A stretch of 64,000 bases of DNA from the sequence record NC_070882.1. One strand, written 5' to 3'. The notes under the pieces were generated by a model that was given only the letters and a program-made list of their open reading frames with translations, did no database searches and had not been told where the DNA came from. This document shows positions 1 through 64,000 of this stretch, piece after piece. The number at the start of each line of letters is the position of its first letter. Positions within the stretch are counted from its first letter, which is position 1. The translations under genes were made by a program, and so were the position numbers.

Positions 1-1382
1 ATAGACTTGTACATAGAAGCATCATCAACGGCTTGTTCAAACGAACGACCAGAGATCATGCCAACTTGATACAGTTCAAATGCTTTTTGTCCAACAGGGT
101 CTACTAAAGCGTCACCGCTACTAAAAGCAGGTACGACCGATTTAGTTACCGGGGCTGTCTCTACTTTGAGAGTTGGTGTTTTATTGATCGGCGCCGTTTC
201 GAGCGGATCTTTCTCGATGACGAGAGTAGTTTTCTCAAGCTCGGATTCAGGCGGTGGATCATAAACAACTTCGAGCATCCCGAGATCGAGTAATGTGCTA
301 ACATTAGATCCAGTTGCATTGGAATCATCGATCGCATCAATGTCGTTAGCTTCTTCAGTTTCTTCAGCACGTTCTGTAACTTCTTCGACTTCTTCGTCGT
401 CTGTGTCAACCTTATCTTCGGGTTCGATCGGGTCAGTGATCTTTGGAGTTTCAGGTTCGACTTCCATTAGAGTGTCGTTACCATTATTGAACTCAACCAA
501 AGTAGTCAACAGGCTGATAACTCGACGTTGCATTACATCCGGTTTATAGAAAACTTCAAGACCGAGTTCATCCACAAAACTTTCAGTAGCTACGGTCTCT
601 TGTTCTGCTATTACTTCTGGTGCATCCCGCCATGCTTCAAGTTGTCCAAGGTTAATAACAAAGAAGTTATTCTGGACACGAATCAGGAAGTTAATCTTTT
701 CATAAGCTTCTTTAGGTACGATCGACATATAAGACGAAGATCGATTATCACCAAGGAAACGATAAAGATCGAAAACGTTTAATACAGCGTTAGTACGGAA
801 TTTCTCAAGTAGTGCCTGAGTGGTGCCGCGCTCTAACATCTTAAATTCATTAAACGTTGGCATGGATTCTGGAATATGGAGTTCGATGAACTGATTCCAA
901 CCAAAGCGTTTATGTACATCAACAACACCTTTCCAGAAAGTAGCGGTGTTGTTACTCCAGCGATACCAGTTAGATTTGAAATTAGCTTGGTACTTCCAGA
1001 GTGGGTTTAGCATGCTGTAGTTAAACACAGCAACGTTTTGAATATTGAGTTTTACAGCCGCATCTTTACGCAGTGGTTTGAAGAAACGGTGTTGGCGACG
1101 GAAATCAGCTTCAAGGGTAGTCGGAATAAGAGAAGTACGCCGAGCGTTACCATCGAGTGTTTCTAGCTGTGTAATGTGTTCAATGAACACCTTTCCCTGC
1201 AACTTAGCAAAGAGGGGGTCCGATTGACTCGGACCCTTTACAGCAGCGTTGTCATCAAGGAACTGATACACTACCTCTTGGGGTAGCTCTAGCTTCGTCA
1301 ACGGGAACAGACGAGGACGCAGTAGTTCGCCTGAGTTTCGAAGACTGTAATTCTTCAGAAACTGATGAATTTTCAAACGCAT
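1..1382 (-). CDS. Virion RNA polymerase beta-like subunit, N-terminal part (phiKZ gp178-like); runs off the left edge
   Basis: Not in the ORF track. Manual translation from ATG at 1382 (MRLKIHQFLKNYSLRNSGELLRPRLFPL...) stays open to position 1. It lies directly downstream of the gp180-like gene, as in phiKZ-like phages. No catalytic motif falls inside the window, so the identity rests on synteny. Confidence 0.75.
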   Translation of the reverse strand, partial: MRLKIHQFLKNYSLRNSGELLRPRLFPLTKLELPQEVVYQFLDDNAAVKGPSQSDPLFAKLQGKVFIEHITQLETLDGNARRTSLIPTTLEADFRRQHRFFKPLRKDAAVKLNIQNVAVFNYSMLNPLWKYQANFKSNWYRWSNNTATFWKGVVDVHKRFGWNQFIELHIPESMPTFNEFKMLERGTTQALLEKFRTNAVLNVFDLYRFLGDNRSSSYMSIVPKEAYEKINFLIRVQNNFFVINLGQLEAWRDAPEVIAEQETVATESFVDELGLEVFYKPDVMQRRVISLLTTLVEFNNGNDTLMEVEPETPKITDPIEPEDKVDTDDEEVEEVTERAEETEEANDIDAIDDSNATGSNVSTLLDLGMLEVVYDPPPESELEKTTLVIEKDPLETAPINKTPTLKVETAPVTKSVVPAFSSGDALVDPVGQKAFELYQVGMISGRSFEQAVDDASMYKS

Positions 1383-1384
1383 GG

Positions 1385-3037
1385 TTAAATCCTACTTTTC
1401 GGTTCCCCAGTCATATACCGGAGAGTTAGATTAAGCGTGTGGATGTTGACACTGAATGCAAGACCACCACCAGCCTTGATATAAGCTAAACGAGATTTAA
1501 AGAATCGATCGGATTCTTCAATAGCTTCTTTAGAATACACGGCGTTGAATGACACGGTATCACCGTCGAAGTCCGCACCAAGAGGAGCAAGTATAGACGG
1601 GGAAATAGACGTGGAGTCATGCCATTGCGCCGGTTCGTTAATAGTGATGATTGGATATTCTAATGCGATCTCAGCATTAGTATCTCGTTCCCAGTCCCAA
1701 CCAAGTGGGTAGCGCATCTCACCTTTAACAGTTGTCTTCACGTACATCTTTACAGGAATAGAACTGTTATAGTTCTCAACAGGGTAACGAGTAACGAATG
1801 CGGAGTTTCTTTTCCACATAGGTAATCCGCTTAGGTAAATCAATTCAGCATAGGAAATAGGACGCACGAACTTCTTGTCGAGCTTCTTCGGCATTTCTTC
1901 AATATCCCTAAAGATCTTGAAGTTTTGCTTGTCATCAAGATAGACCAATGCCAAATAATGCCCAGTGATCTCAATTGCACGAGAACGCTTTTCGATGACC
2001 TTTAGTTCACCAATAACACGTTCAAGACCTTCGGGAGTTCCCCATAGGTCCATCTCTTCGTTACTAATATTAACCCATTCCAGTTTCAATGTCTTCTTAT
2101 TGATAAGCTCAACACGAGTAGAGAGACTATCGAAGACTTGACCGACAACACCATTGCGTAAATGGTAAATAGTCTTTGGTTTAACGGATACAGCTGCTTG
2201 ATAAATACCAATTACAGCATCTTTGAACTTAGGACGGTTTGGCTGATCAAGATCAGCAGCATTGGTATCAAGCGAACTAATAACGTTACGAGTACCATTA
2301 AATACTCGACGAGATGCCCATTTCTGTTGAATATAACCACCCTTGCCAGATAATAGGTTTTCGTAATGGTTATAAATCGCAAGAGCAGTCAACTGCATCG
2401 AAGTACGCTTACGATCATAAATACTCAGATCGTCATTAGGTCCGAAATATTCAGGAACACCATAAGACTGGTTAAGCAGATATCGATAGTGTTCGTTAAC
2501 TTCGTCCATCGATACACGGCCATCAACATCAATCTCGGCCTCACGATATGCAGCTGGAATAACGAGCATGTTTTTGAATGTACAGTTTTTCATGTACTTC
2601 TTCATCAACTCTACCCGTACTCGACGAATAGATGATTTAGTTTCACCGAAATCGATCTTCTTCCAGTTATCAAAGAAAAAGGCGTAACCGGTTTTACCTT
2701 CAAGCTCATTGGAACGTACGAAGTCTTTAGCAACTGGATCAAATACAGCGAATGATTTACCAAGAATGATCTCTTCGTAGAAAGCCTTTAGTTTAATAAG
2801 GTTACGATAGATCACAGGGTGGATAATCTCAAGACCCATGTTGATATAACCGAATCGACCTTCACGTTCAGTAGAGCCTACTCGTCCGAAAATCTCTACG
2901 GAGAATAAACCTTTCTCATGAAAGTTACCACCGGTACCTTCGAAGATCTCGTGGCTAGTTACTTGTCCCAACATCGAAAGCTGTGCTTGGGTCGGAATCA
3001 AAAGATCAATGTTGAATGGGACTAGTGCCTTCTTCAT
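1385..3037 (-). CDS. Virion RNA polymerase beta-prime-like subunit (phiKZ gp180-like)
   Basis: 550 aa; catalytic motif LGADFDGDTV near the C-terminus; beta-prime-like GYIN...IIHP and RNVIS motifs; divergent from the gp181-like gene. Confidence 0.9.
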   Translation of the reverse strand: MKKALVPFNIDLLIPTQAQLSMLGQVTSHEIFEGTGGNFHEKGLFSVEIFGRVGSTEREGRFGYINMGLEIIHPVIYRNLIKLKAFYEEIILGKSFAVFDPVAKDFVRSNELEGKTGYAFFFDNWKKIDFGETKSSIRRVRVELMKKYMKNCTFKNMLVIPAAYREAEIDVDGRVSMDEVNEHYRYLLNQSYGVPEYFGPNDDLSIYDRKRTSMQLTALAIYNHYENLLSGKGGYIQQKWASRRVFNGTRNVISSLDTNAADLDQPNRPKFKDAVIGIYQAAVSVKPKTIYHLRNGVVGQVFDSLSTRVELINKKTLKLEWVNISNEEMDLWGTPEGLERVIGELKVIEKRSRAIEITGHYLALVYLDDKQNFKIFRDIEEMPKKLDKKFVRPISYAELIYLSGLPMWKRNSAFVTRYPVENYNSSIPVKMYVKTTVKGEMRYPLGWDWERDTNAEIALEYPIITINEPAQWHDSTSISPSILAPLGADFDGDTVSFNAVYSKEAIEESDRFFKSRLAYIKAGGGLAFSVNIHTLNLTLRYMTGEPKSRI

Positions 3038-3104
3038 TTCAAATTTCCTCTTAGGGGTTACAAAAAGCTAAACGATATGATTGTTTATATCGATGGAGTT
3101 GACC

Positions 3105-6100
3105 ATGGCTACAAAAAAGACCAAGCTGCCAAAACCTGCTGGGATGAATGCCCAGAACAGAATTGGTGTACTTGACCTTAATGAGCTGGACGACCTGTTT
3201 GATGATGTCGGTGAAACCACCAAACCTGGTGATCCAGTAACCGATTTCAAATCTGGTCTGAAAGAGGGCTTCCTCGGTGGATTGAAAACCAAAGACATCG
3301 TAAGGAATTTCTTACGAAGCGCAGCGCCTGATGGTTTCGCGCGTCTTTTTGGTGCCTATGATGATGTAATGGCTTCGGTAACCGATATCAAAGATACGGT
3401 CGAGAGAGTCAATGCATCCGACCTAGATTACCTTGGTCGTAAAGCACAGGATTATCTACCCCAGTTAAAAGATCGCATTCCAAATGCCTTATACGAAAAT
3501 ATCTCTGATACGCTCACCAGAAAGGTTGAACAATATCAGTACGAAGTGGATTCCCAAAGGGACCAAATCGCTATTCGTCGTCGTCGGCAAGAAAATGATG
3601 ATGCAAATGTAATTAAAGCTGCTCTCGATCAGAATACGCTGGTAAGCAGAGAAAACTTCCAACGTAGCGAACAGGGTGCAGTTGCCCGTGCTGCTGTTGA
3701 AAGAGCAGAACGTGGAATTCGTGATAAAGTAAGTGCAGGGCGCTTTGACTTTATGTCCCGCTCGATGGGGATGGCTGTAGATAGTCTGACACGTCTTGTA
3801 GGATATAACGAACAAGTTAATTATGGAATTCAACGTAAAGGTCTTGAACTTCAATTCCGTACCTACATGGGTATTCGGGATCTTGTTAAAGTACAAGAAG
3901 CTAACCTTGAATTGCAGAATAAGGCTTATGAAGCATTAGTTCGTAATACCGGGCTACCTGACTATAAGAAAGGTAATGTTGGTGATTTAACCAGCTTCGG
4001 TTCAGGGCGCGGGCGCGGTAATATTCTCGGACGCCTAGCTGGCGGAGCTGCACAAGGCCTTCATGGTTTCTTAGGTGGTTACGGTAATAAAGTAAACGAA
4101 CGTGTTGCCAGTGGCCTGGGCGGACGTCTATCGGAGATCGTCGCTGGGTTACGCATGGGCGACATGGCTGGTTCATCCGTTTGGGATAACCGTTATAAGT
4201 TCGCTGGTCAAATCGCCGGTGAATACGGGGCAGATATCCTTAAGTCGTCTATTGTTCCATGGGCAGGTCGTAAAGTTCGTCCAACTATGGAAAAACTATC
4301 CAACCGTTTTGGTGGACGACATCATCAGGTTGGTTATGCCCTAGATAACGTTCCAGCATATTTGCAAGAGTTCGTTAATAACTATCAAAACACTTATGGT
4401 TTCCGTGGAGTTATCCGCGATGCTATTATGCCATTCGTTCCTCAGTATCACCTGAATGATCGTCTGGAAAACGGAAACTATCAAACAATTGATCAAGGCG
4501 CGGCCTTTAACCAATTGACACAGCGTAGTATCGTTGAAGTCATCCCTGGTTACTTGTCTCGTCAGCTTCAAGAATTGCGAATGATTCGTACTGGTCGCGA
4601 TGATATCGAGCGTGAAGTATTCGATATTACAACTGGTCGATTCGAAGTTCAATCGCTGTCGGACGACCGTCTTCAGAAGAAGATTATTCCAGCAGCTGCG
4701 ATTCGAAGTGCTAGTGGTGCTATTAACGACACATTGAATTTGATGGACGAAGAAGGTAAACTTTCTCCAGCTGCACGTAAGGCACTTGGGGAACGTATGC
4801 TTCGAGATGCATCTACTAACCGTAGATTCGATCCAGAAGCTTACCTTAAAGCTGGCGGTTATATGGATGGCTTAGATGCCACCACCACAGATGAAATTCA
4901 AAGGTTCTTCAAGAGTAAGTTCCAGTACGACGATAAAGGTAAAATGGCGGATAACGCTGATAACCATCGTCTACGTGATGAATACTCGCGTGCCTTCCTC
5001 GATATTCGTTCTGTAAGTCGTGACCCAGTTAAAGAAGTACATCGTCTAATTAATGCCGGTCAAACCGAGCCTCTTCGGATGCTTGGCATTATCATTACTG
5101 AACAAGGTCAAGATAGAATAAACTATAACCGTATTTGGGAAATCATGCGCTCCGGCGTGACTGATACAAACCCATGGGTTAATGGTGACTATCAACCTGA
5201 AGCTTCTGGTGATATGAATGATAAGAACTTCTTTGGTCCTGCTTACCCAGGTGCAGCTAAAGCCAATGCGCTTAATGCAATGCACCGCTTCCGGAATAAG
5301 CATGCTCCACAGGAAGATCGAATCAAGAAAGAACTATCGCGCTATAGCCGTATTGCTCAAGGTAAATTCCAGTACCTGAACAATAAACACGGTGCCGGTA
5401 TCCAAGACTTTGCTAACAACATGCGAAATGGCCAATTTGGTCCTTACGTAGCTGGTCTGCAAGGAGCTTGGAATAATGCGGGTATTATGGGTCAAGATCT
5501 CTATTCTAAGTCTCGTGCTAAGTTTGGAGAACACATGGATCAGTTCCAGAATGATCCAACCCAATATGCAATCGGTCAGAAAGATAAGATCATCGATGTG
5601 TTCACGAAGTTTAATCCAAATGAACCCATTATTAAAGGTATTGATTTTGTTCAAGGTAACCTTGTTGACTTTAATACCAAAAAGATCATCGAATCTGTAC
5701 ACGACATTACCGGTAAGGTTGTTTCTACAACTGGCATGACGGTTCTAACAGCATCTGAAGTTGCCCAAGGTCTGTTTGATAAGAAAGGAATGCGTCTTGA
5801 ATTACCTGCCTTCATGAGCAATGCAGCGGACAAAATCCGCGGTGCTCTAATGGGTGGACAAACTCCTCCGGCTCAACAGTTTGCTGAAGGTGAAAACGCA
5901 CAGCAAAAACAAGCAGCTGAAGATGATAAGCATGACTGGTATTTGGATGGTGAGCAAGAACCTACTATCTCTGCTCGTGGTCTAAAGAACGGCGAATACT
6001 TCAACGCAGATGGTGACCAGATTAATTCGATGCAAGACATCAAAGGTGATGTACTTGATAAGAATGGATCTATCATTGCAACTGCTAAGGAACTAGCTTC

Positions 6101-9100
6101 TGGTCTATGGTCGCGTGCTACTCGTAAACGTTGGCGTCTTACTAAGACAGGTCGGCGTCTAGCAAATGTAGCGGGCTGGGGTGCCAAGTTCATGGCAACG
6201 AATACATCTACCTTAGCGTGGTCCGCACTGAAGTTTGGTGCTAAGACTGCGATCGGTATGGGTTCGGCCCTATTCAATTTCACGATTGAAACTCAGAATG
6301 CTTATTTACCTGGTGACGATGTACCTGTACTCGAACGAAGACTGGTTAACGCTGGTAAGTACTTCGACGATAAAGGTCGCGTAATTGAAAACTTTGGTGA
6401 TGTGTATGGCACGATCTTTAACGAGAGAGGCGAACCTGTAATAGAACCATCTCTGTATAAAGACCTTAAGAACTACGACGGTACCAAACATATCTTAGCT
6501 AAGAATAAAGGTATCATCCGTAAGACTGTATGGCGTGGTATTCGCGCTGCTCGTTCGAAGTATATCGATGCTTCCATGAAGTACATGGGTTGGGCATTGA
6601 AGAAGACGGGTAAGTTCTATGGAGGTGCAGCTAAGAAAGTGTTAGGTGGTTTCGCTAAAGCGGGTGGTAACGTTCTTGGACGTATCTTTGAACGCGTACC
6701 ATACGAAGACTTCGAAACAACTGATCAAGTACTATTGGGTCGCATTCTTGAAACTCTTCAAGCACAAGTTCCAGAAAAGCTCCGGGCTGGTAGTTGGCAG
6801 GATAAAGCAGAAAAGGCCAAAGAAGGCGCTGCTGGCTTGATGGATAAATTGAAGGGTAAGGGAGATGGCGATACCGGTAAAGCTGAAAATAAAGTCCTGA
6901 AGGGATTGTCAGATGGACTTAAAGGTATCTTCAGTAAACTTACCGGTACAGAAGGTGAAGAAGGCTCTGGTGCGTTCGACGTGCTGATGGGCGGTGGTAT
7001 GAAAGGTGGCGCTAAAGGTCGTTTAATGGGCCTTGCTAAACGCGCAGTTCCTTGGATACTTGGTGGTACAGCTGCCACAGTGGGTACAGGTGCTATGGCT
7101 TATGGTTATAGCAAAGATGGAATGGATGCAAAGCAGACAGGTATTCTGACTGCAATGAGTCTTAATCCACTTGGACAATTAACTGCTCGCTATATCCTGA
7201 AACCTATCTTTGGTCAGATGAACGATCAAAGAGCAGAGTTCCGCCGACTCAGAATGCTACAGTACGGTATTACCGATCACGATCAACAACAGAAAGTTTC
7301 TGCACTTGAAGATGCTTTTGATCGCGTAACCGAACGGACAGAAGAACCCGACTTTAATATCAGTGGAGTTGGTGGTAAGGCTATTCTTGATATTCTTGGC
7401 ATCGATGTTAAGAATGAAGTTCAAGTAATGCGTATGTCCCGCTGGTTGGAAATGCGTTTCCGTCCGGTCTTCTTGACTTGGGTTAAAGCACTAGCTAAAC
7501 TCAAAAAGAATGAAGTCAAACTCGTTGACATTGATAGTAAGTTCCCTCAAGAATTGAAAGGACCATTAGTTAAAGCTGTTAAGATTTCTGTATCGGGTGA
7601 TACACCAATGCAGTATCGTGTTGACCCATTCTCCGAAGAAGGCGAATTGGAAGACACTATCCCAGCAGCTGATCAACTTTGGAAAGCTCTATACGTTCGT
7701 TATAAAGCGGGCGAGAAGAAAGATGATACGGTACCTGCTACAGCGGCTAATACCGAAGTAGCTACCAAAGCTCAGGATATCGCCAAGAAAGCGGCAGATA
7801 CAGCAACTGGTAAAACCGCACCGAGTCCAATGGATCCTACTAAGTCAGCAATGCCCTTGGCTGCTGCTAAGAAGGCTTTCCCTGGTCTGGGTGGTTCAAC
7901 AGGTGCTCCAATCGTTGCGACTTCGGCAGCTACTACTAAGCTAACTGCACTCCAATCCATCCGGATGCGTGCCTACGGTTTGGAAGTACTGAGTTTCTAC
8001 AACGTCTATCCTCTTCTCAATGCTGAAGCAATGGTATTCGATGGTCTATCTATTCAGGGCGGTGTTCCTGAATTCCGTGGTGACCTAGAATCGATCATGC
8101 AGGAAACAGCACCGTTATTTGGTAAAGATATCGTTGGTAACGATGAGGATCGTTCTACCTATTACGATTGGTTCGTTGGTCGTTTCATGCCTGTTGCTCG
8201 TGCTTACTACGGTGCAATGCGTAATTCGACTCAAGGAACAACCATTGCGAACATGGAATCTAAACTCAAACCCAGTGATGCTGTTATTGTGGGTAATGCC
8301 GTATTGGGCGTCACTAATTGGGACGGCTCTAGTGTATGGCAGGTTGATTCTATCTTCCCGATTAAGGGTAGCAAAGACGATCTCAAGAAAATGGCTGAAG
8401 CTGATTTGGAACAATTGAAGAAAGATGCAAGCAAAGACATCATGTCTACGCCGACTCAATCTGCGGGTGACCAAGCAGCTGGAACACAAAACGCAGCCGC
8501 TGGTGGTAGCTTTGCCGAGAGGGCAATGGCTTCTATCTCGAATACTTGGGAGTCTGCTAAAGAAACAGTAAGTAACGCATGGAGTAATACCAAGGCAGCT
8601 GGCGCTAAAGCAATGGATTATGTATCCGACGCTGCGGCGAACACACAGTACAAACTTGGTATGGCTGGCGAGGTATCTGCAACAGGTCGTACATACGGAA
8701 CCCTGACAAAGGGTAACGGTGGAGCTTGGGAACAGATTCCATATCCGAAAGCCAATAAGTCTCGTCAAGCAGCTGCTGAAACATTCCAAGCAGTTGCAGC
8801 GATGGTCGGTATTCCAGTAGAACTTCTGTTCATCTTCGCATCGCTTGAGTCTGGTTTTGATTACACCGTCAAAGCTAAGACATCGTCTGCAACCGGATGG
8901 TTCCAGTTTATTAATAGTACCTGGGACGCAATGTTGGCGAAACATGGCTCCAAGTTCGGTATTCCTCCAGACGACGCCCAACGTAGTTTACGTGTTGATC
9001 CTCGGATCAACGCCTTAATGGGTGCATGCTTCCTTAAAGATAACTACACCTACCTTAAAGATGCATTAGGACGCGATCCAACAGACGTAGATCTTTACAT

Positions 9101-9875
9101 CGCTCACTTCATGGGACCAGGTGGTGCACGTAAGTTCTTGACTCGTAATCAGGATACCATCGGCGCATCGGTCTTCCCTGAAGCAGCATCTGCTAACCGA
9201 CCGATCTTCTACAAGAAAGGTGGACAACCTCGTACTCTCGGGGAAATCTATCAAATGTTCGAAGAGAAGATTGCAAAGCATCGTGGTGGAGCTGAAGGTA
9301 GTTCTGTAGCTACACAGGAAGCGGGTAAAACCATGACTCCGGAAGAGGCGACAGAAGAACAAGCCAAGGCTAATGCTAAGGCGTCTGCTGCCGAACTTTG
9401 GAATACTGATGATAGTAACAATGCTGGTAATGCAGCGGTTGCTCGTGAAGAAGCATACAGTGCCACTGGTACTGCTGCCCAAACACCGGTACTTCCTGGT
9501 ATTACTCCAATGAACCCCGTGGGTGGAACAACTACTAGCGGAACTAATCCATCTGCTGATAGTGGCGGTAATGTTATCCAAGCCCAACAAGAAGCAGCTC
9601 TTCAAGCAGCACAGCAACAGAACTCGACTCGTCAAGCTGAAGTACGTCGTAATAACGAGAAGGCTCAACAGATCGATGATATCCAAGCTGAGCAGCTTAA
9701 GACGCTAATTGAGATGCGTGATCATCTCAAGCGTTTGGTACAACTGAACGAACAAAAGGACAGTAGTATCAAAGAAGCTTCGAAAACCCAAGCCGGAGGA
9801 AATAATAGTATGACCTCCACGTTAATGAGAACGACCGCGGCTCAAAATCGCCCGTCACCCCTCTCGTTAACTTAA
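3105..9875 (+). CDS. Giant tail-associated peptidoglycan hydrolase / lytic transglycosylase (phiKZ gp181-like)
   Basis: About 2256 aa from ATG 3105 (GGAG RBS upstream). C-terminal SLT motifs [32 protein letters not shown]. Size and position next to the RNAP beta-prime gene match gp181. Confidence 0.9.
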
Positions 9876-9882
9876 TCAATGG

Positions 9883-9908
9883 AGCCTCCCTTCGGGGAGG
9901 CTTTATTT
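9883..9908 (+). terminator. Intrinsic terminator
   Basis: AGCCTCCC-TTCG-GGGAGGCT followed by TTATTTT, right after the gp181-like stop. Confidence 0.8.
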
Positions 9909-9930
9909 TCCGCTAAGAAGGGAAATCAAA

Positions 9931-11907
9931 ATGGCAACAGATGTTAAGCCCATTTGGTTGCGCCAAGCTTTCTTATTACCTATTAATGACAATAAGAACT
10001 CGTATGGTTCTCAGACCAAACGGCGTTACGCTAACTCGGCTGCTTTCAAATTTACAAATACGTCGTTGGGTGGTAGTTTCGCTATTAACCCTCTCCCACA
10101 ATACACACGCTATGCTGATATCCGTCAGCCTGGTCGTGGTCGTACCTATGAAGATCGTTTCTTAGGTATGGGTCGTTACTATTCGGAAGCACATGACGAT
10201 ACTAAACAAGAAGTACACATGTCGTTTGGTGTTCCACGTTATTCGAGTTGGACCTCGTTCTTCACGAACTTCTATGATCGTTCAGCTGCTGGTTTAGCTA
10301 ATACCGGCGTTACATCCGATCTTTGGTACAACCTTGGTAACGTAACAGGTTATTTCATCACCCTGCCCCTTCAACCATTTATTCTTGGGGTAACTGGCGT
10401 ATCTCGTGTTATTAGCTTCTTGACTAAATCGCAGCCTTCTAAGTGGTTCTATTTTAAACCAACTATGCACGCATACTGGTCGTCTGTGAATACATTGGCT
10501 AACGAGTTCGCCATCGCCCTGGGTATGGTTCCTCGTATTCTAGATGATTCTCAGCGGCCATTAGAAGACCCAGGCCACCGGGTAGGGTTAGATGACGTTA
10601 AGCGAATGCATGAAATCTTCCCAGGTTTCTTCCGTCCAGATGGCGGTGTCGATGTAATGTCTTTGGCTGGCCGTACGCAGCGCATGTCAGACCAAGCTCA
10701 AAAATCAATGCGAGCAATGGCTGAGAAAGCACGTACCTTAGCAGAACTCCGGGCAGGTATCGAATCTGAAATGGCTAAAGCTGTAACAGACCCTAAACCT
10801 GGAGCAGATGCGCGTGATTATTTCTTGAAGTATTTAGAAGCAGATAAGAAACCATCCGAGAAGAATGGTGTTATCGATACTGAAAGTTTTAGCAGCTGGG
10901 GCGAGTTGAAGAACGTGTACGACTTCGTTGTAGGTGCACAGCGGGATGGTTCTCAGTTCGTTACATTCCGTGTCGACTATAATGGCGAAGTATCCGAATC
11001 CTTTACTAACACTACACGTGATGTGGGTGTTGTACAAACCTTGAATACGAAAGTAGGTGAGGGCCGCGCAGCATCGTTTGACTTCATGGGTGGTAATATC
11101 ACTGAAGGTGTTGGTGCTGTTACGGATATGCTTAAAGGATTTATTTCAGGAGCACTAGACTCTGTTAACTTATCCGGTCTTGAGACTTTGGCTGGCGCAG
11201 CTTTCGTTGATGCACCTGAGTACTGGGAATCGGCAATGGCGTCCTTGCCATCTGCCTCGTATACTGTTCAATTGATCTCTCCTTATGGAAATAAAATATC
11301 CAGGTTCATGAACATATACGTACCACTAGCCATGATTCTCCCAATGGGATTACCAAGGTCAGCTGGTCGAAGTGCTTACACCTCTCCGTTCATCTGTCAG
11401 ATTTTCCATAAAGGTCGAGTACAGAGACAATTGGGGATCGTGGATAGCATTCAAATCCGTCGTGGTGTCGGTAACGTTGGTTGGAACGCAGAACACGAAA
11501 TGCTTGGTTGCGAAGTAACCTTTAGTGTTAAAGACCTATCTAAGTTAATGCATATCCCACTGAAGGCTGGCTTCGCTAGTCCAAGTTGGTTGGGTACTGC
11601 TGGTCGTGCTATTTCTGCTACAGCTGGTGAAGCCGTTGCTGGCGATGGTGGTATTGCTACTGCGCTTGCTCTTACTGACGGAGCGGTGTGGGATGAACAA
11701 AGTCTGTTCCAAGATTACGTGTCGACTCTAACATCGCAATCGTGGGCAGATTTCTATTACGCTGGTAAACGTTTGAATCTTAACCTGACTCGTGCAGTTC
11801 AAAGTTTCAAGTCCTGGCGTAGTCCTTCGAACCTAATGTCTTGGGTTCTCGATGGTGTGGTCGCCCGTACGGTCTCTGCCTTCGCTCAAACTTCTGATCG
11901 CTTTTAA
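9931..11907 (+). CDS. Virion structural protein (phiKZ gp182-like, tail/baseplate)
   Basis: 658 aa with AAGGGA RBS; follows the gp181-like gene as in phiKZ synteny. Confidence 0.65.
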
Positions 11908-11923
11908 TACAGGAAACGCAATA

Positions 11924-12394
11924 ATGTCTATCATTCGCAAAATCGCTCTGAAACTCCTTGGTGTTGAATCCGTACTGGAACTGGCCCGTTCTGAAATTAA
12001 AGGTAATGACCTGGCTCAGCTCGCATCGACTCTTCCGGTTGATACTCTGACCAATCTGTTGGTTGGTAAGTCCGGCGTTCGTAACTTCGCCGAACTGGCT
12101 ACCGGTTATCTGGAAGCTGAACAGTATCGTGGACAGAACCTGGAAGCTGAACTGCGTAAACTAGTTCGTAAATACACCGCTGGTGCACGCATCAATGCGT
12201 CCATTGAAAATATCGCAGTCAATGCCCTGATTGGTGGTGTGGCTGAAGTTGAAAACAGTAAGGAACGCAATATTCTGAAGCGTAAGGCCGCTGCCATGGC
12301 GACTATTCGTGCACAGATGCCGGGTATCGCTAAAGCTGACGGTAACTACGCTGTAGAACTGCTTCTGCAAATTGTTAAAGTCCGCTACTCTTAA
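11924..12394 (+). CDS. Hypothetical protein, possibly virion-associated
   Basis: ATG 11924 after AGGA; strongly expressed-type codon usage; N-terminal G-V-E motif. Confidence 0.7.
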   Translation: MSIIRKIALKLLGVESVLELARSEIKGNDLAQLASTLPVDTLTNLLVGKSGVRNFAELATGYLEAEQYRGQNLEAELRKLVRKYTAGARINASIENIAVNALIGGVAEVENSKERNILKRKAAAMATIRAQMPGIAKADGNYAVELLLQIVKVRYS

Positions 12395-12403
12395 GGTGAA
12401 CTG

Positions 12404-12985
12404 ATGAAAGGTCTGGACTGGGCTCTCAGCGTAGAGAGTCAAGATGGTGTCGCCCAACAGGTAGACGCTAGTAACGTTGAATCCGAAACCGAGGTTAAAG
12501 ATCTCGATCAAGGTAATCTGGATGTGGATAATGCTAACGCTGAATCCCAACCGGATGATGTTAAGGCTAGTACCACTGTAGACATCTCTGTTGAACAACT
12601 GGAAGATGGTCAGGTGTCTGGTAGTTCTGGTGGTAAGACGATCGATGCTTACGGTGTTGATGAACTGTCCGGCGCACCGAAGCGTATTGTAATCTCTGGT
12701 TTTGATGCTTCTACTAACAAAGCTGCTGAACCCGGTGATAACAAACTGGAACTGGTTATTCTACTTCAAAATGGAGTAATCCCAGAAGTTGGTATTAATG
12801 GGGTAACCGTAGAAGATCTACTGACAGCTTCGATCATTGTATTCGAAGGTTTCCAATCGGGTAAGTTTGCCTGTGAAGAAAATGCCAAAGCATTGTTCCA
12901 CATGAACGCTGCACGTGAACTGATTCGCGCTCGACTGGAGCGTCGTCAAGCACAAGGCACTGAAGGTACCTACGAAGGTAACTAA
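12404..12985 (+). CDS. tad1: Tad1-family immune-signal sponge with acidic N-terminal extension
   Basis: C-terminal LQNG...GVTVEDLL...FQSGKFACEENAKALFHM...RLERR...EGT aligns with the Tad1 pattern FQKG...GV..SDLL...FQAGPFSSRENACALTHV...R...R...GT. Confidence 0.75.
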   Translation: MKGLDWALSVESQDGVAQQVDASNVESETEVKDLDQGNLDVDNANAESQPDDVKASTTVDISVEQLEDGQVSGSSGGKTIDAYGVDELSGAPKRIVISGFDASTNKAAEPGDNKLELVILLQNGVIPEVGINGVTVEDLLTASIIVFEGFQSGKFACEENAKALFHMNAARELIRARLERRQAQGTEGTYEGN

Positions 12986-12992
12986 TATAAAT

Positions 12993-13016
12993 GCCTCCCT
13001 TCGGGGAGGCTTTATG
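12993..13016 (+). terminator. Hairpin terminator-like element
   Basis: GCCTCCC-TTCG-GGGAGGC-TTTATG. Confidence 0.75.
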
Positions 13017-13023
13017 TTCCATT

Positions 13024-13048
13024 AAAAAATATTTCAAATCTATATCAC
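13024..13048 (+). promoter_or_regulatory. Candidate phage early promoter
   Basis: AAAAAATATTTCAAATCTATATCAC; resembles the phiKZ early TATATTAC motif and aligns with four other copies in the window. Confidence 0.6.
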
Positions 13049-13156
13049 AGGTATGCACTAGAGATTAACATCTTGAGGGCATTACCATGTAACAGCTAAC
13101 ACAATATCCATTCGCGAGAATGACAAGTTAATTCCTTTAATTGAAGGTAGTAAAAA

Positions 13157-13651
13157 ATGAAAGAACAAAACATCGACCACAATAAACCTTATACTTACGT
13201 GGTCAGTGATTCCGAAGGCAACATGCGTGTACTGACTACTCTCGGTGACGAGCTACAAGTGCAGATCGACTATGCCGTGGGCACGGGAGGCAAAGCCAAA
13301 GTAGAACACATTGAAGAAGGTATTCGTGGCCTGTGCCATTCGTCTACCTCCACTCGTCTGCTCCGTGCAACTGTTCCAGGTTTCTACAAGATGCTTGAAG
13401 GCATCATGGGTAAGATCGGTCGTGCAATGGCCGAACCCGAGAACTGGACAACTGGTAACAATGGTCGTCTGGCCTTCCATATCGAGACTCTGTTCGGAGC
13501 CGATAAGAAGTTCTGGCCGTTGATCACCCAGAGCGTTTACGAACGTCTGCAATATGACGGTTACGTCAGCGTGGATGTACAGGTAGCGGAAGACGAAGAA
13601 CAACCTATCAAGTTGGTCACTCGCTTTGGTATTCCTGCTCGCATGGTCTAA
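13157..13651 (+). CDS. Hypothetical protein
   Basis: 164 aa, GAAGGT RBS, phage-like codon usage. Confidence 0.7.
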   Translation: MKEQNIDHNKPYTYVVSDSEGNMRVLTTLGDELQVQIDYAVGTGGKAKVEHIEEGIRGLCHSSTSTRLLRATVPGFYKMLEGIMGKIGRAMAEPENWTTGNNGRLAFHIETLFGADKKFWPLITQSVYERLQYDGYVSVDVQVAEDEEQPIKLVTRFGIPARMV

Positions 13652-13660
13652 GGAATCGTT

Positions 13661-13861
13661 ATGGCTCTCTCTGATTGCTCCTGTTGTTGGGAAACTCCAT
13701 GTCATGCTGGTGGAGCGAAGTTCGATGAGTCGGATATGCGCATGATGCCACTACCGCGACTTGGAGAGCTGGTTGCAATGTCCAGGCGTATCTTCGATGA
13801 GCGTAATACAATGGCTTCTCTTACAGCCTCTCATGATCGTAAGGAACTTACGGTAGAGTAG
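13661..13861 (+). CDS. Small Cys-rich hypothetical protein
   Basis: 66 aa, AAGGA RBS, N-terminal CSCCWETPCH. Confidence 0.55.
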   Translation: MALSDCSCCWETPCHAGGAKFDESDMRMMPLPRLGELVAMSRRIFDERNTMASLTASHDRKELTVE

Positions 13862-13920
13862 GTTGTATTTGAACCATCCCTCAAAATAAACACATCAAAC
13901 TTTCACAAGGAAATACTCAC

Positions 13921-14340
13921 ATGTCTAAAGATCTGAAGAGCTTTGCATTCATCGAAGAACACAAACTTCGCGAGAAGGTTATTCTTGGTGAAGCCAATAC
14001 TTTCGACATCCCGAACGACCTCTATGAATCGGTAGTTCTGGGTGGAGCTGGTATCAGCCTTGAGCAACTGAAGAAGAAAGAACGACTGGAAGGTGAACTC
14101 CTGGCAGGCGTTACTCTTGTTGCTGGTGAACAAGCTGCAACTCGCATGAAAGAAAATCCGGATCTTTCTGAGATCGGCTTTAACTACAACATGGGTACCA
14201 CTAACTCTCAGGTTGCTGGTATCTTCAATCGCGATGGTAAGGACCACAGTGTTGTTACTGTATCGACCAAGACCAACTCCGCTGAAATGAAGCGTGTCTG
14301 TGCACACATCAATCAGCTATTCGAAGAAGTAAATACCTGA
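13921..14340 (+). CDS. Hypothetical protein
   Basis: 139 aa, AAGGA RBS, followed by the hairpin GGGGCTC-TACG-GAGCCCC (14347-14364). Confidence 0.75.
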   Translation: MSKDLKSFAFIEEHKLREKVILGEANTFDIPNDLYESVVLGGAGISLEQLKKKERLEGELLAGVTLVAGEQAATRMKENPDLSEIGFNYNMGTTNSQVAGIFNRDGKDHSVVTVSTKTNSAEMKRVCAHINQLFEEVNT

Positions 14341-14404
14341 TCAAATGGGGCTCTACGGAGCCCCTTTCCATCTGATTAATTTTTATGTAAATACAGGAAA
14401 CAAA

Positions 14405-15463
14405 ATGACCAAATCTGCTAGCCGCAATTTCATCGTATTGGAAGGCCCCGAGTTCTCCGGTAAATCCACTCTGCACCGTGCACTGATCGTACGACTTGAA
14501 GCCGAAGGTATCGCGCACGTAGCTCTCCGTGAGCCTGGTGGTACTGAAATGGCTGAAGAGATTCGATCGGTTCTACTGAAACATCGTGAAGAAAAAGTTG
14601 ATCCAGTTTCAGATATTTTCCTGCACATGGCATATCGCCGGCAGAACATTCAGAATATCGTCAAACCGGCACTGAGTGACGGTAAGTGGGTTGTATCTGA
14701 TCGCTTTGTTTTCTCTACTTGGTGCCTGAACGTAGCTCCTTACCTCGATACCAATCCCAATCTGGCAGATCTGTTCATGGGTGTAATGCCGCACGTTATT
14801 GGTGATGGTGTTCCTGAGCCGCTGTGCTTCTATCTGGAAACTCCTGAAGAAGTTCGGAAAGAACGGATGGTAAATAGCGGTCGTGATCTGGATCGTTACG
14901 AAGTTGACGAAGTTTACCAAACTCGTGTTAACAACGCATATGCCCAGATTAAGTTTAGTCCTTCGACTAAAGTAATTGACGGCACTGCTCCCATTGATGA
15001 ACAAGTTCAGTTCATCATTGAAACTATTCAAGCCCACGAAGCTCTGCGAGCTAAAGATGAGCTTGAAGAGAAAACCGAGAACAGCGGTCATCTTCCTCCG
15101 GAAACTGTACCTGGTGAAGAGAACGATGGCGATGTACCGCAGTCTCCTGTTGAAGAAGCACCTGTTGAACCAGTTGCCTTTGATCTGGAAGTGGCACTGG
15201 AGCAATACGCTGAAACCCAAATCATCAAAGAGGTGATCTTGGGTCGTGAAGAACTCCTGCCGTATTACAAAGATCTGGCCAAGAAGATCGTACGTAAAAT
15301 CTTTGAAAAGACCAATGACGAGACTATCTTCCATCCGGCACGTGTTGGTGAGTTGAACCGTGAAATCCACTCGCTGTTCCACTTCCATGAACGTCTGCAA
15401 GACTGGAAAGATCTGATCAACAAAGACGAGCCGGTTGAACCTGAAACCGCTGTAGCAGAATAA
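14405..15463 (+). CDS. tmk: Thymidylate kinase with C-terminal extension
   Basis: FIVLEGPEFSGKST P-loop, LREPGGT, VVSDRF motifs; ATG 14405 after AGGA; about 140 extra C-terminal residues. Confidence 0.9.
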   Translation: MTKSASRNFIVLEGPEFSGKSTLHRALIVRLEAEGIAHVALREPGGTEMAEEIRSVLLKHREEKVDPVSDIFLHMAYRRQNIQNIVKPALSDGKWVVSDRFVFSTWCLNVAPYLDTNPNLADLFMGVMPHVIGDGVPEPLCFYLETPEEVRKERMVNSGRDLDRYEVDEVYQTRVNNAYAQIKFSPSTKVIDGTAPIDEQVQFIIETIQAHEALRAKDELEEKTENSGHLPPETVPGEENDGDVPQSPVEEAPVEPVAFDLEVALEQYAETQIIKEVILGREELLPYYKDLAKKIVRKIFEKTNDETIFHPARVGELNREIHSLFHFHERLQDWKDLINKDEPVEPETAVAE

Positions 15464-15470
15464 AGGAAAC

Positions 15471-15704
15471 ATGATGTCTGAGACTCTCTCTGTGAAACGT
15501 TACATCCAAGCATCGGAAATCGACGATACTCTGTCCGACTATATCGGTCGTACATTCATCGTTAAACGCAACGGTATTACTACCGCTGTCACGTTGGATA
15601 AAGTTAAAACCAACAAGATCTATCTGAAACGCATGGGTGACCGTCAAGATGGTTTCTCCCTACCTCGTGCTGAGTTCGGTAAATATTACCAACTCGCTCC
15701 TTAA
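15471..15704 (+). CDS. Small hypothetical protein
   Basis: 77 aa, AAGGA RBS, followed by a hairpin at 15718-15737. Confidence 0.65.
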   Translation: MMSETLSVKRYIQASEIDDTLSDYIGRTFIVKRNGITTAVTLDKVKTNKIYLKRMGDRQDGFSLPRAEFGKYYQLAP

Positions 15705-15763
15705 GTTGTAAACACGGGAGGCTCCTTCGGGGGCCTCTTTATGTTACCAAGAGGAAACTTCAA

Positions 15764-16483
15764 ATGCGCTTTACCAAGGTTATCATCCTTTTTCTAATGT
15801 CTTTTGTCGGCACTGTGTTTGGCCAAGAAATAAAAGATCCACTGATATATGCACAAACACCTTTGTTCTTTTCTACCTTTACTCCAAAGGTTGCTCCCTG
15901 TTTCTTTAATAACGAGTCACGACATGGTGTATGCGGATGGAAAACATGGCCAGATGAAATCACAGTAGCTGTTACACGTCGTTCTAAACCTACTGAGATT
16001 TACAGCTATGTAACTAACGGCAATGTAGAAGTAGTATGTATTAATGAATATTGCCATGATGCATATGGACAACTCGTAGGTGTTGTACGCGGTCATATCG
16101 GTACCACCTATTGGGAACTTCCACGTGGTTATTATTTGACCATGGTTAATAACTCATTTACTGCTATTAAGTTTGGAAATGGGTCATTGAAACATGAGTT
16201 CCCTATTCGTGATCTCTTACCTTCCAAATACAACGATAAGAAAGCTGATGGTGAAACACTAGATCTACGTTTTACTGAAGCACTTTACAATGTGTATTGT
16301 AATGTAGAGATGGAGCGTTGTAACTATCTTGGGAAAGAGTGGACTCTACTAGAGCTGGCTCAATTGGTTCCCTTTGTTAAGACTGCAACATGTGACGAGT
16401 ATCTTTGTTACATCGATAACCGTAAATCTCAAGTAGCTGGTATCAACCCCGCGCGACGTGATATTTACGATGGCATCAAATAA
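15764..16483 (+). CDS. Exported Cys-rich hypothetical protein
   Basis: N-terminal signal-peptide-like MRFTKVIILFLMSFVGTVFG; several Cys; GAGGA RBS; hairpin at 16494-16513 follows. Confidence 0.7.
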   Translation: MRFTKVIILFLMSFVGTVFGQEIKDPLIYAQTPLFFSTFTPKVAPCFFNNESRHGVCGWKTWPDEITVAVTRRSKPTEIYSYVTNGNVEVVCINEYCHDAYGQLVGVVRGHIGTTYWELPRGYYLTMVNNSFTAIKFGNGSLKHEFPIRDLLPSKYNDKKADGETLDLRFTEALYNVYCNVEMERCNYLGKEWTLLELAQLVPFVKTATCDEYLCYIDNRKSQVAGINPARRDIYDGIK

Positions 16484-16572
16484 CAATATAAATGGAGTCC
16501 CCAAGGGGACTCCAATACCTTCTTTCTTTTTTTTTGCTCTCAATCCTATAATCCAGCATTCGAGATACGATC

Positions 16573-17055
16573 ATGGTTAAAGTAGTAGTCATCAAGGGTA
16601 GTCCCAAATTTGGGAAAATTGAACTATCTGAAAAGTATTACGCTGAGGTTACTTCTTTCCTGAAGGATCTCGGTTGTGAAGTTATTGTCCGCGATGTTAG
16701 TGAAATGTACGCATGGGAAGCTGATGCTAAACTATACGTAGCACACGGTCGCGCTTGTAGATTAGCAGCTGAACATAATGCTACTGCATCCGATGTACCA
16801 TTCTTAGAATTCGGTAGCTTAAATGGAATTATCCATCCGATTGATAAAGCTTGGCAAGAGGGTTCTCGTCAAGGTCTTCCACCAGATGAACATTTTGAAT
16901 TTATTCCAGAACAGAAGGAAGTGCTCGGTCGTTTGGTACATGACTTAATGGCACCTACTCCAACTATTTCTGGTATACAAACATTGCGTAATCTGGAAGT
17001 ACGTCGACAAGGGAGACGTCAGAATATCTCTGGTTTTAATGTTCGTCGCAGTTAA
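16573..17055 (+). CDS. Hypothetical protein
   Basis: 160 aa ORF filling the space between intergenic elements. Confidence 0.65.
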   Translation: MVKVVVIKGSPKFGKIELSEKYYAEVTSFLKDLGCEVIVRDVSEMYAWEADAKLYVAHGRACRLAAEHNATASDVPFLEFGSLNGIIHPIDKAWQEGSRQGLPPDEHFEFIPEQKEVLGRLVHDLMAPTPTISGIQTLRNLEVRRQGRRQNISGFNVRRS

Positions 17056-17122
17056 ATACTTAAGTTGTAACCATATGTAGCAAAGACTACAAAGCCTCAT
17101 ACCCACCGCCCGGAACATCACC

Positions 17123-17485
17123 ATGGAAATATTCTCCCTTATCGAACTTCTCTTCGTATTACTCGTCGGTCATGCTGTTTGCGATTACGCGCTACAGAAT
17201 GATTTTATGGCCGCTGCAAAGAACCATACTACTGAACTAGGTAAGACCTATTGGCCCTACGTTCTTCCAGCACATGGTCTTATCCATGGAGGTTGGGTAT
17301 ACGTAGTAACGGGTAGTTTTGTTCTAGGGGCGGCTGAAACAATTATCCATTGCATCACAGATTATCTGAAATGTGATGGTAAAATTGGATTCCATACTGA
17401 CCAATGGATTCATATTGGGTGTAAGGTACTTTGGGTAATTCTACTAGCATATCAGTTTGACTTCCTGCAACAACTCCCTGTATAA
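17123..17485 (+). CDS. DUF3307-like His-rich membrane protein
   Basis: GHAVCDYALQ, HGLIHG, HCITDYLKC and DQWIH motifs with hydrophobic helices. Confidence 0.7.
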   Translation: MEIFSLIELLFVLLVGHAVCDYALQNDFMAAAKNHTTELGKTYWPYVLPAHGLIHGGWVYVVTGSFVLGAAETIIHCITDYLKCDGKIGFHTDQWIHIGCKVLWVILLAYQFDFLQQLPV

Positions 17486-17590
17486 ACGCATAGCTCGCCT
17501 TAGGGCGGGCTTTATGCCTTATCTGATGAAAGTATAAGGATATATATTTTCGTGTTGTGGAAGAGACCGTGGCCCCTATAGGAGGGGAAG

Positions 17591-18079
17591 ATGGTTATTA
17601 GTCAGAATACTGCTACTGAGATTGACTCTCAAGTTGCCAAAGGTTTATCTATTGGGTATTTCGGTAAAGGAGATGATCTATCTCAGATCCCTCGTATGAT
17701 CGGTGACTGGAATATCAGAACAGTAGAGGAACAGAGGTCACCCGGAACAGGGTATATTGTGGCGGTTCCATCGAATACACGCACTCGACTTATTTATGCT
17801 GCTGGTCGAATAGCGTGGTTAGTAGCTTTAGGTTACTCTGAGCAAACAGCTCATGTTTATCTTAAAGCTAGTTCTACCGTTGCAAAACGTTGGGATCATG
17901 AGGTGGCACAGTTTGTACTAACTAACTACGGAATTGATACATTTATTCTAGAGCAAGCTTTATCCGATGATAATCCAAAGAAATATCTAGAGGCACAAGG
18001 ATATTATTCCAGGGTATCTCGTGGTAAGATAATTGCTAGTTGTCAGATTCTTCGTAATATCCGTGGTCTATCAAAATAA
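17591..18079 (+). CDS. Hypothetical protein
   Basis: 162 aa, AGGAGG RBS, flanked by hairpins at 17493-17510 and 18082-18097. Confidence 0.7.
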   Translation: MVISQNTATEIDSQVAKGLSIGYFGKGDDLSQIPRMIGDWNIRTVEEQRSPGTGYIVAVPSNTRTRLIYAAGRIAWLVALGYSEQTAHVYLKASSTVAKRWDHEVAQFVLTNYGIDTFILEQALSDDNPKKYLEAQGYYSRVSRGKIIASCQILRNIRGLSK

Positions 18080-18155
18080 CTGGAGCCTTCGGGCTCCTTT
18101 TATTTCGTGTAGTCCCTTATTCTTATGACTTCCTTATCGTAAAGGTTCACTCCCT

Positions 18156-18587
18156 ATGAGATTCTTTTGTGACGCTGAATTTGATGTACCAACTGATAGT
18201 TTAATTTCTCTTGCTATTGTTTCCGAAGATGGTAACAGAGAGTTCTATGAAGTACTCGAACATAAGCATATTCAAGACGACTGGGTAAAGGCTAACGTCA
18301 TTCCTATTCTTCAGAAAGATCCTATTCCGTTTGAAGAATTCCAGATCCGCCTTGAGAAATTTGTATCACAATTTGCTGGCATGAATATAATCGTTAACCA
18401 CCCCAACGATGTTATTTATTTTAACAAAGCCCTATTAGGGGAGAAGGGGAAGTGGATTATGATTCAACCATTGACTTTTGATATCGATGATCGTCTCAGT
18501 GGTAAAGGATCTAAACTTTTGCATAATGCGCTATTCGATGCCAGGGCGACACGCGAGGACTGGTTTAAAAAGAATGGCTATACATGA
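18156..18587 (+). CDS. DEDDh 3'-5' exonuclease/exoribonuclease (Rv2179c-like)
   Basis: FCDAEF...LISLAIVSEDGNREFYEV...HNALFDAR pattern. Confidence 0.7.
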   Translation: MRFFCDAEFDVPTDSLISLAIVSEDGNREFYEVLEHKHIQDDWVKANVIPILQKDPIPFEEFQIRLEKFVSQFAGMNIIVNHPNDVIYFNKALLGEKGKWIMIQPLTFDIDDRLSGKGSKLLHNALFDARATREDWFKKNGYT

Positions 18588-18608
18588 AACCATTTTGGAT
18601 AAATAGAA

Positions 18609-19280
18609 ATGACAACCGTACTTGAACAGATGACAGGTAAACCCGGTCGTAAATGCCGAGGCGAATCTCTTTTACGTCTTCTGATCTCCACGAGTTATCC
18701 ACAGACAATTCTGTCGGATCTAACATTTGCTTTTACTAAGCACTCTGGAACAGATGACGAAGAGTCGCTTGAAAAACTTGCAGTACTAATGCGAAATATC
18801 GAAAAAGAATTTGATATGTTCGACTTCATCCGCTGTATTGAAATTAGACGAGATGGCGATGTCATTAACATCATTGTTAAACGTCTTGATTTCGATCCAA
18901 CAATGCGGGCACTGAATGACAGTGTTGATACGCATGAACACATGGCAAGCTCCTGTGTGACTCTATCTAATGCAGATGATCGCATCGAAGATGTTGAACA
19001 ACTAGCAGTTAAACTCCTAGAAGTTTTCTACCGTTCTCAAGTTAAGGTTAAACGCGGTACTGAGATTGCAACAACTACATGGAAATGTCGTTATCGTGAA
19101 TCTGACCGTCGTAAATCGAAAGCTGAGCAAACTGCTATCGATACTAACCTTGACTTTGAAGGTGTAGTAGAAACAATCACTGCTTCGCTCTGTAAGCGCC
19201 GTTTCCACCTAGTCCTTACACAGAATGCCTTTCTGCTTCTGGATCAACGTAAGCGCGTCTGGGGCGTTAGCAAGGGCTGA
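18609..19280 (+). CDS. Hypothetical protein
   Basis: 223 aa ORF ending at the convergent hairpin. Confidence 0.65.
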   Translation: MTTVLEQMTGKPGRKCRGESLLRLLISTSYPQTILSDLTFAFTKHSGTDDEESLEKLAVLMRNIEKEFDMFDFIRCIEIRRDGDVINIIVKRLDFDPTMRALNDSVDTHEHMASSCVTLSNADDRIEDVEQLAVKLLEVFYRSQVKVKRGTEIATTTWKCRYRESDRRKSKAEQTAIDTNLDFEGVVETITASLCKRRFHLVLTQNAFLLLDQRKRVWGVSKG

Positions 19281-19288
19281 CAACATAA

Positions 19289-19308
19289 AGCCTCCCCGAA
19301 GGGAGGCT
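19289..19308. terminator. Bidirectional terminator between convergent gene blocks
   Basis: AGCCTCCC-CGAA-GGGAGGCT (TTCG loop on the minus strand), flanked by CATAA/TTATG. Confidence 0.8.
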
Positions 19309-19317
19309 ATTATGCCG

Positions 19318-22300
19318 TTATTGCACAGGTACCGGAGTTCCATTAACTGGAATTCTCCAAGCTTGCGTTGGGTCCTCAAAACTTCTGATTACCCGTGGTG
19401 CACCGTAAATCGTTTTAGGTGTTGTATTCTGCATTAGTACCCAACCGGTACCATTCCAAGAATAAACTTTATTGGAACCCATATCGCAAACAATGTTGCG
19501 TGGAAGTCCAGTATAAACGATGTCTTTGAAATACGATTGCGGTTGCGAGAAGGCCATGTAACCGTATTTCTTAGGACCTTTAAACTTAGCCAATAGTGGA
19601 TCACTGTTCAGGTCAACCGTCATGGACAGAGTTGGATCATATTCGGTCGTTCCCCATTTGGAGATACTGATGTTAAATATATCACCAGTCCTAATAACCT
19701 TAACTCGTTTGAAAGCACCGTTCCAACCTTGATTAGAGTAATCGCCAGTATTAACAGAAATGATATTCTGTCTGGTACCCATACTCAAATCGTAGATGAT
19801 GTTCTGTGCTTCATTACCTCGTCCATTTCCATTCGAGTTACTACGAGACAATGCGAGTGTCAAATGATGGCTTTGATCGCCCTCTTTAACAAACGCCAGA
19901 ACCACACCCAAGAAGTCGTCGTCACCATTGTTAGATTGACATGTAACTTCAAGTGTGTATTGTTCTGGTTCTTCATCTGAAAGGAAACCAGTAATGGAAC
20001 TTGTATTGTCAGGCATTACAGCAGCTTTGATCGTATCGTCCCAATACCAACGACCCGCTGGATGAGGGGTAGTCCCATCGGAAAGGAACGGTGGGATACC
20101 TTGACCTTTAGCAAAATATTCATCAGCATAGAAACGATCCCATGTATCGAAGATTTGCTTAGGTGTCGGTGGAGATAGTCGAGCTAGAGCTGCACTTGTG
20201 TCAGCAGCGGTTTTATAGGCAAATGCTTGCCCTTCGTTACGAGGAAGCTCACCAGCAAAGTAACTAATGATATTTTTGAAGTGATCAGCTACACTCTGCG
20301 TTATCGCAGTAAGGTTGTACACAGGTCGAACAACTTGGATCTCTTCAATAATTCTCCGTGGAACTTGGATATGAGAGATCGAGTAGATTGGCTCAGTGGT
20401 AGTACCACCCGTCTTATATCGCGGCATTAACGGAAGTGTATTCTCGGCACGACCATATTTACCAGCGATCGGAGGTTGATACCGAGTCACAGGAAGAGTT
20501 GCTTCATAAGTGAATGGTTGAGTGATACGTACCTTAATGAGATCCGCGTTGTTAACGTAGATACCATCAACAGGATAGATAGTTTGATGACTTCCGGTTG
20601 CCGGATCGTAAACAGCAGTACCCACTTTAATATCTCTAAATGGATCTACTTTAGTTATGTCTACACGGAATATATCCGCTATCATGGAGCCAACACTTGT
20701 GCCATCCAATTCAACTACGATATCAGCGATATCAGAAATGTCATTGAGTAGTTGTGTAATTTCAACTCCCTTGTTATCTCGGAATATAACGTACTTACCT
20801 GCTCCGATCAAGTAGACAAACGTCATTGGAACGACGTCGCCGTTAGTAAGCTTCAGCAAGAAGTTAACAGTATGTTTTCCAGGGTTGAGGGTCAGTGTTA
20901 CTGGATCCTTCTTTTGGAAAACAACTTCTTTAACGACTACACTCGATTCACTGCCGCCGGCTACGATAAAATCGCCATCGGTTAGATCATTATAAAGGAC
21001 ATGATCCCCATAAGTCGATCGTATAAATCCAACATTCACATTTGATCTGTCAACGGAGCCATTGAAGTATGCGTTGAAGTTTACAGCAAGTTGGTTAGCA
21101 GTAACAAAGAAGCAGTTAGTTGCAGTTGGAACCGGATATGCTTCTTCAATACTGTTAATAGCTGGACCATGATCAGTGAATATGAAAATACCATTACCGG
21201 CTTTCCGATATGTAAGAATATCCTGAACCGCAGTTTTCGTGAACTTACCGTTAACCGATTGATCCGGATCACTTAAAGAACCAACAAATACCAACCCTGC
21301 GTAATTGTTTAATTCCGTTAAGGTTGGATTTAAATGGGTTCCATCATAATCGGTCTGATCCTTCAATGTACATGTAAAACCGCCGGCCCCTGCAACCTTA
21401 GTAATGTATTCATTGAACGCGGTCTTCAGTGCATAGCTACCAGTAGTTGCATCACCTAGGACAAGAATGTTTTTATTACCACTAGCAACTTTTGCAGGGT
21501 TAGCAATAAAGTCTAGACAGTTCTTAAAATAGGTCTGACTAGAGTTTAGGTTTTTACCTGGACCAAGATAACGTTTACGGGTAACAGTCCAACTACCTAT
21601 CCAATCTTGCGGTGTTGTTGGATTAACTACAAGATTATCTGTCATGACATCAAAAGCAACAGTTGTTCCGTTAAGGACCCGTGCATTTCTCAGCTGACCA
21701 CGATACTCTCTTGCAAGGATAGGATCTGCATCGTTCTCGAATGCTACAGTCCAAGTCGATAATCTCTTACCAACAATGGCTTCTAATGGGACTGTACGTG
21801 TTACCCATTTGTTTTTCCATTCTGGCCTGTCTCTGCACATAACTGGATGTGTTGCAGTAGCGGGGTTACCATTGTCTTTGATTACAGGACTGTAGTCCCT
21901 AAATCTAACAGGGTTATTACCAGTTTCATCATAAACGGTACAGTCTAAACCAAAATATGCATCATCGAACACATAGTGGTCATAAACAAGAACATCTCCA
22001 CTTTTAACAATGTAAGTCTTATTGTTAATTACTTCATAGTAGCAAAGGTCTAGACCGTTTGCATCAGGTTGTAGTCTAGCTGAGAAATCTAGAACACCCT
22101 GAGTCATGGAAATGTTTGCTGCCTGTGGATTCATGAACTTCGGAAAACCACCATCGTAAACAACGTTACCGTTACCATCTTGGGTAACGGCAATGAATGG
22201 AGTAGGCGGGCTTAAAGAATCGTAAGCGATATACTCAGAAACGACTGGCGGTAAACCATTAACAGAATACGCGACACCATTAGTAGCGACATTAGAATCA

Positions 22301-22368
22301 AATGTCCATTTTACAACCTGGGTACTAGGATAGGCCCCAGGTTGTTTGTCAGGGTTAGCATATGCCAT
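19318..22368 (-). CDS. Modular virion protein, tail-fibre/receptor-binding candidate
   Basis: 1016 aa, beta-rich, GGAG RBS. C-terminal region has a TSP_C/ConA-lectin-like GDDDFLGVVLAF motif. Sits among structural genes. Confidence 0.55.
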   Translation of the reverse strand: MAYANPDKQPGAYPSTQVVKWTFDSNVATNGVAYSVNGLPPVVSEYIAYDSLSPPTPFIAVTQDGNGNVVYDGGFPKFMNPQAANISMTQGVLDFSARLQPDANGLDLCYYEVINNKTYIVKSGDVLVYDHYVFDDAYFGLDCTVYDETGNNPVRFRDYSPVIKDNGNPATATHPVMCRDRPEWKNKWVTRTVPLEAIVGKRLSTWTVAFENDADPILAREYRGQLRNARVLNGTTVAFDVMTDNLVVNPTTPQDWIGSWTVTRKRYLGPGKNLNSSQTYFKNCLDFIANPAKVASGNKNILVLGDATTGSYALKTAFNEYITKVAGAGGFTCTLKDQTDYDGTHLNPTLTELNNYAGLVFVGSLSDPDQSVNGKFTKTAVQDILTYRKAGNGIFIFTDHGPAINSIEEAYPVPTATNCFFVTANQLAVNFNAYFNGSVDRSNVNVGFIRSTYGDHVLYNDLTDGDFIVAGGSESSVVVKEVVFQKKDPVTLTLNPGKHTVNFLLKLTNGDVVPMTFVYLIGAGKYVIFRDNKGVEITQLLNDISDIADIVVELDGTSVGSMIADIFRVDITKVDPFRDIKVGTAVYDPATGSHQTIYPVDGIYVNNADLIKVRITQPFTYEATLPVTRYQPPIAGKYGRAENTLPLMPRYKTGGTTTEPIYSISHIQVPRRIIEEIQVVRPVYNLTAITQSVADHFKNIISYFAGELPRNEGQAFAYKTAADTSAALARLSPPTPKQIFDTWDRFYADEYFAKGQGIPPFLSDGTTPHPAGRWYWDDTIKAAVMPDNTSSITGFLSDEEPEQYTLEVTCQSNNGDDDFLGVVLAFVKEGDQSHHLTLALSRSNSNGNGRGNEAQNIIYDLSMGTRQNIISVNTGDYSNQGWNGAFKRVKVIRTGDIFNISISKWGTTEYDPTLSMTVDLNSDPLLAKFKGPKKYGYMAFSQPQSYFKDIVYTGLPRNIVCDMGSNKVYSWNGTGWVLMQNTTPKTIYGAPRVIRSFEDPTQAWRIPVNGTPVPVQ

Positions 22369-22380
22369 TTCAGGCTCCTA

Positions 22381-22767
22381 TTAAGGTACGATTTTTTTAT
22401 GGGGTGCTCTGACAATGACAATGTATGCAACAGTGGCAGACGACGGGTTAGCAATAACTAACGTACCATCGTCTTTAATACCCCAGGTTAATACAGCAGA
22501 AGCGTCAATGTAACAACCTTCGGTGAGAGAACCACTTACAGTATCTCTAATCTTTACTTCTACAGAAGCTGCACGGGGTACCTCTGAACCAGCTGGAATC
22601 AAAGGAACAAGATCATACGTCTTAGTTCCGCCTGCCGGTACCGTTGTACTCTCGTAGATGATGGCTGCTGCACCACCTCCACCAGAACCGCCGCCAGCGA
22701 TTAGTTCTTCGATCTTAAGTAGATAACGGTTGATGGCCGCAATCATACCTTTATTTGTATCACTCAT
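22381..22767 (-). CDS. Small virion structural protein candidate
   Basis: ATG 22767 after GGAG; Gly linker GGGSGGGG then a beta-rich domain; upstream of the tail-fibre-like gene. Confidence 0.55.
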   Translation of the reverse strand: MSDTNKGMIAAINRYLLKIEELIAGGGSGGGGAAAIIYESTTVPAGGTKTYDLVPLIPAGSEVPRAASVEVKIRDTVSGSLTEGCYIDASAVLTWGIKDDGTLVIANPSSATVAYIVIVRAPHKKIVP

Positions 22768-22779
22768 TGTAGACTCCAA

Positions 22780-25700
22780 TCACCGCAAATATGCGGGAAC
22801 ATTAGATTTGGGTTTAAGGGGTATCTCGAAATCAACTGCCGGAATCTCGATGTCGAATTTTTCGAATGCTTTCTGAAGAACGTTGTGTATTACTTTGTTC
22901 TCATCGAACTCTGTTTCATCACCATGATCTTCCATTGCTTCTCCAATTTCAAATGGAGATTTGATACCCATAATCGCTTCTACCTGATCTTGACTCCATT
23001 TAAGAATATCAGCCGATCGGGTAGAGATATTTGGGATATCTCCAGTATCGAGAGAACACTGGTAAACGACAACTTGAGAATCTTGACCTAAACGATAAGC
23101 ACGAGATATAGCCTGTTCTAGAATATAAGCTCTGAATGGACTATTCAATAGAATCAGAGTATCTGCCATTGTCAGGCGAACAGCTGTAGATAGAGAAGCA
23201 TATGTAGCATTGAGTGGATTTAGTTCCTTACTCGAATCGAAACGTTTAACGATTTCAGCCAGTTCATTAGTAGTCTTCCCATAAACGGCCAGTGGTTTCA
23301 TACCTAGCTTAACGCAATGTGTATCCGCAGCTTCTACTGCTTCAACAAAGCTAGTAAACATAATCGTCTTCTTGTGAGTGGATTCTGTAATACCGACCCA
23401 GTCAACATACGGGACCATTGCCACGTGGCATTCAATACGTTTACCACCTAACACACGTCCAAGACATTCACCTTGAATCTTAAGGTTAGTATATTTGATA
23501 ACCGATTTAATATCCCTGAACTCATGGATGAACTGCTTTGGAAGGGAAGGACCAAATACTAATTTTTCATATTGGTTCGTTGCTTTAATTTCCTCTCCTG
23601 CAAAGCGTGGATCAGGGATCTGTTGAACATACTTGACCAGATCCAAGTACTCTTTGAAGGCTCTTTCCTGTGCGGCTGTTTTGAGGGTTTTTCGATGGAG
23701 TCCACAGAACTCTGCCCAGCGTCTATCATCTTCAGGTCTCCGCTTCTTGTAGTAAGCCCAGCGTTCTTGAATAAATGCTTCCATTACCTTTCTAATAGCC
23801 GGAAGGGTGAAGTCATCACCATTCGGAATTTTAATTGGATAAGGACGCATGATCGGGGGCTCTAGATCGAGTTCTTGTTTCTCTACCTTGTAGGATACAA
23901 GACCTAATCGATGTCTGATAATATCGAGTCCTTTAGAGGCTTCTTTACCATACATCTTCTTGAAGCGTTCTTCTACCTGCGGAGTGAATAGAGGATCTAC
24001 TATTCGCAGTAAGTTAATCAGTTCAACACCCAATGCTTTTACAGGCGTACCCGAAGCTAAAAGATTATTACGAGAACCGACCATCTTTACAATGAGTTGA
24101 TAAAGTTTAGTCCGTGTAGAGTTAGGGTCATTCATGTTGTGCGATTCATCTAGAATCGTCACAGTACGTTTGCTACCAACTATATTACGGTTTCTAAGAA
24201 GTTCTACTACCTTATCCATTGCATCGTAATGACAGACGATCCAACGCTGTCCTTTGTAGGGCATATTAGGTTCGAACGTATGCCAAACTGTTTGCGGTTT
24301 ATGGAACATCTCTTTCAGGGAATCTAACCAGACTAGATCCAAAGCATTCTTAGGGCACATTACAACAATGAGTTCAGCATCAAGCATCTCGGCAATAGCT
24401 GAAGTAAGATATGTGTTATGTGTCACTATGAAATCGTTCGTAATAAACAAATGATCAGGGTGCTCAACGCTAATGCATTGCGTCTCAATCCTTTCGGAAA
24501 GATTTACGTGTGTGATCTTAAGCTTGAGTGTTTCACCGGCATACTGACCGTTATCATTACATCGTTCGCGTTTGCGAGTTAATCTAAACAACGTGCTGGG
24601 TTCAGGGAAACGAACGTTAACCCGATATGCCGCGTTACCTTCACGACGTTCACCAAGATAAGTGTAATGCGGCTCTCTAACCTGAATCTTAGCAATGCCG
24701 CCTAACGATCTAATCAGGTATTGGAATTGAGTAGCCAAACGGTAACTACTACTACAGAAGCTAACGTTACTATTCTCATCTACGGTACCATCGGTGTCCA
24801 TTAAGCCCTGGATGATTGCCAAACGTTGTTCCGTCGATCCATGGAGATACTGGTCAGGAATAAACTTATCAAGGGCTGTCTTACCCATTAATCCGAGTTC
24901 ACGAAAAATATCGAGATAGGTGTTTTTCTCCCCGTCTTTAGCAACGATACCACGCGTCTTATGATCGCGAGTAACAAACTTAAGGTTATCCGGAAGTTTT
25001 ACCAGATCAAATATTTCTTGATCACCCTTAGTAATATCGATACCTTTAGATAGGCATCCATCGCCTAAGATAACACCGAGGTTATATGGATCAATAGGAA
25101 GATCTAGGGCTGGAGTATCTTCGGATTTGCAAAGCTGGATATACAAACGATTCTTAAAACTCGGCATTTGCATGTAAGCAAAGAGTTCTTTGGTATTGAT
25201 TATTTTCCAACCATCTCCTCCATATCGTGTCCAGTCGTATTTATAGACGCGCCAAAGATGTTCATCGCATGCATCTACTTCCCGCCCATCTTTGAACTTG
25301 ATCGTGAAAGTTTGACGCTTACCTTGTGGGTACACGCCGGTCACACGTGTAGGGGTACCATCCCAAGCGGTGACAATATCGCCTACTTTAACATCACCCA
25401 TTTTAATCCAGCCACCTGGTATCTTGATGTCGGCGTCCAAACGAAGAGATTTACCCGTACCGGCGGCCGCGGCAATTAAGTCACCATTTAGATTGTATTG
25501 ATCTAGCCGATATGTGTAGTTCTTGAAATACTCTAATTGATACGGTTTTGGATCAAATTTTAATCGAGACAGATTAGCTAGATTAAGTCTCCCTTGTACT
25601 GATTTCTCATCAATGGCTTTAGTAGAGGCAAGCCAAGTATTCTGTAAAAGCGCATCTTTAATAGCAGCGATCATTTTTACAGAGGTGTATCGAGAACGGT

Positions 25701-25929
25701 AATAGACAATGTTTTCCAACATGTACATTACTTCAGGAGCAAAGAACTTATAGAAGCTTAATGAGTTCCGACCAATGTTGTTGAACAAGTTGGTTGTAAT
25801 CTTGGAGGTCTTCCAATGCTTACTGATATCTCGGACTATGTCGAATCCACGAATACCAGAGATGATAATCTCCGTTTCAGTTTCTTTGACTGTCAAGCCG
25901 CCAAATATCGAACGGAATGAGTCTAACAT
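22780..25929 (-). CDS. SNF2/SF2 helicase (phiKZ gp203-like) containing an intein
   Basis: Walker A AAAGTGK|T split by the intein; ILDESH Walker B, ASGTP, QAISRAYRLGQ motif VI. Confidence 0.85.
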   Translation of the reverse strand: MLDSFRSIFGGLTVKETETEIIISGIRGFDIVRDISKHWKTSKITTNLFNNIGRNSLSFYKFFAPEVMYMLENIVYYRSRYTSVKMIAAIKDALLQNTWLASTKAIDEKSVQGRLNLANLSRLKFDPKPYQLEYFKNYTYRLDQYNLNGDLIAAAAGTGKSLRLDADIKIPGGWIKMGDVKVGDIVTAWDGTPTRVTGVYPQGKRQTFTIKFKDGREVDACDEHLWRVYKYDWTRYGGDGWKIINTKELFAYMQMPSFKNRLYIQLCKSEDTPALDLPIDPYNLGVILGDGCLSKGIDITKGDQEIFDLVKLPDNLKFVTRDHKTRGIVAKDGEKNTYLDIFRELGLMGKTALDKFIPDQYLHGSTEQRLAIIQGLMDTDGTVDENSNVSFCSSSYRLATQFQYLIRSLGGIAKIQVREPHYTYLGERREGNAAYRVNVRFPEPSTLFRLTRKRERCNDNGQYAGETLKLKITHVNLSERIETQCISVEHPDHLFITNDFIVTHNTYLTSAIAEMLDAELIVVMCPKNALDLVWLDSLKEMFHKPQTVWHTFEPNMPYKGQRWIVCHYDAMDKVVELLRNRNIVGSKRTVTILDESHNMNDPNSTRTKLYQLIVKMVGSRNNLLASGTPVKALGVELINLLRIVDPLFTPQVEERFKKMYGKEASKGLDIIRHRLGLVSYKVEKQELDLEPPIMRPYPIKIPNGDDFTLPAIRKVMEAFIQERWAYYKKRRPEDDRRWAEFCGLHRKTLKTAAQERAFKEYLDLVKYVQQIPDPRFAGEEIKATNQYEKLVFGPSLPKQFIHEFRDIKSVIKYTNLKIQGECLGRVLGGKRIECHVAMVPYVDWVGITESTHKKTIMFTSFVEAVEAADTHCVKLGMKPLAVYGKTTNELAEIVKRFDSSKELNPLNATYASLSTAVRLTMADTLILLNSPFRAYILEQAISRAYRLGQDSQVVVYQCSLDTGDIPNISTRSADILKWSQDQVEAIMGIKSPFEIGEAMEDHGDETEFDENKVIHNVLQKAFEKFDIEIPAVDFEIPLKPKSNVPAYLR
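24415..25449 (-). mobile_element. Intein with LAGLIDADG homing endonuclease (345 aa)
   Basis: Starts SLRLDADIKIP after GTGK and ends FIVTHN before T. LAGLIDADG blocks LGVILGDG and IIQGLMDTDG. Confidence 0.9.
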
Positions 25930-25955
25930 GTGGGTTTATCCTTAAGGGGTAAATT

Positions 25956-25965
25956 CATAGAATTG
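25956..25965 (-). promoter_or_regulatory. Candidate late promoter of the helicase
   Basis: Minus strand CAATTCTATG contains the phiKZ late TATG motif about 27 nt upstream of the start codon. Confidence 0.4.
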
Positions 25966-25986
25966 GCCTACGTGTAAGATTTAGAA

Positions 25987-25995
25987 AAAGATTAC
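25987..25995 (+). promoter_or_regulatory. Candidate phiKZ-type middle promoter for the ncRNA
   Basis: AAAGATTAC matches AAanntTAC; centred about 24 nt upstream of 26014, where the RNA stem begins. Confidence 0.45.
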
Positions 25996-26010
25996 TAAAA
26001 CAGTAATGAT

Positions 26011-26192
26011 ATAGTCAAGGCAGTCGCGCATAGCGCTGCACTTTAAGGGGGTGATCCAGCCGATTCTTTAACTTGATACGTTAAAGTATTTGCGGGAGCA
26101 AAGACGAGTATCTAACTACGGTGCCTTGACGACTATGTTTGGACTCTCTAATCTAAACAGACATATCGCCCGGCTCAATGCCGGGCTTTATG
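26011..26192 (+). ncRNA. Structured ncRNA antisense to the 16S rRNA 3' end
   Basis: ORF-free interval. Closing stem ATAGTCAAGGCA / TGCCTTGAC(GAC)TAT with internal hairpins. 26044-26062 TAAGGGGGTGATCCAGCCG is 18/19 identical to the reverse complement of the 16S 3' end. 26116-26134 resembles the complement of 16S 1493-1514. Terminator at 26168-26192. Confidence 0.7.
26168..26192. terminator. Hairpin terminator (bidirectional candidate)
   Basis: GCCCGGC-TCAAT-GCCGGGC-TTTATG, preceded by ACATA. Confidence 0.75.
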
Positions 26193-26197
26193 TTGTC

Positions 26198-27151
26198 TCA
26201 TCGAATCAAACGTAAAGCTGGATTGAATCCACGGCTACTACCATAAGCTGTAAAAGCATTGTCAAGCTGGTGAGCGATAGATGTGCTAAATCCACGTTGG
26301 ATACAACGGTTATCTTCAGTAACAGCTTTATAGAAAATATTCAAGCCATTACCTGGAGCTATAGACGATGGTAACTGATTACCATAACGACTACGTTGAT
26401 AACCAGAATACAACTGTCCAGTTGGGTTTACTGCTGTATTGAATAGACGTTCGAAGGTATCTAAAGCTAGATCATTCATCACATGGAGACTTACCATCGC
26501 ATCAGTAGCATTGGTGTATACTACCTTATCACCATGTGGGATACATCCAACAGCAAAACTATTACCATTCCTAGAATAGATCTTACCTTGCATTACAGCT
26601 GGATTAGTAAGAGATGATGGCAAAGTACCAACACCATCTTCTACCGTATCAAGGAGAACACCTGCCCTATAAACATCCATGAATGCCATTCCAGAATATG
26701 GAACTCTGTTCGGGATGTAATACGTTATACCTTTGAACTGTATCTTCCATGCTTCTGTTGGTTGATCAACAGTATTCGTGAAGTTAGATGGTAAAGCAAA
26801 ATTTGTTTTAAAATCAGCTACCTCAAAAACATCTTCGATTGGACATGTTCCGAAGTAGCCAATCCACCAGTCACCGAATACGGGAGTTTCGGGACCAGGT
26901 CCTTTATTAGTGTAATCAATAATGCAAATAGCTTTTACATCACTCAATACGAAAGAACCTGTATTGTCCGTACCAATAACAAGATAGAAATAAGGTGTAT
27001 CTTTCAAAGCAGTATCGTCTACAAATTCTCGATCAGTAACATCCAGCTGCTTAAAAACAGCTGGAAGATTATTCACATCAAATGGTTCTGTAGAACGATA
27101 AGCTTTTAAGTCAACAATATCACCTGTAACCGAAAAGCCTACTTTAATCAT
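26198..27151 (-). CDS. Virion structural protein, paralog family member 1
   Basis: FN3-like N-terminus (AYRS...FVDDT...YFYLV), GPGP...GD...GYFG motif, C-terminal GFNPALRLI. Confidence 0.7.
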   Translation of the reverse strand: MIKVGFSVTGDIVDLKAYRSTEPFDVNNLPAVFKQLDVTDREFVDDTALKDTPYFYLVIGTDNTGSFVLSDVKAICIIDYTNKGPGPETPVFGDWWIGYFGTCPIEDVFEVADFKTNFALPSNFTNTVDQPTEAWKIQFKGITYYIPNRVPYSGMAFMDVYRAGVLLDTVEDGVGTLPSSLTNPAVMQGKIYSRNGNSFAVGCIPHGDKVVYTNATDAMVSLHVMNDLALDTFERLFNTAVNPTGQLYSGYQRSRYGNQLPSSIAPGNGLNIFYKAVTEDNRCIQRGFSTSIAHQLDNAFTAYGSSRGFNPALRLIR

Positions 27152-27159
27152 CGAATCAC

Positions 27160-28110
27160 CTATAGCTCTAGTTCTAGAATTGGCATGAATGCAGCCGCGC
27201 TATTTACCAGAGTACTGGAAACGTTTATAAGCGCTGCACCTCTGACCAATATAGACTGGGTTTCACCTACGAATGTACGCGTCATGAAGATACCCGAACC
27301 AGGTGCGCCGCCCGTCATTACAACGTTCGTTGAAGTCGAGTTAACGCGTGTTTTAAGGTTAGGCTTATTGATGTTCGATGCATATGCAATTAGACGATCC
27401 CATGTGAGACCAAGTAGATCATTAAACTGATCATAGACAGCCTGTCCAGCAGCTATACTTGCGAGTGATCGTTCACCAGCAAATGTAGGCAGGCCAACTC
27501 TGTAACTATGATTCTTAATAATGACAGTCTTACCTTGTTCGGTTGGCGTACCAACTACAGTCTTAACAGGAGCAGGAAGATCATCCCAATGGTCTCCAGG
27601 TGTTGACCAAGCACAACCCGCATTATAGACATCGACCCAACGTAGGTTATAAGCCACGTAGCGAATTGGTAGCATGAAAATGCGCCCATCTACAACGAAC
27701 TTATGCCAAATAAAATCCGTTACAGGTGGAATTCTAATATCAGTCAAAAGACTGAGTCCACAAAGATCTGTTATTTCACCAGGTAATACAAAATCTGGAA
27801 CCTCACCAAAATAACCTAATTCATAGTCTCCAGAACGAAGGGTATTTGGTCCGAAACCAGTGTAAGGCATGTTAGCAAGTGCAACCACTTTGGAATAGGT
27901 TACATCACCATTCTCAAAATTAGAACCGATGCAGTAATAGTAGACTTTATTTCTAATAGCTGTTGTATCATCGTATTCTTTGATGTTTCCTTGCACATTA
28001 ACTAATACACTAGGTAATGTCGATTCATCGAATTTTGTTTCAGATCGAAAAATATCAAATGTGACTGCTTCTCGATCATTGGTCAAACCCCATTGTACTT
28101 TAATACCCAT
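27160..28110 (-). CDS. Virion structural protein, paralog family member 2
   Basis: IFRSE...YDDTT...YYYCI, GFGP..L.SGD...GYFG, WHKF, C-terminal FMPILEL. Confidence 0.7.
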   Translation of the reverse strand: MGIKVQWGLTNDREAVTFDIFRSETKFDESTLPSVLVNVQGNIKEYDDTTAIRNKVYYYCIGSNFENGDVTYSKVVALANMPYTGFGPNTLRSGDYELGYFGEVPDFVLPGEITDLCGLSLLTDIRIPPVTDFIWHKFVVDGRIFMLPIRYVAYNLRWVDVYNAGCAWSTPGDHWDDLPAPVKTVVGTPTEQGKTVIIKNHSYRVGLPTFAGERSLASIAAGQAVYDQFNDLLGLTWDRLIAYASNINKPNLKTRVNSTSTNVVMTGGAPGSGIFMTRTFVGETQSILVRGAALINVSSTLVNSAAAFMPILELEL

Positions 28111-28112
28111 GA

Positions 28113-29099
28113 TTACACCTCAAAGTCAACGAAGTTACCAGGGATAAGTTCCAGTACAGGGAACCAAATGTTTGAACTTGAGGTTCTACCTGTATGTTGA
28201 GGTACAAGAGCCGAAGCTTTCGTTGCACTCGTACTTCGCGAAATATATGCAGAGGCTGGAGTGGTTGGAGTATCTCGTGTTAGAATAGCTTTACTATTAA
28301 CACGTGTAGCCTCATTGTCACCGGTTACGTTAACTCGTTCCAATGTTTTATTAGCATAGAACTGGCTAGTCATACCAGCTAAAAATAACTCGACGGTACC
28401 ATTGCTGAGAGATGGGTCAGAATTACCTAATGCAGTCGCTGCGGATGACGATAGATCACTAACAGAATTAGGATCATCGTGATCAACTAGAACGGAAGGC
28501 AAAGATACTTCAAATTCAGATAGAGCAAAATTAATTCGCTTGCCCTGAGGAACAGGAGTAGTCACACCAGGGACAGCGGATGGTACCGCGTTCTTACTGT
28601 ACACTAGACCCGCATTATAGAGGTCCATCCAGTACAGAGTACCAGTAGCGATGGAATATTCAGGTACATAGAAAGTCCGTCCTTTCCATGCGAATTTATG
28701 CCAACGTTGACCAGCATTATTAGCTGCGGTCCAGGACAAACCACAACGAGCGATTAGTTCACTGTCCGAAATAAATTCAACAGTGGGAAGAGAACCGTAG
28801 TAACCATAATTGATGTTACCTGCAACTAAGCGCTGTGGACCAGGTCCAGTGAAAGGTACCGCATGGAACTGGAATACACGAGATTTAGCTACATCCCCAT
28901 CTTTCGATGATTCAAACATGTAGTAGTAAATAAGTCCATATGTAAGCCCTTCGTCAGCATAACCATCAACGTCACCATTGACTTCTGCTATTGGTGTACC
29001 AGGGTTGTTTCTATCAATCATTGTTGCCGATCGATAAATTTTAATACTTACGGACGCGTCGTTTGGGTTTACCCAACGTAGATTGATTGTAAATGCCAT
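28113..29099 (-). CDS. Virion structural protein, paralog family member 3
   Basis: IYRS...YADE...YYYM, GPGP..L.AGN...GYYG, WHKF, WFPVLELI. Confidence 0.7.
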   Translation of the reverse strand: MAFTINLRWVNPNDASVSIKIYRSATMIDRNNPGTPIAEVNGDVDGYADEGLTYGLIYYYMFESSKDGDVAKSRVFQFHAVPFTGPGPQRLVAGNINYGYYGSLPTVEFISDSELIARCGLSWTAANNAGQRWHKFAWKGRTFYVPEYSIATGTLYWMDLYNAGLVYSKNAVPSAVPGVTTPVPQGKRINFALSEFEVSLPSVLVDHDDPNSVSDLSSSAATALGNSDPSLSNGTVELFLAGMTSQFYANKTLERVNVTGDNEATRVNSKAILTRDTPTTPASAYISRSTSATKASALVPQHTGRTSSSNIWFPVLELIPGNFVDFEV

Positions 29100-29111
29100 G
29101 TTAAATCATCC

Positions 29112-30062
29112 TCATGTGAAACTAAAGCTATTAATTCTAACTTCAGCTGTTTTATCTATCTTTCGCGATATACTGTTCAAGTCGATAAGCGTTTCATCTT
29201 GTGGGGCATTGCTAATATAAGCAATACTTACAGGAGTTGGTAGTGAAGTAAGCTGAATAATAGGTTGAATTCCACCAGAGCTGATTTCTGTATTGGTTAT
29301 AATACTAGCTTCGGCTAAATTACTGTAAGCATTAATAGTCGTTTCTATTGGTACTAGGTGATATTCATCTTTAGGAATCAGCTCTAATACCGGACGCCAA
29401 ATACCATTATTCGTTGGGGCATTATTATTTACGGACGTGATACTTGTGTTGTAAAACTGATACATTGGGCGCTGGGCTGTATTTAATGCCTTTGTCCATG
29501 TACCGTTACCAAGACCGATAACACTTGTGGGTCTATTGTCCCAAGACCCATTAGTCACTCGTGTAAATACCTGACCAAGTTCACTTGTTGGGTCTTCATT
29601 ATTAGTTGGAGTGAATGGGTTCTCAGTTAGATGACCCATACGGATTCTAAACTGCCAGCTCCCTTCATCGTCAGTAAAATGATAGAACTTATCTTGAACG
29701 GTATTATATCCACTTGGAATATTTTGACCAATCGTGTTGTCTCCAAATACAAGGCCTTTGTCGTAAAGAACCTTCCATGAGACGTTGGTCATGTAGATAG
29801 ATAAAGGTGCAAAACAAACCTTACCCATCCAGAAATATTTAACCCATTGTTGATTAGCGAACGAACCTACAATAGAGTTGGTATAGTCGGCTATATCTGC
29901 CTGTTCGATAAACCGTTCACGAAAATAAATATCTTTCGAATCGACTAGACCGAAATACCCAAGTGTCTCATTACCCTTTATTAGGAATTTACTTCCTGGC
30001 CCAGAAAATGGATACTCTATAGCTTGCTTCTTTTGACTCAATGATAACAGCACTTCAAACAT
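29112..30062 (-). CDS. Virion structural protein, paralog family member 4
   Basis: Lacks the FN3-like N-terminus; GPG...IKGN...GYFG, WVKY, WRPVLELI, then a C-terminal extension. Confidence 0.7.
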   Translation of the reverse strand: MFEVLLSLSQKKQAIEYPFSGPGSKFLIKGNETLGYFGLVDSKDIYFRERFIEQADIADYTNSIVGSFANQQWVKYFWMGKVCFAPLSIYMTNVSWKVLYDKGLVFGDNTIGQNIPSGYNTVQDKFYHFTDDEGSWQFRIRMGHLTENPFTPTNNEDPTSELGQVFTRVTNGSWDNRPTSVIGLGNGTWTKALNTAQRPMYQFYNTSITSVNNNAPTNNGIWRPVLELIPKDEYHLVPIETTINAYSNLAEASIITNTEISSGGIQPIIQLTSLPTPVSIAYISNAPQDETLIDLNSISRKIDKTAEVRINSFSFT

Positions 30063-30106
30063 ATTAGCACCTTTGCTGTTAAGGAAGAACTATAGGATTG
30101 CCTAAT

Positions 30107-30131
30107 AAAAATTATCTTACATCTATATTAC
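30107..30131 (+). promoter_or_regulatory. Candidate phage early promoter
   Basis: AAAAATTATCTTACATCTATATTAC contains an exact TATATTAC at the head of the rightward block. Confidence 0.7.
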
Positions 30132-30167
30132 CTAAGAGAACATCTTTTCAAAGAAAGGAGAATACCG

Positions 30168-30950
30168 ATGAATATTGCTGAAAAAGTAAATGAGCTTATT
30201 AAGGAACTAGACAATAACAAATTTTATCTCATTCAGTTCAACCAACGAGTTGATGGAGAGTGCCAACATTTCTATCTTTGTGATGATCTGGCAGGAGCGA
30301 GGCTCGACCGAGACCATCGGAAAGCAACTCTGTTTAACCCGGTAAAAGATGATATTAGTCTCTTCATTAACCTTGGATACTGTTTAGTAACGACTCGTAC
30401 TCATCAGAGTCTTATTAAGTCAGCCAATATGGATTACCCAGCCTGGGTTGGTGATTGGGACATAGAGCTAGCTCCCTGTATGGTCGAATATGATAATTCG
30501 CTCCGTTTAGGTTTCACCGTTAGTAAAGAGGGAGATGTTCAAGCCGGTTATGTTTTCCCACCCGTTCATGTGACGGAAGAGAAACCTATAATCGTTCATG
30601 ATAAGGAATCCATGGATTCCGTCGTTGTAGAACAGCTTAATGCTCGGGTGACTCCAGATTTCTTTGATGGATTCGATATTCTGTCTGTCCAAGATATCTT
30701 AACCTTGCTGCGTACTTTCAAATGGCAGAATGCTGATAAGGTTAAATGTGCTGGCCAACATGCAGTTCGACAAAAGAAAGATATGTTGATTTACGAATTC
30801 GGTATCAACGGAGTTATCCATATTGATATCTTGAATGAACTATACAGCGTTCTTAAAGAACAAGGTTGGACTGGTGCGTCTACTGCTGTATCTGGTATGG
30901 CCTCTGGTTCTTGGACCCGCCTCATGTTACATCGAAAGGTAGCTGTATGA
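30168..30950 (+). CDS. Hypothetical protein (C-terminus paralogous to 31393-31752)
   Basis: 260 aa, AAGGAG RBS. Confidence 0.7.
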   Translation: MNIAEKVNELIKELDNNKFYLIQFNQRVDGECQHFYLCDDLAGARLDRDHRKATLFNPVKDDISLFINLGYCLVTTRTHQSLIKSANMDYPAWVGDWDIELAPCMVEYDNSLRLGFTVSKEGDVQAGYVFPPVHVTEEKPIIVHDKESMDSVVVEQLNARVTPDFFDGFDILSVQDILTLLRTFKWQNADKVKCAGQHAVRQKKDMLIYEFGINGVIHIDILNELYSVLKEQGWTGASTAVSGMASGSWTRLMLHRKVAV

Positions 30951-31363
30951 GGAGAGTAAAATTCTATTCACGGTTAGCTGCACAGGCATTGACTGACGAA
31001 AGCTACATTATTTCTATTCGCTGTCCCGAACAAGACGTAAAATTTGTACGCGAACACAAAGCTGTATTGGTTCTTGTTTTCGATGATGTCGAAGATTATG
31101 TAGATAATCGTTATCAGATGTTTGACTACGTGCATGCTGATAAGATTCTTACATTCATCGATAAGATTCCGGATGGCGAAACGTTAATCGTTCACTGCGA
31201 GGCTGGCGTATCACGTAGTGCAGCTGTGGCTAAGTTCCTTCAAGGTATCGGTTGGGAAGTCAAGACCGATCGTTTTTGTAATGGTAAATTAGACATGGCT
31301 AATGGTCGAGTCTACGGTATGCTTCGTACTGTACATTATAGCCGTTCCAAAAATGAAGCTTAA
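30947..31363 (+). CDS. CX5R (PTP/dual-specificity) phosphatase
   Basis: VHCEAGVSRSAA P-loop and an upstream FDD motif; start overlaps the previous stop (ATGA). Confidence 0.8.
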   Translation: MRRVKFYSRLAAQALTDESYIISIRCPEQDVKFVREHKAVLVLVFDDVEDYVDNRYQMFDYVHADKILTFIDKIPDGETLIVHCEAGVSRSAAVAKFLQGIGWEVKTDRFCNGKLDMANGRVYGMLRTVHYSRSKNEA

Positions 31364-31392
31364 CGATATGTCTATTCAAAAGAAGGTGTAAC

Positions 31393-31752
31393 ATGGCATT
31401 CCCAACATTTGATGAACTTGTCGATATTATCAAAGCTGATGATGTTGACTCCGCAGCAGTCGTAGCTGCATTAGAAGCCGACATGGCAGATGCTGATAAA
31501 GTTAAAGCTGGTCATCGCATGGTCAATGGAACTAGTACTTTTCAGTTCCACGTCCTTGGTCACATTACTGATTCCGACGTAATTACCAAACTTATTAAAG
31601 ATCTGGGTAGCGCTGGTTTCATTATTAAAGACCTCAGTAGTATTACTGGTCGCATGCCATCTAATAGCCAGGACCGAATCTTCAATGTTGAGGGTGAAGG
31701 TAATTCCTCTACAAAGTGGTCTCGTCTGGTAGTCGCTAAGAAACCTGACTAA
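31393..31752 (+). CDS. Hypothetical protein
   Basis: 119 aa, GAAGG RBS, hairpin at 31759-31774 follows. Confidence 0.7.
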   Translation: MAFPTFDELVDIIKADDVDSAAVVAALEADMADADKVKAGHRMVNGTSTFQFHVLGHITDSDVITKLIKDLGSAGFIIKDLSSITGRMPSNSQDRIFNVEGEGNSSTKWSRLVVAKKPD

Positions 31753-31807
31753 CATACTGCTCCCTTCGGGGAGCTTTATGCCATCTCTCATTAAAAAGGA
31801 ACATCAA

Positions 31808-32908
31808 ATGAATTATCGTAATAGCAAACTTACGTTAGTCCAGCAGAAGTGGATTGATCGTTTTATCTCCATTGCTATGGAGGTTGATAATGGCCGTGCA
31901 ATTTCCAATGCATATCGCTATACTCTTAATGAACAGGGAATTAGTTCAGATAGTGAAGATCTACGTATTCACTATCCTTTTGGAGTTGATAGAAAAGAAT
32001 TCATCAAAGAACAAATTTACAAACTATGTGATGAAGTTATAAGCCCTTTAAATCTGAAAGCATTCAGAATTAGTGGTGGTTTTGCATTACTAGATGATGA
32101 AGGAATCATTGGTTTCCTAATGAATGGAATGGAAGGTACCACTAGTCAGAACTTTAGATTATACTCCAATGAAGAACTGATCAAAGTATTTAAATTACGT
32201 TTTGAAGAAGTATTTGATCAGACTCGTCCACCTAGTATTAAAAGAATTCGGGTTAACTATCAAAATAATGAACTATATAGCTTTAGTGAAGTTATTTCTG
32301 TTCGTAACTACAATCCAAATATGATGGAAATGTATCCATTCCTAGATCGATCTCCAGCTGAAATCTGGACTGAATTCGCTGCATCTGAATCTAATGTTCT
32401 ACTATTGATTGGTCCTCCTGGTACTGGTAAGTCTAATTATATCAATGAGATTATTCGGGCTCGTGGTTATAATGATCGTAATGTGTATCTAGCTGATCAA
32501 GATGATGTACTTGGCCACGCCGGTTTGACTAATTTTATTCGTGGTGTTGAGGATAATTCACTCATTATTACAGAAGACTCTGATAAAATGGTGGCTAAAC
32601 GTGTAGATGGTAATAGTAATATGTCAGGGCTATTAAATGCTACAGCTGGTCTTGTGTCTACCAAAACCAAGATCATCATCTCTACTAACCTCCCAACTCT
32701 TCGTGATGTTGACGAGGCTCTGGTTCGTCCTGGACGTGCTTTCGATATCCTCACCTTTAAGACTCTTACGGCTGAACAAGCGAACGATGCTCGTATTGCT
32801 AACGGTCTTGAACCTGTGGATTTCGTTGGTAATAACTTCACTCTGGCTGAAGCATTGAACACTGATGCAGCTAGTTCTCCCCGTAAAGCAAACCGTATTG
32901 GTTTCTAA
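31808..32908 (+). CDS. AAA+ ATPase
   Basis: GPPGTGKS Walker A, IITEDSD Walker B, IIISTN sensor, ALVRPGRAFD; AAGGA RBS before ATG 31808. Confidence 0.85.
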   Translation: MNYRNSKLTLVQQKWIDRFISIAMEVDNGRAISNAYRYTLNEQGISSDSEDLRIHYPFGVDRKEFIKEQIYKLCDEVISPLNLKAFRISGGFALLDDEGIIGFLMNGMEGTTSQNFRLYSNEELIKVFKLRFEEVFDQTRPPSIKRIRVNYQNNELYSFSEVISVRNYNPNMMEMYPFLDRSPAEIWTEFAASESNVLLLIGPPGTGKSNYINEIIRARGYNDRNVYLADQDDVLGHAGLTNFIRGVEDNSLIITEDSDKMVAKRVDGNSNMSGLLNATAGLVSTKTKIIISTNLPTLRDVDEALVRPGRAFDILTFKTLTAEQANDARIANGLEPVDFVGNNFTLAEALNTDAASSPRKANRIGF

Positions 32909-32917
32909 GGAAAAAGA

Positions 32918-33382
32918 ATGGCACATTCAGAAGCGTTTGAAGACGCTTGGGATCAAGTGAAAGCAGCGGTAGGTGCTGTCCCTATCGAACATCGAATAAA
33001 GATCATTGAAGCAGCTGTACGCAAACATAAAGAAACTCTCCGTGAGCGCTGCTGGATCGAAGATGATGAAGATGGTTTCACTGGATGGCGTTGGGATAAG
33101 TATAATAAGACCCGCTACATCGTCTGTGCAGCTAACCGTTACAAAGATTACATTGTAACGGGTTCTCGTCATTACTGTGTTTCCATGAACGCGCAAATCG
33201 ATCTTATCGGTATGGACGCACTCAGGGCTTATGCAGTAGATGACTATGAACAAGGCTTCATTGATCAATACGGTGTCTTCTGGTCTAGAAGTGATGCACT
33301 GGAGCACGTGAAGAAAACTGGCCAGTTGCGTTACCCTGAACATTGCACACGAGATGAGCTTTTCTCGGAAGGTTTGTACTAA
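32918..33382 (+). CDS. Conserved phage hypothetical protein
   Basis: IVCAANRY...GSRH...EQGFIDQYGVFWSRSDA pattern typical of a widespread phage family. Confidence 0.7.
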   Translation: MAHSEAFEDAWDQVKAAVGAVPIEHRIKIIEAAVRKHKETLRERCWIEDDEDGFTGWRWDKYNKTRYIVCAANRYKDYIVTGSRHYCVSMNAQIDLIGMDALRAYAVDDYEQGFIDQYGVFWSRSDALEHVKKTGQLRYPEHCTRDELFSEGLY

Positions 33383-33696
33383 TGCTCGTTGAAACTATCG
33401 ACCTTATAGAAATCGTAAAGTCTTCTAATAAGAAAACCGTTGAATTGCGTGATGCAATCGTAGGAGTACTGCGTGATCTACTCTATGAAACCTCTAGCCT
33501 TAGAACTCGACTTAGATGCCAGTCAAAGAGAGAGGCTCCTTGGGTTCGTAAATACATTGCTAAGCGTACTGCATACAGACATCGACCTTTCCATTTGTCT
33601 GTACAGAGGAAAAACGGAATTACAGTTAGAGGCAGTTCGTACCAACGTCGCTACATTGAAGGAACACTTCCGTTCCGCACTAGAAGGGGCTACTAA
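33382..33696 (+). CDS. Hypothetical protein
   Basis: TAATG overlaps at both ends; a competing frame exists (33473-33754). Confidence 0.5.
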   Translation: MLVETIDLIEIVKSSNKKTVELRDAIVGVLRDLLYETSSLRTRLRCQSKREAPWVRKYIAKRTAYRHRPFHLSVQRKNGITVRGSSYQRRYIEGTLPFRTRRGY

Positions 33697-34118
33697 TGTC
33701 GAAAAAGAAACAACGTCAACTCGTTACTGTCACCCTCAATGGCTTGGGTATTGAGCTTAAAGATGTAGAGCTCAAAAACATTGGTCGTGGTAAAGGTGAC
33801 ATGTTCGCCCATCTGGAAGAACGTAACGATCGCTGGACCATCATGCATAGCGATAGCCCTGTTCTGAATGAGATGGGTGATGAACTCACTATCGAATTCA
33901 AACGAGCTGGAGACTTCTTGTTCCTTGAGGCTATCAATCCTGCTGGTCAGGGTTATGGGTTCGCTGTAACCATGGCGGCTAAGATCGTGGTAGCTGGCGC
34001 ACCTAAGTTCTTGCGCATTGATCAGCTGCCTGACGGATTCGAATACCGTATGAACTGGAGTGGGAACTTCTTTGATGAATCCCACTGTATTCAATCGATC
34101 GTAATTAAAAAGCAGTGA
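33696..34118 (+). CDS. Hypothetical protein
   Basis: 140 aa, GAAGGGG RBS, phage-like codon usage. Confidence 0.7.
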   Translation: MSKKKQRQLVTVTLNGLGIELKDVELKNIGRGKGDMFAHLEERNDRWTIMHSDSPVLNEMGDELTIEFKRAGDFLFLEAINPAGQGYGFAVTMAAKIVVAGAPKFLRIDQLPDGFEYRMNWSGNFFDESHCIQSIVIKKQ

Positions 34119-34189
34119 GGTCTTAACATGCCTATCTACAACCAAGTGTTTCCTGGCTTTATTAACATAGAGCCAAAGGAGGCACTCTC

Positions 34190-34351
34190 ATGTCGCGTAG
34201 CAATCATTCCAAACACCAGCAGTCCAAAGAGTTCTGGAGCCGTCGTCCAATGCGCTATTTCACTTCCTGTAAATGGGCTAAAGTGAAATGCCATCGGATC
34301 GAACGAGCACAAGCCCGTGATCTGGTTAGGAAAGAAGTGGACAAGCTGTAA
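34190..34351 (+). CDS. Small basic protein (53 aa, not in ORF track)
   Basis: AAGGAGG RBS; MSRSNHSKHQQSKEFWSRRPMRYFTSCKWAKVKCHRIERAQARDLVRKEVDKL; hairpin at 34360-34375 follows. Confidence 0.65.
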   Translation: MSRSNHSKHQQSKEFWSRRPMRYFTSCKWAKVKCHRIERAQARDLVRKEVDKL

Positions 34352-34401
34352 CTAGAAAAGGGAGCTTCGGCTCCCCTTTTTATTTCTTTTTGGAAATAGC
34401 G

Positions 34402-35139
34402 ATGAACCCATTGATCTTATTCTCGGGTGGATTAGATTCCACTTACATGCTTCAGCAGTATCTTCAAAAAGGTTCGGTGGATGTCATGTACATCAATGCT
34501 GGTCAAGACGAAGAAAAGATGAAGTTAGAACTCAGGCAACGACAAGTAATCCTTGAAAAGTTTTCTGAGTTCTACCCTTACAAAGTACAAGCGCAATATG
34601 AACGTCTGAAAAGTACCCAGTTACAAGGTGATAATACCAAATGGTCACAGGTTGCACCGTGGTTGTTTGGGGCGCTGGCTATAGCTGATTCGGCTCGACA
34701 TAGCAAGTTGATGATAGGGTATGTCAGTGATGATGGTGCCTACTTCGGATCACATTTACGGTACATCGAAGACGCTTGGTATAATCTACAAAAGGTATCT
34801 TGCGTTAATGATCCTATTCCAATTGAGTTCCCTTTACTCGGCATGACGAAGGTCGATATTCTTCGTGATCTAGATAAGAGAGTACTGAACGACATTTGGA
34901 TATGTGAGACACCTACTAATGAAAAACATTGTGGCAAATGTAAGCCGTGTATAACCATGACTCGTGTTCTTAGCGATTACAAAATTCGACATAAGGAAAC
35001 TGTATTTGCTACAGCTCGCAGAGCACTGATTCCACATAAGTTTCCAGTGGATAGATACCCAGGTCCGATGGATAAAGATCACAACCATTATGTCTTTAAC
35101 ATGGCTGGCCCAGATTACTACAAAATCCCGAGGCATTGA
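34402..35139 (+). CDS. queC: QueC-like PP-loop ATPase
   Basis: LILFSGGLDST PP-loop and the C-x8-C-x2-C-x2-C zinc motif (CETPTNEKHCGKCKPC). Confidence 0.75.
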   Translation: MNPLILFSGGLDSTYMLQQYLQKGSVDVMYINAGQDEEKMKLELRQRQVILEKFSEFYPYKVQAQYERLKSTQLQGDNTKWSQVAPWLFGALAIADSARHSKLMIGYVSDDGAYFGSHLRYIEDAWYNLQKVSCVNDPIPIEFPLLGMTKVDILRDLDKRVLNDIWICETPTNEKHCGKCKPCITMTRVLSDYKIRHKETVFATARRALIPHKFPVDRYPGPMDKDHNHYVFNMAGPDYYKIPRH

Positions 35140-35140
35140 A

Positions 35141-35617
35141 ATGACAGACAAGAACAAAGACGAATCCATTATTGTACTTAGTACGAATGCATTCGAAGAA
35201 CTGATGGCGTATGCGAGGATCGGCTGTGAAGAAGCTGGCTGCCCTGAGAAAGCAAACTCTCTGCACAAGCATGCACGTAAGCGCAACACTTGGTTGCGTG
35301 ATAAACACATGCAAGATACTCAAGAGGCTCGTCGTAACTATGCTAACCTGAAACAACAGGTCAAGCAGTTTGTTGGTGCTCATGGCGGCACTACTGTTTA
35401 CATGCGTTATGACGAGTTCGTCGTTATCCCGGTTAAGGTACTTGCTGTCTATCTTCCCAACCGAGTTAAGATCCGTGTCAAAGAACATGGTTTCAATGGC
35501 GGCGAGAAATTGGTTGATCTGAGCCAATTGACTATCGCCAAACCGGCAGGCACATGGACACCGATGGAACTTGCCCAGCTTCAATGGGATTCATCGAAGA
35601 GTCGCTATCGTGGCTAG
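35141..35617 (+). CDS. Hypothetical protein
   Basis: Start MTDKNK just after the queC stop. Confidence 0.65.
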   Translation: MTDKNKDESIIVLSTNAFEELMAYARIGCEEAGCPEKANSLHKHARKRNTWLRDKHMQDTQEARRNYANLKQQVKQFVGAHGGTTVYMRYDEFVVIPVKVLAVYLPNRVKIRVKEHGFNGGEKLVDLSQLTIAKPAGTWTPMELAQLQWDSSKSRYRG

Positions 35618-36263
35618 GGGATACATGGCAATCGTAGGTTCTCGTAACGTACCCGAATGGATCCTTGAGGTAATGATCCGTCTTGGTCGTACACTCACGG
35701 ACTACGGTTGGGCTATTAGCTCTGGCGACGCCTATGATTCTGATCGGGCTGGTTGGTATGGTGCAAAGCAGTCGCGTAAGTATGGTGAGGTAGGTGCTAG
35801 GATATATCTCGCTAGCGGTACAGGTAGAAGCTTCTATCGCATTCGTGATAATGCTTTCTTTATGGATGCATCCCAGTTTACCGATACATGGGCTACAGCT
35901 GAAAGTATGGCTGCTTGTGCTCGTGGTAGTTTTGGTGGGTTGAACGATTACGGTAAAGCTCTCCATACTCGGAACGTCTTCCAGATCCATGGTCATACTC
36001 TCGACGAGTTGGTCACTGGTATTTTCTATTATGCCGTCCCTAAGGGGAAGCGTGAGAATGAAGTGGTGAACGGTGGTACTAATACAGCAGTTCGCTTAAG
36101 TGTTAATGCTGGTGTTCCTATCCGTAAGAACCTGTACTACGATGATGACTTAAAATGGGTCATCAAGTTCCTAGATCAATACGAGCTTGATTATCCATAC
36201 GAGCCGATTGACTGGACAGCTATCCATCATCCACAAGACCCGAGGATACTTGATTTTGAATAA
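35610..36263 (+). CDS. SLOG/DprA-like nucleotide-binding protein
   Basis: AIVGSRNVP...SSGDAYDSDRA...GGTNTAV pattern; start uncertain (GTG 35610 or ATG 35625). Confidence 0.65.
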   Translation: MARGYMAIVGSRNVPEWILEVMIRLGRTLTDYGWAISSGDAYDSDRAGWYGAKQSRKYGEVGARIYLASGTGRSFYRIRDNAFFMDASQFTDTWATAESMAACARGSFGGLNDYGKALHTRNVFQIHGHTLDELVTGIFYYAVPKGKRENEVVNGGTNTAVRLSVNAGVPIRKNLYYDDDLKWVIKFLDQYELDYPYEPIDWTAIHHPQDPRILDFE

Positions 36264-36648
36264 ACAAATAAAAGGCGTCATATTCAAGAATTCCCCTATT
36301 GATCCGATTGAGTTTGGTAAACAACTCAAACGTAACACAGGGGAAACATACAAACTGGAAAAAATCAAAGGTACTCTGAATTCAGCTAATGCGTCAGTTC
36401 AATGGCATCATGTTCATCAACGTCCATTGGATGAACAGATGATTTTGGCTAATATCGAATTGACTATAATTGAAGAAATCTTACTAGGTAACGATGTAGA
36501 GGGTATGTATGAACGTTTGTTGCAACAAGCTATTTCGCTCGATGGGTCGGAACCGAAGAGCACTGTTTGTGGATGCTTCTCTTGTAGAAACGTTATCTTC
36601 GGAAAAAGAGCTCCCACCTATCAATTGGAGAAAAGCCGTGACAATTAA
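36187..36648 (+). CDS. Hypothetical protein
   Basis: ORF with a C-terminal CGCFSC; the true start is probably downstream of 36187. Confidence 0.5.
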   Translation: MIIHTSRLTGQLSIIHKTRGYLILNKQIKGVIFKNSPIDPIEFGKQLKRNTGETYKLEKIKGTLNSANASVQWHHVHQRPLDEQMILANIELTIIEEILLGNDVEGMYERLLQQAISLDGSEPKSTVCGCFSCRNVIFGKRAPTYQLEKSRDN

Positions 36649-36817
36649 AGCATCTGAGGATTGGGTTCGTCGGAAACTCAAACTGTCAATGAAAGGAGAT
36701 GAAAATCCAATCATTGAACTCGCTGAGAAATATGAATTCCGTAAAGCAGAGTTTAATCCGGACCACCTTAAGAAACATTACTTTACCACTAACGGAGATT
36801 CCCATGCAGCGCAATAA
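36638..36817 (+). CDS. Small hypothetical protein
   Basis: GTG start after GGAG, overlapping both neighbours. Confidence 0.45.
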   Translation: MTIKASEDWVRRKLKLSMKGDENPIIELAEKYEFRKAEFNPDHLKKHYFTTNGDSHAAQ

Positions 36818-37382
36818 TGATCCGCAACAAATTATCATGTCCATCGAAGCATACAACAATCTTGTTGCTATGGCCGATACCTCGCCGCGTTATAGCACCA
36901 AACTGATTCGACGACATGTTCGAAAGATGAATCCTTTCCTGCAACCAGCACATCAGAAAGCGGTTAGAGAAGCGGAGATTATCCGCACGAAACGTATTAG
37001 GGAAGCACGGGCTTTCTTTGAAGCTAATCATGGCAAACTTCTTTACGCTGAAGTGGACTTGGGTAGTCTTAAGCAAGGTGATGATCCCGTTTACTTCCCG
37101 TGCGTATCGGAACGTATTGACACCAACCGTCAGCTCATCCGTATCCACCATGTTCTTGAAACTGGTAAGGCTATTCGCACCCGTAAAGTAACTGCCAATA
37201 GTCTGACTACTGTTCTCCCGGAAGGTTATATTCAAGGCGTCATGCAGTTCCGTGAATACATGGTAAAAGAGAATGGTCCGTATGACCTGCGTAAACAAGA
37301 GCAAGATCGTGCAGCTGCTCTGAAGCAATATGTCGCAACTCTGACCGATAAATCAGACGAAGAGACTCTGGTAGAGCGTTGA
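36804..37382 (+). CDS. Hypothetical protein
   Basis: ATG 36804 after GGAG; 192 aa. Confidence 0.65.
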   Translation: MQRNNDPQQIIMSIEAYNNLVAMADTSPRYSTKLIRRHVRKMNPFLQPAHQKAVREAEIIRTKRIREARAFFEANHGKLLYAEVDLGSLKQGDDPVYFPCVSERIDTNRQLIRIHHVLETGKAIRTRKVTANSLTTVLPEGYIQGVMQFREYMVKENGPYDLRKQEQDRAAALKQYVATLTDKSDEETLVER

Positions 37383-37430
37383 TTTACTGACCATGTTAAT
37401 AGTGTACGTCTCCAACAGGTAAATTAAAAA

Positions 37431-38075
37431 ATGACAGTTCTCTCTGATAAAACAATTCGTGAATACTGCGAAGGCACAATGGTCGGTGCACATGGTCCAA
37501 TGATAGAACCATTTCACGGTTCGTCAGTGAAAGAAGATAGTCATGGAAAGCGTATCGCTTCCTATGGTCTGTCCTCTGGGGGTTATGATCTTCGAGCTGG
37601 TACTGAGTTTAAAGTATTCAAGCCTCTACCTAAGTTCACTCTTTGGCAACGTTTCAAAGCCTGGGTAACAGGTAAAGAACTTGAACACCCTGTACTGGAT
37701 TACAAGAACATCAGCGCTGATCTGTTTGATACAGTCTACGGTGATAAAGTTGTAGTTCCCCCAGGTGGTTTCCTTCTGACTCATTCGAAAGAGTATGTTC
37801 GAATGCCTCGGAATGTAATCGCAATGTGTATTGGTAAATCTACCATCGCGCGAGCTGGTTGGAACTGTCTGTGTACTCCGATCGAGCCAGGTTGGGAAGG
37901 ACATATCACGTTCGAGTTCCAGAACACTACTAATCGCCCTAACGTGTTCTATGCACATGAAGGTGTTTTGCAACTGGTGTTCCATGATCTCGATCAAGAT
38001 TGTGAAACTTCCTATGCAGATCGTGGTGGTAAATACATGAAACAGGCAGATAAGGTTATTCTGCCTCGGGTATAA
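37431..38075 (+). CDS. dcd: dCTP deaminase
   Basis: SSGGYDLR, GKSTIARAG, PIEPGWEGHITFE, QLVF motifs. Confidence 0.9.
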   Translation: MTVLSDKTIREYCEGTMVGAHGPMIEPFHGSSVKEDSHGKRIASYGLSSGGYDLRAGTEFKVFKPLPKFTLWQRFKAWVTGKELEHPVLDYKNISADLFDTVYGDKVVVPPGGFLLTHSKEYVRMPRNVIAMCIGKSTIARAGWNCLCTPIEPGWEGHITFEFQNTTNRPNVFYAHEGVLQLVFHDLDQDCETSYADRGGKYMKQADKVILPRV

Positions 38076-38118
38076 TTTATTAAGGTGGTTTGGTTTACAT
38101 TTAAGCCTTTTTAAAGGC

Positions 38119-38126
38119 TATATTAC
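38119..38126 (+). promoter_or_regulatory. Candidate early promoter core
   Basis: Exact TATATTAC about 40 nt upstream of 38165. Confidence 0.5.
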
Positions 38127-38164
38127 AAATGTGAACTACAAACCACCAATAGGAGAATACAAGC

Positions 38165-38632
38165 ATGGCACGCGTTAAATTCAACTCGCTTAAAGACCTT
38201 ATTGCTGCTCAAGGTCCTATTGCAACTGTACCGGCACCCAAGAAAGAAAAGAAGAAGGCAGAGCCTGTAGCTGTACCTAAAACTGCTCTTCCGATGCCTA
38301 CAGTACCTAAGCGAGTGAAGAACAAGAAGAAGGATCCGGTACATCGTCCTGCACCTGAAAAGGAAATTCGCTACGCCCAAGTAACGGATTTCCGCGTTAA
38401 ACCCGAGGGGCAGAAAGAGGTCTCCAAGCCGGACCAATCTGGTTTGTCTGAACTGGGTCACTTTAAAAATAAACTTGATTGTCTCGGTCTTGAACTGTTT
38501 GGTTGTGAAGTTCGCAAGAAGAAAGAATTCGCTGATGAGTTCTTTAATGATGCAACTGAGACACCGACTCAACGGGCAATGATCAAAGAGTTCCAAGATC
38601 TCTATGATTCTAAGTTCCGTGTAAAGGTTTAA
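38165..38632 (+). CDS. Lys/Pro-rich hypothetical protein
   Basis: 155 aa, AGGAG RBS; strong hairpin GCTCCTACC-TTCG-GGTAGGAGC (38641-38662) follows. Confidence 0.75.
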   Translation: MARVKFNSLKDLIAAQGPIATVPAPKKEKKKAEPVAVPKTALPMPTVPKRVKNKKKDPVHRPAPEKEIRYAQVTDFRVKPEGQKEVSKPDQSGLSELGHFKNKLDCLGLELFGCEVRKKKEFADEFFNDATETPTQRAMIKEFQDLYDSKFRVKV

Positions 38633-38675
38633 AACATAGTGCTCCTACCTTCGGGTAGGAGCATTTGCTTTCTTT

Positions 38676-38700
38676 TTATTTTTTCTCAGATCTACATTAT
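38676..38700 (+). promoter_or_regulatory. Candidate early promoter (variant)
   Basis: TCTCAGATCTACATTAT aligns with the other copies. Confidence 0.45.
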
Positions 38701-38723
38701 CAAAATGTATAACTATCGGAGAT

Positions 38724-41319
<2,596 letters not shown>

Positions 41320-41337
41320 TTATCCTAGGAGATTACA

Positions 41338-41589
41338 ATGTTCGCGTCTATCAAAGAATGGTTCCGTAACCATGTTCGTTCTATCCGGATTGCCAAGCTG
41401 GAAGAAAAACACCGTAAAGATGTTAAGGCTTTCCTTGACAAGATCGATAAATGGGGTCTGACTGTACGTAAAGGTCGTGTAGTTGGGAATGCTAAAGATA
41501 TCGGCATTTCTAATGACGCCCGTGTAGTACTTGAGGTTGAATATAAGACCATCGTATGGGAACATCAGCAAGCGTTGAAATCGCTGTAA
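41338..41589 (+). CDS. Small hypothetical protein
   Basis: 83 aa, AGGAG RBS. Confidence 0.7.
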   Translation: MFASIKEWFRNHVRSIRIAKLEEKHRKDVKAFLDKIDKWGLTVRKGRVVGNAKDIGISNDARVVLEVEYKTIVWEHQQALKSL

Positions 41590-41625
41590 GTTCCCCTTCC
41601 ATTAGGGTCGGTCGAGGTCTCAATA

Positions 41626-41835
41626 ATGAAAAAGCTGCGATTGGTTAAAGTAATAGCTAAACGGGTACTCTGGGTATTGGCTTTCATTACCCGAGTCCAG
41701 ATAGTTGACCCCATCGTGAAAGCAAAAGCCCGGCGTGCTGGATTCTATAGTAACCCTGTAGATCGTTCGTTGGAATGGAAACTTGCAGATGCGAACTTCC
41801 ATGCTGACTACAACCTTGCACGTGCAGTTAAATAA
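41626..41835 (+). CDS. Small hypothetical protein
   Basis: 69 aa, GAGG RBS, hairpin at 41839-41862 follows. Confidence 0.6.
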   Translation: MKKLRLVKVIAKRVLWVLAFITRVQIVDPIVKAKARRAGFYSNPVDRSLEWKLADANFHADYNLARAVK

Positions 41836-41879
41836 AAATAGCCTGTCCATCGGGACAGGCTATATTCCGTGAGGTCCTG

Positions 41880-42368
41880 ATGATTGGATTATTTAAGATG
41901 TGGCGGGGTTTCCGTCAAGTGCATTCACTACATCGTGAAGGTACACAAGCGATGTGGTTTAGACTACAAAGACTTGATCCTAAGCGGAAGTTGTTCAACC
42001 CTAATAAAATGAAAGAGTCTATTGCTCTGATTGACTTCTTGACTAATGTTAGTATTGGACTAGGTGATGAATTCACATGTTTCCTAATCGAGTCAATTGG
42101 AGATAATCGTAACTGCGACATTATTGCAAGAGAGCTCCGCGAATGGCATCGTAATACCGATGTATTGGCGAAGATTTTCTCGTTAGCCTATACGCAAGAA
42201 AATGCCGCAGCTCAAAGATATGCAATACTCTTAGCTAAAGAACTCTCGTCTTTTATGCCGGAAAATGTGTACCTATGGTATAGTCGAGTACGTTTTGCAG
42301 TTAGGAAACAATTGCATGAACTCGATAAGGGTAGACCAGAACCGTCACCCTGGGAAGCAAATTTGTAA
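41880..42368 (+). CDS. Hypothetical protein
   Basis: 162 aa, GAGG RBS. Confidence 0.6.
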   Translation: MIGLFKMWRGFRQVHSLHREGTQAMWFRLQRLDPKRKLFNPNKMKESIALIDFLTNVSIGLGDEFTCFLIESIGDNRNCDIIARELREWHRNTDVLAKIFSLAYTQENAAAQRYAILLAKELSSFMPENVYLWYSRVRFAVRKQLHELDKGRPEPSPWEANL

Positions 42369-42454
42369 GCAACACCCTCAAACCGAAATGGCATATTACT
42401 CCTTCCGGATAGGATGGGGTAATATGTTGTCTATGCTATTTAAAGGAAATAGGA

Positions 42455-42847
42455 ATGTACGATCATAAAGAAGCTATGGACAATATGCATCAACGGATAG
42501 CTCTGCACAATGACTATTACATGGATGTCATTGCAGAAGGGATGAAGGTCATTGATGAGAACGGGGTAATCAAAACTATTCCTTTCTCTCGTAAACTAAA
42601 GCCACGTCGAAGCAGTATCTTCCTAAAGAAACGAATTGGGAAGAAACGTCATAAAAAGGAACAAGACCAAAATGACATCCTTAAATGGATCTATGATCTC
42701 AGGATGTATCTGGTCGAAGCAAATGGCGAAGATGAACGTGTAATCATTGACCAATTCAAAAACAAAATGAAGAGTGCCAACAACATGTACTTTAAGGCGC
42801 CGCTAATGAATCATTACGTCGGTGTAGCGATGGGTGACACACTGTGA
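42455..42847 (+). CDS. Hypothetical protein
   Basis: 130 aa, AGGA RBS. Confidence 0.6.
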   Translation: MYDHKEAMDNMHQRIALHNDYYMDVIAEGMKVIDENGVIKTIPFSRKLKPRRSSIFLKKRIGKKRHKKEQDQNDILKWIYDLRMYLVEANGEDERVIIDQFKNKMKSANNMYFKAPLMNHYVGVAMGDTL

Positions 42848-42991
42848 GAGACATTCTTATTGTCGAATCAGGTAATCCAGGGCGCGCCTCAGCACTTACT
42901 CTAATTGGCTCCATGGTTTTTAAAGACACCACCATACAAAAATAATCCCAGCTTGAGCTGGGTACTATAATGAACTATCGAGGACTCAGCT

Positions 42992-43342
42992 ATGCAAACA
43001 CACATCGATTTATTTACGGTTTACAGAGGGAAGTTGAACTCCCTGTTTACAGAAGAATTGGATCTCACTCTACAACAGGCAATAACACGAGTAGAGATCC
43101 TCTCCGATAATAAAGTTACAGACGAGTTTAATTGGTCTATCAGTCGGTCAAAAAATATAGATGGTTTGGTTGACACTATCTTTATTGTTCCGCGTGATCA
43201 ACAAGGTATTGTCGTTGCTTATATCGAACTTCAGTATGGTTCAAACCATTTTGAAACCTTTGTAAGTCCAAGTTATCGAACACGGTTTATTTCCGTAACA
43301 TTCGATTTGGAGGTTGATAATGGAACTAACTATACCGCTTAG
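42992..43342 (+). CDS. Hypothetical beta-rich protein
   Basis: 116 aa, GAGGA RBS. Confidence 0.6.
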   Translation: MQTHIDLFTVYRGKLNSLFTEELDLTLQQAITRVEILSDNKVTDEFNWSISRSKNIDGLVDTIFIVPRDQQGIVVAYIELQYGSNHFETFVSPSYRTRFISVTFDLEVDNGTNYTA

Positions 43343-43652
43343 TTTAGACAATAACTTCGAGCATGTTATTTTTAAATATGGTGATCTAACAGACTGTATA
43401 TCGGTACTAGACCGTAAAGGTAGGGTTGACAATACCTATTCCATTACAGTCGAGTTGGATGACTTGTTCGATGATGAATGGTTAGTTACAATTCAGGCTA
43501 AACCGAACTGCCGTCGCTTCCTAAAGTTCAAACGGTATTGGTTTAGATACAACTCAGCAACAGGTCGTTTTGCTGGCGATCCATTCTTCATTGCCGGGTT
43601 AAGAAAACGTTTTATTCATATCAAAACACCATCTGGCATATCGCTTCCCTAA
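43320..43652 (+). CDS. Hypothetical protein
   Basis: GGAGG RBS before ATG 43320; hairpin at 43643-43660 overlaps the stop. Confidence 0.6.
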   Translation: MELTIPLSLDNNFEHVIFKYGDLTDCISVLDRKGRVDNTYSITVELDDLFDDEWLVTIQAKPNCRRFLKFKRYWFRYNSATGRFAGDPFFIAGLRKRFIHIKTPSGISLP

Positions 43653-43718
43653 GGGGAGGCTTTATGCCTTTTTTTATTTTCCTAACCAATCCTGTAGATT
43701 ATTACAATCTGAGGATAT

Positions 43719-44114
43719 ATGAGTACTCGATTAAACTCCGTGTTTGTTGATCTTGAATACTATTTCCGTGGAACCTATTCTGAGCGCTTTAAATCACTTC
43801 GTAAGAATGGTATTGAAGCATTGGAATTCACAGACGTAGATATTGAAAGTATTATCAACGGTGATACACAAAAAGATGCAGACACACTAAAGTTTTATAA
43901 AGAAACTTGGTTAGAAAAACCAAGACATGTCTGTTTCACCATCTTCGAAAAACAAAGAAACCGTGTCTTAGTCGAGCTGCATGTTGAACTCGATAAGAAA
44001 CGTATATATTGGAAGAAACCTATTACGCGTTGGAACATGCCTAATTTTAAGCTACGTCTTAAGATAGTACAGGATACATCTAAACGTAATTGGTCGGGAT
44101 CGGAGCAATTATAA
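43719..44114 (+). CDS. Hypothetical protein
   Basis: 131 aa, GAGGA RBS. Confidence 0.65.
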   Translation: MSTRLNSVFVDLEYYFRGTYSERFKSLRKNGIEALEFTDVDIESIINGDTQKDADTLKFYKETWLEKPRHVCFTIFEKQRNRVLVELHVELDKKRIYWKKPITRWNMPNFKLRLKIVQDTSKRNWSGSEQL

Positions 44115-44539
44115 TGTCAGCACAACGTGTTATTATACCAATGTACCACGGGGTAAAAGGGGACTTGAAGCAGTTCTTCTATTCACATGATGGTAATTTA
44201 AAATTAACTGAAGTGTTTTGGCTAGTACCAGTAGCTGTCTTCACTCCAGATGGATTAAACGTTTTCGAATTCAAGACAATACCTACAACTGCTCGATACG
44301 AAAACAATCTTACGTTCGAGGTTTGGGATAAGCTTCGTAATAGTACGCCTAAACTTGTAGCTACTGTAAAAATCGACACCATTGCAGATAGTTATGTTGT
44401 TGAAGTTTCTGAGCGATATATGAAAAACCGTTTCACGATGGAATTCAATTTAATTATCGCAAATCGAGAACCTGATCCAGCTTTGCTGTATCGGAACAAT
44501 ACCCATCATGGCGACATTCACTATAAAGGTAAACTTTAA
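44114..44539 (+). CDS. Hypothetical beta-rich protein
   Basis: TAATG coupling at both ends. Confidence 0.6.
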   Translation: MSAQRVIIPMYHGVKGDLKQFFYSHDGNLKLTEVFWLVPVAVFTPDGLNVFEFKTIPTTARYENNLTFEVWDKLRNSTPKLVATVKIDTIADSYVVEVSERYMKNRFTMEFNLIIANREPDPALLYRNNTHHGDIHYKGKL

Positions 44540-44703
44540 TGGGTGATAAGAGTGAACGTATAGCTCTACTAGAGCAGCGTTTAGACGATATGGCGATCCA
44601 GTTTGAATCTATAGTAAAAATGCTAAGTGAATCAAGACGGATCATCGAACGCCAGCAGACAGCATTGGCTAGTTTGCAACGTAAAGTTAGTCGCAAGTCC
44701 TAG
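44539..44703 (+). CDS. Small coiled-coil protein (54 aa, not in ORF track)
   Basis: MGDKSERIALLEQRLDDMAIQFESIVKMLSESRRIIERQQTALASLQRKVSRKS; TAATG coupling. Confidence 0.55.
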   Translation: MGDKSERIALLEQRLDDMAIQFESIVKMLSESRRIIERQQTALASLQRKVSRKS

Positions 44704-44711
44704 GAGAGCAT

Positions 44712-45212
44712 ATGTCCGTAAACATTCATCAATTCTCGCACGGCCTATCGTTCTGCACTGCTGTTATTCAGTATCACAAACTCGTGACATTCATACAACA
44801 GCATACAGAATCTAATTCACTCTCCATCGAGAAAGGGTCAAGTCTATATACGCAGTTTATTGAATGGTTCAATAATAACTGCGAGTGGATTCCATCAACT
44901 GCAAAGTCGGATCCAGAACTAATTCGTTTTATGGTATCCGCCGATGTTTCTGGTTATGATGACCCTAGATCCATTGTTTACGAAACAACAAGTCAGCTCT
45001 ATGGAATAAATGGTAGGGGTCTTCTGACTGAACATGCTATAAATTCAATGGTTGAGAACGTTAAAGAATATTTCGAGAGTAACAACTCTAATGTCATATT
45101 TGGAGACGAGAATACATTCATTGAACTTATTACAGATGGGACACCCAATGGAACTAAGATGTATTCCATTGTCTTCATCGACGTTAATGAGGCTACCCCA
45201 AAGAAAGAATAA
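44712..45212 (+). CDS. Hypothetical protein
   Basis: 166 aa, AGGAG RBS. Confidence 0.65.
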   Translation: MSVNIHQFSHGLSFCTAVIQYHKLVTFIQQHTESNSLSIEKGSSLYTQFIEWFNNNCEWIPSTAKSDPELIRFMVSADVSGYDDPRSIVYETTSQLYGINGRGLLTEHAINSMVENVKEYFESNNSNVIFGDENTFIELITDGTPNGTKMYSIVFIDVNEATPKKE

Positions 45213-45264
45213 GATACGCTGTAGTGTATTATATTCTGACCTAACAACCAAAGGTACCAACGTG

Positions 45265-45630
45265 ATGCAATGTTTTACACACGTAATGCGGCTAATGGTT
45301 GTAGCTGGAATCTTAATGGTTCCACTGCAAGCTGAAGCTACAGAGGTGCGTGTCGATGAGGTTTATTGTGAAGCACTAGCACTAGCTGCTCATGCTACAG
45401 CAGAAGCCCGCGGCCGTTCTGAACCCATTGCAAAATGGAAACAGAACCTCCTTGCCCTAAAGGGATACGGTGTGAAGGACAAAGATAACGTTCTTTACAA
45501 AATCCTGCCCAAAGCTATTCAAGACGTCCGTGGTATATACGACGCTAAGGATAGTCCGCGAGACGCATACATGGCATCGTTTGATTCATGCATGTCTGAA
45601 GATTACGGCAAAATGGTCGTGATTAGGTAA
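45265..45630 (+). CDS. Exported hypothetical protein
   Basis: Signal-peptide-like MRLMVVAGILMVPLQAEA; two Cys; hairpin at 45642-45661 follows. Confidence 0.55.
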   Translation: MQCFTHVMRLMVVAGILMVPLQAEATEVRVDEVYCEALALAAHATAEARGRSEPIAKWKQNLLALKGYGVKDKDNVLYKILPKAIQDVRGIYDAKDSPRDAYMASFDSCMSEDYGKMVVIR

Positions 45631-45690
45631 TGGTACATTTGGCCCTCCCTTCGGGGAGGGCTATATGTCGTTTTTTATTTTACTTACGCT

Positions 45691-45715
45691 AAAAAATATC
45701 TCAGATCTACATCAT
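45691..45715 (+). promoter_or_regulatory. Candidate early promoter (variant)
   Basis: AAAAAATATCTCAGATCTACATCAT aligns with the other copies. Confidence 0.5.
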
Positions 45716-45752
45716 GTGTTTGATCCCCCTACACACCCAACGAGGAAAATCA

Positions 45753-46268
45753 ATGTCTTTTATATCTGCGGAATCTTTCACTAATTGGAAGTTCTATAAG
45801 GAACTGAGAAAACAGCATCGCGAACATTTACAACTGTGTCGACACCGAGCAATTTTGTTCTTTGGTGATGTAATAGGTAGACCCAGGTTGCATATTGATG
45901 GTATTTTATTCAAAGATCTATTTGTCATTCCAGATGTCTTCGTTGTAAGTGGTGGTGACGAGGATTCATTCGATCATCGACTGGAAGAACTGGACAAAGA
46001 AATATGTGTGATCATGAACAATGTCTTCGTACAGCTTGAAGCGGAAGCTATCAACGATTACTACAAAAGTTCTTCACGAGGTGTTACTATTCGTCCTAAT
46101 GGAGAAACTCCAGTAAAAGACGATGTTGTTATTGGTGAAGGGAAAATTTATATCTGTGATGGCAATGGCAATCTAAACTTACTTTCGAACGAACCTGGTG
46201 TAGTCTATGCGTCGACAACTCCATGGTATCTTAAGCCATGGAATTTCATAAAGAACATGTTCCGTTGA
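45753..46268 (+). CDS. Hypothetical protein
   Basis: GAGGA RBS before ATG 45753. Confidence 0.65.
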   Translation: MSFISAESFTNWKFYKELRKQHREHLQLCRHRAILFFGDVIGRPRLHIDGILFKDLFVIPDVFVVSGGDEDSFDHRLEELDKEICVIMNNVFVQLEAEAINDYYKSSSRGVTIRPNGETPVKDDVVIGEGKIYICDGNGNLNLLSNEPGVVYASTTPWYLKPWNFIKNMFR

Positions 46269-46275
46269 GGTAATC

Positions 46276-46707
46276 ATGTATCCATTCCAGAAACCCAATG
46301 AGCTGCAACCACGTCATGAACTTGATGGTGATGTTATTACCAATCGTTGGGTTCCGGGTGTAGCACCGCGTACTTTAAAAGAACTCAAAGAAGTGCATGC
46401 TAACCTTCCCAAAGGTGATCTTAGTGCTCTCGATGAATTCAGCCGATCGGTTAGTCAATCCATCGATGCTTATCTCATTGAAGATAGCGATGAGTCTAAT
46501 ACAGCTGTAAAGAAAATAATCTCGGAATCCAAGACATGGAACATTAGTGTCTATACGGGTACCCAGATCCATCACATACTCACGGCCAATCCCAAAATGG
46601 CAAATGGTCCTGAAGATGTAGGTTACTTCAAGAAATACCGTGATCACATGTCTTCTCTCAATAAAGAAAAGAAACTGATCACTTCTATCACTGAACGATT
46701 CCTTTAA
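46276..46707 (+). CDS. Hypothetical protein
   Basis: 143 aa, GAGG RBS. Confidence 0.65.
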   Translation: MYPFQKPNELQPRHELDGDVITNRWVPGVAPRTLKELKEVHANLPKGDLSALDEFSRSVSQSIDAYLIEDSDESNTAVKKIISESKTWNISVYTGTQIHHILTANPKMANGPEDVGYFKKYRDHMSSLNKEKKLITSITERFL

Positions 46708-46721
46708 TCTGGAGACTCAAA

Positions 46722-47519
46722 ATGATCAAACTCACTTCCGCACTGAATCAAAAACTGGTTGAAGCATACTACAACTGGAATGCTGATAACAACATGTACC
46801 GCTTCGACTGTGTTATCGACGTAGGTTATCTGGCAGAACCGCTTCGTAAAATCATGATGCGTTCGAAAGATTTCAATGCCACTAATGGTACCATCGTTCT
46901 CAATCTGTCGGTAAATGCGTGCCGTCACATCGATTATTCGGGTGATTGCTTCTATGGTGAGATTGCTTTCTCGGGTATGCCTACCCGTCTGCATCTGCCG
47001 TGGCATTCTTTCATTGGTGTTAATGTACAGATCTCCGAGAATGCAAGTGTATTCTCTCCGTTCCCTAATGTCGATCGGATTTTGTTTGATGCCGAGAATC
47101 CGACGTATGTTCATCCCTTCCGCGATATTGCTAATGGTGCGCCTGGTACCGTCAGCATTGATATCGTAGATGTAATGGCATGGCTGGTAGAGAAGGGAAT
47201 CACCGATGTTCCCGTAGAGAAAGCGCTTGAACATGTACAGCACATGGTTAGCAATGATGACGATATGTTCTCGCAGTTCTTGTCTTATGTTTCTGAACGT
47301 TCAAATACTCGGAAACTAAAAGAACTGGAGGAAGCTGAAGATTTCATTGCTAATCAACCTGGTGTGGAGGTTAGTCCGATCAAGAAATCCCCCGAACTGA
47401 AGGTTGTTGATAAACCTCTTCTCGACTTTGGCGATCTTCCCGGTGCACCAGTTAATGTTGCTCCATCCCGTTATAAAGGCAAGCCGAAGCTTACCGTAAT
47501 TAAAGGAGGTAAAAAGTAA
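46722..47519 (+). CDS. sspB: SspB-like ClpXP adaptor
   Basis: IVLNLSVNAC...IAFSGMPTRLHLPWHSFIGV matches the SspB core (IVLNIS...ARFGG.P..V.VP..AVLAI); C-terminal KPKLTVIK resembles the ClpX-binding LRVVK tail. Confidence 0.7.
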   Translation: MIKLTSALNQKLVEAYYNWNADNNMYRFDCVIDVGYLAEPLRKIMMRSKDFNATNGTIVLNLSVNACRHIDYSGDCFYGEIAFSGMPTRLHLPWHSFIGVNVQISENASVFSPFPNVDRILFDAENPTYVHPFRDIANGAPGTVSIDIVDVMAWLVEKGITDVPVEKALEHVQHMVSNDDDMFSQFLSYVSERSNTRKLKELEEAEDFIANQPGVEVSPIKKSPELKVVDKPLLDFGDLPGAPVNVAPSRYKGKPKLTVIKGGKK

Positions 47520-47767
47520 TGTCTCTTGCAGGAGCTATTCTCATTAGCACTACTATTGTCTCTGGTATTTATGCTGGTGGTTCTTCTGAAACCACCACTA
47601 AGATGGAAAGCATTGACTCCTGTTGGAAAGCTGTAGGTGCTATTCAAGATACAACAGCAGCGAATGGAACTAAAGTTAAAGTCGTTCGTACTCAGGCCGG
47701 TGTGGTTCTGGAATACGAATTCGATAATAAAAACATTCGTCGCGAAATGTCATGCGTTTCAATGTAA
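47519..47767 (+). CDS. Small hypothetical protein with hydrophobic N-terminus
   Basis: 82 aa, AGGAGG RBS, TAATG coupling; hairpin at 47801-47820 follows. Confidence 0.65.
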   Translation: MSLAGAILISTTIVSGIYAGGSSETTTKMESIDSCWKAVGAIQDTTAANGTKVKVVRTQAGVVLEYEFDNKNIRREMSCVSM

Positions 47768-47851
47768 TATTATGTAGTTGATCGTAAAGGTCAGCGCACC
47801 GGGGCTCCTTCGGGAGCTCCATCTATTTTCTTTTTGTCGTGAGGTATAGAA

Positions 47852-48607
47852 ATGACATCTCCATTCGTAATGTCCCGTATCCATAAAGAGATCGCTGATG
47901 GTCTTTCTCTTGGTACTGTAGATATCGGACGCAAACCACTGGAGTTCGTATTTTGCACCCCCAGTTATGAAGAGTTTCAAGAACTCGTAGCTATCTCTGA
48001 TTTTGTCAAGCAACTTGGACATGACCTTAAAGTGTTTCATGGTACGCTTGATGCACTCGGAGACCACGCGGACGAGTTTGACTACTACATGACCGCGGGT
48101 AACTCATACGGGCATATGACCGGTGGATATGATGGTGCCCTAGCTGCCCGTTTTGTTAACATGCAGAAAAATGTGGTTCACGATATCAATCGTTTCCACA
48201 ACGGTGAGTTAAACGTAGGTTCCTGTGCTTGCGTTCAATTCACCAAACTTAATGGTATCACTGCAACACTCCTGTACACCCCTACGATGCGTGTTCCTCG
48301 CAGGCTACCCAAAGGTTCGGATGTTCCGTATCTAGCCTCTAAGGCAGCCCTAGATGGCATTGCTGGGTGTGAATGGTACGGTAAACAAAAGAAAGATTCT
48401 TTCCGTGTCCTCGGTTGCCTGATGGGAACCGGCACTGGTGTTATTCCAGCCCGAGTAGCTGTAACCCAATTTGCAATTGCGTTGTACAACTATACTTACC
48501 CGTCCAATGTAGAGAAGCTGTTTAAGGACGGTCAACGTACTGACAACGCTATTCGTGAAACCTGGAAAGAAGAGGGCGGGTTCTGGAAACTTCGTCTTGA
48601 GGAATAA
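47852..48607 (+). CDS. Macrodomain (ADP-ribose binding/hydrolase) protein
   Basis: TAGNSYGHMTGGYDGAL, YTPTMRVP and MGTGTG motifs of macrodomains. Confidence 0.75.
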   Translation: MTSPFVMSRIHKEIADGLSLGTVDIGRKPLEFVFCTPSYEEFQELVAISDFVKQLGHDLKVFHGTLDALGDHADEFDYYMTAGNSYGHMTGGYDGALAARFVNMQKNVVHDINRFHNGELNVGSCACVQFTKLNGITATLLYTPTMRVPRRLPKGSDVPYLASKAALDGIAGCEWYGKQKKDSFRVLGCLMGTGTGVIPARVAVTQFAIALYNYTYPSNVEKLFKDGQRTDNAIRETWKEEGGFWKLRLEE

Positions 48608-48609
48608 AC

Positions 48610-48876
48610 ATGGCATCCTTAATTAGCTATACCCCTGTTGAACGCAAACGAGAATTCGATCTGAAGTACAAACACAATAATAACATCCACTTCGTTATCG
48701 ACAACAGTCACACTGGTAATATGCCGGTCGTGGAATCAGTTGCAGATGGGTTTAAAGTCATCTGTACGGATTATCAGAATTTCAATATGCACCGCCGTGA
48801 CGAAAGTCCATATTGGGATCATTTCTACGAAGTAGCTGGTATCCCGAAATCCTACGACCCTGAGGAAAAGAAATGA
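48610..48876 (+). CDS. Small hypothetical protein
   Basis: 88 aa, GAGGA RBS. Confidence 0.6.
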   Translation: MASLISYTPVERKREFDLKYKHNNNIHFVIDNSHTGNMPVVESVADGFKVICTDYQNFNMHRRDESPYWDHFYEVAGIPKSYDPEEKK

Positions 48877-49181
48877 TTAGTTACGTTGCTGAAAGCACCA
48901 CTGAAGATTCGCTGGTTAAATACAAAGTCGACTTCGGTACTATTCCAACTCCCCGTAAACTGATTGCCATTAAGCAAAATGATGAAGTTTTCGAACTGGG
49001 TGAAATCAACACTGATGATAACACTTATCAGTATTACGATAAACGTAATAACCTAGTCGTAGCTGTTGTCAAATATGACGAATTCAATAACAGTATTCGT
49101 CTTCTTACCGAACGTAAACACACTGAGAATTATGAATTCATATTCGGTTCTCACTCGGTGAAATTCAAAGGTGAAAAATGA
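48873..49181 (+). CDS. Small hypothetical protein
   Basis: 102 aa, ATGA overlap. Confidence 0.6.
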   Translation: MISYVAESTTEDSLVKYKVDFGTIPTPRKLIAIKQNDEVFELGEINTDDNTYQYYDKRNNLVVAVVKYDEFNNSIRLLTERKHTENYEFIFGSHSVKFKGEK

Positions 49182-49582
49182 ACAATCAAACTGTAAACGC
49201 TTTACCTCTTCCAACTACTAATGAAGTCAAATTTTTGTTGACTCCGTTCAACAATTATAAACTGACTGTACCGCCGTCTCGTGGTCACTACTTCATCGGG
49301 TTGACTGAAGTCACTGCTTACATTAACCCAGGTAGCATGGGTATCATCGTACCCAGTTGCGATCACCTGATGGGTATCTCTCGCACTAGCAATAGTTCAG
49401 GCGATTACACTGAAGTTCAATACATGGCAACTGATGAACTTGTTCCGAACGGTGCTCGTGTGTGGGTTGATGGCGGTAGTATCCATTATGAATCTGATGG
49501 TGATGACGCCCGTGCCGAATCTGGTATCATTCTCCAAGTAACTGCAAAGTTCCTAAAGGTAGTTGAAGATGACAATCTCTGA
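49178..49582 (+). CDS. Hypothetical protein
   Basis: 134 aa, ATGA overlap. Confidence 0.6.
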   Translation: MNNQTVNALPLPTTNEVKFLLTPFNNYKLTVPPSRGHYFIGLTEVTAYINPGSMGIIVPSCDHLMGISRTSNSSGDYTEVQYMATDELVPNGARVWVDGGSIHYESDGDDARAESGIILQVTAKFLKVVEDDNL

Positions 49583-49907
49583 AATCGTAAGTCGTAATCT
49601 ACTGCAATCCACTGGTGCTTGGGCAGTCGTCCATAACCGTGCTACCATGGACTTCATTGCTATCGGTCATGACCGTAAGGTTATTAAAGGTATCAGTCTG
49701 GGTTATCCGGTGAATGTTGGTGATGTCGATTTCAGTCATGTCGTGGATGTCCCCATGACCTTCGAAATCAGTTATCAAAATGATCCTCATCTGGGTCATC
49801 CTACTGGTAATATGGAAGCTCTTCTGAAAGCTATTGAAGAAACTACCCATAAAACTCTAGGTCTTCCTAGCAAGTTTACCGTAGCTTCTAACGATGGAGG
49901 CGTTTAA
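49563..49907 (+). CDS. Hypothetical protein
   Basis: ORF coupled (TAATG) to thyA; start probably the ATG a few codons in. Confidence 0.55.
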   Translation: MKMTISEIVSRNLLQSTGAWAVVHNRATMDFIAIGHDRKVIKGISLGYPVNVGDVDFSHVVDVPMTFEISYQNDPHLGHPTGNMEALLKAIEETTHKTLGLPSKFTVASNDGGV

Positions 49908-51337
49908 TGCATCAGTATCTACAACTACTTGAAGATACCCAGAAGTACGGTGTATTTAAAGGTGACCGTACTGGTACGGGTACTACCTCTTTGTTCGGTA
50001 GACAGTTCCGCTATGATCTTCGTAACGGTAACCTCCCTGTAGTGACCACCAAGAAGATTCATCTTCCGTCGGTTGAAGAAGAACTCAACTGGATGAAGTC
50101 TGGTGACACTCGCCTTGAGTATCTCCTGAGCAAGAACGTTACCATTTGGAATGAATGGGTTAAACCAGGTACTGAAGTATTTGAAATTGTTTCTGATGAG
50201 TGGCTAACCACGGCTGTTCAGAAAAAGTTCAAAAACGTTCCATTTGAAATGCACTTCAGTAATGAGATCGGTGATGTTGATTGGAAGTGGATTGATCCCG
50301 AGCATGATAAATCCGCAATGCTTCTGATTAACCTGAAAGCATGGGGTGACGTTAATCGCTTTGGTCCAGGGCCAGATGCATTCGATTATTACGGGATGGC
50401 TCTACGTGTTTATCGTATTACCATTGGTGACTCGAAGATCGTAGTCCGTGACAATGATGGCATGCTCTGTGCTTATCGTTTGGTTGGTGGTGACCTAGGT
50501 CCGGTTTATGGTAAGACATGGCGTGATATTGATGACGTTCGGATTGTCCCCAAAGTCGACTGGGTTAACTACGAGAAACGTGGTTTTAAATTCGTGGTAG
50601 ACGTACCTGGTGAAGACTATACTAAAGACGAGTGTGTTATTCGTCGACGTGTGGATCAGGTTCAGGAACTCTTGTATCAACTGGAGCATAATCCGGATAG
50701 TCGTCGTCTGATTATCTGTGCCTGGGATCCTCGGTTGGTTGAAGATCAAGCACTGCCTCCATGCCACGCATTTATTCAGTTCTGGACCCGTGAACTGACT
50801 GTAGATGAACGAGTGCAAGCACTAGACCAAACCCAGTTCGAAGCTGATGCTTACCATGATCAGATTAGCGGCGGAACTACTCGCGGTCAACCTCCGTTCG
50901 GTAGTGCTGAACAGGTTAAAGCACATCTGCGTATCTGGCGCGGTGATAAACAGGCTACAGATGAAGCAGTGGTAGAATGGCTGGATCAGCATGGTGCTCC
51001 GAAACGAGCTATAAGTTGTCAACTCTATCAAAGATCGGCGGACGAATTTTTGGGCGTGCCCTTTAACATCATGTTCTATTCGCTGATGACTCATCAGTTG
51101 GCGAACCAGTTTAACATGGTAGCAGAAGAGTTCATCTGGACTGGTGGTGACTGTCACATCTACAGTAACCATGAGGAACAGGTTACTCTGCAACGTTCGC
51201 GGAATACTTATCCTACTCCTACCATCCGCTTCAAGCCTGAGGCCAAAGGTAAACCTTTCCTTGATATTACTCGGGAAGATTACGAGATTCTGGATTATCA
51301 GTTCCATCCGCACATTGCTGGTAAAGTTGCTGTTTAA
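49907..51337 (+). CDS. thyA: Thymidylate synthase with insertions
   Basis: DRTGTGT, PVVTTKK, IWNEW, GPVYG, SRRLII, ALPPCH, YQRSAD..LGVPFN, YSNH motifs; hairpin at 51345-51362 follows. Confidence 0.95.
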   Translation: MHQYLQLLEDTQKYGVFKGDRTGTGTTSLFGRQFRYDLRNGNLPVVTTKKIHLPSVEEELNWMKSGDTRLEYLLSKNVTIWNEWVKPGTEVFEIVSDEWLTTAVQKKFKNVPFEMHFSNEIGDVDWKWIDPEHDKSAMLLINLKAWGDVNRFGPGPDAFDYYGMALRVYRITIGDSKIVVRDNDGMLCAYRLVGGDLGPVYGKTWRDIDDVRIVPKVDWVNYEKRGFKFVVDVPGEDYTKDECVIRRRVDQVQELLYQLEHNPDSRRLIICAWDPRLVEDQALPPCHAFIQFWTRELTVDERVQALDQTQFEADAYHDQISGGTTRGQPPFGSAEQVKAHLRIWRGDKQATDEAVVEWLDQHGAPKRAISCQLYQRSADEFLGVPFNIMFYSLMTHQLANQFNMVAEEFIWTGGDCHIYSNHEEQVTLQRSRNTYPTPTIRFKPEAKGKPFLDITREDYEILDYQFHPHIAGKVAV

Positions 51338-51390
51338 CATAAACGCCTCCCTTCAGGGAGGCTTTATTTTCCTTTGGAGGTATACTTCTT

Positions 51391-51798
51391 ATGAACAATA
51401 TCGAACTTAAACATCAGCTTGAACTCGCCGTAGAACTGATGGGTGTAGACCCTGCTCCACTTAAAATCGGTATCGCTGGTGATCGAGTTGATACTGCAAC
51501 ACGATGCGGTATTTTCAATGGGAAAGATCCGGGTAGAGAATTCAGTATCGGTCTTGGAATTGTTAGCCGAAAGCAATGGCTTGAACTCACTGATGATTCC
51601 CTGATTCTCAATAAACCAAATAAAGATCCGATTGTCATTCCCTATGACGCTATCTACGAGTTGAACATTCCTCTGGAATATGGCGAACAAGCAGAAAAAG
51701 AAGGTTGGATGTATTACAACCTTCTTGGGGAATCGATGTTCATGTATTTGGATACCGGTAAAGAAGAGAAACTTCAACTAGCTAAGGTAGAAGCCTGA
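51391..51798 (+). CDS. Hypothetical protein
   Basis: 135 aa, GGAGG RBS. Confidence 0.65.
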   Translation: MNNIELKHQLELAVELMGVDPAPLKIGIAGDRVDTATRCGIFNGKDPGREFSIGLGIVSRKQWLELTDDSLILNKPNKDPIVIPYDAIYELNIPLEYGEQAEKEGWMYYNLLGESMFMYLDTGKEEKLQLAKVEA

Positions 51799-52622
51799 TG
51801 GATCCACGACACCCAGTTAGCGATGAAATGCGCGCAACGGTAAACGCTGAACTTGACAGAATTGAGAGGAAGTACGGTGTAAAGATTATTTACGCTTGTG
51901 AGTCTGGTAGTCGTGGATGGGGCTTTGCTTCTACTAACAGTGACTACGATGTTCGTTTCATCTACGTTAACCATCCGAGTCATTACGTTCGTGTAGATAA
52001 CGAAGGTCGTGACACTATCGAGGAGATGGTATCGAAGGAACTCGATCTAGCTGGTTGGAACATCACCAAGACTCTACAGTTGGCTTACAAGTCCAACCCA
52101 ACTCTGTTGGAATGGCTAAACTCTCCGATCGTCTATCGGAAGAATCAATGGGACTACGATCTGATTCGTTCCTATGCCATCAAGCACTTCATTCCTGAAT
52201 CGAGCTTCATGCACTATATCTCCATGGCCAAACAAACCAAGATGCGATGGCTGTCGGATGATAAGGTTCGAATGAAGAAATACTTCTATGCTTTGCGTCC
52301 TCTACTTGCAGCATTGTGGGTAGAGACCAGTCATGAACATCCACCCATGGTGTTCCATGAATTGTTGCCTATTCTGTCTGATCCTACTCTGTACAAGCGT
52401 ATCCAAGAATTGGTTAACGCTAAGGTTGGAGCTACTGAGCAGGATCTCGTTGACCGTTGCCCAGTTCTGGATCGGTTCATTGATTTCCATCTGGCTAAAG
52501 AGAAACCAAACTTCGGTGAATATGAACGCCCGGATATCTACAAGCTAAGTGAACTCGCCTGGCACTTCGTCGATCAATATAAATTCGATACGTTCCAGTT
52601 ACTACACGGGAATCCAAAATGA
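51798..52622 (+). CDS. Pol-beta-superfamily nucleotidyltransferase (PF10127/RlaP-like)
   Basis: YACESGSRGWGFASTNSDYDVRFIY, KSNPTLLEWLNSP, KKYFYALRPLLA motifs. Confidence 0.85.
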   Translation: MDPRHPVSDEMRATVNAELDRIERKYGVKIIYACESGSRGWGFASTNSDYDVRFIYVNHPSHYVRVDNEGRDTIEEMVSKELDLAGWNITKTLQLAYKSNPTLLEWLNSPIVYRKNQWDYDLIRSYAIKHFIPESSFMHYISMAKQTKMRWLSDDKVRMKKYFYALRPLLAALWVETSHEHPPMVFHELLPILSDPTLYKRIQELVNAKVGATEQDLVDRCPVLDRFIDFHLAKEKPNFGEYERPDIYKLSELAWHFVDQYKFDTFQLLHGNPK

Positions 52623-53209
52623 GTGCATCTATTAATGCAGCTGAATTAGCAGCAATGGTAGGTCGTCATCCTGTTCAATATGGACAAGCGATTGAATGTA
52701 CTGTGTCGTACAGACGTGAACCATACATTCCCATTACTCGTTGGGTAAAACTTCGGTGTGTGGTGTTGTATTTGATCTGCCTGACATTCTTGGGTGGAGC
52801 TGCGTATAACTCCTTTTTCTCGGATTACATTACCAAACGTAAGACTGAAGTTGTTCTGACGTGGAAATGGGAAGAGTCTCACAAATATAAATCGGGTGTC
52901 TACACTGAGTTAATGGGGCGTTGGGAAGGGAAGATGAAAGGCGTGCCCTTCGTATACGAAACTAAACTCGGTAACTACACTTATCATCATGTTCCTGTTG
53001 GTACCGAATATCGGCTCGACATTGCGCCACGTGATGTCGATCATGAGAACGATGCATGGGTTATTCTCAGTGCGATATGGCTGGCAGTCGCGATTATTCT
53101 TGGTGGGCCCGCTATGTGGTTCAGTGTAAAACCTTGGTTCGTTGATGCTGAACGCCGGAGGAAAGAGAAAGAATGTGCTATGAAAGAAGAATCATCCCAC
53201 TCGCAATAA
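52619..53209 (+). CDS. Two-TM membrane protein
   Basis: Hydrophobic segments VVLYLICLTFLGGAAY and WVILSAIWLAVAIILGGPAMWF. Confidence 0.65.
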   Translation: MSASINAAELAAMVGRHPVQYGQAIECTVSYRREPYIPITRWVKLRCVVLYLICLTFLGGAAYNSFFSDYITKRKTEVVLTWKWEESHKYKSGVYTELMGRWEGKMKGVPFVYETKLGNYTYHHVPVGTEYRLDIAPRDVDHENDAWVILSAIWLAVAIILGGPAMWFSVKPWFVDAERRRKEKECAMKEESSHSQ

Positions 53210-53558
53210 GCTCTTATCCTCTTCCAGCATTCTTCTGGAATGAGCGGTGCCTCCGGGCACCAAAGCCCTTCATAGTTGATGGCTACTATCACCTATCACC
53301 CTATCGTAAGGTAAGACCAGGATTGATAGCTTTCCCTACTGGGTTCACCACAACACCGTCCTCTGTAAGAGATGTAATTGAGTCTCTTAATGGACATGTG
53401 CGTAATACAAATAAGGCTATTAACAATTTACTCAAAAGTCTTATCTAATACGGACGAGCATGACACTACTCTACTTGTCCTTGGAATTCTGCGGTCCCGA
53501 CCTTGGCACAACGTTAAATCGTTGAATTCCTAAACCTTAAATACCTGGAGCGTCTACA

Positions 53559-55763
53559 ATGACTACTCAAAATTACGTTATGCTGAACGAACAAAATGAA
53601 TTCCCAATTAAAGCTTGGGTTAAGGGTGTCCCCGTTGAGGCTGATGCTAAACGTCAGCTGAAAAATATTTCGGGTCTCCCATTCATTTACAAGCATCTGG
53701 CTGTAATGCCTGATGTCCACCTCGGTACTGGTGCTACCATCGGTTCCGTAATCGCTACACGGGGTGCAATCATTCCGTCTGCGGTGGGGGTCGATATTGG
53801 ATGCGTTGACAAGGAGACAGAATTCCTTTCTCCAAATGGATGGAAACGAATTGATGAATGGAATGGTGATTCAGTTCTCCAGTACGACAGGCTTACTGGT
53901 GAGGCTAGCTTCGTAGAACCTCTTGCTTACATCCGCAAACCGGCAGATAAGTTCTATCACCTGAAAACCAAATACGGTGTCGACCAAATGTTGTCACCTG
54001 ATCACAAGGTCCTTTATCGCAAAACATCGCGTAATGGACCGATGGCAGGTGAATTGGCGGATATCAGTGTAGAAGAGATTTTCACAAAACATTCCCTGAA
54101 TGAACAGGGATGGTCTGGTCGATTCCTGACTACGTTCATACCTAAGCTCGATACATCACTCCCTCTGACGGATGAGCAACTGCGGGTTCAAGTTATGGTA
54201 ATGGCTGACGGGCATTTTGATAATCGCCGCGATAATCTTCGGTGTAGCCTTCACTTCAGAAAAGAACGTAAAGTCAGTAGAGCGATCCAGCTTCTGGTGG
54301 ATGCTGGAATTGACTACACCTACGATGTGAAAGAATGGGCTGACGGAAAGACTTCGGTCATCGCATTCAATGCGCCCATACGCTGGAAGTCTTTGGGGAT
54401 GTTCTGGGAAGCTAGTCATGAACAGCTCAAGATTATCGCTGAAGAGTGCCTGAAATGGGATGGTAGTGACGAACATAGTTGTTTCTATACTCGTGACAAG
54501 AGTGCAGCTGACTTCATTCAATATGCATTCACCGCCTGTGGTACTCGTGCTCGTCTCCTGACGGATATTCGTGTCGATGGTTCTCGTGATTATCGGGTGT
54601 TTGCGAACTCCAATACCGAGGTGGGAATTAAGAGCGTTCCAAAAACCCCTATCGAGGTTGTAACTGGTCTTGATATGGAACAGTTCTGCTTCACCCTTCC
54701 GAAAGGTTACTGGGTAATGCGGCGGAACGGGTGCGTGGCAATCACAGGTAACTGTGGAATGGCAGCTCAGTTGACTGATCTGACAGCTAACGACATGACC
54801 CGTGGCCTACAACATCTTCGTTATAGAATCGAATCTCGTATCCCCCATGGTCGTACTGACAATGGGGGACCTAACGATCGTGGTGCATGGAGTGACTTCA
54901 ATAATGTCTATAAGAAACTTGAACCTGAGCTCCAAGTTCAGGTTAAGAAGCTTGAAGAGGAACTGAAGCTCATTGTAGCTAAACACCCCAAACTGGGTAA
55001 AGCAGCTAACCGTGCGTTCAACCATGCCGGTACCCTCGGTACCGGTAACCACTTCGTCGAAATCTGTCTGGATGAACAAGATCGAGTTTGGATCATGCTC
55101 CATTCGGGTTCTCGTGGGATCGGTAACGCTATTGGTCGGTACTTCATCGAGAAAGCAAAAGAGGAGATGCGGCTCTACCACATCAACCTGTCCGATCAGG
55201 ACCTCGCTTATCTGCCGGAAGGTACCAAGTACTACAGCGATTACATCGAAGCTGTACATTGGGCTCAGCGTTATGCAGCACTCAACCGTACCATCATGAT
55301 GCGGGCGACCATTGAGGCTGTAGCTGATTACATGGGTCGTCCAATCAATACCAGTCTCACTGCGGTCAACTGCCACCACAACTACGTGTCGTTCGAGAAT
55401 CACTTCGGTGCGAAAGTATCCGTTACTCGTAAAGGTGCTGTACGGGCAGATGAAGGCATGTATGGTATTATCCCTGGATCGATGGGTGCAAAGAGCTTCA
55501 TCGTGAAAGGTAAAGGGAACCGCGAGTCCTTCTGTTCGTGTTCGCACGGAGCAGGACGTGTCATGTCCCGAACCCAAGCCGCTAAGACCTTTACTCTTGC
55601 TGATCATGCTCGTGATACTGCCGGTATAGAATGCCGGAAAGACATTGACGTAATCGACGAGACTCCAAAGGCTTATAAGAACATCGAAGACGTAATGGCT
55701 GCTCAGGATGACCTCATTGAGATCGTCCACACCCTGCGTCAGATTGTTTGCGTCAAGGGCTAA
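53559..55763 (+). CDS. rtcB: RNA ligase RtcB containing an intein
   Basis: MPDVHLG, VGVDIG|CG, GTLGTGNHFVE, MLHSGSRG, CHHNY, IPGSMG, SCSHGAGR, DETPKAYK motifs. Confidence 0.95.
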   Translation: MTTQNYVMLNEQNEFPIKAWVKGVPVEADAKRQLKNISGLPFIYKHLAVMPDVHLGTGATIGSVIATRGAIIPSAVGVDIGCVDKETEFLSPNGWKRIDEWNGDSVLQYDRLTGEASFVEPLAYIRKPADKFYHLKTKYGVDQMLSPDHKVLYRKTSRNGPMAGELADISVEEIFTKHSLNEQGWSGRFLTTFIPKLDTSLPLTDEQLRVQVMVMADGHFDNRRDNLRCSLHFRKERKVSRAIQLLVDAGIDYTYDVKEWADGKTSVIAFNAPIRWKSLGMFWEASHEQLKIIAEECLKWDGSDEHSCFYTRDKSAADFIQYAFTACGTRARLLTDIRVDGSRDYRVFANSNTEVGIKSVPKTPIEVVTGLDMEQFCFTLPKGYWVMRRNGCVAITGNCGMAAQLTDLTANDMTRGLQHLRYRIESRIPHGRTDNGGPNDRGAWSDFNNVYKKLEPELQVQVKKLEEELKLIVAKHPKLGKAANRAFNHAGTLGTGNHFVEICLDEQDRVWIMLHSGSRGIGNAIGRYFIEKAKEEMRLYHINLSDQDLAYLPEGTKYYSDYIEAVHWAQRYAALNRTIMMRATIEAVADYMGRPINTSLTAVNCHHNYVSFENHFGAKVSVTRKGAVRADEGMYGIIPGSMGAKSFIVKGKGNRESFCSCSHGAGRVMSRTQAAKTFTLADHARDTAGIECRKDIDVIDETPKAYKNIEDVMAAQDDLIEIVHTLRQIVCVKG
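53802..54752 (+). mobile_element. Intein (317 aa) with LAGLIDADG-like domain in RtcB
   Basis: Begins CVDKETEFLSP after VDIG and ends VAITGN before CGM; endonuclease-like blocks VMADGH and LKWDGS. Confidence 0.88.
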
Positions 55764-55810
55764 CCCGAACGGGGACTTCGGTCCCCATAACTTTCCTAAA
55801 GGAAAAATAA

Positions 55811-56698
55811 ATGATTCGAATTACTCAGCTTCACGGTAACGGCCTGGCAGATCACTACGATTGTCAGCCCTTTAAATTCCCTGGCGGTGAGATCGGTATC
55901 AAGATCCCTCTGAAAGATCACAGAAAGAAAGGTGAACAATTCATAGTCAATGCTTGGCTTCGTAATAGTGATGACATCATGGAACTGTTCCTGGTGTTCG
56001 ATGCTATTCGTCGTCAACGTATTCGTCCTGAAATGCACCTGGTTATTGGTTATCTGCCGTATGCACGACAAGATCGTGTTTGCGATGAAGGTGAACCTTT
56101 GTCGATCAGTGTGATGACTAGCTTGATCAACGCATTGGATGCTACATCCGTGTGTTTGTACGATCCGCACAGCAATGTGTCGCTACCGCTCATCAACAAC
56201 TGTCGCGAAATCACCCAAGCTGATATTATCAAGAGCTGGGTATGTGTAGAAGGACAACTTCTGGAAACTCCACAAGAATGGTGGTTGGTTGCCCCTGATG
56301 AAGGTGCACGTAAAAAGATCGAAGCCATTGCAAAAGAGATCGGTGCTGCTGGTGTACTCTACGCTTGCAAGAACCGTGAACTGTCGACTGGTAAGATCAC
56401 CCATACGTCTTTGTTGAATGCCCATGATGTTCCTCGATTAGCAAAGCTTTTGGTTATCGATGACATCTGTGATGGTGGCCGCACGTTCATTGAACTTGCT
56501 AAGGTTATCCACGAACAGTGCATCGTAGATCAACTGGGTCTGTTTGTAACCCATGGTATTTTCTCCAAGGGTTTCGACGAGCTGAACGAATACTACGACT
56601 ATATCCAGACCACTAACACCTATCATCCTAACGCCGTAAATGATTATCGGCATGATGGTGTACGTGACCCGAAATTCTTCTCCCATTCTGTTTTCTAA
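55811..56698 (+). CDS. prs: Ribose-phosphate pyrophosphokinase homolog (Adps-like, NARP1)
   Basis: FPGGE, YLPYARQDR, DPHS, VAPDEGA, LVIDDICDGGRTF motifs; hairpin at 55771-55786 upstream. Confidence 0.9.
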   Translation: MIRITQLHGNGLADHYDCQPFKFPGGEIGIKIPLKDHRKKGEQFIVNAWLRNSDDIMELFLVFDAIRRQRIRPEMHLVIGYLPYARQDRVCDEGEPLSISVMTSLINALDATSVCLYDPHSNVSLPLINNCREITQADIIKSWVCVEGQLLETPQEWWLVAPDEGARKKIEAIAKEIGAAGVLYACKNRELSTGKITHTSLLNAHDVPRLAKLLVIDDICDGGRTFIELAKVIHEQCIVDQLGLFVTHGIFSKGFDELNEYYDYIQTTNTYHPNAVNDYRHDGVRDPKFFSHSVF

Positions 56699-56714
56699 TC
56701 CGAGGATCAAAAAT

Positions 56715-58481
56715 ATGTCTAATGCTCTCTATGCTGCAACTGCTACTGACTGCTACAAACCCGGTCATGGTGCTCTGTACCCGAAAGGTACTGAACGTAA
56801 ATATGCTAACTTCACCCCGCGCTCTGCTAAGCAGTTCCTGCGGTCGAAGTCTTGCTCTGCGTTCTACGATAACAAAGTCGTTAACTTCGGGTTGCAAGGT
56901 ACTTGGCACGAACTGGTAGAACTGTGGGATCGCACCTTCTTCAATCTGCCTCGTGAAATTGCCGTCAAACGTGCACAACGTCGTTTCGACAACATGTGCG
57001 GTAAAGGCGTAATCAAACATGAGTGTCTGTACAAACTACATGAACTGGGTTACCTGCCTCTGACTGTACTGGCTATTGATGAAGGTGAACGTGTTAACAT
57101 TGGTGTTCCAACTTTCGTAGTTTACAACAGTCTGGATGACGATGATCATTACTGGCTGGTGAACTATCTGGAAACCATCGTTAGTTCGTACAACTGGAAA
57201 ATGATTTGCAACGCAACCATCGCTGCTGAATACCAACGTGTATTGAACCATTATGCTGACCGTACTTGCGATAACCGTGAGCACGTTAAGTTCCAAGCAC
57301 ATGATTTCAGCTTCCGTGGTATGAGTGGCCCTGAAGATGCAATGCGTTCTGGCTCGGCTCACCTGACTAGCTTCGCTGGTACTGATACCATCCCGGCACT
57401 TGATTACGCTGAGATGTATTACGGTGCTAATAGCGATACTGAACTGTTGGGTGCTTCGGTTACTGCAACCGAACACGCTGTAGCCACTACCAACATCCTG
57501 TACCGTTTGCAAATGAAGGTCAACTTCCTCAAAGAGGAAGGTACTGTGATCACTCCGGAACTACATGACAAACTGCGACTGGAAGCTGAACGTGACTACA
57601 TTCTGGAGATCATTCTTCAGAAAGTTCCGGAAGGCATCATCTCGCTGGTCTGTGATTCCTTCGACTTCTGGGGTGTTATCTCTGATGTTCTCCCGAGCAT
57701 CCGTGCAGAAATCGAAAGTCGTCTGAAGAATGAACTTGGCCTTGCCAGGGTTGTTGTTCGTCCTGACTCCGGTGATCCGGTTAAAGTTATTACTGGCTAT
57801 ATGGCTTACCCGACTGAGTTTGCAGATCGCGCTGATTTCGAGAAGCACATCGGTGAACTGGGGTCCATTGAGTTCAGTGGCTACGAAGTTGTACGTATCG
57901 CAGGCGAATACTACGAGATCAATCACATTGCTTCGTCGCTTTCCGATTTCCTGTCTGAAAAGACTATCCCGGAAGTTGAAGTACGTGGTGTGATTGAAGT
58001 CCTGTGGGATTCCTTTGGCGGTACTGTTAACGGTAAGGGCTTCAAGTGCCTGAACGAGTACGTCGGTTTGATCTATGGTGACTCGATCACTGTGGAGCGT
58101 ACTGAGCAGATCATGTCTCGCTTGGAACGTAAAGGCTACGCCTCCAGCAACGTCGTTCTCGGTATTGGTAGCTACACCTATCAGTACAACACTCGCGATA
58201 CGTTCGGTATGGCCGTTAAAGCCACCGCTGTTCAGATCGATGAGGAATTCGTAGAACTGTATAAAGATCCAAAAGCTGCATCTAGTAAGAAGTCTGCAAA
58301 AGGTTTCCTTCGTGTAATTAAAGATGAAGAAGGTAACTTCGTTCTTGAACAAGAAGCCGATCTTTCTTGGGCGACTCTGGAAACAGAATCCGGTGAATTG
58401 AAGCTATTCTTTAAGAATGGTGAATTCTACAAGAACGACACGATGGCAAAAATCCGGGAACGGATTGCGACCTCTCTGTAA
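56715..58481 (+). CDS. Nicotinamide phosphoribosyltransferase homolog (Namat-like, NARP1)
   Basis: TDCYKPGH, HDFSFRG, FAGTDT, ATEH, SLVCDSFD, VVRPDSGDP, LIYGDSIT, GIGSYTYQYNTRDTFG motifs; hairpin at 58489-58506 follows. Confidence 0.92.
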   Translation: MSNALYAATATDCYKPGHGALYPKGTERKYANFTPRSAKQFLRSKSCSAFYDNKVVNFGLQGTWHELVELWDRTFFNLPREIAVKRAQRRFDNMCGKGVIKHECLYKLHELGYLPLTVLAIDEGERVNIGVPTFVVYNSLDDDDHYWLVNYLETIVSSYNWKMICNATIAAEYQRVLNHYADRTCDNREHVKFQAHDFSFRGMSGPEDAMRSGSAHLTSFAGTDTIPALDYAEMYYGANSDTELLGASVTATEHAVATTNILYRLQMKVNFLKEEGTVITPELHDKLRLEAERDYILEIILQKVPEGIISLVCDSFDFWGVISDVLPSIRAEIESRLKNELGLARVVVRPDSGDPVKVITGYMAYPTEFADRADFEKHIGELGSIEFSGYEVVRIAGEYYEINHIASSLSDFLSEKTIPEVEVRGVIEVLWDSFGGTVNGKGFKCLNEYVGLIYGDSITVERTEQIMSRLERKGYASSNVVLGIGSYTYQYNTRDTFGMAVKATAVQIDEEFVELYKDPKAASSKKSAKGFLRVIKDEEGNFVLEQEADLSWATLETESGELKLFFKNGEFYKNDTMAKIRERIATSL

Positions 58482-58516
58482 TAGACATGGGGAGCTTCGG
58501 CTCCCCTTTATGTCAT

Positions 58517-58541
58517 AAAAAAGATTTCAAATCTATATTAC
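58517..58541 (+). promoter_or_regulatory. Candidate phage early promoter
   Basis: AAAAAAGATTTCAAATCTATATTAC with an exact TATATTAC. Confidence 0.7.
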
Positions 58542-58570
58542 TCTCTTGTATCCACAACGAGGTAACTGCA

Positions 58571-58969
58571 ATGTCGAATAAAGACCGTTTAGATGAAAAG
58601 AAAGAATGGCAAGAATCGAACCCAGTTCTCAATGAGTTCTGCTGGACTGTAAGTCGTACCATGGGCGACGTAGCACGTACCAGTGACGACCGTACTCCCA
58701 TTGTCGATATCCCTGCTGGAAAGACTTATGAAATCACTACCAACCAGGAGAACGATATTTATAATGTCGGTCTTGAAACTGGTATGGTGAACTTCGTTGA
58801 TCACCTACGCGAGAATGGTTACAAGATCATCTCGCCGGTAAGTGGGCATCCTGTCCCATTTGAGCAAGCTGTAACCTTGGTAAATAGCACAGAGCAGGTC
58901 GTACAAGAACTACCTGGTAAGTCTTTCGTTGAAACCTTCTATGATTATAACTGGGGTGTGAATACATGA
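58571..58969 (+). CDS. Hypothetical protein
   Basis: GAGG RBS before ATG 58571. Confidence 0.65.
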   Translation: MSNKDRLDEKKEWQESNPVLNEFCWTVSRTMGDVARTSDDRTPIVDIPAGKTYEITTNQENDIYNVGLETGMVNFVDHLRENGYKIISPVSGHPVPFEQAVTLVNSTEQVVQELPGKSFVETFYDYNWGVNT

Positions 58970-59172
58970 TTGCAGCGCCGCCGTCACCGGGTAAAGTAAC
59001 GATAGATGGTTTACGTCGAACGTTGTCAGATCAGATTGAAGCTGAAATTTCATTGGCTTGTCGTGAAATTGAACTGACAGACATTCGTTATGTAGATCAA
59101 AAAGAAATACTCGAAATAGTGCGGCGGTTCCGTAATGACGTTCGCACAACCATCACTGATAAAGGTAAATAA
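58966..59172 (+). CDS. Small hypothetical protein
   Basis: 68 aa, ATGA overlap. Confidence 0.55.
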   Translation: MIAAPPSPGKVTIDGLRRTLSDQIEAEISLACREIELTDIRYVDQKEILEIVRRFRNDVRTTITDKGK

Positions 59173-59173
59173 A

Positions 59174-60529
59174 ATGACGATTGAAATGGATGAATTGAAA
59201 CCGATCCGCGAAGGTTTTGGTGTAGTAGAAGAAACTCGTAAGCTTGCACGCATTGTTGAGATCGATGATGTTGTGAAACACCCTAATGCCGATGCTCTGG
59301 AATTGGCTATTGTTGGTGGTTGGCAACTTTGTGTAAAGATGGGCGAATATAAGAAAGGTGATCGCGCTATTTACTGCGAGATTGATTCTCTTCTTCCTCT
59401 GGATAACGTTAAGCTCTTCGGTTTTCTTGAGAGCCGTCGGTCCGACAATCGGCGTGTAGACGGTAAAAACTATCATCGTTTGAAAACTATCAAGCTTCGT
59501 AAAGAGCTCTCTCAAGGACTACTGGTTCCGATTCCCGATGAGTTCAAAGATGAACCCGTTGATACTAACCTGACCCTGAAGCTGGGTATCCTTAAGTACG
59601 AGTCTGCTCCTCCGATGGTATCGAAGGCTCATGCAGCACGTAACGCTCCGTGGATCGTTAAGCTTGGTGCCAAGCTGATTGGTAATCTGGGTGGCGCTCT
59701 GAAACCGTGGCCTGAGATGCTAACTAAGTCCGATCAAGACCGCATTCAGAATAAGACCGTTGCGTTTTATAACCTGAAAGAAGACGGTGATGACATGGAA
59801 GTTACCTATAAGCTGGATGGTAGCTCCATGACCGTATTCTGTGTCGATGACAAAGGCATTCGTACTGGCGTTTGTTCGCGGAACTACGAACTCGGAATGG
59901 GTGGCGAGAAGTGGGGATTCATCCAGCAGCTTCGGTATTGGGTTGGTAACTTCCTTATCCGTAACCGTAATCTGTTCCGTAAGAAGACCTGGGTTACTCC
60001 AGAAGGTAAACTTCGTAATGGTATTATTCTGCCCCTTTGGACGAAAGGTACCGCTATCGAAGACAATAACTTCGTACGTGTAACTAACCAACAACAGATC
60101 ATCGAACGTCTTCTCAAGTTCCACAAGAACACCGGTCGCTTCATTTCTGTACAAGGGGAACTGATTGGACCATCTATTCAAGATAACTTTGAAGAAGTGG
60201 CTGATTACGATTATTACATCTTCAACGTGTATGAGGATGGTAATCGTGAACTCCTGCCGGCCGAAGCACGAGCTGTTGTAAAAGACCTTGGTCTGAATTA
60301 TGTTCCCGTGCTTGACCAGTGCTGGAAACCTTCTAAGGAAATGTCTGTTAAAGATGTTCTCGCTATGGCTGAAGGTCCATCTGCATTTAAGAACAAGCGC
60401 GGATACCGGGAAGGTCTGGTATTTAAGTCCAACCAACGTGTACTATCTTGGAAGGCTATCAGTAACGCATATCTTCTCAAGAAAGCAAAAGAAGAAGAGA
60501 AAGCAGCTGCTAAAGAAGACGCTGTATAA
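59174..60529 (+). CDS. ATP-dependent RNA ligase (DRB0094/Rnl2-like) with N-terminal OB fold
   Basis: HPNADALE...GGWQ N-terminal module; YKLDGSS, QGELIGP, FNVY, REGLVFK, WKAISN.YL motifs; hairpin at 60537-60560 follows. Confidence 0.88.
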   Translation: MTIEMDELKPIREGFGVVEETRKLARIVEIDDVVKHPNADALELAIVGGWQLCVKMGEYKKGDRAIYCEIDSLLPLDNVKLFGFLESRRSDNRRVDGKNYHRLKTIKLRKELSQGLLVPIPDEFKDEPVDTNLTLKLGILKYESAPPMVSKAHAARNAPWIVKLGAKLIGNLGGALKPWPEMLTKSDQDRIQNKTVAFYNLKEDGDDMEVTYKLDGSSMTVFCVDDKGIRTGVCSRNYELGMGGEKWGFIQQLRYWVGNFLIRNRNLFRKKTWVTPEGKLRNGIILPLWTKGTAIEDNNFVRVTNQQQIIERLLKFHKNTGRFISVQGELIGPSIQDNFEEVADYDYYIFNVYEDGNRELLPAEARAVVKDLGLNYVPVLDQCWKPSKEMSVKDVLAMAEGPSAFKNKRGYREGLVFKSNQRVLSWKAISNAYLLKKAKEEEKAAAKEDAV

Positions 60530-60585
60530 CGACATAAAAGGGGGTTCTAACCCCCTTTTTTATTTTTTGTCAAGAAGGTGAATAT

Positions 60586-60972
60586 ATGTCGCATGCTCTA
60601 AAGTACCTGACGCGTAATCTGGATAGTGAAGAACTATACCTGTTGTTGAACTGGAAAACCGATAAGGTTCTCTCACCTATTCTTCAAAAAGTCGGTATTC
60701 TATCCGAAGAAATGGGTGAAGAGGGTCGTCGCGTTTACTACAAGTTTGACAATGCTATTTGGAAACTTTGTCGAATTATCCGGGCTGAATATAATCTCCC
60801 GGATTTTCAAGAAGACCTTATCAGCGTTGTTCGAAATTACTTCAAGTTTACTTGGCGCGATGATAAGTTCAATATTGTTATTTTCGAAGAACCTGGATAT
60901 GCTCGTGTAGAGTATAGTACTTCACTTGACGTAATGGACATCTTCCATGAAGGTAAACCTCGTCGGCTCTAA
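60586..60972 (+). CDS. Hypothetical protein
   Basis: 128 aa, GAAGGTG RBS. Confidence 0.65.
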   Translation: MSHALKYLTRNLDSEELYLLLNWKTDKVLSPILQKVGILSEEMGEEGRRVYYKFDNAIWKLCRIIRAEYNLPDFQEDLISVVRNYFKFTWRDDKFNIVIFEEPGYARVEYSTSLDVMDIFHEGKPRRL

Positions 60973-61228
60973 GAAAGCTATAACTGCACTGTTGTATAAC
61001 AACAACGTGTATTCATTTGCTTTCTTTGCTGAGACAATCAGGAAAGCTATTGAAGCTTATGATCCCAATCAACGCTTTGTAATTAGCTATCGTCGTTATA
61101 TGCCACTATGGCAGAAAATCCGGATGACGATATTCCGCCAATACTCGGATCAGATGTATGTCAATCAAATAAAGATCCAGCTTCAGACGGATAAAACCTG
61201 GGAAACTATTCTTGACGTAGAGGGATAA
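60947..61228 (+). CDS. Hypothetical protein
   Basis: 93 aa, overlapping the previous gene. Confidence 0.5.
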   Translation: MKVNLVGSKKAITALLYNNNVYSFAFFAETIRKAIEAYDPNQRFVISYRRYMPLWQKIRMTIFRQYSDQMYVNQIKIQLQTDKTWETILDVEG

Positions 61229-61230
61229 AC

Positions 61231-61680
61231 ATGTCAATATTTTACCGTTACGCTAGTCAACCTAAAACAGAAATTGTTTGGTGGAATCCCATTAGTTGGA
61301 TTAAACGTGGTTGGCAAGAACTCACCACAGCTAATGCATCTGATGGACACACGTTCTTTACAGCGTTATATTTCTGTTCTCTCCTTCTGTCAATGTGGTT
61401 GATCCATATTCTATTCGTGGGTTGGTTCCGTTGTCTGTTTATACCTCGGTGTTGGATTGGTCGAGTTGATCAGCTGAAGGAAGGTTACATTGATGATTGG
61501 GGCACTTACACGAAAGAGGCTAGAGAATGTATTCTAGCTAATTCTGATAGCCCTCACGCAATTGTAAAAATCGTTGAACGAGTTAATCCAATCTTCATGG
61601 CAGATGAAGGTTTCTGTAGTATATACTCACCTAACTACAAATGGAAACGAAACTGGTGTGAACTTTTTTCTCGGAATTAG
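61231..61680 (+). CDS. Membrane-associated hypothetical protein
   Basis: GAGGG RBS; hydrophobic stretch FFTALYFCSLLLSMWLIHILFVGWF. Confidence 0.6.
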   Translation: MSIFYRYASQPKTEIVWWNPISWIKRGWQELTTANASDGHTFFTALYFCSLLLSMWLIHILFVGWFRCLFIPRCWIGRVDQLKEGYIDDWGTYTKEARECILANSDSPHAIVKIVERVNPIFMADEGFCSIYSPNYKWKRNWCELFSRN

Positions 61681-61732
61681 AAAATACCGAGTTAACTGAT
61701 AATGTGTTATTAACTATAAACAGGAAACGAAA

Positions 61733-62290
61733 ATGTCTCAAGAAATCGATTTGACTGTATCTCCGCTGGAACCTCGTAAAGAGACTCCCCTACAACCGAC
61801 TGACGTTTTTGACATCGTCCGTAAGTGTGGTCTTACTGAAGACTTTAAACGTCTCTGCTATGAAGATGCCACTCCAGAAGAACTCGATTTTAATCCTGAC
61901 GTAGTTACTGTCTACCGTCATGATCTCGGATTGAAATTCCTTCGTGGTAAAAATCTGCCGACTACGCTGGAAGATCTGAAGGATCGAACTGAAGTTCTGT
62001 TTGAAACCATGACTGCTGGTAAGATTGACTATAAAGCCGGTGAAATGATTGTTCTTTTCCCTCGCCCTGTTTATAGTGGTAGCGATCTTAAAAATAACAT
62101 GGTCATTGCCATTGTTAAAGAAGACTTTAAGTTCGAATCGGACGTAGATCTTAACTGTGGTGGCGAAGAGAATTTCGAAATTGCGATGCGCCCCTATGTA
62201 GAAGGTGGACAACTGGAACTGGTTACTAATCCTGGTCTTCGTGTGTATAGCGCGTATGAACGTTGGACTTTCCTGGAACGGTTTAAATGA
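61733..62290 (+). CDS. Hypothetical protein
   Basis: 185 aa, AGGA RBS. Confidence 0.7.
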   Translation: MSQEIDLTVSPLEPRKETPLQPTDVFDIVRKCGLTEDFKRLCYEDATPEELDFNPDVVTVYRHDLGLKFLRGKNLPTTLEDLKDRTEVLFETMTAGKIDYKAGEMIVLFPRPVYSGSDLKNNMVIAIVKEDFKFESDVDLNCGGEENFEIAMRPYVEGGQLELVTNPGLRVYSAYERWTFLERFK

Positions 62291-62856
62291 AAATTCTTGA
62301 ACAACTGACACAAAAAGGTCTGCTTGACGAATTCATTTCTGAATTTTGTACGACCTCTGCTCTCGGTCCACAAGTTATTTCAGATCGTCTTCCCGATGCC
62401 AAGAAATGGTTGGAAAGTCATTCTATCACATTTGAGTCGAAGGGGAACATCGAAAGAACCCCTCGGCTCATTGCAGAAGCTGATTTCCGTATTGATCAAT
62501 GGATGCGTGTTGTAAACAATAAGCTGGACTATCTTGAGACAGCTTATGATAAAGCAATTGAACAAGGGGTTAGTCTAAATAACAGCTTCTTCAATTACGA
62601 TATCAGTGTCCTGTATACTCTTGATAAAAAGCGTCTAGATGCTTACCCAATAACTGTCGCTCGGGTTAGAGCCTTTGCAGAGAAGATCGGTGCGCAACCT
62701 TATCGTCTTCTTAATGGCGATATTAATACGAGGATAGCTTATGAGGAAGAATACTACGCTGCGTACGTCAAGGAACCATATAAGGCGATCATGGGAAACC
62801 CCGACTACTACAAGGAAACCATCGAAGCCGCGAATGAATGCTACGGACGTCCGTGA
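62287..62856 (+). CDS. Hypothetical protein
   Basis: 189 aa, ATGA overlap. Confidence 0.65.
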   Translation: MKILEQLTQKGLLDEFISEFCTTSALGPQVISDRLPDAKKWLESHSITFESKGNIERTPRLIAEADFRIDQWMRVVNNKLDYLETAYDKAIEQGVSLNNSFFNYDISVLYTLDKKRLDAYPITVARVRAFAEKIGAQPYRLLNGDINTRIAYEEEYYAAYVKEPYKAIMGNPDYYKETIEAANECYGRP

Positions 62857-63112
62857 TATTTATCGCGACATCGAATCGTTAGTTCCTGTCCCACCTCCAT
62901 TGAAAGAACCAATTCCAGTGAGTGTCGATCCAGTCTATTCGACGATAAACATAGATTGGAATGAGAAGAAATCTGGTGTCAAGTTTGTACCCAGAGAACG
63001 ATTCAATCTGTTTGACGGTATATCGCCGTGGACATGGTTCTGCATCGCCTTTCTCTCTGGATGTTGGATTGGTATCGAAATCATTAGCGCTTACTTAACG
63101 AGGTCATTATGA
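62834..63112 (+). CDS. Small protein with C-terminal TM segment
   Basis: Probable start MNATDV; C-terminal WTWFCIAFLSGCWIGIEII. Confidence 0.5.
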   Translation: MNATDVRDIYRDIESLVPVPPPLKEPIPVSVDPVYSTINIDWNEKKSGVKFVPRERFNLFDGISPWTWFCIAFLSGCWIGIEIISAYLTRSL

Positions 63113-63420
63113 GTCTGCTCCTTTCTGCTTGTCAACGACTGCATGCTATCGCCACTGTTGGTTTCCCCAACTATCTAAAAGATCGAGCTACTTTTGTTGG
63201 AGATAAGGAGTATATTCTCCAGGTAATTGCACATTTCGAAAAGTATCACTGGACCGAACAGTTGAGTGAAGCTATCAATGATTATGTACGCAGTCGTAAG
63301 AAAGCGCGTACATGGACAGTCACCGTTGTACCTTCGATTCTTCAACCTGGTACAGCTCTGTTTAAGTTCAAAGGTGACGATGGTAGTACTCTTTCTATTC
63401 GCATTAGGAAAGCTCTATGA
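63109..63420 (+). CDS. Hypothetical protein
   Basis: 103 aa, GAGG RBS, ATGA overlap; hairpin at 63481-63500 downstream. Confidence 0.6.
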   Translation: MSLLLSACQRLHAIATVGFPNYLKDRATFVGDKEYILQVIAHFEKYHWTEQLSEAINDYVRSRKKARTWTVTVVPSILQPGTALFKFKGDDGSTLSIRIRKAL

Positions 63421-63522
63421 GAGACGATTATGAAGGTTTCTGATTCTTGGGAAGACTACATCTTCTCTTAACGTCATATAAGCCCGGCGTTAGCTGGGCT
63501 TTATATCGATTAGGGTATTCCG

Positions 63523-63990
63523 ATGTCAGCAAAAAATAAAATCAACATAGATCTATACGAAGTGTATCTCCGCTTCATTTATTTGAATCAGGCGATAAAA
63601 CTTCCACGTACTGAATTCGAGCAATTCAAAAAAGAGTTTGTCAGAAAGGTACGCTATTTTTATAAAAACGTAACCAGAGCTCCTCTCATCTGGAACAATA
63701 GTCATTATCTCGTTCAACTTTACAGAGTAATGGTTGAAGAAGATAAAGAAGCTATTCAAAAAGAAATTCAAACCGAACTCGATTGGCTGTTCGATATTTG
63801 TCGTATTTGGATCGACTCTCCTAATTGGAATGGAGTCGGTGTAGATGAGTATGTTTACCGAACAGATCTATTCCATATCGAATCTTATTACAGATGGGTT
63901 TGGAATAGAAGGGCAGAAATTGTTTATCCTCCCTTCTCAGAAATCAAAGAAATCTACATCGCCATCGAAAAAGAACTTGAAGGAAAATAA
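63523..63990 (+). CDS. Hypothetical protein
   Basis: 155 aa ORF after a hairpin; the next gene starts at about 63991. Confidence 0.6.
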   Translation: MSAKNKINIDLYEVYLRFIYLNQAIKLPRTEFEQFKKEFVRKVRYFYKNVTRAPLIWNNSHYLVQLYRVMVEEDKEAIQKEIQTELDWLFDICRIWIDSPNWNGVGVDEYVYRTDLFHIESYYRWVWNRRAEIVYPPFSEIKEIYIAIEKELEGK

Positions 63991-64000
63991 AATGCAATCC

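Follow-up and report, generated by a model that had tools for sequence, protein, structure and literature searches.

Gene PP933_gp217 of Pseudomonas phage vB_PaeM_PS119XW (genus Pawinskivirus, 301.5 kb, record NC_070882.1), which is labelled 'hypothetical protein' in RefSeq, probably encodes, in precursor form, a Tad1-type sponge for nucleotide signals, which would be packaged in the phage head, cleaved there and ejected at infection: as a whole, this is the explanation that we favour, and we hold it with good confidence. The protein, gp217, would be made together with virion proteins, from the last gene of an operon resembling the gp181-gp184 operon of phage phiKZ, and an acidic leader of about 64 residues would carry it into the prohead. 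There, the PS119XW protein gp208 would cut it behind E64, with a second, probable cut behind E11, leaving a 129-aa Tad1 domain free in the capsid, to be ejected together with the DNA. From the onset of infection, the ejected domain would bind the gcADPR of Thoeris and probably some CBASS cyclic dinucleotides, by means of F150, N160, R177 and R181. For gp217 itself, we infer the packaging, the exact cleavage sites, the ligand range and the timing, while the head location, the cleavage, the injection and the very name Tad1 come from published work on its phiKZ orthologue, gp184. The gene was studied within a window of 64,000 nucleotides, whose positions correspond to those of the record minus 186000; the relevant features are collected in Table 1.

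Table 1. Features of the gp217 locus, in window coordinates
Feature	Position	Strand	Basis or remarks
gp181-like tail lysin, 2264 aa	3081..9875	+	operon gene 1; matches PHIKZ181 ('tail-associated endolysin') in position and size
gp182-like virion structural protein, 658 aa	9931..11907	+	PHIKZ182, 68% identity, full length
gp183-like small protein, 156 aa	11924..12394	+	PHIKZ183, 31% identity, E 7e-7; annotated PP933_gp216
Ribosome-binding site AAGGTGA	12393..12399	+	read from sequence; overlaps stop of upstream gene
PS119XW gp217 (PP933_gp217)	12404..12985	+	193 aa and stop; orthologue of phiKZ gp184/Tad1
Acidic disordered N-terminal leader, residues 1-64, putative propeptide/capsid-targeting part	12404..12595	+	charge, pLDDT
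Candidate prohead-protease site 1, S9-V10-E11 (L-S-V-E)	12428..12436	+	S/G-x-E in register
Candidate prohead-protease site 2, S62-V63-E64	12587..12595	+	S/A/G-x-E in register
Predicted mature Tad1 domain, residues 65-193 (129 aa)	12596..12982	+	AF2 model, Foldseek, profile alignment
gcADPR/cyclic-dinucleotide pocket codons	12851..12946	+	F150 12851-53, N160 12881-83, R177 12932-34, R181 12944-46
Intrinsic-terminator-like hairpin and T-rich run	12993..13018	+	pattern scan; 7-bp stem with 6 G-C, TTCG loop

The gene is the fourth and last of four closely packed genes on the + strand. The first of them, coding for the tail lysin, has its RefSeq start at 3105; the gp182-like product matches phrog_3181 and phrog_20401, both described as 'virion structural protein', and RefSeq, which leaves gp217 'hypothetical', calls its neighbour gp215 'virion structural'. 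The gp217 ATG is the earliest start codon in its frame and lies 5 nt downstream of the AAGGTGA motif and 9 nt past the stop of the upstream gene, an arrangement which suggests that translation of the two genes is coupled. The first-pass annotation, made from the sequence alone, had placed the end of the gp182-like transcription unit at this gene, and the downstream sequence bears this out: a hairpin followed by a T-rich run begins 8 nt past the stop, and the next ORF follows only after a 171-nt gap. The hairpin proper (12993-13010) has a predicted folding energy of -19.9 kcal/mol (z -5.3), not equalled by any of 200 shuffled sequences; it is thus reasonable to regard hairpin and T-run as closing the four-gene unit.

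Beyond the terminator, about 140 nt with no ORF (13019-13156) precede the next gene (13157-13651), whose 164-aa product matches no family. This gap could hold a phage-specific promoter; a scan for sigma-70 promoters returned fewer sites than in shuffled sequences, and is uninformative, because phages of this type use their own polymerases. Further downstream lies a thymidylate kinase gene (14345-15463 and 372 aa from the upstream ATG of the raw ORF list; RefSeq start at 14405), the product of which has an acidic, low-complexity C-terminal third, with no counterpart in ordinary thymidylate kinases. A six-frame HMM search of the whole 64-kb window detected no second Tad1-like gene.

The likeness of the C-terminal domain of gp217 to Tad1 is real and far above chance. 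The pattern already recognized in the first-pass annotation is found where it had been described (FQSGKF at residue 150, EENAKALFH at 158, R-x3-R at 177-181, GT at 185 and 188), and the profile and fold comparisons with Tad1 that had been proposed there give the same answer. A search of PDB sequences with phmmer detected CmTad1 with an E value of 1e-7 and CbTad1 at about 7e-3, while a family profile, built from 31 homologues, matched the solved Tad1 proteins (CbTad1: PDB 7UAV, 7UAW, 8SMD, 8KBE-H; CmTad1: 8KBB-D) with E values from 4e-19 to 8e-16, essentially over their whole length (residues 5-123 in CbTad1). In the AF2 model, the folded core spans residues 77-185 and comprises three strands (79-85, 92-98, 116-121) and two long helices (136-152, 158-183), with pLDDT of 85-94. 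When this model was compared by Foldseek with the PDB, the best 20 matches were all Tad1 chains, with probability 1.0 and TM scores, on the target, of 0.65-0.77, the next match having an E value of 0.17; matches in BFVD include an 'Acb2/Tad1 hairpin domain-containing protein'.

Two PHROG families match gp217: phrog_2428, a family of short, Tad1-size proteins (E 5e-20), and phrog_23843, over the full length (E 6e-78). A Pfam hmmscan of gp217 returned no family at E <=1. The PF24729 model (Acb2_Tad1_hairpin) is short (58 positions) and weak; precomputed PF24729 matches are on record for 41 of 46 gp217 homologues, one of them 99% identical. The NCBIfam search proposed a nitrosocyanin, scoring 22.8 bits where the cutoff is 142.85, and this match was discarded as noise from the acidic leader. 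With the stand-alone Tad1s, such as CbTad1, CmTad1 and the SBSphiJ7 Tad1, gp217 shares the beta-sheet, the two long helices and the pocket residues, and it is similar to CmTad1 in the C-terminal lid region (G-T-E-G-T). In contrast, stand-alone Tad1s belong to early or replication modules, while gp217 lies in a virion operon and carries a putative cleavable leader of 64 residues.

The best PDB sequence match of gp217 is chain I of 8Y6V, phiKZ gp184 (PHIKZ184), with an E value of 2e-36, or 7.8e-53 when the profile is used. By synteny the two genes are orthologues, each being the last of the gp181-gp184 operon, upstream of a thymidylate kinase cluster, and their Tad1 domains are about 55% identical. 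A considerable amount of information is available on gp184. This head protein has verified gp175 cleavage sites and is for the most part not resolved in the capsid map; it has been assigned to the inner 'vertex-binding complex' in the capsid of phiKZ, with five copies per vertex, and modelled as filling the gap between gp86 and a hexamer (Yang et al. 2024, PMC11297242). It was listed among the inner-body interactors and, when provided with a C-terminal 3xFLAG, was detected by western blot after injection into translation-blocked cells (Fossati et al. 2023, PMC10449902). Chan et al. (2025, preprint 10.1101/2025.11.23.690004) named the gene tad1, found it non-essential in phiKZ, and described the N-terminus as wedged in the capsid and the C-terminus as freed by the head protease and injected. 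A 2026 review (PMC13282480) states that phiKZ injects Tad1, blocking both CBASS and Thoeris, and cites Li et al. (Nature 2024), the preprint of which makes no mention of phiKZ.

The idea that such a protein is packaged, matured and injected, advanced in the first-pass annotation from the sequence of gp217, is therefore not new; since each of these steps has been shown experimentally for gp184, it gains support, by orthology, for gp217 as well. The supplements of PMC10449902, searched for a mapped cleavage site, give constructs and detection for gp184 and no termini, and no virion proteomics or structures of PS119XW or its close relatives were found in the literature. Several partial sequences identical to gp184 have also been deposited as Klebsiella pneumoniae, on contigs of 220-572 bp: these are most likely contamination or mislabelled reads, rather than a Klebsiella gene.

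The N-terminal portion of gp217 has the features expected from the early description of an acidic segment containing S-V-E twice: residues 1-75 include 18 D/E and only 3 K/R, for a net charge of -15, and the two motifs are found as LSVES at residue 8 and ISVEQ at residue 61. In the AF2 model, pLDDT is below 50 for residues 1-74, which are predicted to be disordered. The S/A/G-x-E motif is that of the phiKZ prohead protease, and an LSxE form is enriched among gp175 cleavage sites (PMC10449902); site 1 fits this form. PS119XW encodes a protease of the same type, gp208 (record positions 179483-180316, just upstream of the window), syntenic with phiKZ gp175 and 59% identical to it (E 2e-117).

The number of S/A/G-x-E motifs is not above chance: six are found in gp217, compared to 5.2 in shuffled sequences, and two in the leader, compared to 1.95 expected. 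The argument thus rests on their conservation in register. Among the long homologues having the region, site 1 is an in-register S/G-x-E in 24 out of 24, and site 2 an in-register S/A/G-x-E in 25 out of 25, P1 being always Glu; sequences in this alignment are 44-98% identical overall, the leader being far more divergent, with W6 and the acidic pattern maintained. gp184 has an acidic leader as well, with S/A/G-x-E at the same two positions. The location of site 2 is also suggestive: the predicted cut after E64 gives a product of 129 aa starting at Q65, which corresponds to position 70 of the family profile, and 30 of 46 representative stand-alone Tad1s start at profile positions 67-68, only 2-3 residues away. 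As judged from this alignment, cleavage after E64 would yield a protein with very nearly the extent of a stand-alone Tad1.

The two orthologues differ in length, gp217 having 193 residues and gp184 (locus L002:11662-12351) 230, 37 more. The difference is mainly seen in a beta-rich insert of about 35 residues (approximately 75-110) which, in gp184, separates the leader from the Tad1 domain, and which gp217 does not have. The insert is absent from most relatives: among the homologues examined, only a metagenomic one (P0041) shares it. When the gp184 model was compared by Foldseek with the PDB, a match was found to 8y6v_I, a mostly beta target of 34 residues, covering 34 out of 34 columns with 100% identity and a TM score of 0.84; this chain is absent from the top 50 PDB matches of the gp217 model. 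Since the match is found for gp184 only, and the N-terminus of gp184 is reported to be wedged in the capsid, we infer that the insert most likely corresponds to the 34-residue piece seen on the capsid of phiKZ (8Y6V chain I), the Foldseek output giving no residue numbers for this placement. If this reading is right, the protein of the PS119XW/PhiPA3 type would not be a component of the capsid lattice, and would enter the prohead by means of its leader, perhaps together with inner-body or scaffold proteins.

These observations bear on the possibility that gp217 is mainly a structural protein, a minor capsid component with a cementing role, in which the Tad1 fold has been co-opted and ligand sequestration is vestigial. 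The position of the gene in a virion operon and the placement of gp184 in the vertex-binding complex would agree with such a role. However, the capsid map resolves no more than 34 residues of gp184, and gp217 has neither the insert nor, in its model, any match to them; phiKZ grows without gp184 (10.1101/2025.11.23.690004), and the vertex complex of Goslar has no gp184 counterpart. Moreover, all four pocket residues are kept and three of them are invariant in the clade, which argues for selection on binding. We therefore consider a mainly structural role very improbable, and retain the packaged sponge as the better description of gp217.

In order to place gp217 within its family, the profile was searched against 1.84 billion clusters, and 5,210 family representatives were obtained at E <=1e-3. 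Among the best 150 of these, 63 have the size of stand-alone Tad1s, 63 are extended at the N-terminus (by over 30 aa, the protein ending in the Tad1 domain), 21 at the C-terminus and 3 at both ends. One N-extended representative (P0064) is found in a gp181-182-183-Tad1 operon, on a 310-kb metagenome contig (L014). In contrast, another one with an acidic leader (P0108) adjoins replication genes and not virion genes, indicating that not every extension need be related to the capsid.

Findings of this kind lend some substance to the view that gp217 is a late cytoplasmic sponge, never packaged, in which the acidic N-terminus serves as a solubility or regulatory tail, or as an appendage similar to a DNA mimic: extensions are present, and of many kinds, in about 40% of the best 150 representatives, P0108 provides an acidic one in a replication-type neighbourhood, and the insert that probably anchors gp184 to the capsid is missing from gp217. 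Against this stand the two protease-type motifs, which stay in register while the leader around them diverges, the location of site 2 at the stand-alone Tad1 boundary, the conserved operon with virion genes, and the injection of the orthologue gp184 (PMC10449902). An unpackaged gp217 is, in our opinion, unlikely, and packaging followed by ejection remains the reading that we prefer.

In 6 of the 63 N-extended proteins from the best 150, the N-terminal segment matches the Pfam family PhiKZ_MCP (PF25620), with a best E value of 1e-24; in the phiKZ major capsid protein, gp120, the aligned stretch is residues 265-331. These fusions, all metagenomic (P0154, P0152, P0112, P0138, P0115 and one more of alignment A4), may represent another way to load the sponge into the head. 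One of them (L007:10001-11455) is located on a 252-kb jumbo-phage contig, which also contains a 206-aa gene with a faint PhiKZ_MCP match. A recent survey of sponge families, covering 84 proteins, mentions neither virions nor capsids nor N-terminal extensions. In Bastillevirinae phages, stand-alone 126-aa Tad1s (L005:2366-2746 and L006:2366-2746) carry the label 'putative structural protein'; it was not taken as evidence of packaging, being apparently just a transfer by similarity, attached to Bacillus phage genes that adjoin recA-like and sigma-factor genes rather than virion genes.

The ligand pocket was mapped residue by residue, by combining HMMER alignments with the mutational data of a preprint by Li et al. 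(10.1101/2023.11.15.567273); numbering in the alignments agreed with six out of six published residues. In CbTad1, F82, N92, R109 and R113 form a pocket shared by gcADPR and 2',3'-cGAMP, and their mutation abolishes binding (10.1101/2023.11.15.567273). They align to F150, N160, R177 and R181 of gp217, respectively. The last three are invariant in the alignment of the 31 homologues (A1), while position 150 is either F or Y.

The situation is different for the second site. R90 and T97 of CbTad1, equivalent to R88 and T95 of CmTad1, bind cyclic trinucleotides by their phosphates, and contribute to hexamer formation (10.1101/2023.11.15.567273). In gp217 this Arg/Thr pair is absent, its positions being occupied by E158 (12875-77) and F165 (12896-98), and most hexamer-interface residues are also missing: K96, Q98, E99, M102, W103 and K106 of CmTad1 align to H166, N168, A169, E172, L173 and A176. 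Throughout the clade, and in phiKZ gp184 as well, E158 hardly varies, and a near-invariant Glu at the position of the Arg suggests a selected change rather than drift. With the pocket conserved and the trinucleotide positions so altered, the phiKZ-like clade looks, from its residues, like a binder of gcADPR and dinucleotides devoid of the canonical trinucleotide site, with the proviso that this site and the hexamer contacts were described in two homologues, and are perhaps not a defining feature of the Tad1 family as a whole. Phage phiKZ, which carries gp184, is still subject to the cA3-dependent NucC CBASS, and is relieved by supplying Acb2: this may be taken as an independent hint in the same direction.

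It is accordingly an evenly balanced question whether gp217, though packaged and ejected, differs from CbTad1 and CmTad1 in ligand specificity or oligomeric state, and is not a dual sponge for Thoeris and CBASS-trinucleotide signals. The replacement of the Arg/Thr pair, the six further differences at the hexamer interface, the near invariance of E158 and the sensitivity of phiKZ to NucC all speak for such a change. On the other hand, trinucleotide binding could use other residues, and the review cited above has phiKZ Tad1 blocking both CBASS and Thoeris (PMC13282480). A changed specificity would, in any case, refine the explanation of gp217 as a head-loaded sponge, and is not a true alternative to it.

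Head-loaded proteins of comparable fate are found in other systems. The internal proteins of phage T4, such as the anti-restriction protein IPI*, have a short N-terminal targeting peptide, which the prohead protease removes by cutting after a glutamate; IPI* is injected and blocks a host defence before phage genes are expressed. The comparison with gp217 is an analogy only, as protein family, protease family and defence target all differ. Closer to the present case, inner-body and ejection proteins of phiKZ (gp93, gp95, gp97 and others) are made as precursors and sent to the prohead, where gp175 cuts them at S/A/G-x-E before their ejection, and gp217 resembles them by analogy; however, they contain a helical domain (PF12699), have no sequence relation to gp217 and have no known function as ligand sponges.

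The novelty of the present observations with respect to published work on phiKZ is modest, and concerns the missing capsid wedge, the trinucleotide site missing throughout the clade, the exactness with which the cleavage boundary falls, and the repeated joining of Tad1 to head-related modules. As a more tentative proposal, which we regard as possible rather than probable, jumbo phages in general, and not phiKZ alone, might pre-load their capsids with Tad1 in a modular way, through fusions to head-targeting segments that have arisen repeatedly; the phiKZ-like clade would also have lost the cyclic-trinucleotide and hexamer site, and so have come to possess a narrower sponge for gcADPR and dinucleotides. 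Three N-terminal modules could be distinguished under this proposal: an acidic cleavable leader, found in gp217, in PhiPA3 and in many metagenomic relatives; a leader followed by a beta wedge, as in gp184; and a fragment of the major capsid protein.

A sponge delivered together with the DNA could blunt signalling by Thoeris, and by some CBASS systems, before any phage gene is expressed; in nucleus-forming phages, to our knowledge, this interval is otherwise covered by the early vesicle only. From five copies per vertex, we calculate about 55-60 gp184 copies per phiKZ virion, a small stoichiometric capacity, so that, at a similar copy number, early protection is plausible without being assured. 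For phiKZ, the principle has already been published; the analysis of gp217 indicates that a shorter and commoner architecture, without the wedge, is conserved in Pawinskivirus, in PhiPA3-like phages and in many uncultured jumbo phages, and provides a sequence-based reason to expect that packaged Tad1s of the phiKZ-like clade lack canonical cyclic-trinucleotide binding. As a practical consequence, gp217 and its equivalents in P. aeruginosa jumbo phages that are candidates for therapy become annotatable, and need no longer be listed as 'hypothetical'.

Follow-up and report, generated by a model that had tools for sequence, protein, structure and literature searches.

Phages are known to take over the translation of their hosts by means of proteins and tRNAs. 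In bacteria, 6S RNA sequesters the sigma70-RNA polymerase by mimicking an open promoter, and the RMF-type hibernation factors, which are proteins, cover the anti-Shine-Dalgarno (anti-SD) region of the ribosome. Synthetic antisense oligomers directed against the 3' end of 16S rRNA are classic translation inhibitors. In the archaeon Haloferax, a fragment of Val-tRNA bound to the 30S subunit is reported to block mRNA binding (PMC11009984). For the jumbo phage phiKZ, several non-coding RNA candidates have been reported: Grad-seq pointed to the PHIKZ297/298 intergenic region and to the p40 5'UTR, and ONT-cappable-seq added 17 candidates derived from 5'UTRs.

Here we analysed a stand-alone, non-coding and structured RNA gene located at positions 26014-26192 (+ strand) of the window, i.e. 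of the whole 64 kb stretch of DNA under study. One segment of this element, called arm 1, is complementary to the 3' end of 16S rRNA. The element resembles the SD sequences of mRNAs, extended ones included, by its partner, the 16S 3' tail, and by its register, AGG(A/G)GGUGAUC being a textbook full SD. It differs from them in having its own promoter and terminator and in pairing over 17-19 bp, into helix 45; moreover, no homolog has a start codon (ATG, GTG or TTG) at SD spacing, 4-12 nt downstream of the SD core, and no ORF within the element is conserved among the homologs. Like 6S RNA, it is a small stable RNA that would imitate a nucleic-acid ligand and occupy the recognition site of a core machine, but the machine would be the 30S subunit and not RNA polymerase, and the means long base pairing instead of shape mimicry. 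The folds differ as well: 6S RNA is a long irregular hairpin with a central bubble, whereas in the element a helix, P1, encloses the hairpins P2 and P3 and a long single-stranded segment, and no match to 6S was found in Rfam. With the Haloferax fragment, the element would share the action of a small ncRNA in trans on the small subunit, against mRNA; the fragment is a piece of an archaeal host tRNA that sits at the decoding site, whereas the element is a dedicated phage gene directed at the anti-SD tail. The synthetic oligomers are directed at the same sequence and should likewise block SD-dependent initiation, but they are man-made, while the antisense block of the element occurs naturally, is conserved and sits within a folded scaffold. 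The RMF-type factors share the expected outcome, an anti-SD that is no longer available, but they are host proteins and the element is a phage RNA that would act by base pairing.

The phiKZ candidates come from the same phages and have the same build, a promoter followed by an early terminator, and the element could be among the 17 unnamed 5'UTR-derived ones. The main texts of the phiKZ Grad-seq and transcriptome studies name neither the locus of the element nor any complementarity to rRNA. Neither this locus nor any phage RNA with complementarity to the 16S 3' end is described in the literature that we searched, which covered Grad-seq, dRNA-seq and ONT-cappable-seq (phiKZ, 201phi2-1), ChmC in PhiPA3, ribosome targeting by phiKZ and a 2026 review. 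The element is outside all the known families with which it was compared, and would be a base-pairing or decoy sRNA with an unprecedented target.

Locus and transcription signals

The element lies between two ORFs of the minus strand. Its left neighbour is a gp203-like virion helicase gene (22780-25929) and its right neighbour is the first of four virion-protein paralogs arranged in tandem (26198-27151). An earlier reading of the locus, made from its letters only and referred to below as the sequence-only reading, had described the gap as free of ORFs. The only one that it contains is a mechanical frame of 41 aa, beginning with TTG, which is not conserved. All the features that this reading had listed are present, i.e. 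two arms complementary to 16S rRNA, two hairpins between them, a helix joining the 5' end to arm 2, a promoter motif and a terminator.

Middle promoters of phiKZ carry the motif AAanTTACc, centred about 24 nt upstream of the start site, and late promoters carry TATG, the G being +1 (PMC4666361). A middle-promoter-like motif that fits AAanTTACc, AAGATTACT, is present at 25988-25996 (+), centred at about -24, and a TATAG is found at 26010-26014 (+). On the basis of the -24 centre of the middle motif and of the +1 G of the late TATG, the start was placed near G26014, the first base of P1; the predicted start lies at about G26014-26016, and the predicted RNA is about 178 nt long. In all homologs TATAG, or TATG in subfamily 2, stands immediately 5' of P1. 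An equivalent of the upstream motif, AAnnTAC, occurs at the same distance in PhiPA3, phiKZ, Psa21 and the loci L132 and L038. The middle motif is at a fitting distance from TATAG/P1 and is present in homologs of subfamily 1, whereas those of subfamily 2 have the late-type TATG.

A terminator scan identified an intrinsic terminator at 26168-26192 (+), formed by the hairpin GCCCGGC/GCCGGGC (26168-26186) and the T-tract TTTATG. Every homolog has at this place a GC-rich hairpin followed by a T-rich stretch ending in TATG or TATT, and in all of them it is the + strand that carries both the T-tract terminator and the promoter motif. A coding function was rejected for lack of a start codon and of a conserved ORF. 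A search of the whole window against Rfam release 15 at gathering thresholds gave no match. At relaxed thresholds, the region 25950-26250 gave only chance-level matches (E>3; Hrs12, PrrF, Yfr1) and none to SSU rRNA on either strand, and scans for tRNA and tmRNA gave no match. The element thus displays what is looked for in an sRNA gene, namely a promoter motif, an intrinsic terminator and no ORF, and arm 1 supplies a conserved single-stranded seed complementary to a target.

The arrangement of the flanking genes varies around an intact unit. Element and helicase gene are co-directional in PhiPA3 and divergent in the window and in phiKZ. The gene downstream of the element is convergent in the window and lies on the same strand in phiKZ-type genomes; the gene that follows the terminator carries an early-type CTATATTAC promoter of its own.

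Distribution of the element

Besides those of PhiPA3, phiKZ/PA7 and HPP-Temi, homologs were collected by searching jumbo-phage contigs with the arm-1 pattern and, independently of arm 1, by inspecting the sequence that surrounds genes related to the helicase gene next to the element. This led to about 20 distinct homologs, all from Pseudomonas jumbo phages or related metagenomic contigs, and the 60 matching phage records are all Pseudomonas phages. The homologs also include those of the P. syringae phages Psa21, D6 and RVTF4, and of the P. aeruginosa phage pPa_SNUABM_DT01. The region is 100% identical to that of the window in the PhiPA3-like Pseudomonas jumbo phages PA1C, PS119XW and BRkr; over the element, identity amounts to 81% for PhiPA3 and to about 70% for phiKZ. 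The phiKZ counterpart is predicted at about 212,854-213,035 (+), in the PHIKZ203/PHIKZ204 interval and upstream of PHIKZ204, and that of PhiPA3 at about 216,217-216,386 (+), upstream of gp233.

A covariance model built on 12 sequences recovered homologs that had not been seeded, with E values from 3e-6 to 3e-4. The same model found no match at the helicase loci of the Serratia, Erwinia, Klebsiella, Pectobacterium, Vibrio and Photobacterium relatives; the element is absent within 1.5 kb of the helicase gene in these relatives and within 2.5 kb of it in the metagenomic loci L160, L402, L405, L408, L411 and L412. Its absence beside the helicase gene of the enterobacterial and Vibrio relatives was counted against the reading preferred below. 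Short-pattern scans of viral contigs returned, among the matches listed, mostly ordinary SDs or coding sequence.

Secondary structure and covariation

The 5' strand of P1, GTCAAGGCA (26014-26022, +), pairs with positions 26122-26130, and the masking of arm 2 by the 5' end of the free RNA, as proposed by the sequence-only reading, corresponds to this helix. P1 comprises 8 pairs in the model, 7 of which are changed on both sides, and is 95% paired over 20 homologs; GTCAAGGCA/TGCCTTGAC is replaced by GTACAGGC/GCCTGTAC, GACGAGG/CCTTGTC, GCACTGGTAG/CTACCGGTGC and other combinations. The P2 hairpin (26023-26039, +) is present in 17/17 folded homologs; the sequence of its stem varies between them, with loops such as UUCG. 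Folding of the P3 region gave two hairpins, P3a (CTTTAAC/GTTAAAG; 26066-26086, +) and P3b (26089-26102, +). The latter has a GGGA loop of the GNRA type, whose G and A positions are invariant in a 16-sequence alignment, and its 4 pairs are all compensatory and 100% paired. The architecture of this region depends on the subfamily, being made of two hairpins or of one long hairpin. The last hairpin before the terminator, P4 (26136-26159, +), contains G.U pairs that are possible on the + strand only and has equivalents in phiKZ and PhiPA3.

Taking P1 and the apical hairpin together, both partners are changed in 11 of 12 pairs and 96.6% of the cells are paired in the 20 homologs, in an alignment that was fitted by the covariance model and thus favours the structure somewhat. 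None of 500 shuffles reached the observed covariation score, and slid controls were only 26-42% paired. Alignments made with MAFFT only misaligned P1 and P2, and the covariance model was used instead. If the minus strand were considered, A.C mismatches would stand in place of the G.U pairs in about 15 cells of P1 and P3. The element thus has a conserved secondary structure on the + strand. Covariation, the strand bias of the G.U pairs, the promoter motif and the terminator all agree with the stand-alone, + strand, structured phage RNA that had been proposed.

Complementarity of arm 1 to the 16S 3' end

Arm 1, TAAGGGGGTGATCCAGCCG (26044-26062, +), is the complement of 16S 1524-1542, which comprises the anti-SD tail and, from the base of helix 45, the 3' strand. 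When compared with the reverse complement of the Pseudomonas-type 16S 3' end (51 nt, exact in many Pseudomonas genomes), 18/19 positions match and the sole difference corresponds to a G.U pair at U1537, exactly as had been claimed. A site of this type is unique in the 64 kb window, with 0.02 matches expected at <=3 mismatches, and no phage-encoded target of arm 1 was found in the window.

To compare this site with others in the complete Pseudomonas 16S, we used sliding 20-mers of 17 homologs, as duplex folding of the full-length sRNA with the whole 16S led to meaningless giant-loop structures. The pairing of arm 1 with 16S 1525-1542 was the best site in 17/17 homologs, at -31 to -37 kcal/mol, compared with -12 to -29 kcal/mol for the best sites outside the 3' end. 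In 14/20 homologs complementarity begins at the terminal A1542. It ends at 1524/5, and in nearly all homologs it takes in 5-6 nt of the 3' strand of helix 45. The pre-16S trailer does not prolong it, the boundary coinciding with the mature 3' end. In subfamily 2, an extension into the h45 loop is suggestive by eye and in cofolds and is not significant (p>0.1).

Arm 1 is the sole conserved block of the family, with a pairwise identity of 0.89 over 18 columns against 0.43 elsewhere. The columns opposite 16S 1527-1540 are invariant among the homologs save for an A/G alternation opposite U1537. The other variations are A/G opposite U1541, C/U opposite G1526 and one A opposite G1525, and the position opposite the terminal A1542 is U or C, with C in six homologs. 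All internal substitutions of arm 1 retain pairing through wobble. Homologs found without any arm-1 query still contain AGG(A/G)GGTGATCCAG(C/T)C. The GGGGG core is dispensable, the Psa21/D6 group having the canonical GGAGG. All known hosts being Pseudomonas, the host 16S offers no variation against which covariation could be tested.

The predicted accessibility of arm 1 is moderate, with a mean unpaired probability of about 0.45 and an opening cost of 6-10 kcal/mol, and no conserved intramolecular partner of arm 1 was seen among the folded homologs. We also evaluated the SD strength of the genes of the window: 26/38 are at or below -4 kcal/mol, compared with 17% of control positions, showing that the phage genes are SD-dependent.

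Arm 2 and the origin of the element

Arm 2 (26116-26134, +) is composed of the junction CTACGG, the 3' strand of P1, TGCCTTGAC (26122-26130), and GACT. Its alignment to the complement of 16S ~1493-1514 contains one A->G change and requires two gaps. This complementarity, part of the sequence-only reading, is genuine in the window: its local-alignment score of 12 is reached by 0/2000 shuffles, and its duplex energy of -25 to -27 kcal/mol makes it the second-best 16S site of the RNA. The similarity is also significant in PhiPA3, phiKZ, L132, L403, L159 and others; five members of the GTACAGG subfamily (subfamily 2) lack significant similarity. Among the 16S sites of each RNA, that of arm 2 takes second place in no group but the PhiPA3-like one, comes third in phiKZ and fourth in L132, and is outside the top four in 11/17 homologs. 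The changes found in arm 2 of the homologs (T->A, T->C, G->A, G->C, TT->GG) break the pairing with 16S and are compensated in P1. Different lineages retain different pieces of it, TACCTTGT in L132 and L154 and GGCTACC in L158 and L159. Arms 1 and 2 occur in the same order as their counterparts in the antisense 16S 3' end, and the stretch just 3' of arm 1 is without 16S similarity (p>0.1).

These data reveal that arm 2 is real in the clade of the window and is not a family-wide conserved targeting arm. It looks vestigial or accessory, and behaves like a decaying rrn-derived segment kept by the internal helix P1. Since different pieces of arm 2 are kept in each lineage and both arms are colinear with antisense 16S, we infer that the element began as an antisense copy of the 3' end of rDNA and gained the P3 insertion and a 5' strand that pairs with arm 2. 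Convergent selection for pairing may be an alternative to rDNA descent. A 16S gene fragment or rrn pseudogene was also considered for the element and rejected: only 19 nt and about 20 nt are antisense, with 53 unrelated nt between them.

We then cofolded the RNA with free 16S 1397-1542. Both arms were paired in 6/8 homologs (those of the window, PhiPA3, phiKZ, L150, L140 and L145), with a ddG of -24 to -32 kcal/mol, in a test that ignores ribosomal proteins, tertiary contacts and the m6,2A1518/1519 of the h45 loop. For free RNAs, a toehold followed by strand displacement is thus thermodynamically allowed in the model.

The sequence-only reading went further and saw in the two arms a bracket around the h45 loop, possibly a splint used with the phage RtcB. 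As a general feature this bracket does not hold, arm 2 being the 3' strand of P1 and falling outside the best four sites in the majority of homologs. The window does contain an RtcB gene (53559-55763) and an RNA ligase gene (59135-60529). Across the Pseudomonas phage records, RtcB and the RNA do not co-occur, with RtcB homologs in 17 records against 60 with the RNA, and the splint was abandoned. The same reading had looked to conservation of the arms and to covariation with host 16S for support, and to pairing-breaking changes as the sign of a decayed rrn fragment. Arm 1 is kept in all homologs, its internal changes being wobble-compatible; the 16S complementarity of arm 2 is not kept, and its breaking changes are made good in P1. 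The earlier interpretation therefore holds in part: we retain arm 1 and an RNA directed at the ribosome, and drop an obligatory two-arm bracket and an RtcB splint.

Discussion

The RNA described here is probably a phage RNA that grips the ribosome at the 16S 3' end, through which ribosomes dock onto their mRNAs. We consider it slightly better than an even bet that it is a "super-SD" RNA, which would bind the anti-SD tail of the 30S subunit and thereby occlude or capture the anti-SD. The scaffold made of P1, P2 and the GNRA-capped P3 exposes about 19 nt that have no conserved intramolecular partner. Transcribed from a middle-type phage promoter, the RNA would reach the cytoplasm and base-pair with the 16S 3' tail of 30S subunits. 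This pairing, calculated at about -35 kcal/mol, would outcompete mRNA SDs, those of the phage itself being at about -4 to -10 kcal/mol; because it is far stronger than that of any mRNA SD, occlusion or capture of the anti-SD would be expected. The RNA would then be a ribosome decoy or tether, and the outcome would be either an altered choice of initiating messages or the parking of 30S subunits. Arm 2 would be a remnant of the antisense copy of the rDNA 3' end, retained mainly as a strand of P1. Several considerations count against this reading. The accessibility predicted for arm 1 is only moderate, and the known hosts, all Pseudomonas, provide no 16S differences that arm 1 could follow. In the mature 30S, the base of helix 45 would have to melt before 1525-1529 could be paired, and a block of the anti-SD would also hit the SD-led genes of the phage itself, unless dose or timing limits it.

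Other outcomes of an encounter with 16S rRNA can be envisaged. The element might be an antisense RNA against rRNA, exapted from the host rDNA 3' end, which would use the anti-SD as a toehold, invade helix 45 and remodel or disable the 3' minor domain of the 30S or pre-30S; in the clade of the window, this invasion would be aided by arm 2 released from P1. We regard this as unlikely. A stricter two-arm mechanism, in which arm 1 lands on the free 16S tail as a toehold and the opening of P1 then lets arm 2 seize both the 5' strand of helix 45 and the linker between h44 and h45, would unzip helix 45 and display its loop, leading to repair, modification or inactivation of the 30S. The significant and colinear complementarity of both arms in the window clade, the cofolds in which both are paired in six homologs and the 5-6 nt by which arm 1 enters helix 45 in nearly all homologs speak for it. 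Yet the substitutions that break arm-2 pairing are compensated in P1, the arm-2 site is neither among the four best in most homologs nor significant in five members of subfamily 2, the cofolds are blind to proteins, tertiary contacts and the methylated loop, and the element and RtcB do not co-occur, so that we find this mechanism rather improbable. A doubtful candidate, too, is a near-blunt duplex with the terminal ~18 nt of 16S that would serve as a shield, guarding ribosomes during infection from 3'->5' exonucleases or from toxins that remove the anti-SD, or as a block of biogenesis, the RNA binding not-yet-folded 16S and halting the assembly of new host 30S subunits. The span of the complementarity, from A1542 in most homologs to 1524/5, is what such a duplex would look like, pairing with 1525-1529 is easiest before helix 45 forms, and attack from the 16S 3' end by anti-SD-removing toxins and by RNase R is documented (PMC12274833, PMC10901742). 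However, no defence system of this kind was tied to these phages in the present analysis, and C replaces U opposite A1542 in six homologs.

The remaining explanations do not involve action on the ribosome in trans by the + strand RNA. The conserved block could be bound by a protein, of the phage or of the host, or could make a tertiary contact; the resemblance to 16S would then be no more than a trace of a captured piece of antisense rDNA. The colinearity of the two arms with the antisense 16S 3' end and the lineage-specific remains of arm 2 (TACCTTGT in L132, GGCTACC in L159 and L158) are what a captured fragment would leave. A relic should nevertheless decay as arm 2 does, whereas 14 nt of arm 1 are invariant save for one wobble-compatible position, and a 17-nt protein site coinciding exactly with the 16S terminus would be an unlikely coincidence; this role of the block is, in our view, distinctly improbable. 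It is very improbable that the element acts in cis, as a very strong ribosome-binding or standby site for a small ORF or a neighbouring gene. Its core is a perfect extended SD and a same-strand gene follows in phiKZ-type genomes, but neither a suitably spaced start codon nor a conserved ORF exists in any homolog, a terminator comes next, the following gene has its own early-type promoter, the downstream gene is convergent in the window, and the flanking genes are oriented differently in PhiPA3 and in the window around an intact element. We give no more credit to a product of the minus strand that would mimic the 16S 3' end, with helix 45 and an anti-SD-like tail, CACCCCC, and act as a decoy for the factors that bind there. 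Both flanking genes of the window are on the minus strand and this strand folds stably (z-score -4.1). Against this, the G.U cells of P1 and P3 would be lost as A.C mismatches, every homolog has its promoter motif and T-tract terminator on the + strand, and the flanking genes are arranged otherwise in phiKZ and PhiPA3; the G.U pairs, together with the direction in which promoter and terminator point, led us to reject the mimic.

Binding of the anti-SD tail by a super-SD RNA, the reading that we prefer, can be tested directly, as phiKZ and PhiPA3, the best-studied nucleus-forming phages, both carry the element and grow on PAO1. A conserved phage RNA aimed at the anti-SD end would add an RNA-based route to the capture of ribosomes by phages. 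Should the antisense-rRNA explanation be true, no natural RNA that acts in trans and reprograms bacterial ribosomes through pairing with rRNA would have been known before this one. The element is also a compact natural scaffold for the delivery of anti-ribosome antisense sequences. Beyond these points, it bears on how host rDNA fragments become viral regulators, on rRNA as a target of natural antisense RNAs in bacteria, and on the bias or shutdown of initiation by phages whose mRNAs leave the phage nucleus for translation.

Genomic context of the sRNA gene

In the window (at 25929-26192), in phiKZ and in most contigs, the sRNA gene is divergent from the neighbouring helicase gene, whereas in PhiPA3 (L001, 1503-1740) it lies upstream of the gp233 helicase gene and is co-directional with it. 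This difference in relative orientation therefore places an inversion breakpoint at the edge of the element. In one jumbo-phage contig, L153, the minus strand carries an inserted ORF resembling GIY-YIG-type homing endonucleases; it separates the sRNA gene from the start of the helicase gene and shifts the former by about 0.8 kb. For phage HPP-Temi (L003), the deposited annotation assigns the minus strand of 1523-1941 three hypothetical CDS, all short, two of which overlap the sRNA gene; given the evidence for an RNA gene, these CDS are probably spurious.

On its downstream side, a TTTATG(C/T)C-like sequence is conserved after the terminator hairpin, in the window (at 26187-26195) and at the equivalent positions of all homologs; it is similar to the TATG motif of late promoters. 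Most loci also contain an early-promoter-like CTATATTAC within about 60 nt after it.

Other genes of the window

On the minus strand, positions 26198-30062 of the window hold four paralogs in tandem, each about 316-328 aa long. They match the same families of virion structural proteins, three of the four having been scanned against PHROGs. Further along, the RtcB ORF (53559-55763) encodes 734 aa, of which the best Pfam stretch covers residues 394-734 only, so that the protein may contain as many as about 390 additional aa. For the thymidylate synthase ORF (49907-51337, 476 aa), the match is split into two stretches. Both ORFs may carry insertions, either an intein or another element.

Sequences related to arm 1 in other viral contigs

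Nineteen nucleotides identical to arm 1, the sRNA block complementary to the 16S rRNA 3' end, were found in a 37.7-kb viral contig (L113:74-165, plus strand), directly beyond the point where a long ORF on the minus strand has its 3' end. They form part of a hairpin loop closed by GCAGCCTTGC/GCAAGGCTGC. This region scores E = 0.04 against the sRNA covariance model, and its fold is not of unusual stability. It may have arisen independently, as an analogue, or be a piece acquired by transfer.

The same super-SD occurs in a family of contigs (L013, L016, L044, L125, L128, L129, L135, L143; also L058 and L139), where it directly precedes a tiny lysine-rich ORF. The first type encodes 12 aa (ATG AAG AAG AAG CCG AAA AAG GGT GGT CGC GGC TGC TAA); the second reads GTG TAC AAG AAG GGC AAA AAG AAA AAG GGT AAG TAA.

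Many unrelated viral contigs contain an extended SD-like block, TAAGG(A/G)GGTGATCC, followed 0-6 nt downstream by ATCT (for example L009, L051, L011, L040, L012 and L239). Among the matches listed, drawn from loci L005-L123 and L161-L275, this arrangement occurs in 35 of 98 and 24 of 109 unique contexts, where about 3 would be expected. A terminator hairpin comes next in several examples, and in L051, which was translated, the TAA of the block is the upstream stop codon. These sites could correspond to short RNAs from 3' ends that carry a seed for binding the anti-SD, or to a ribosome-parking signal.
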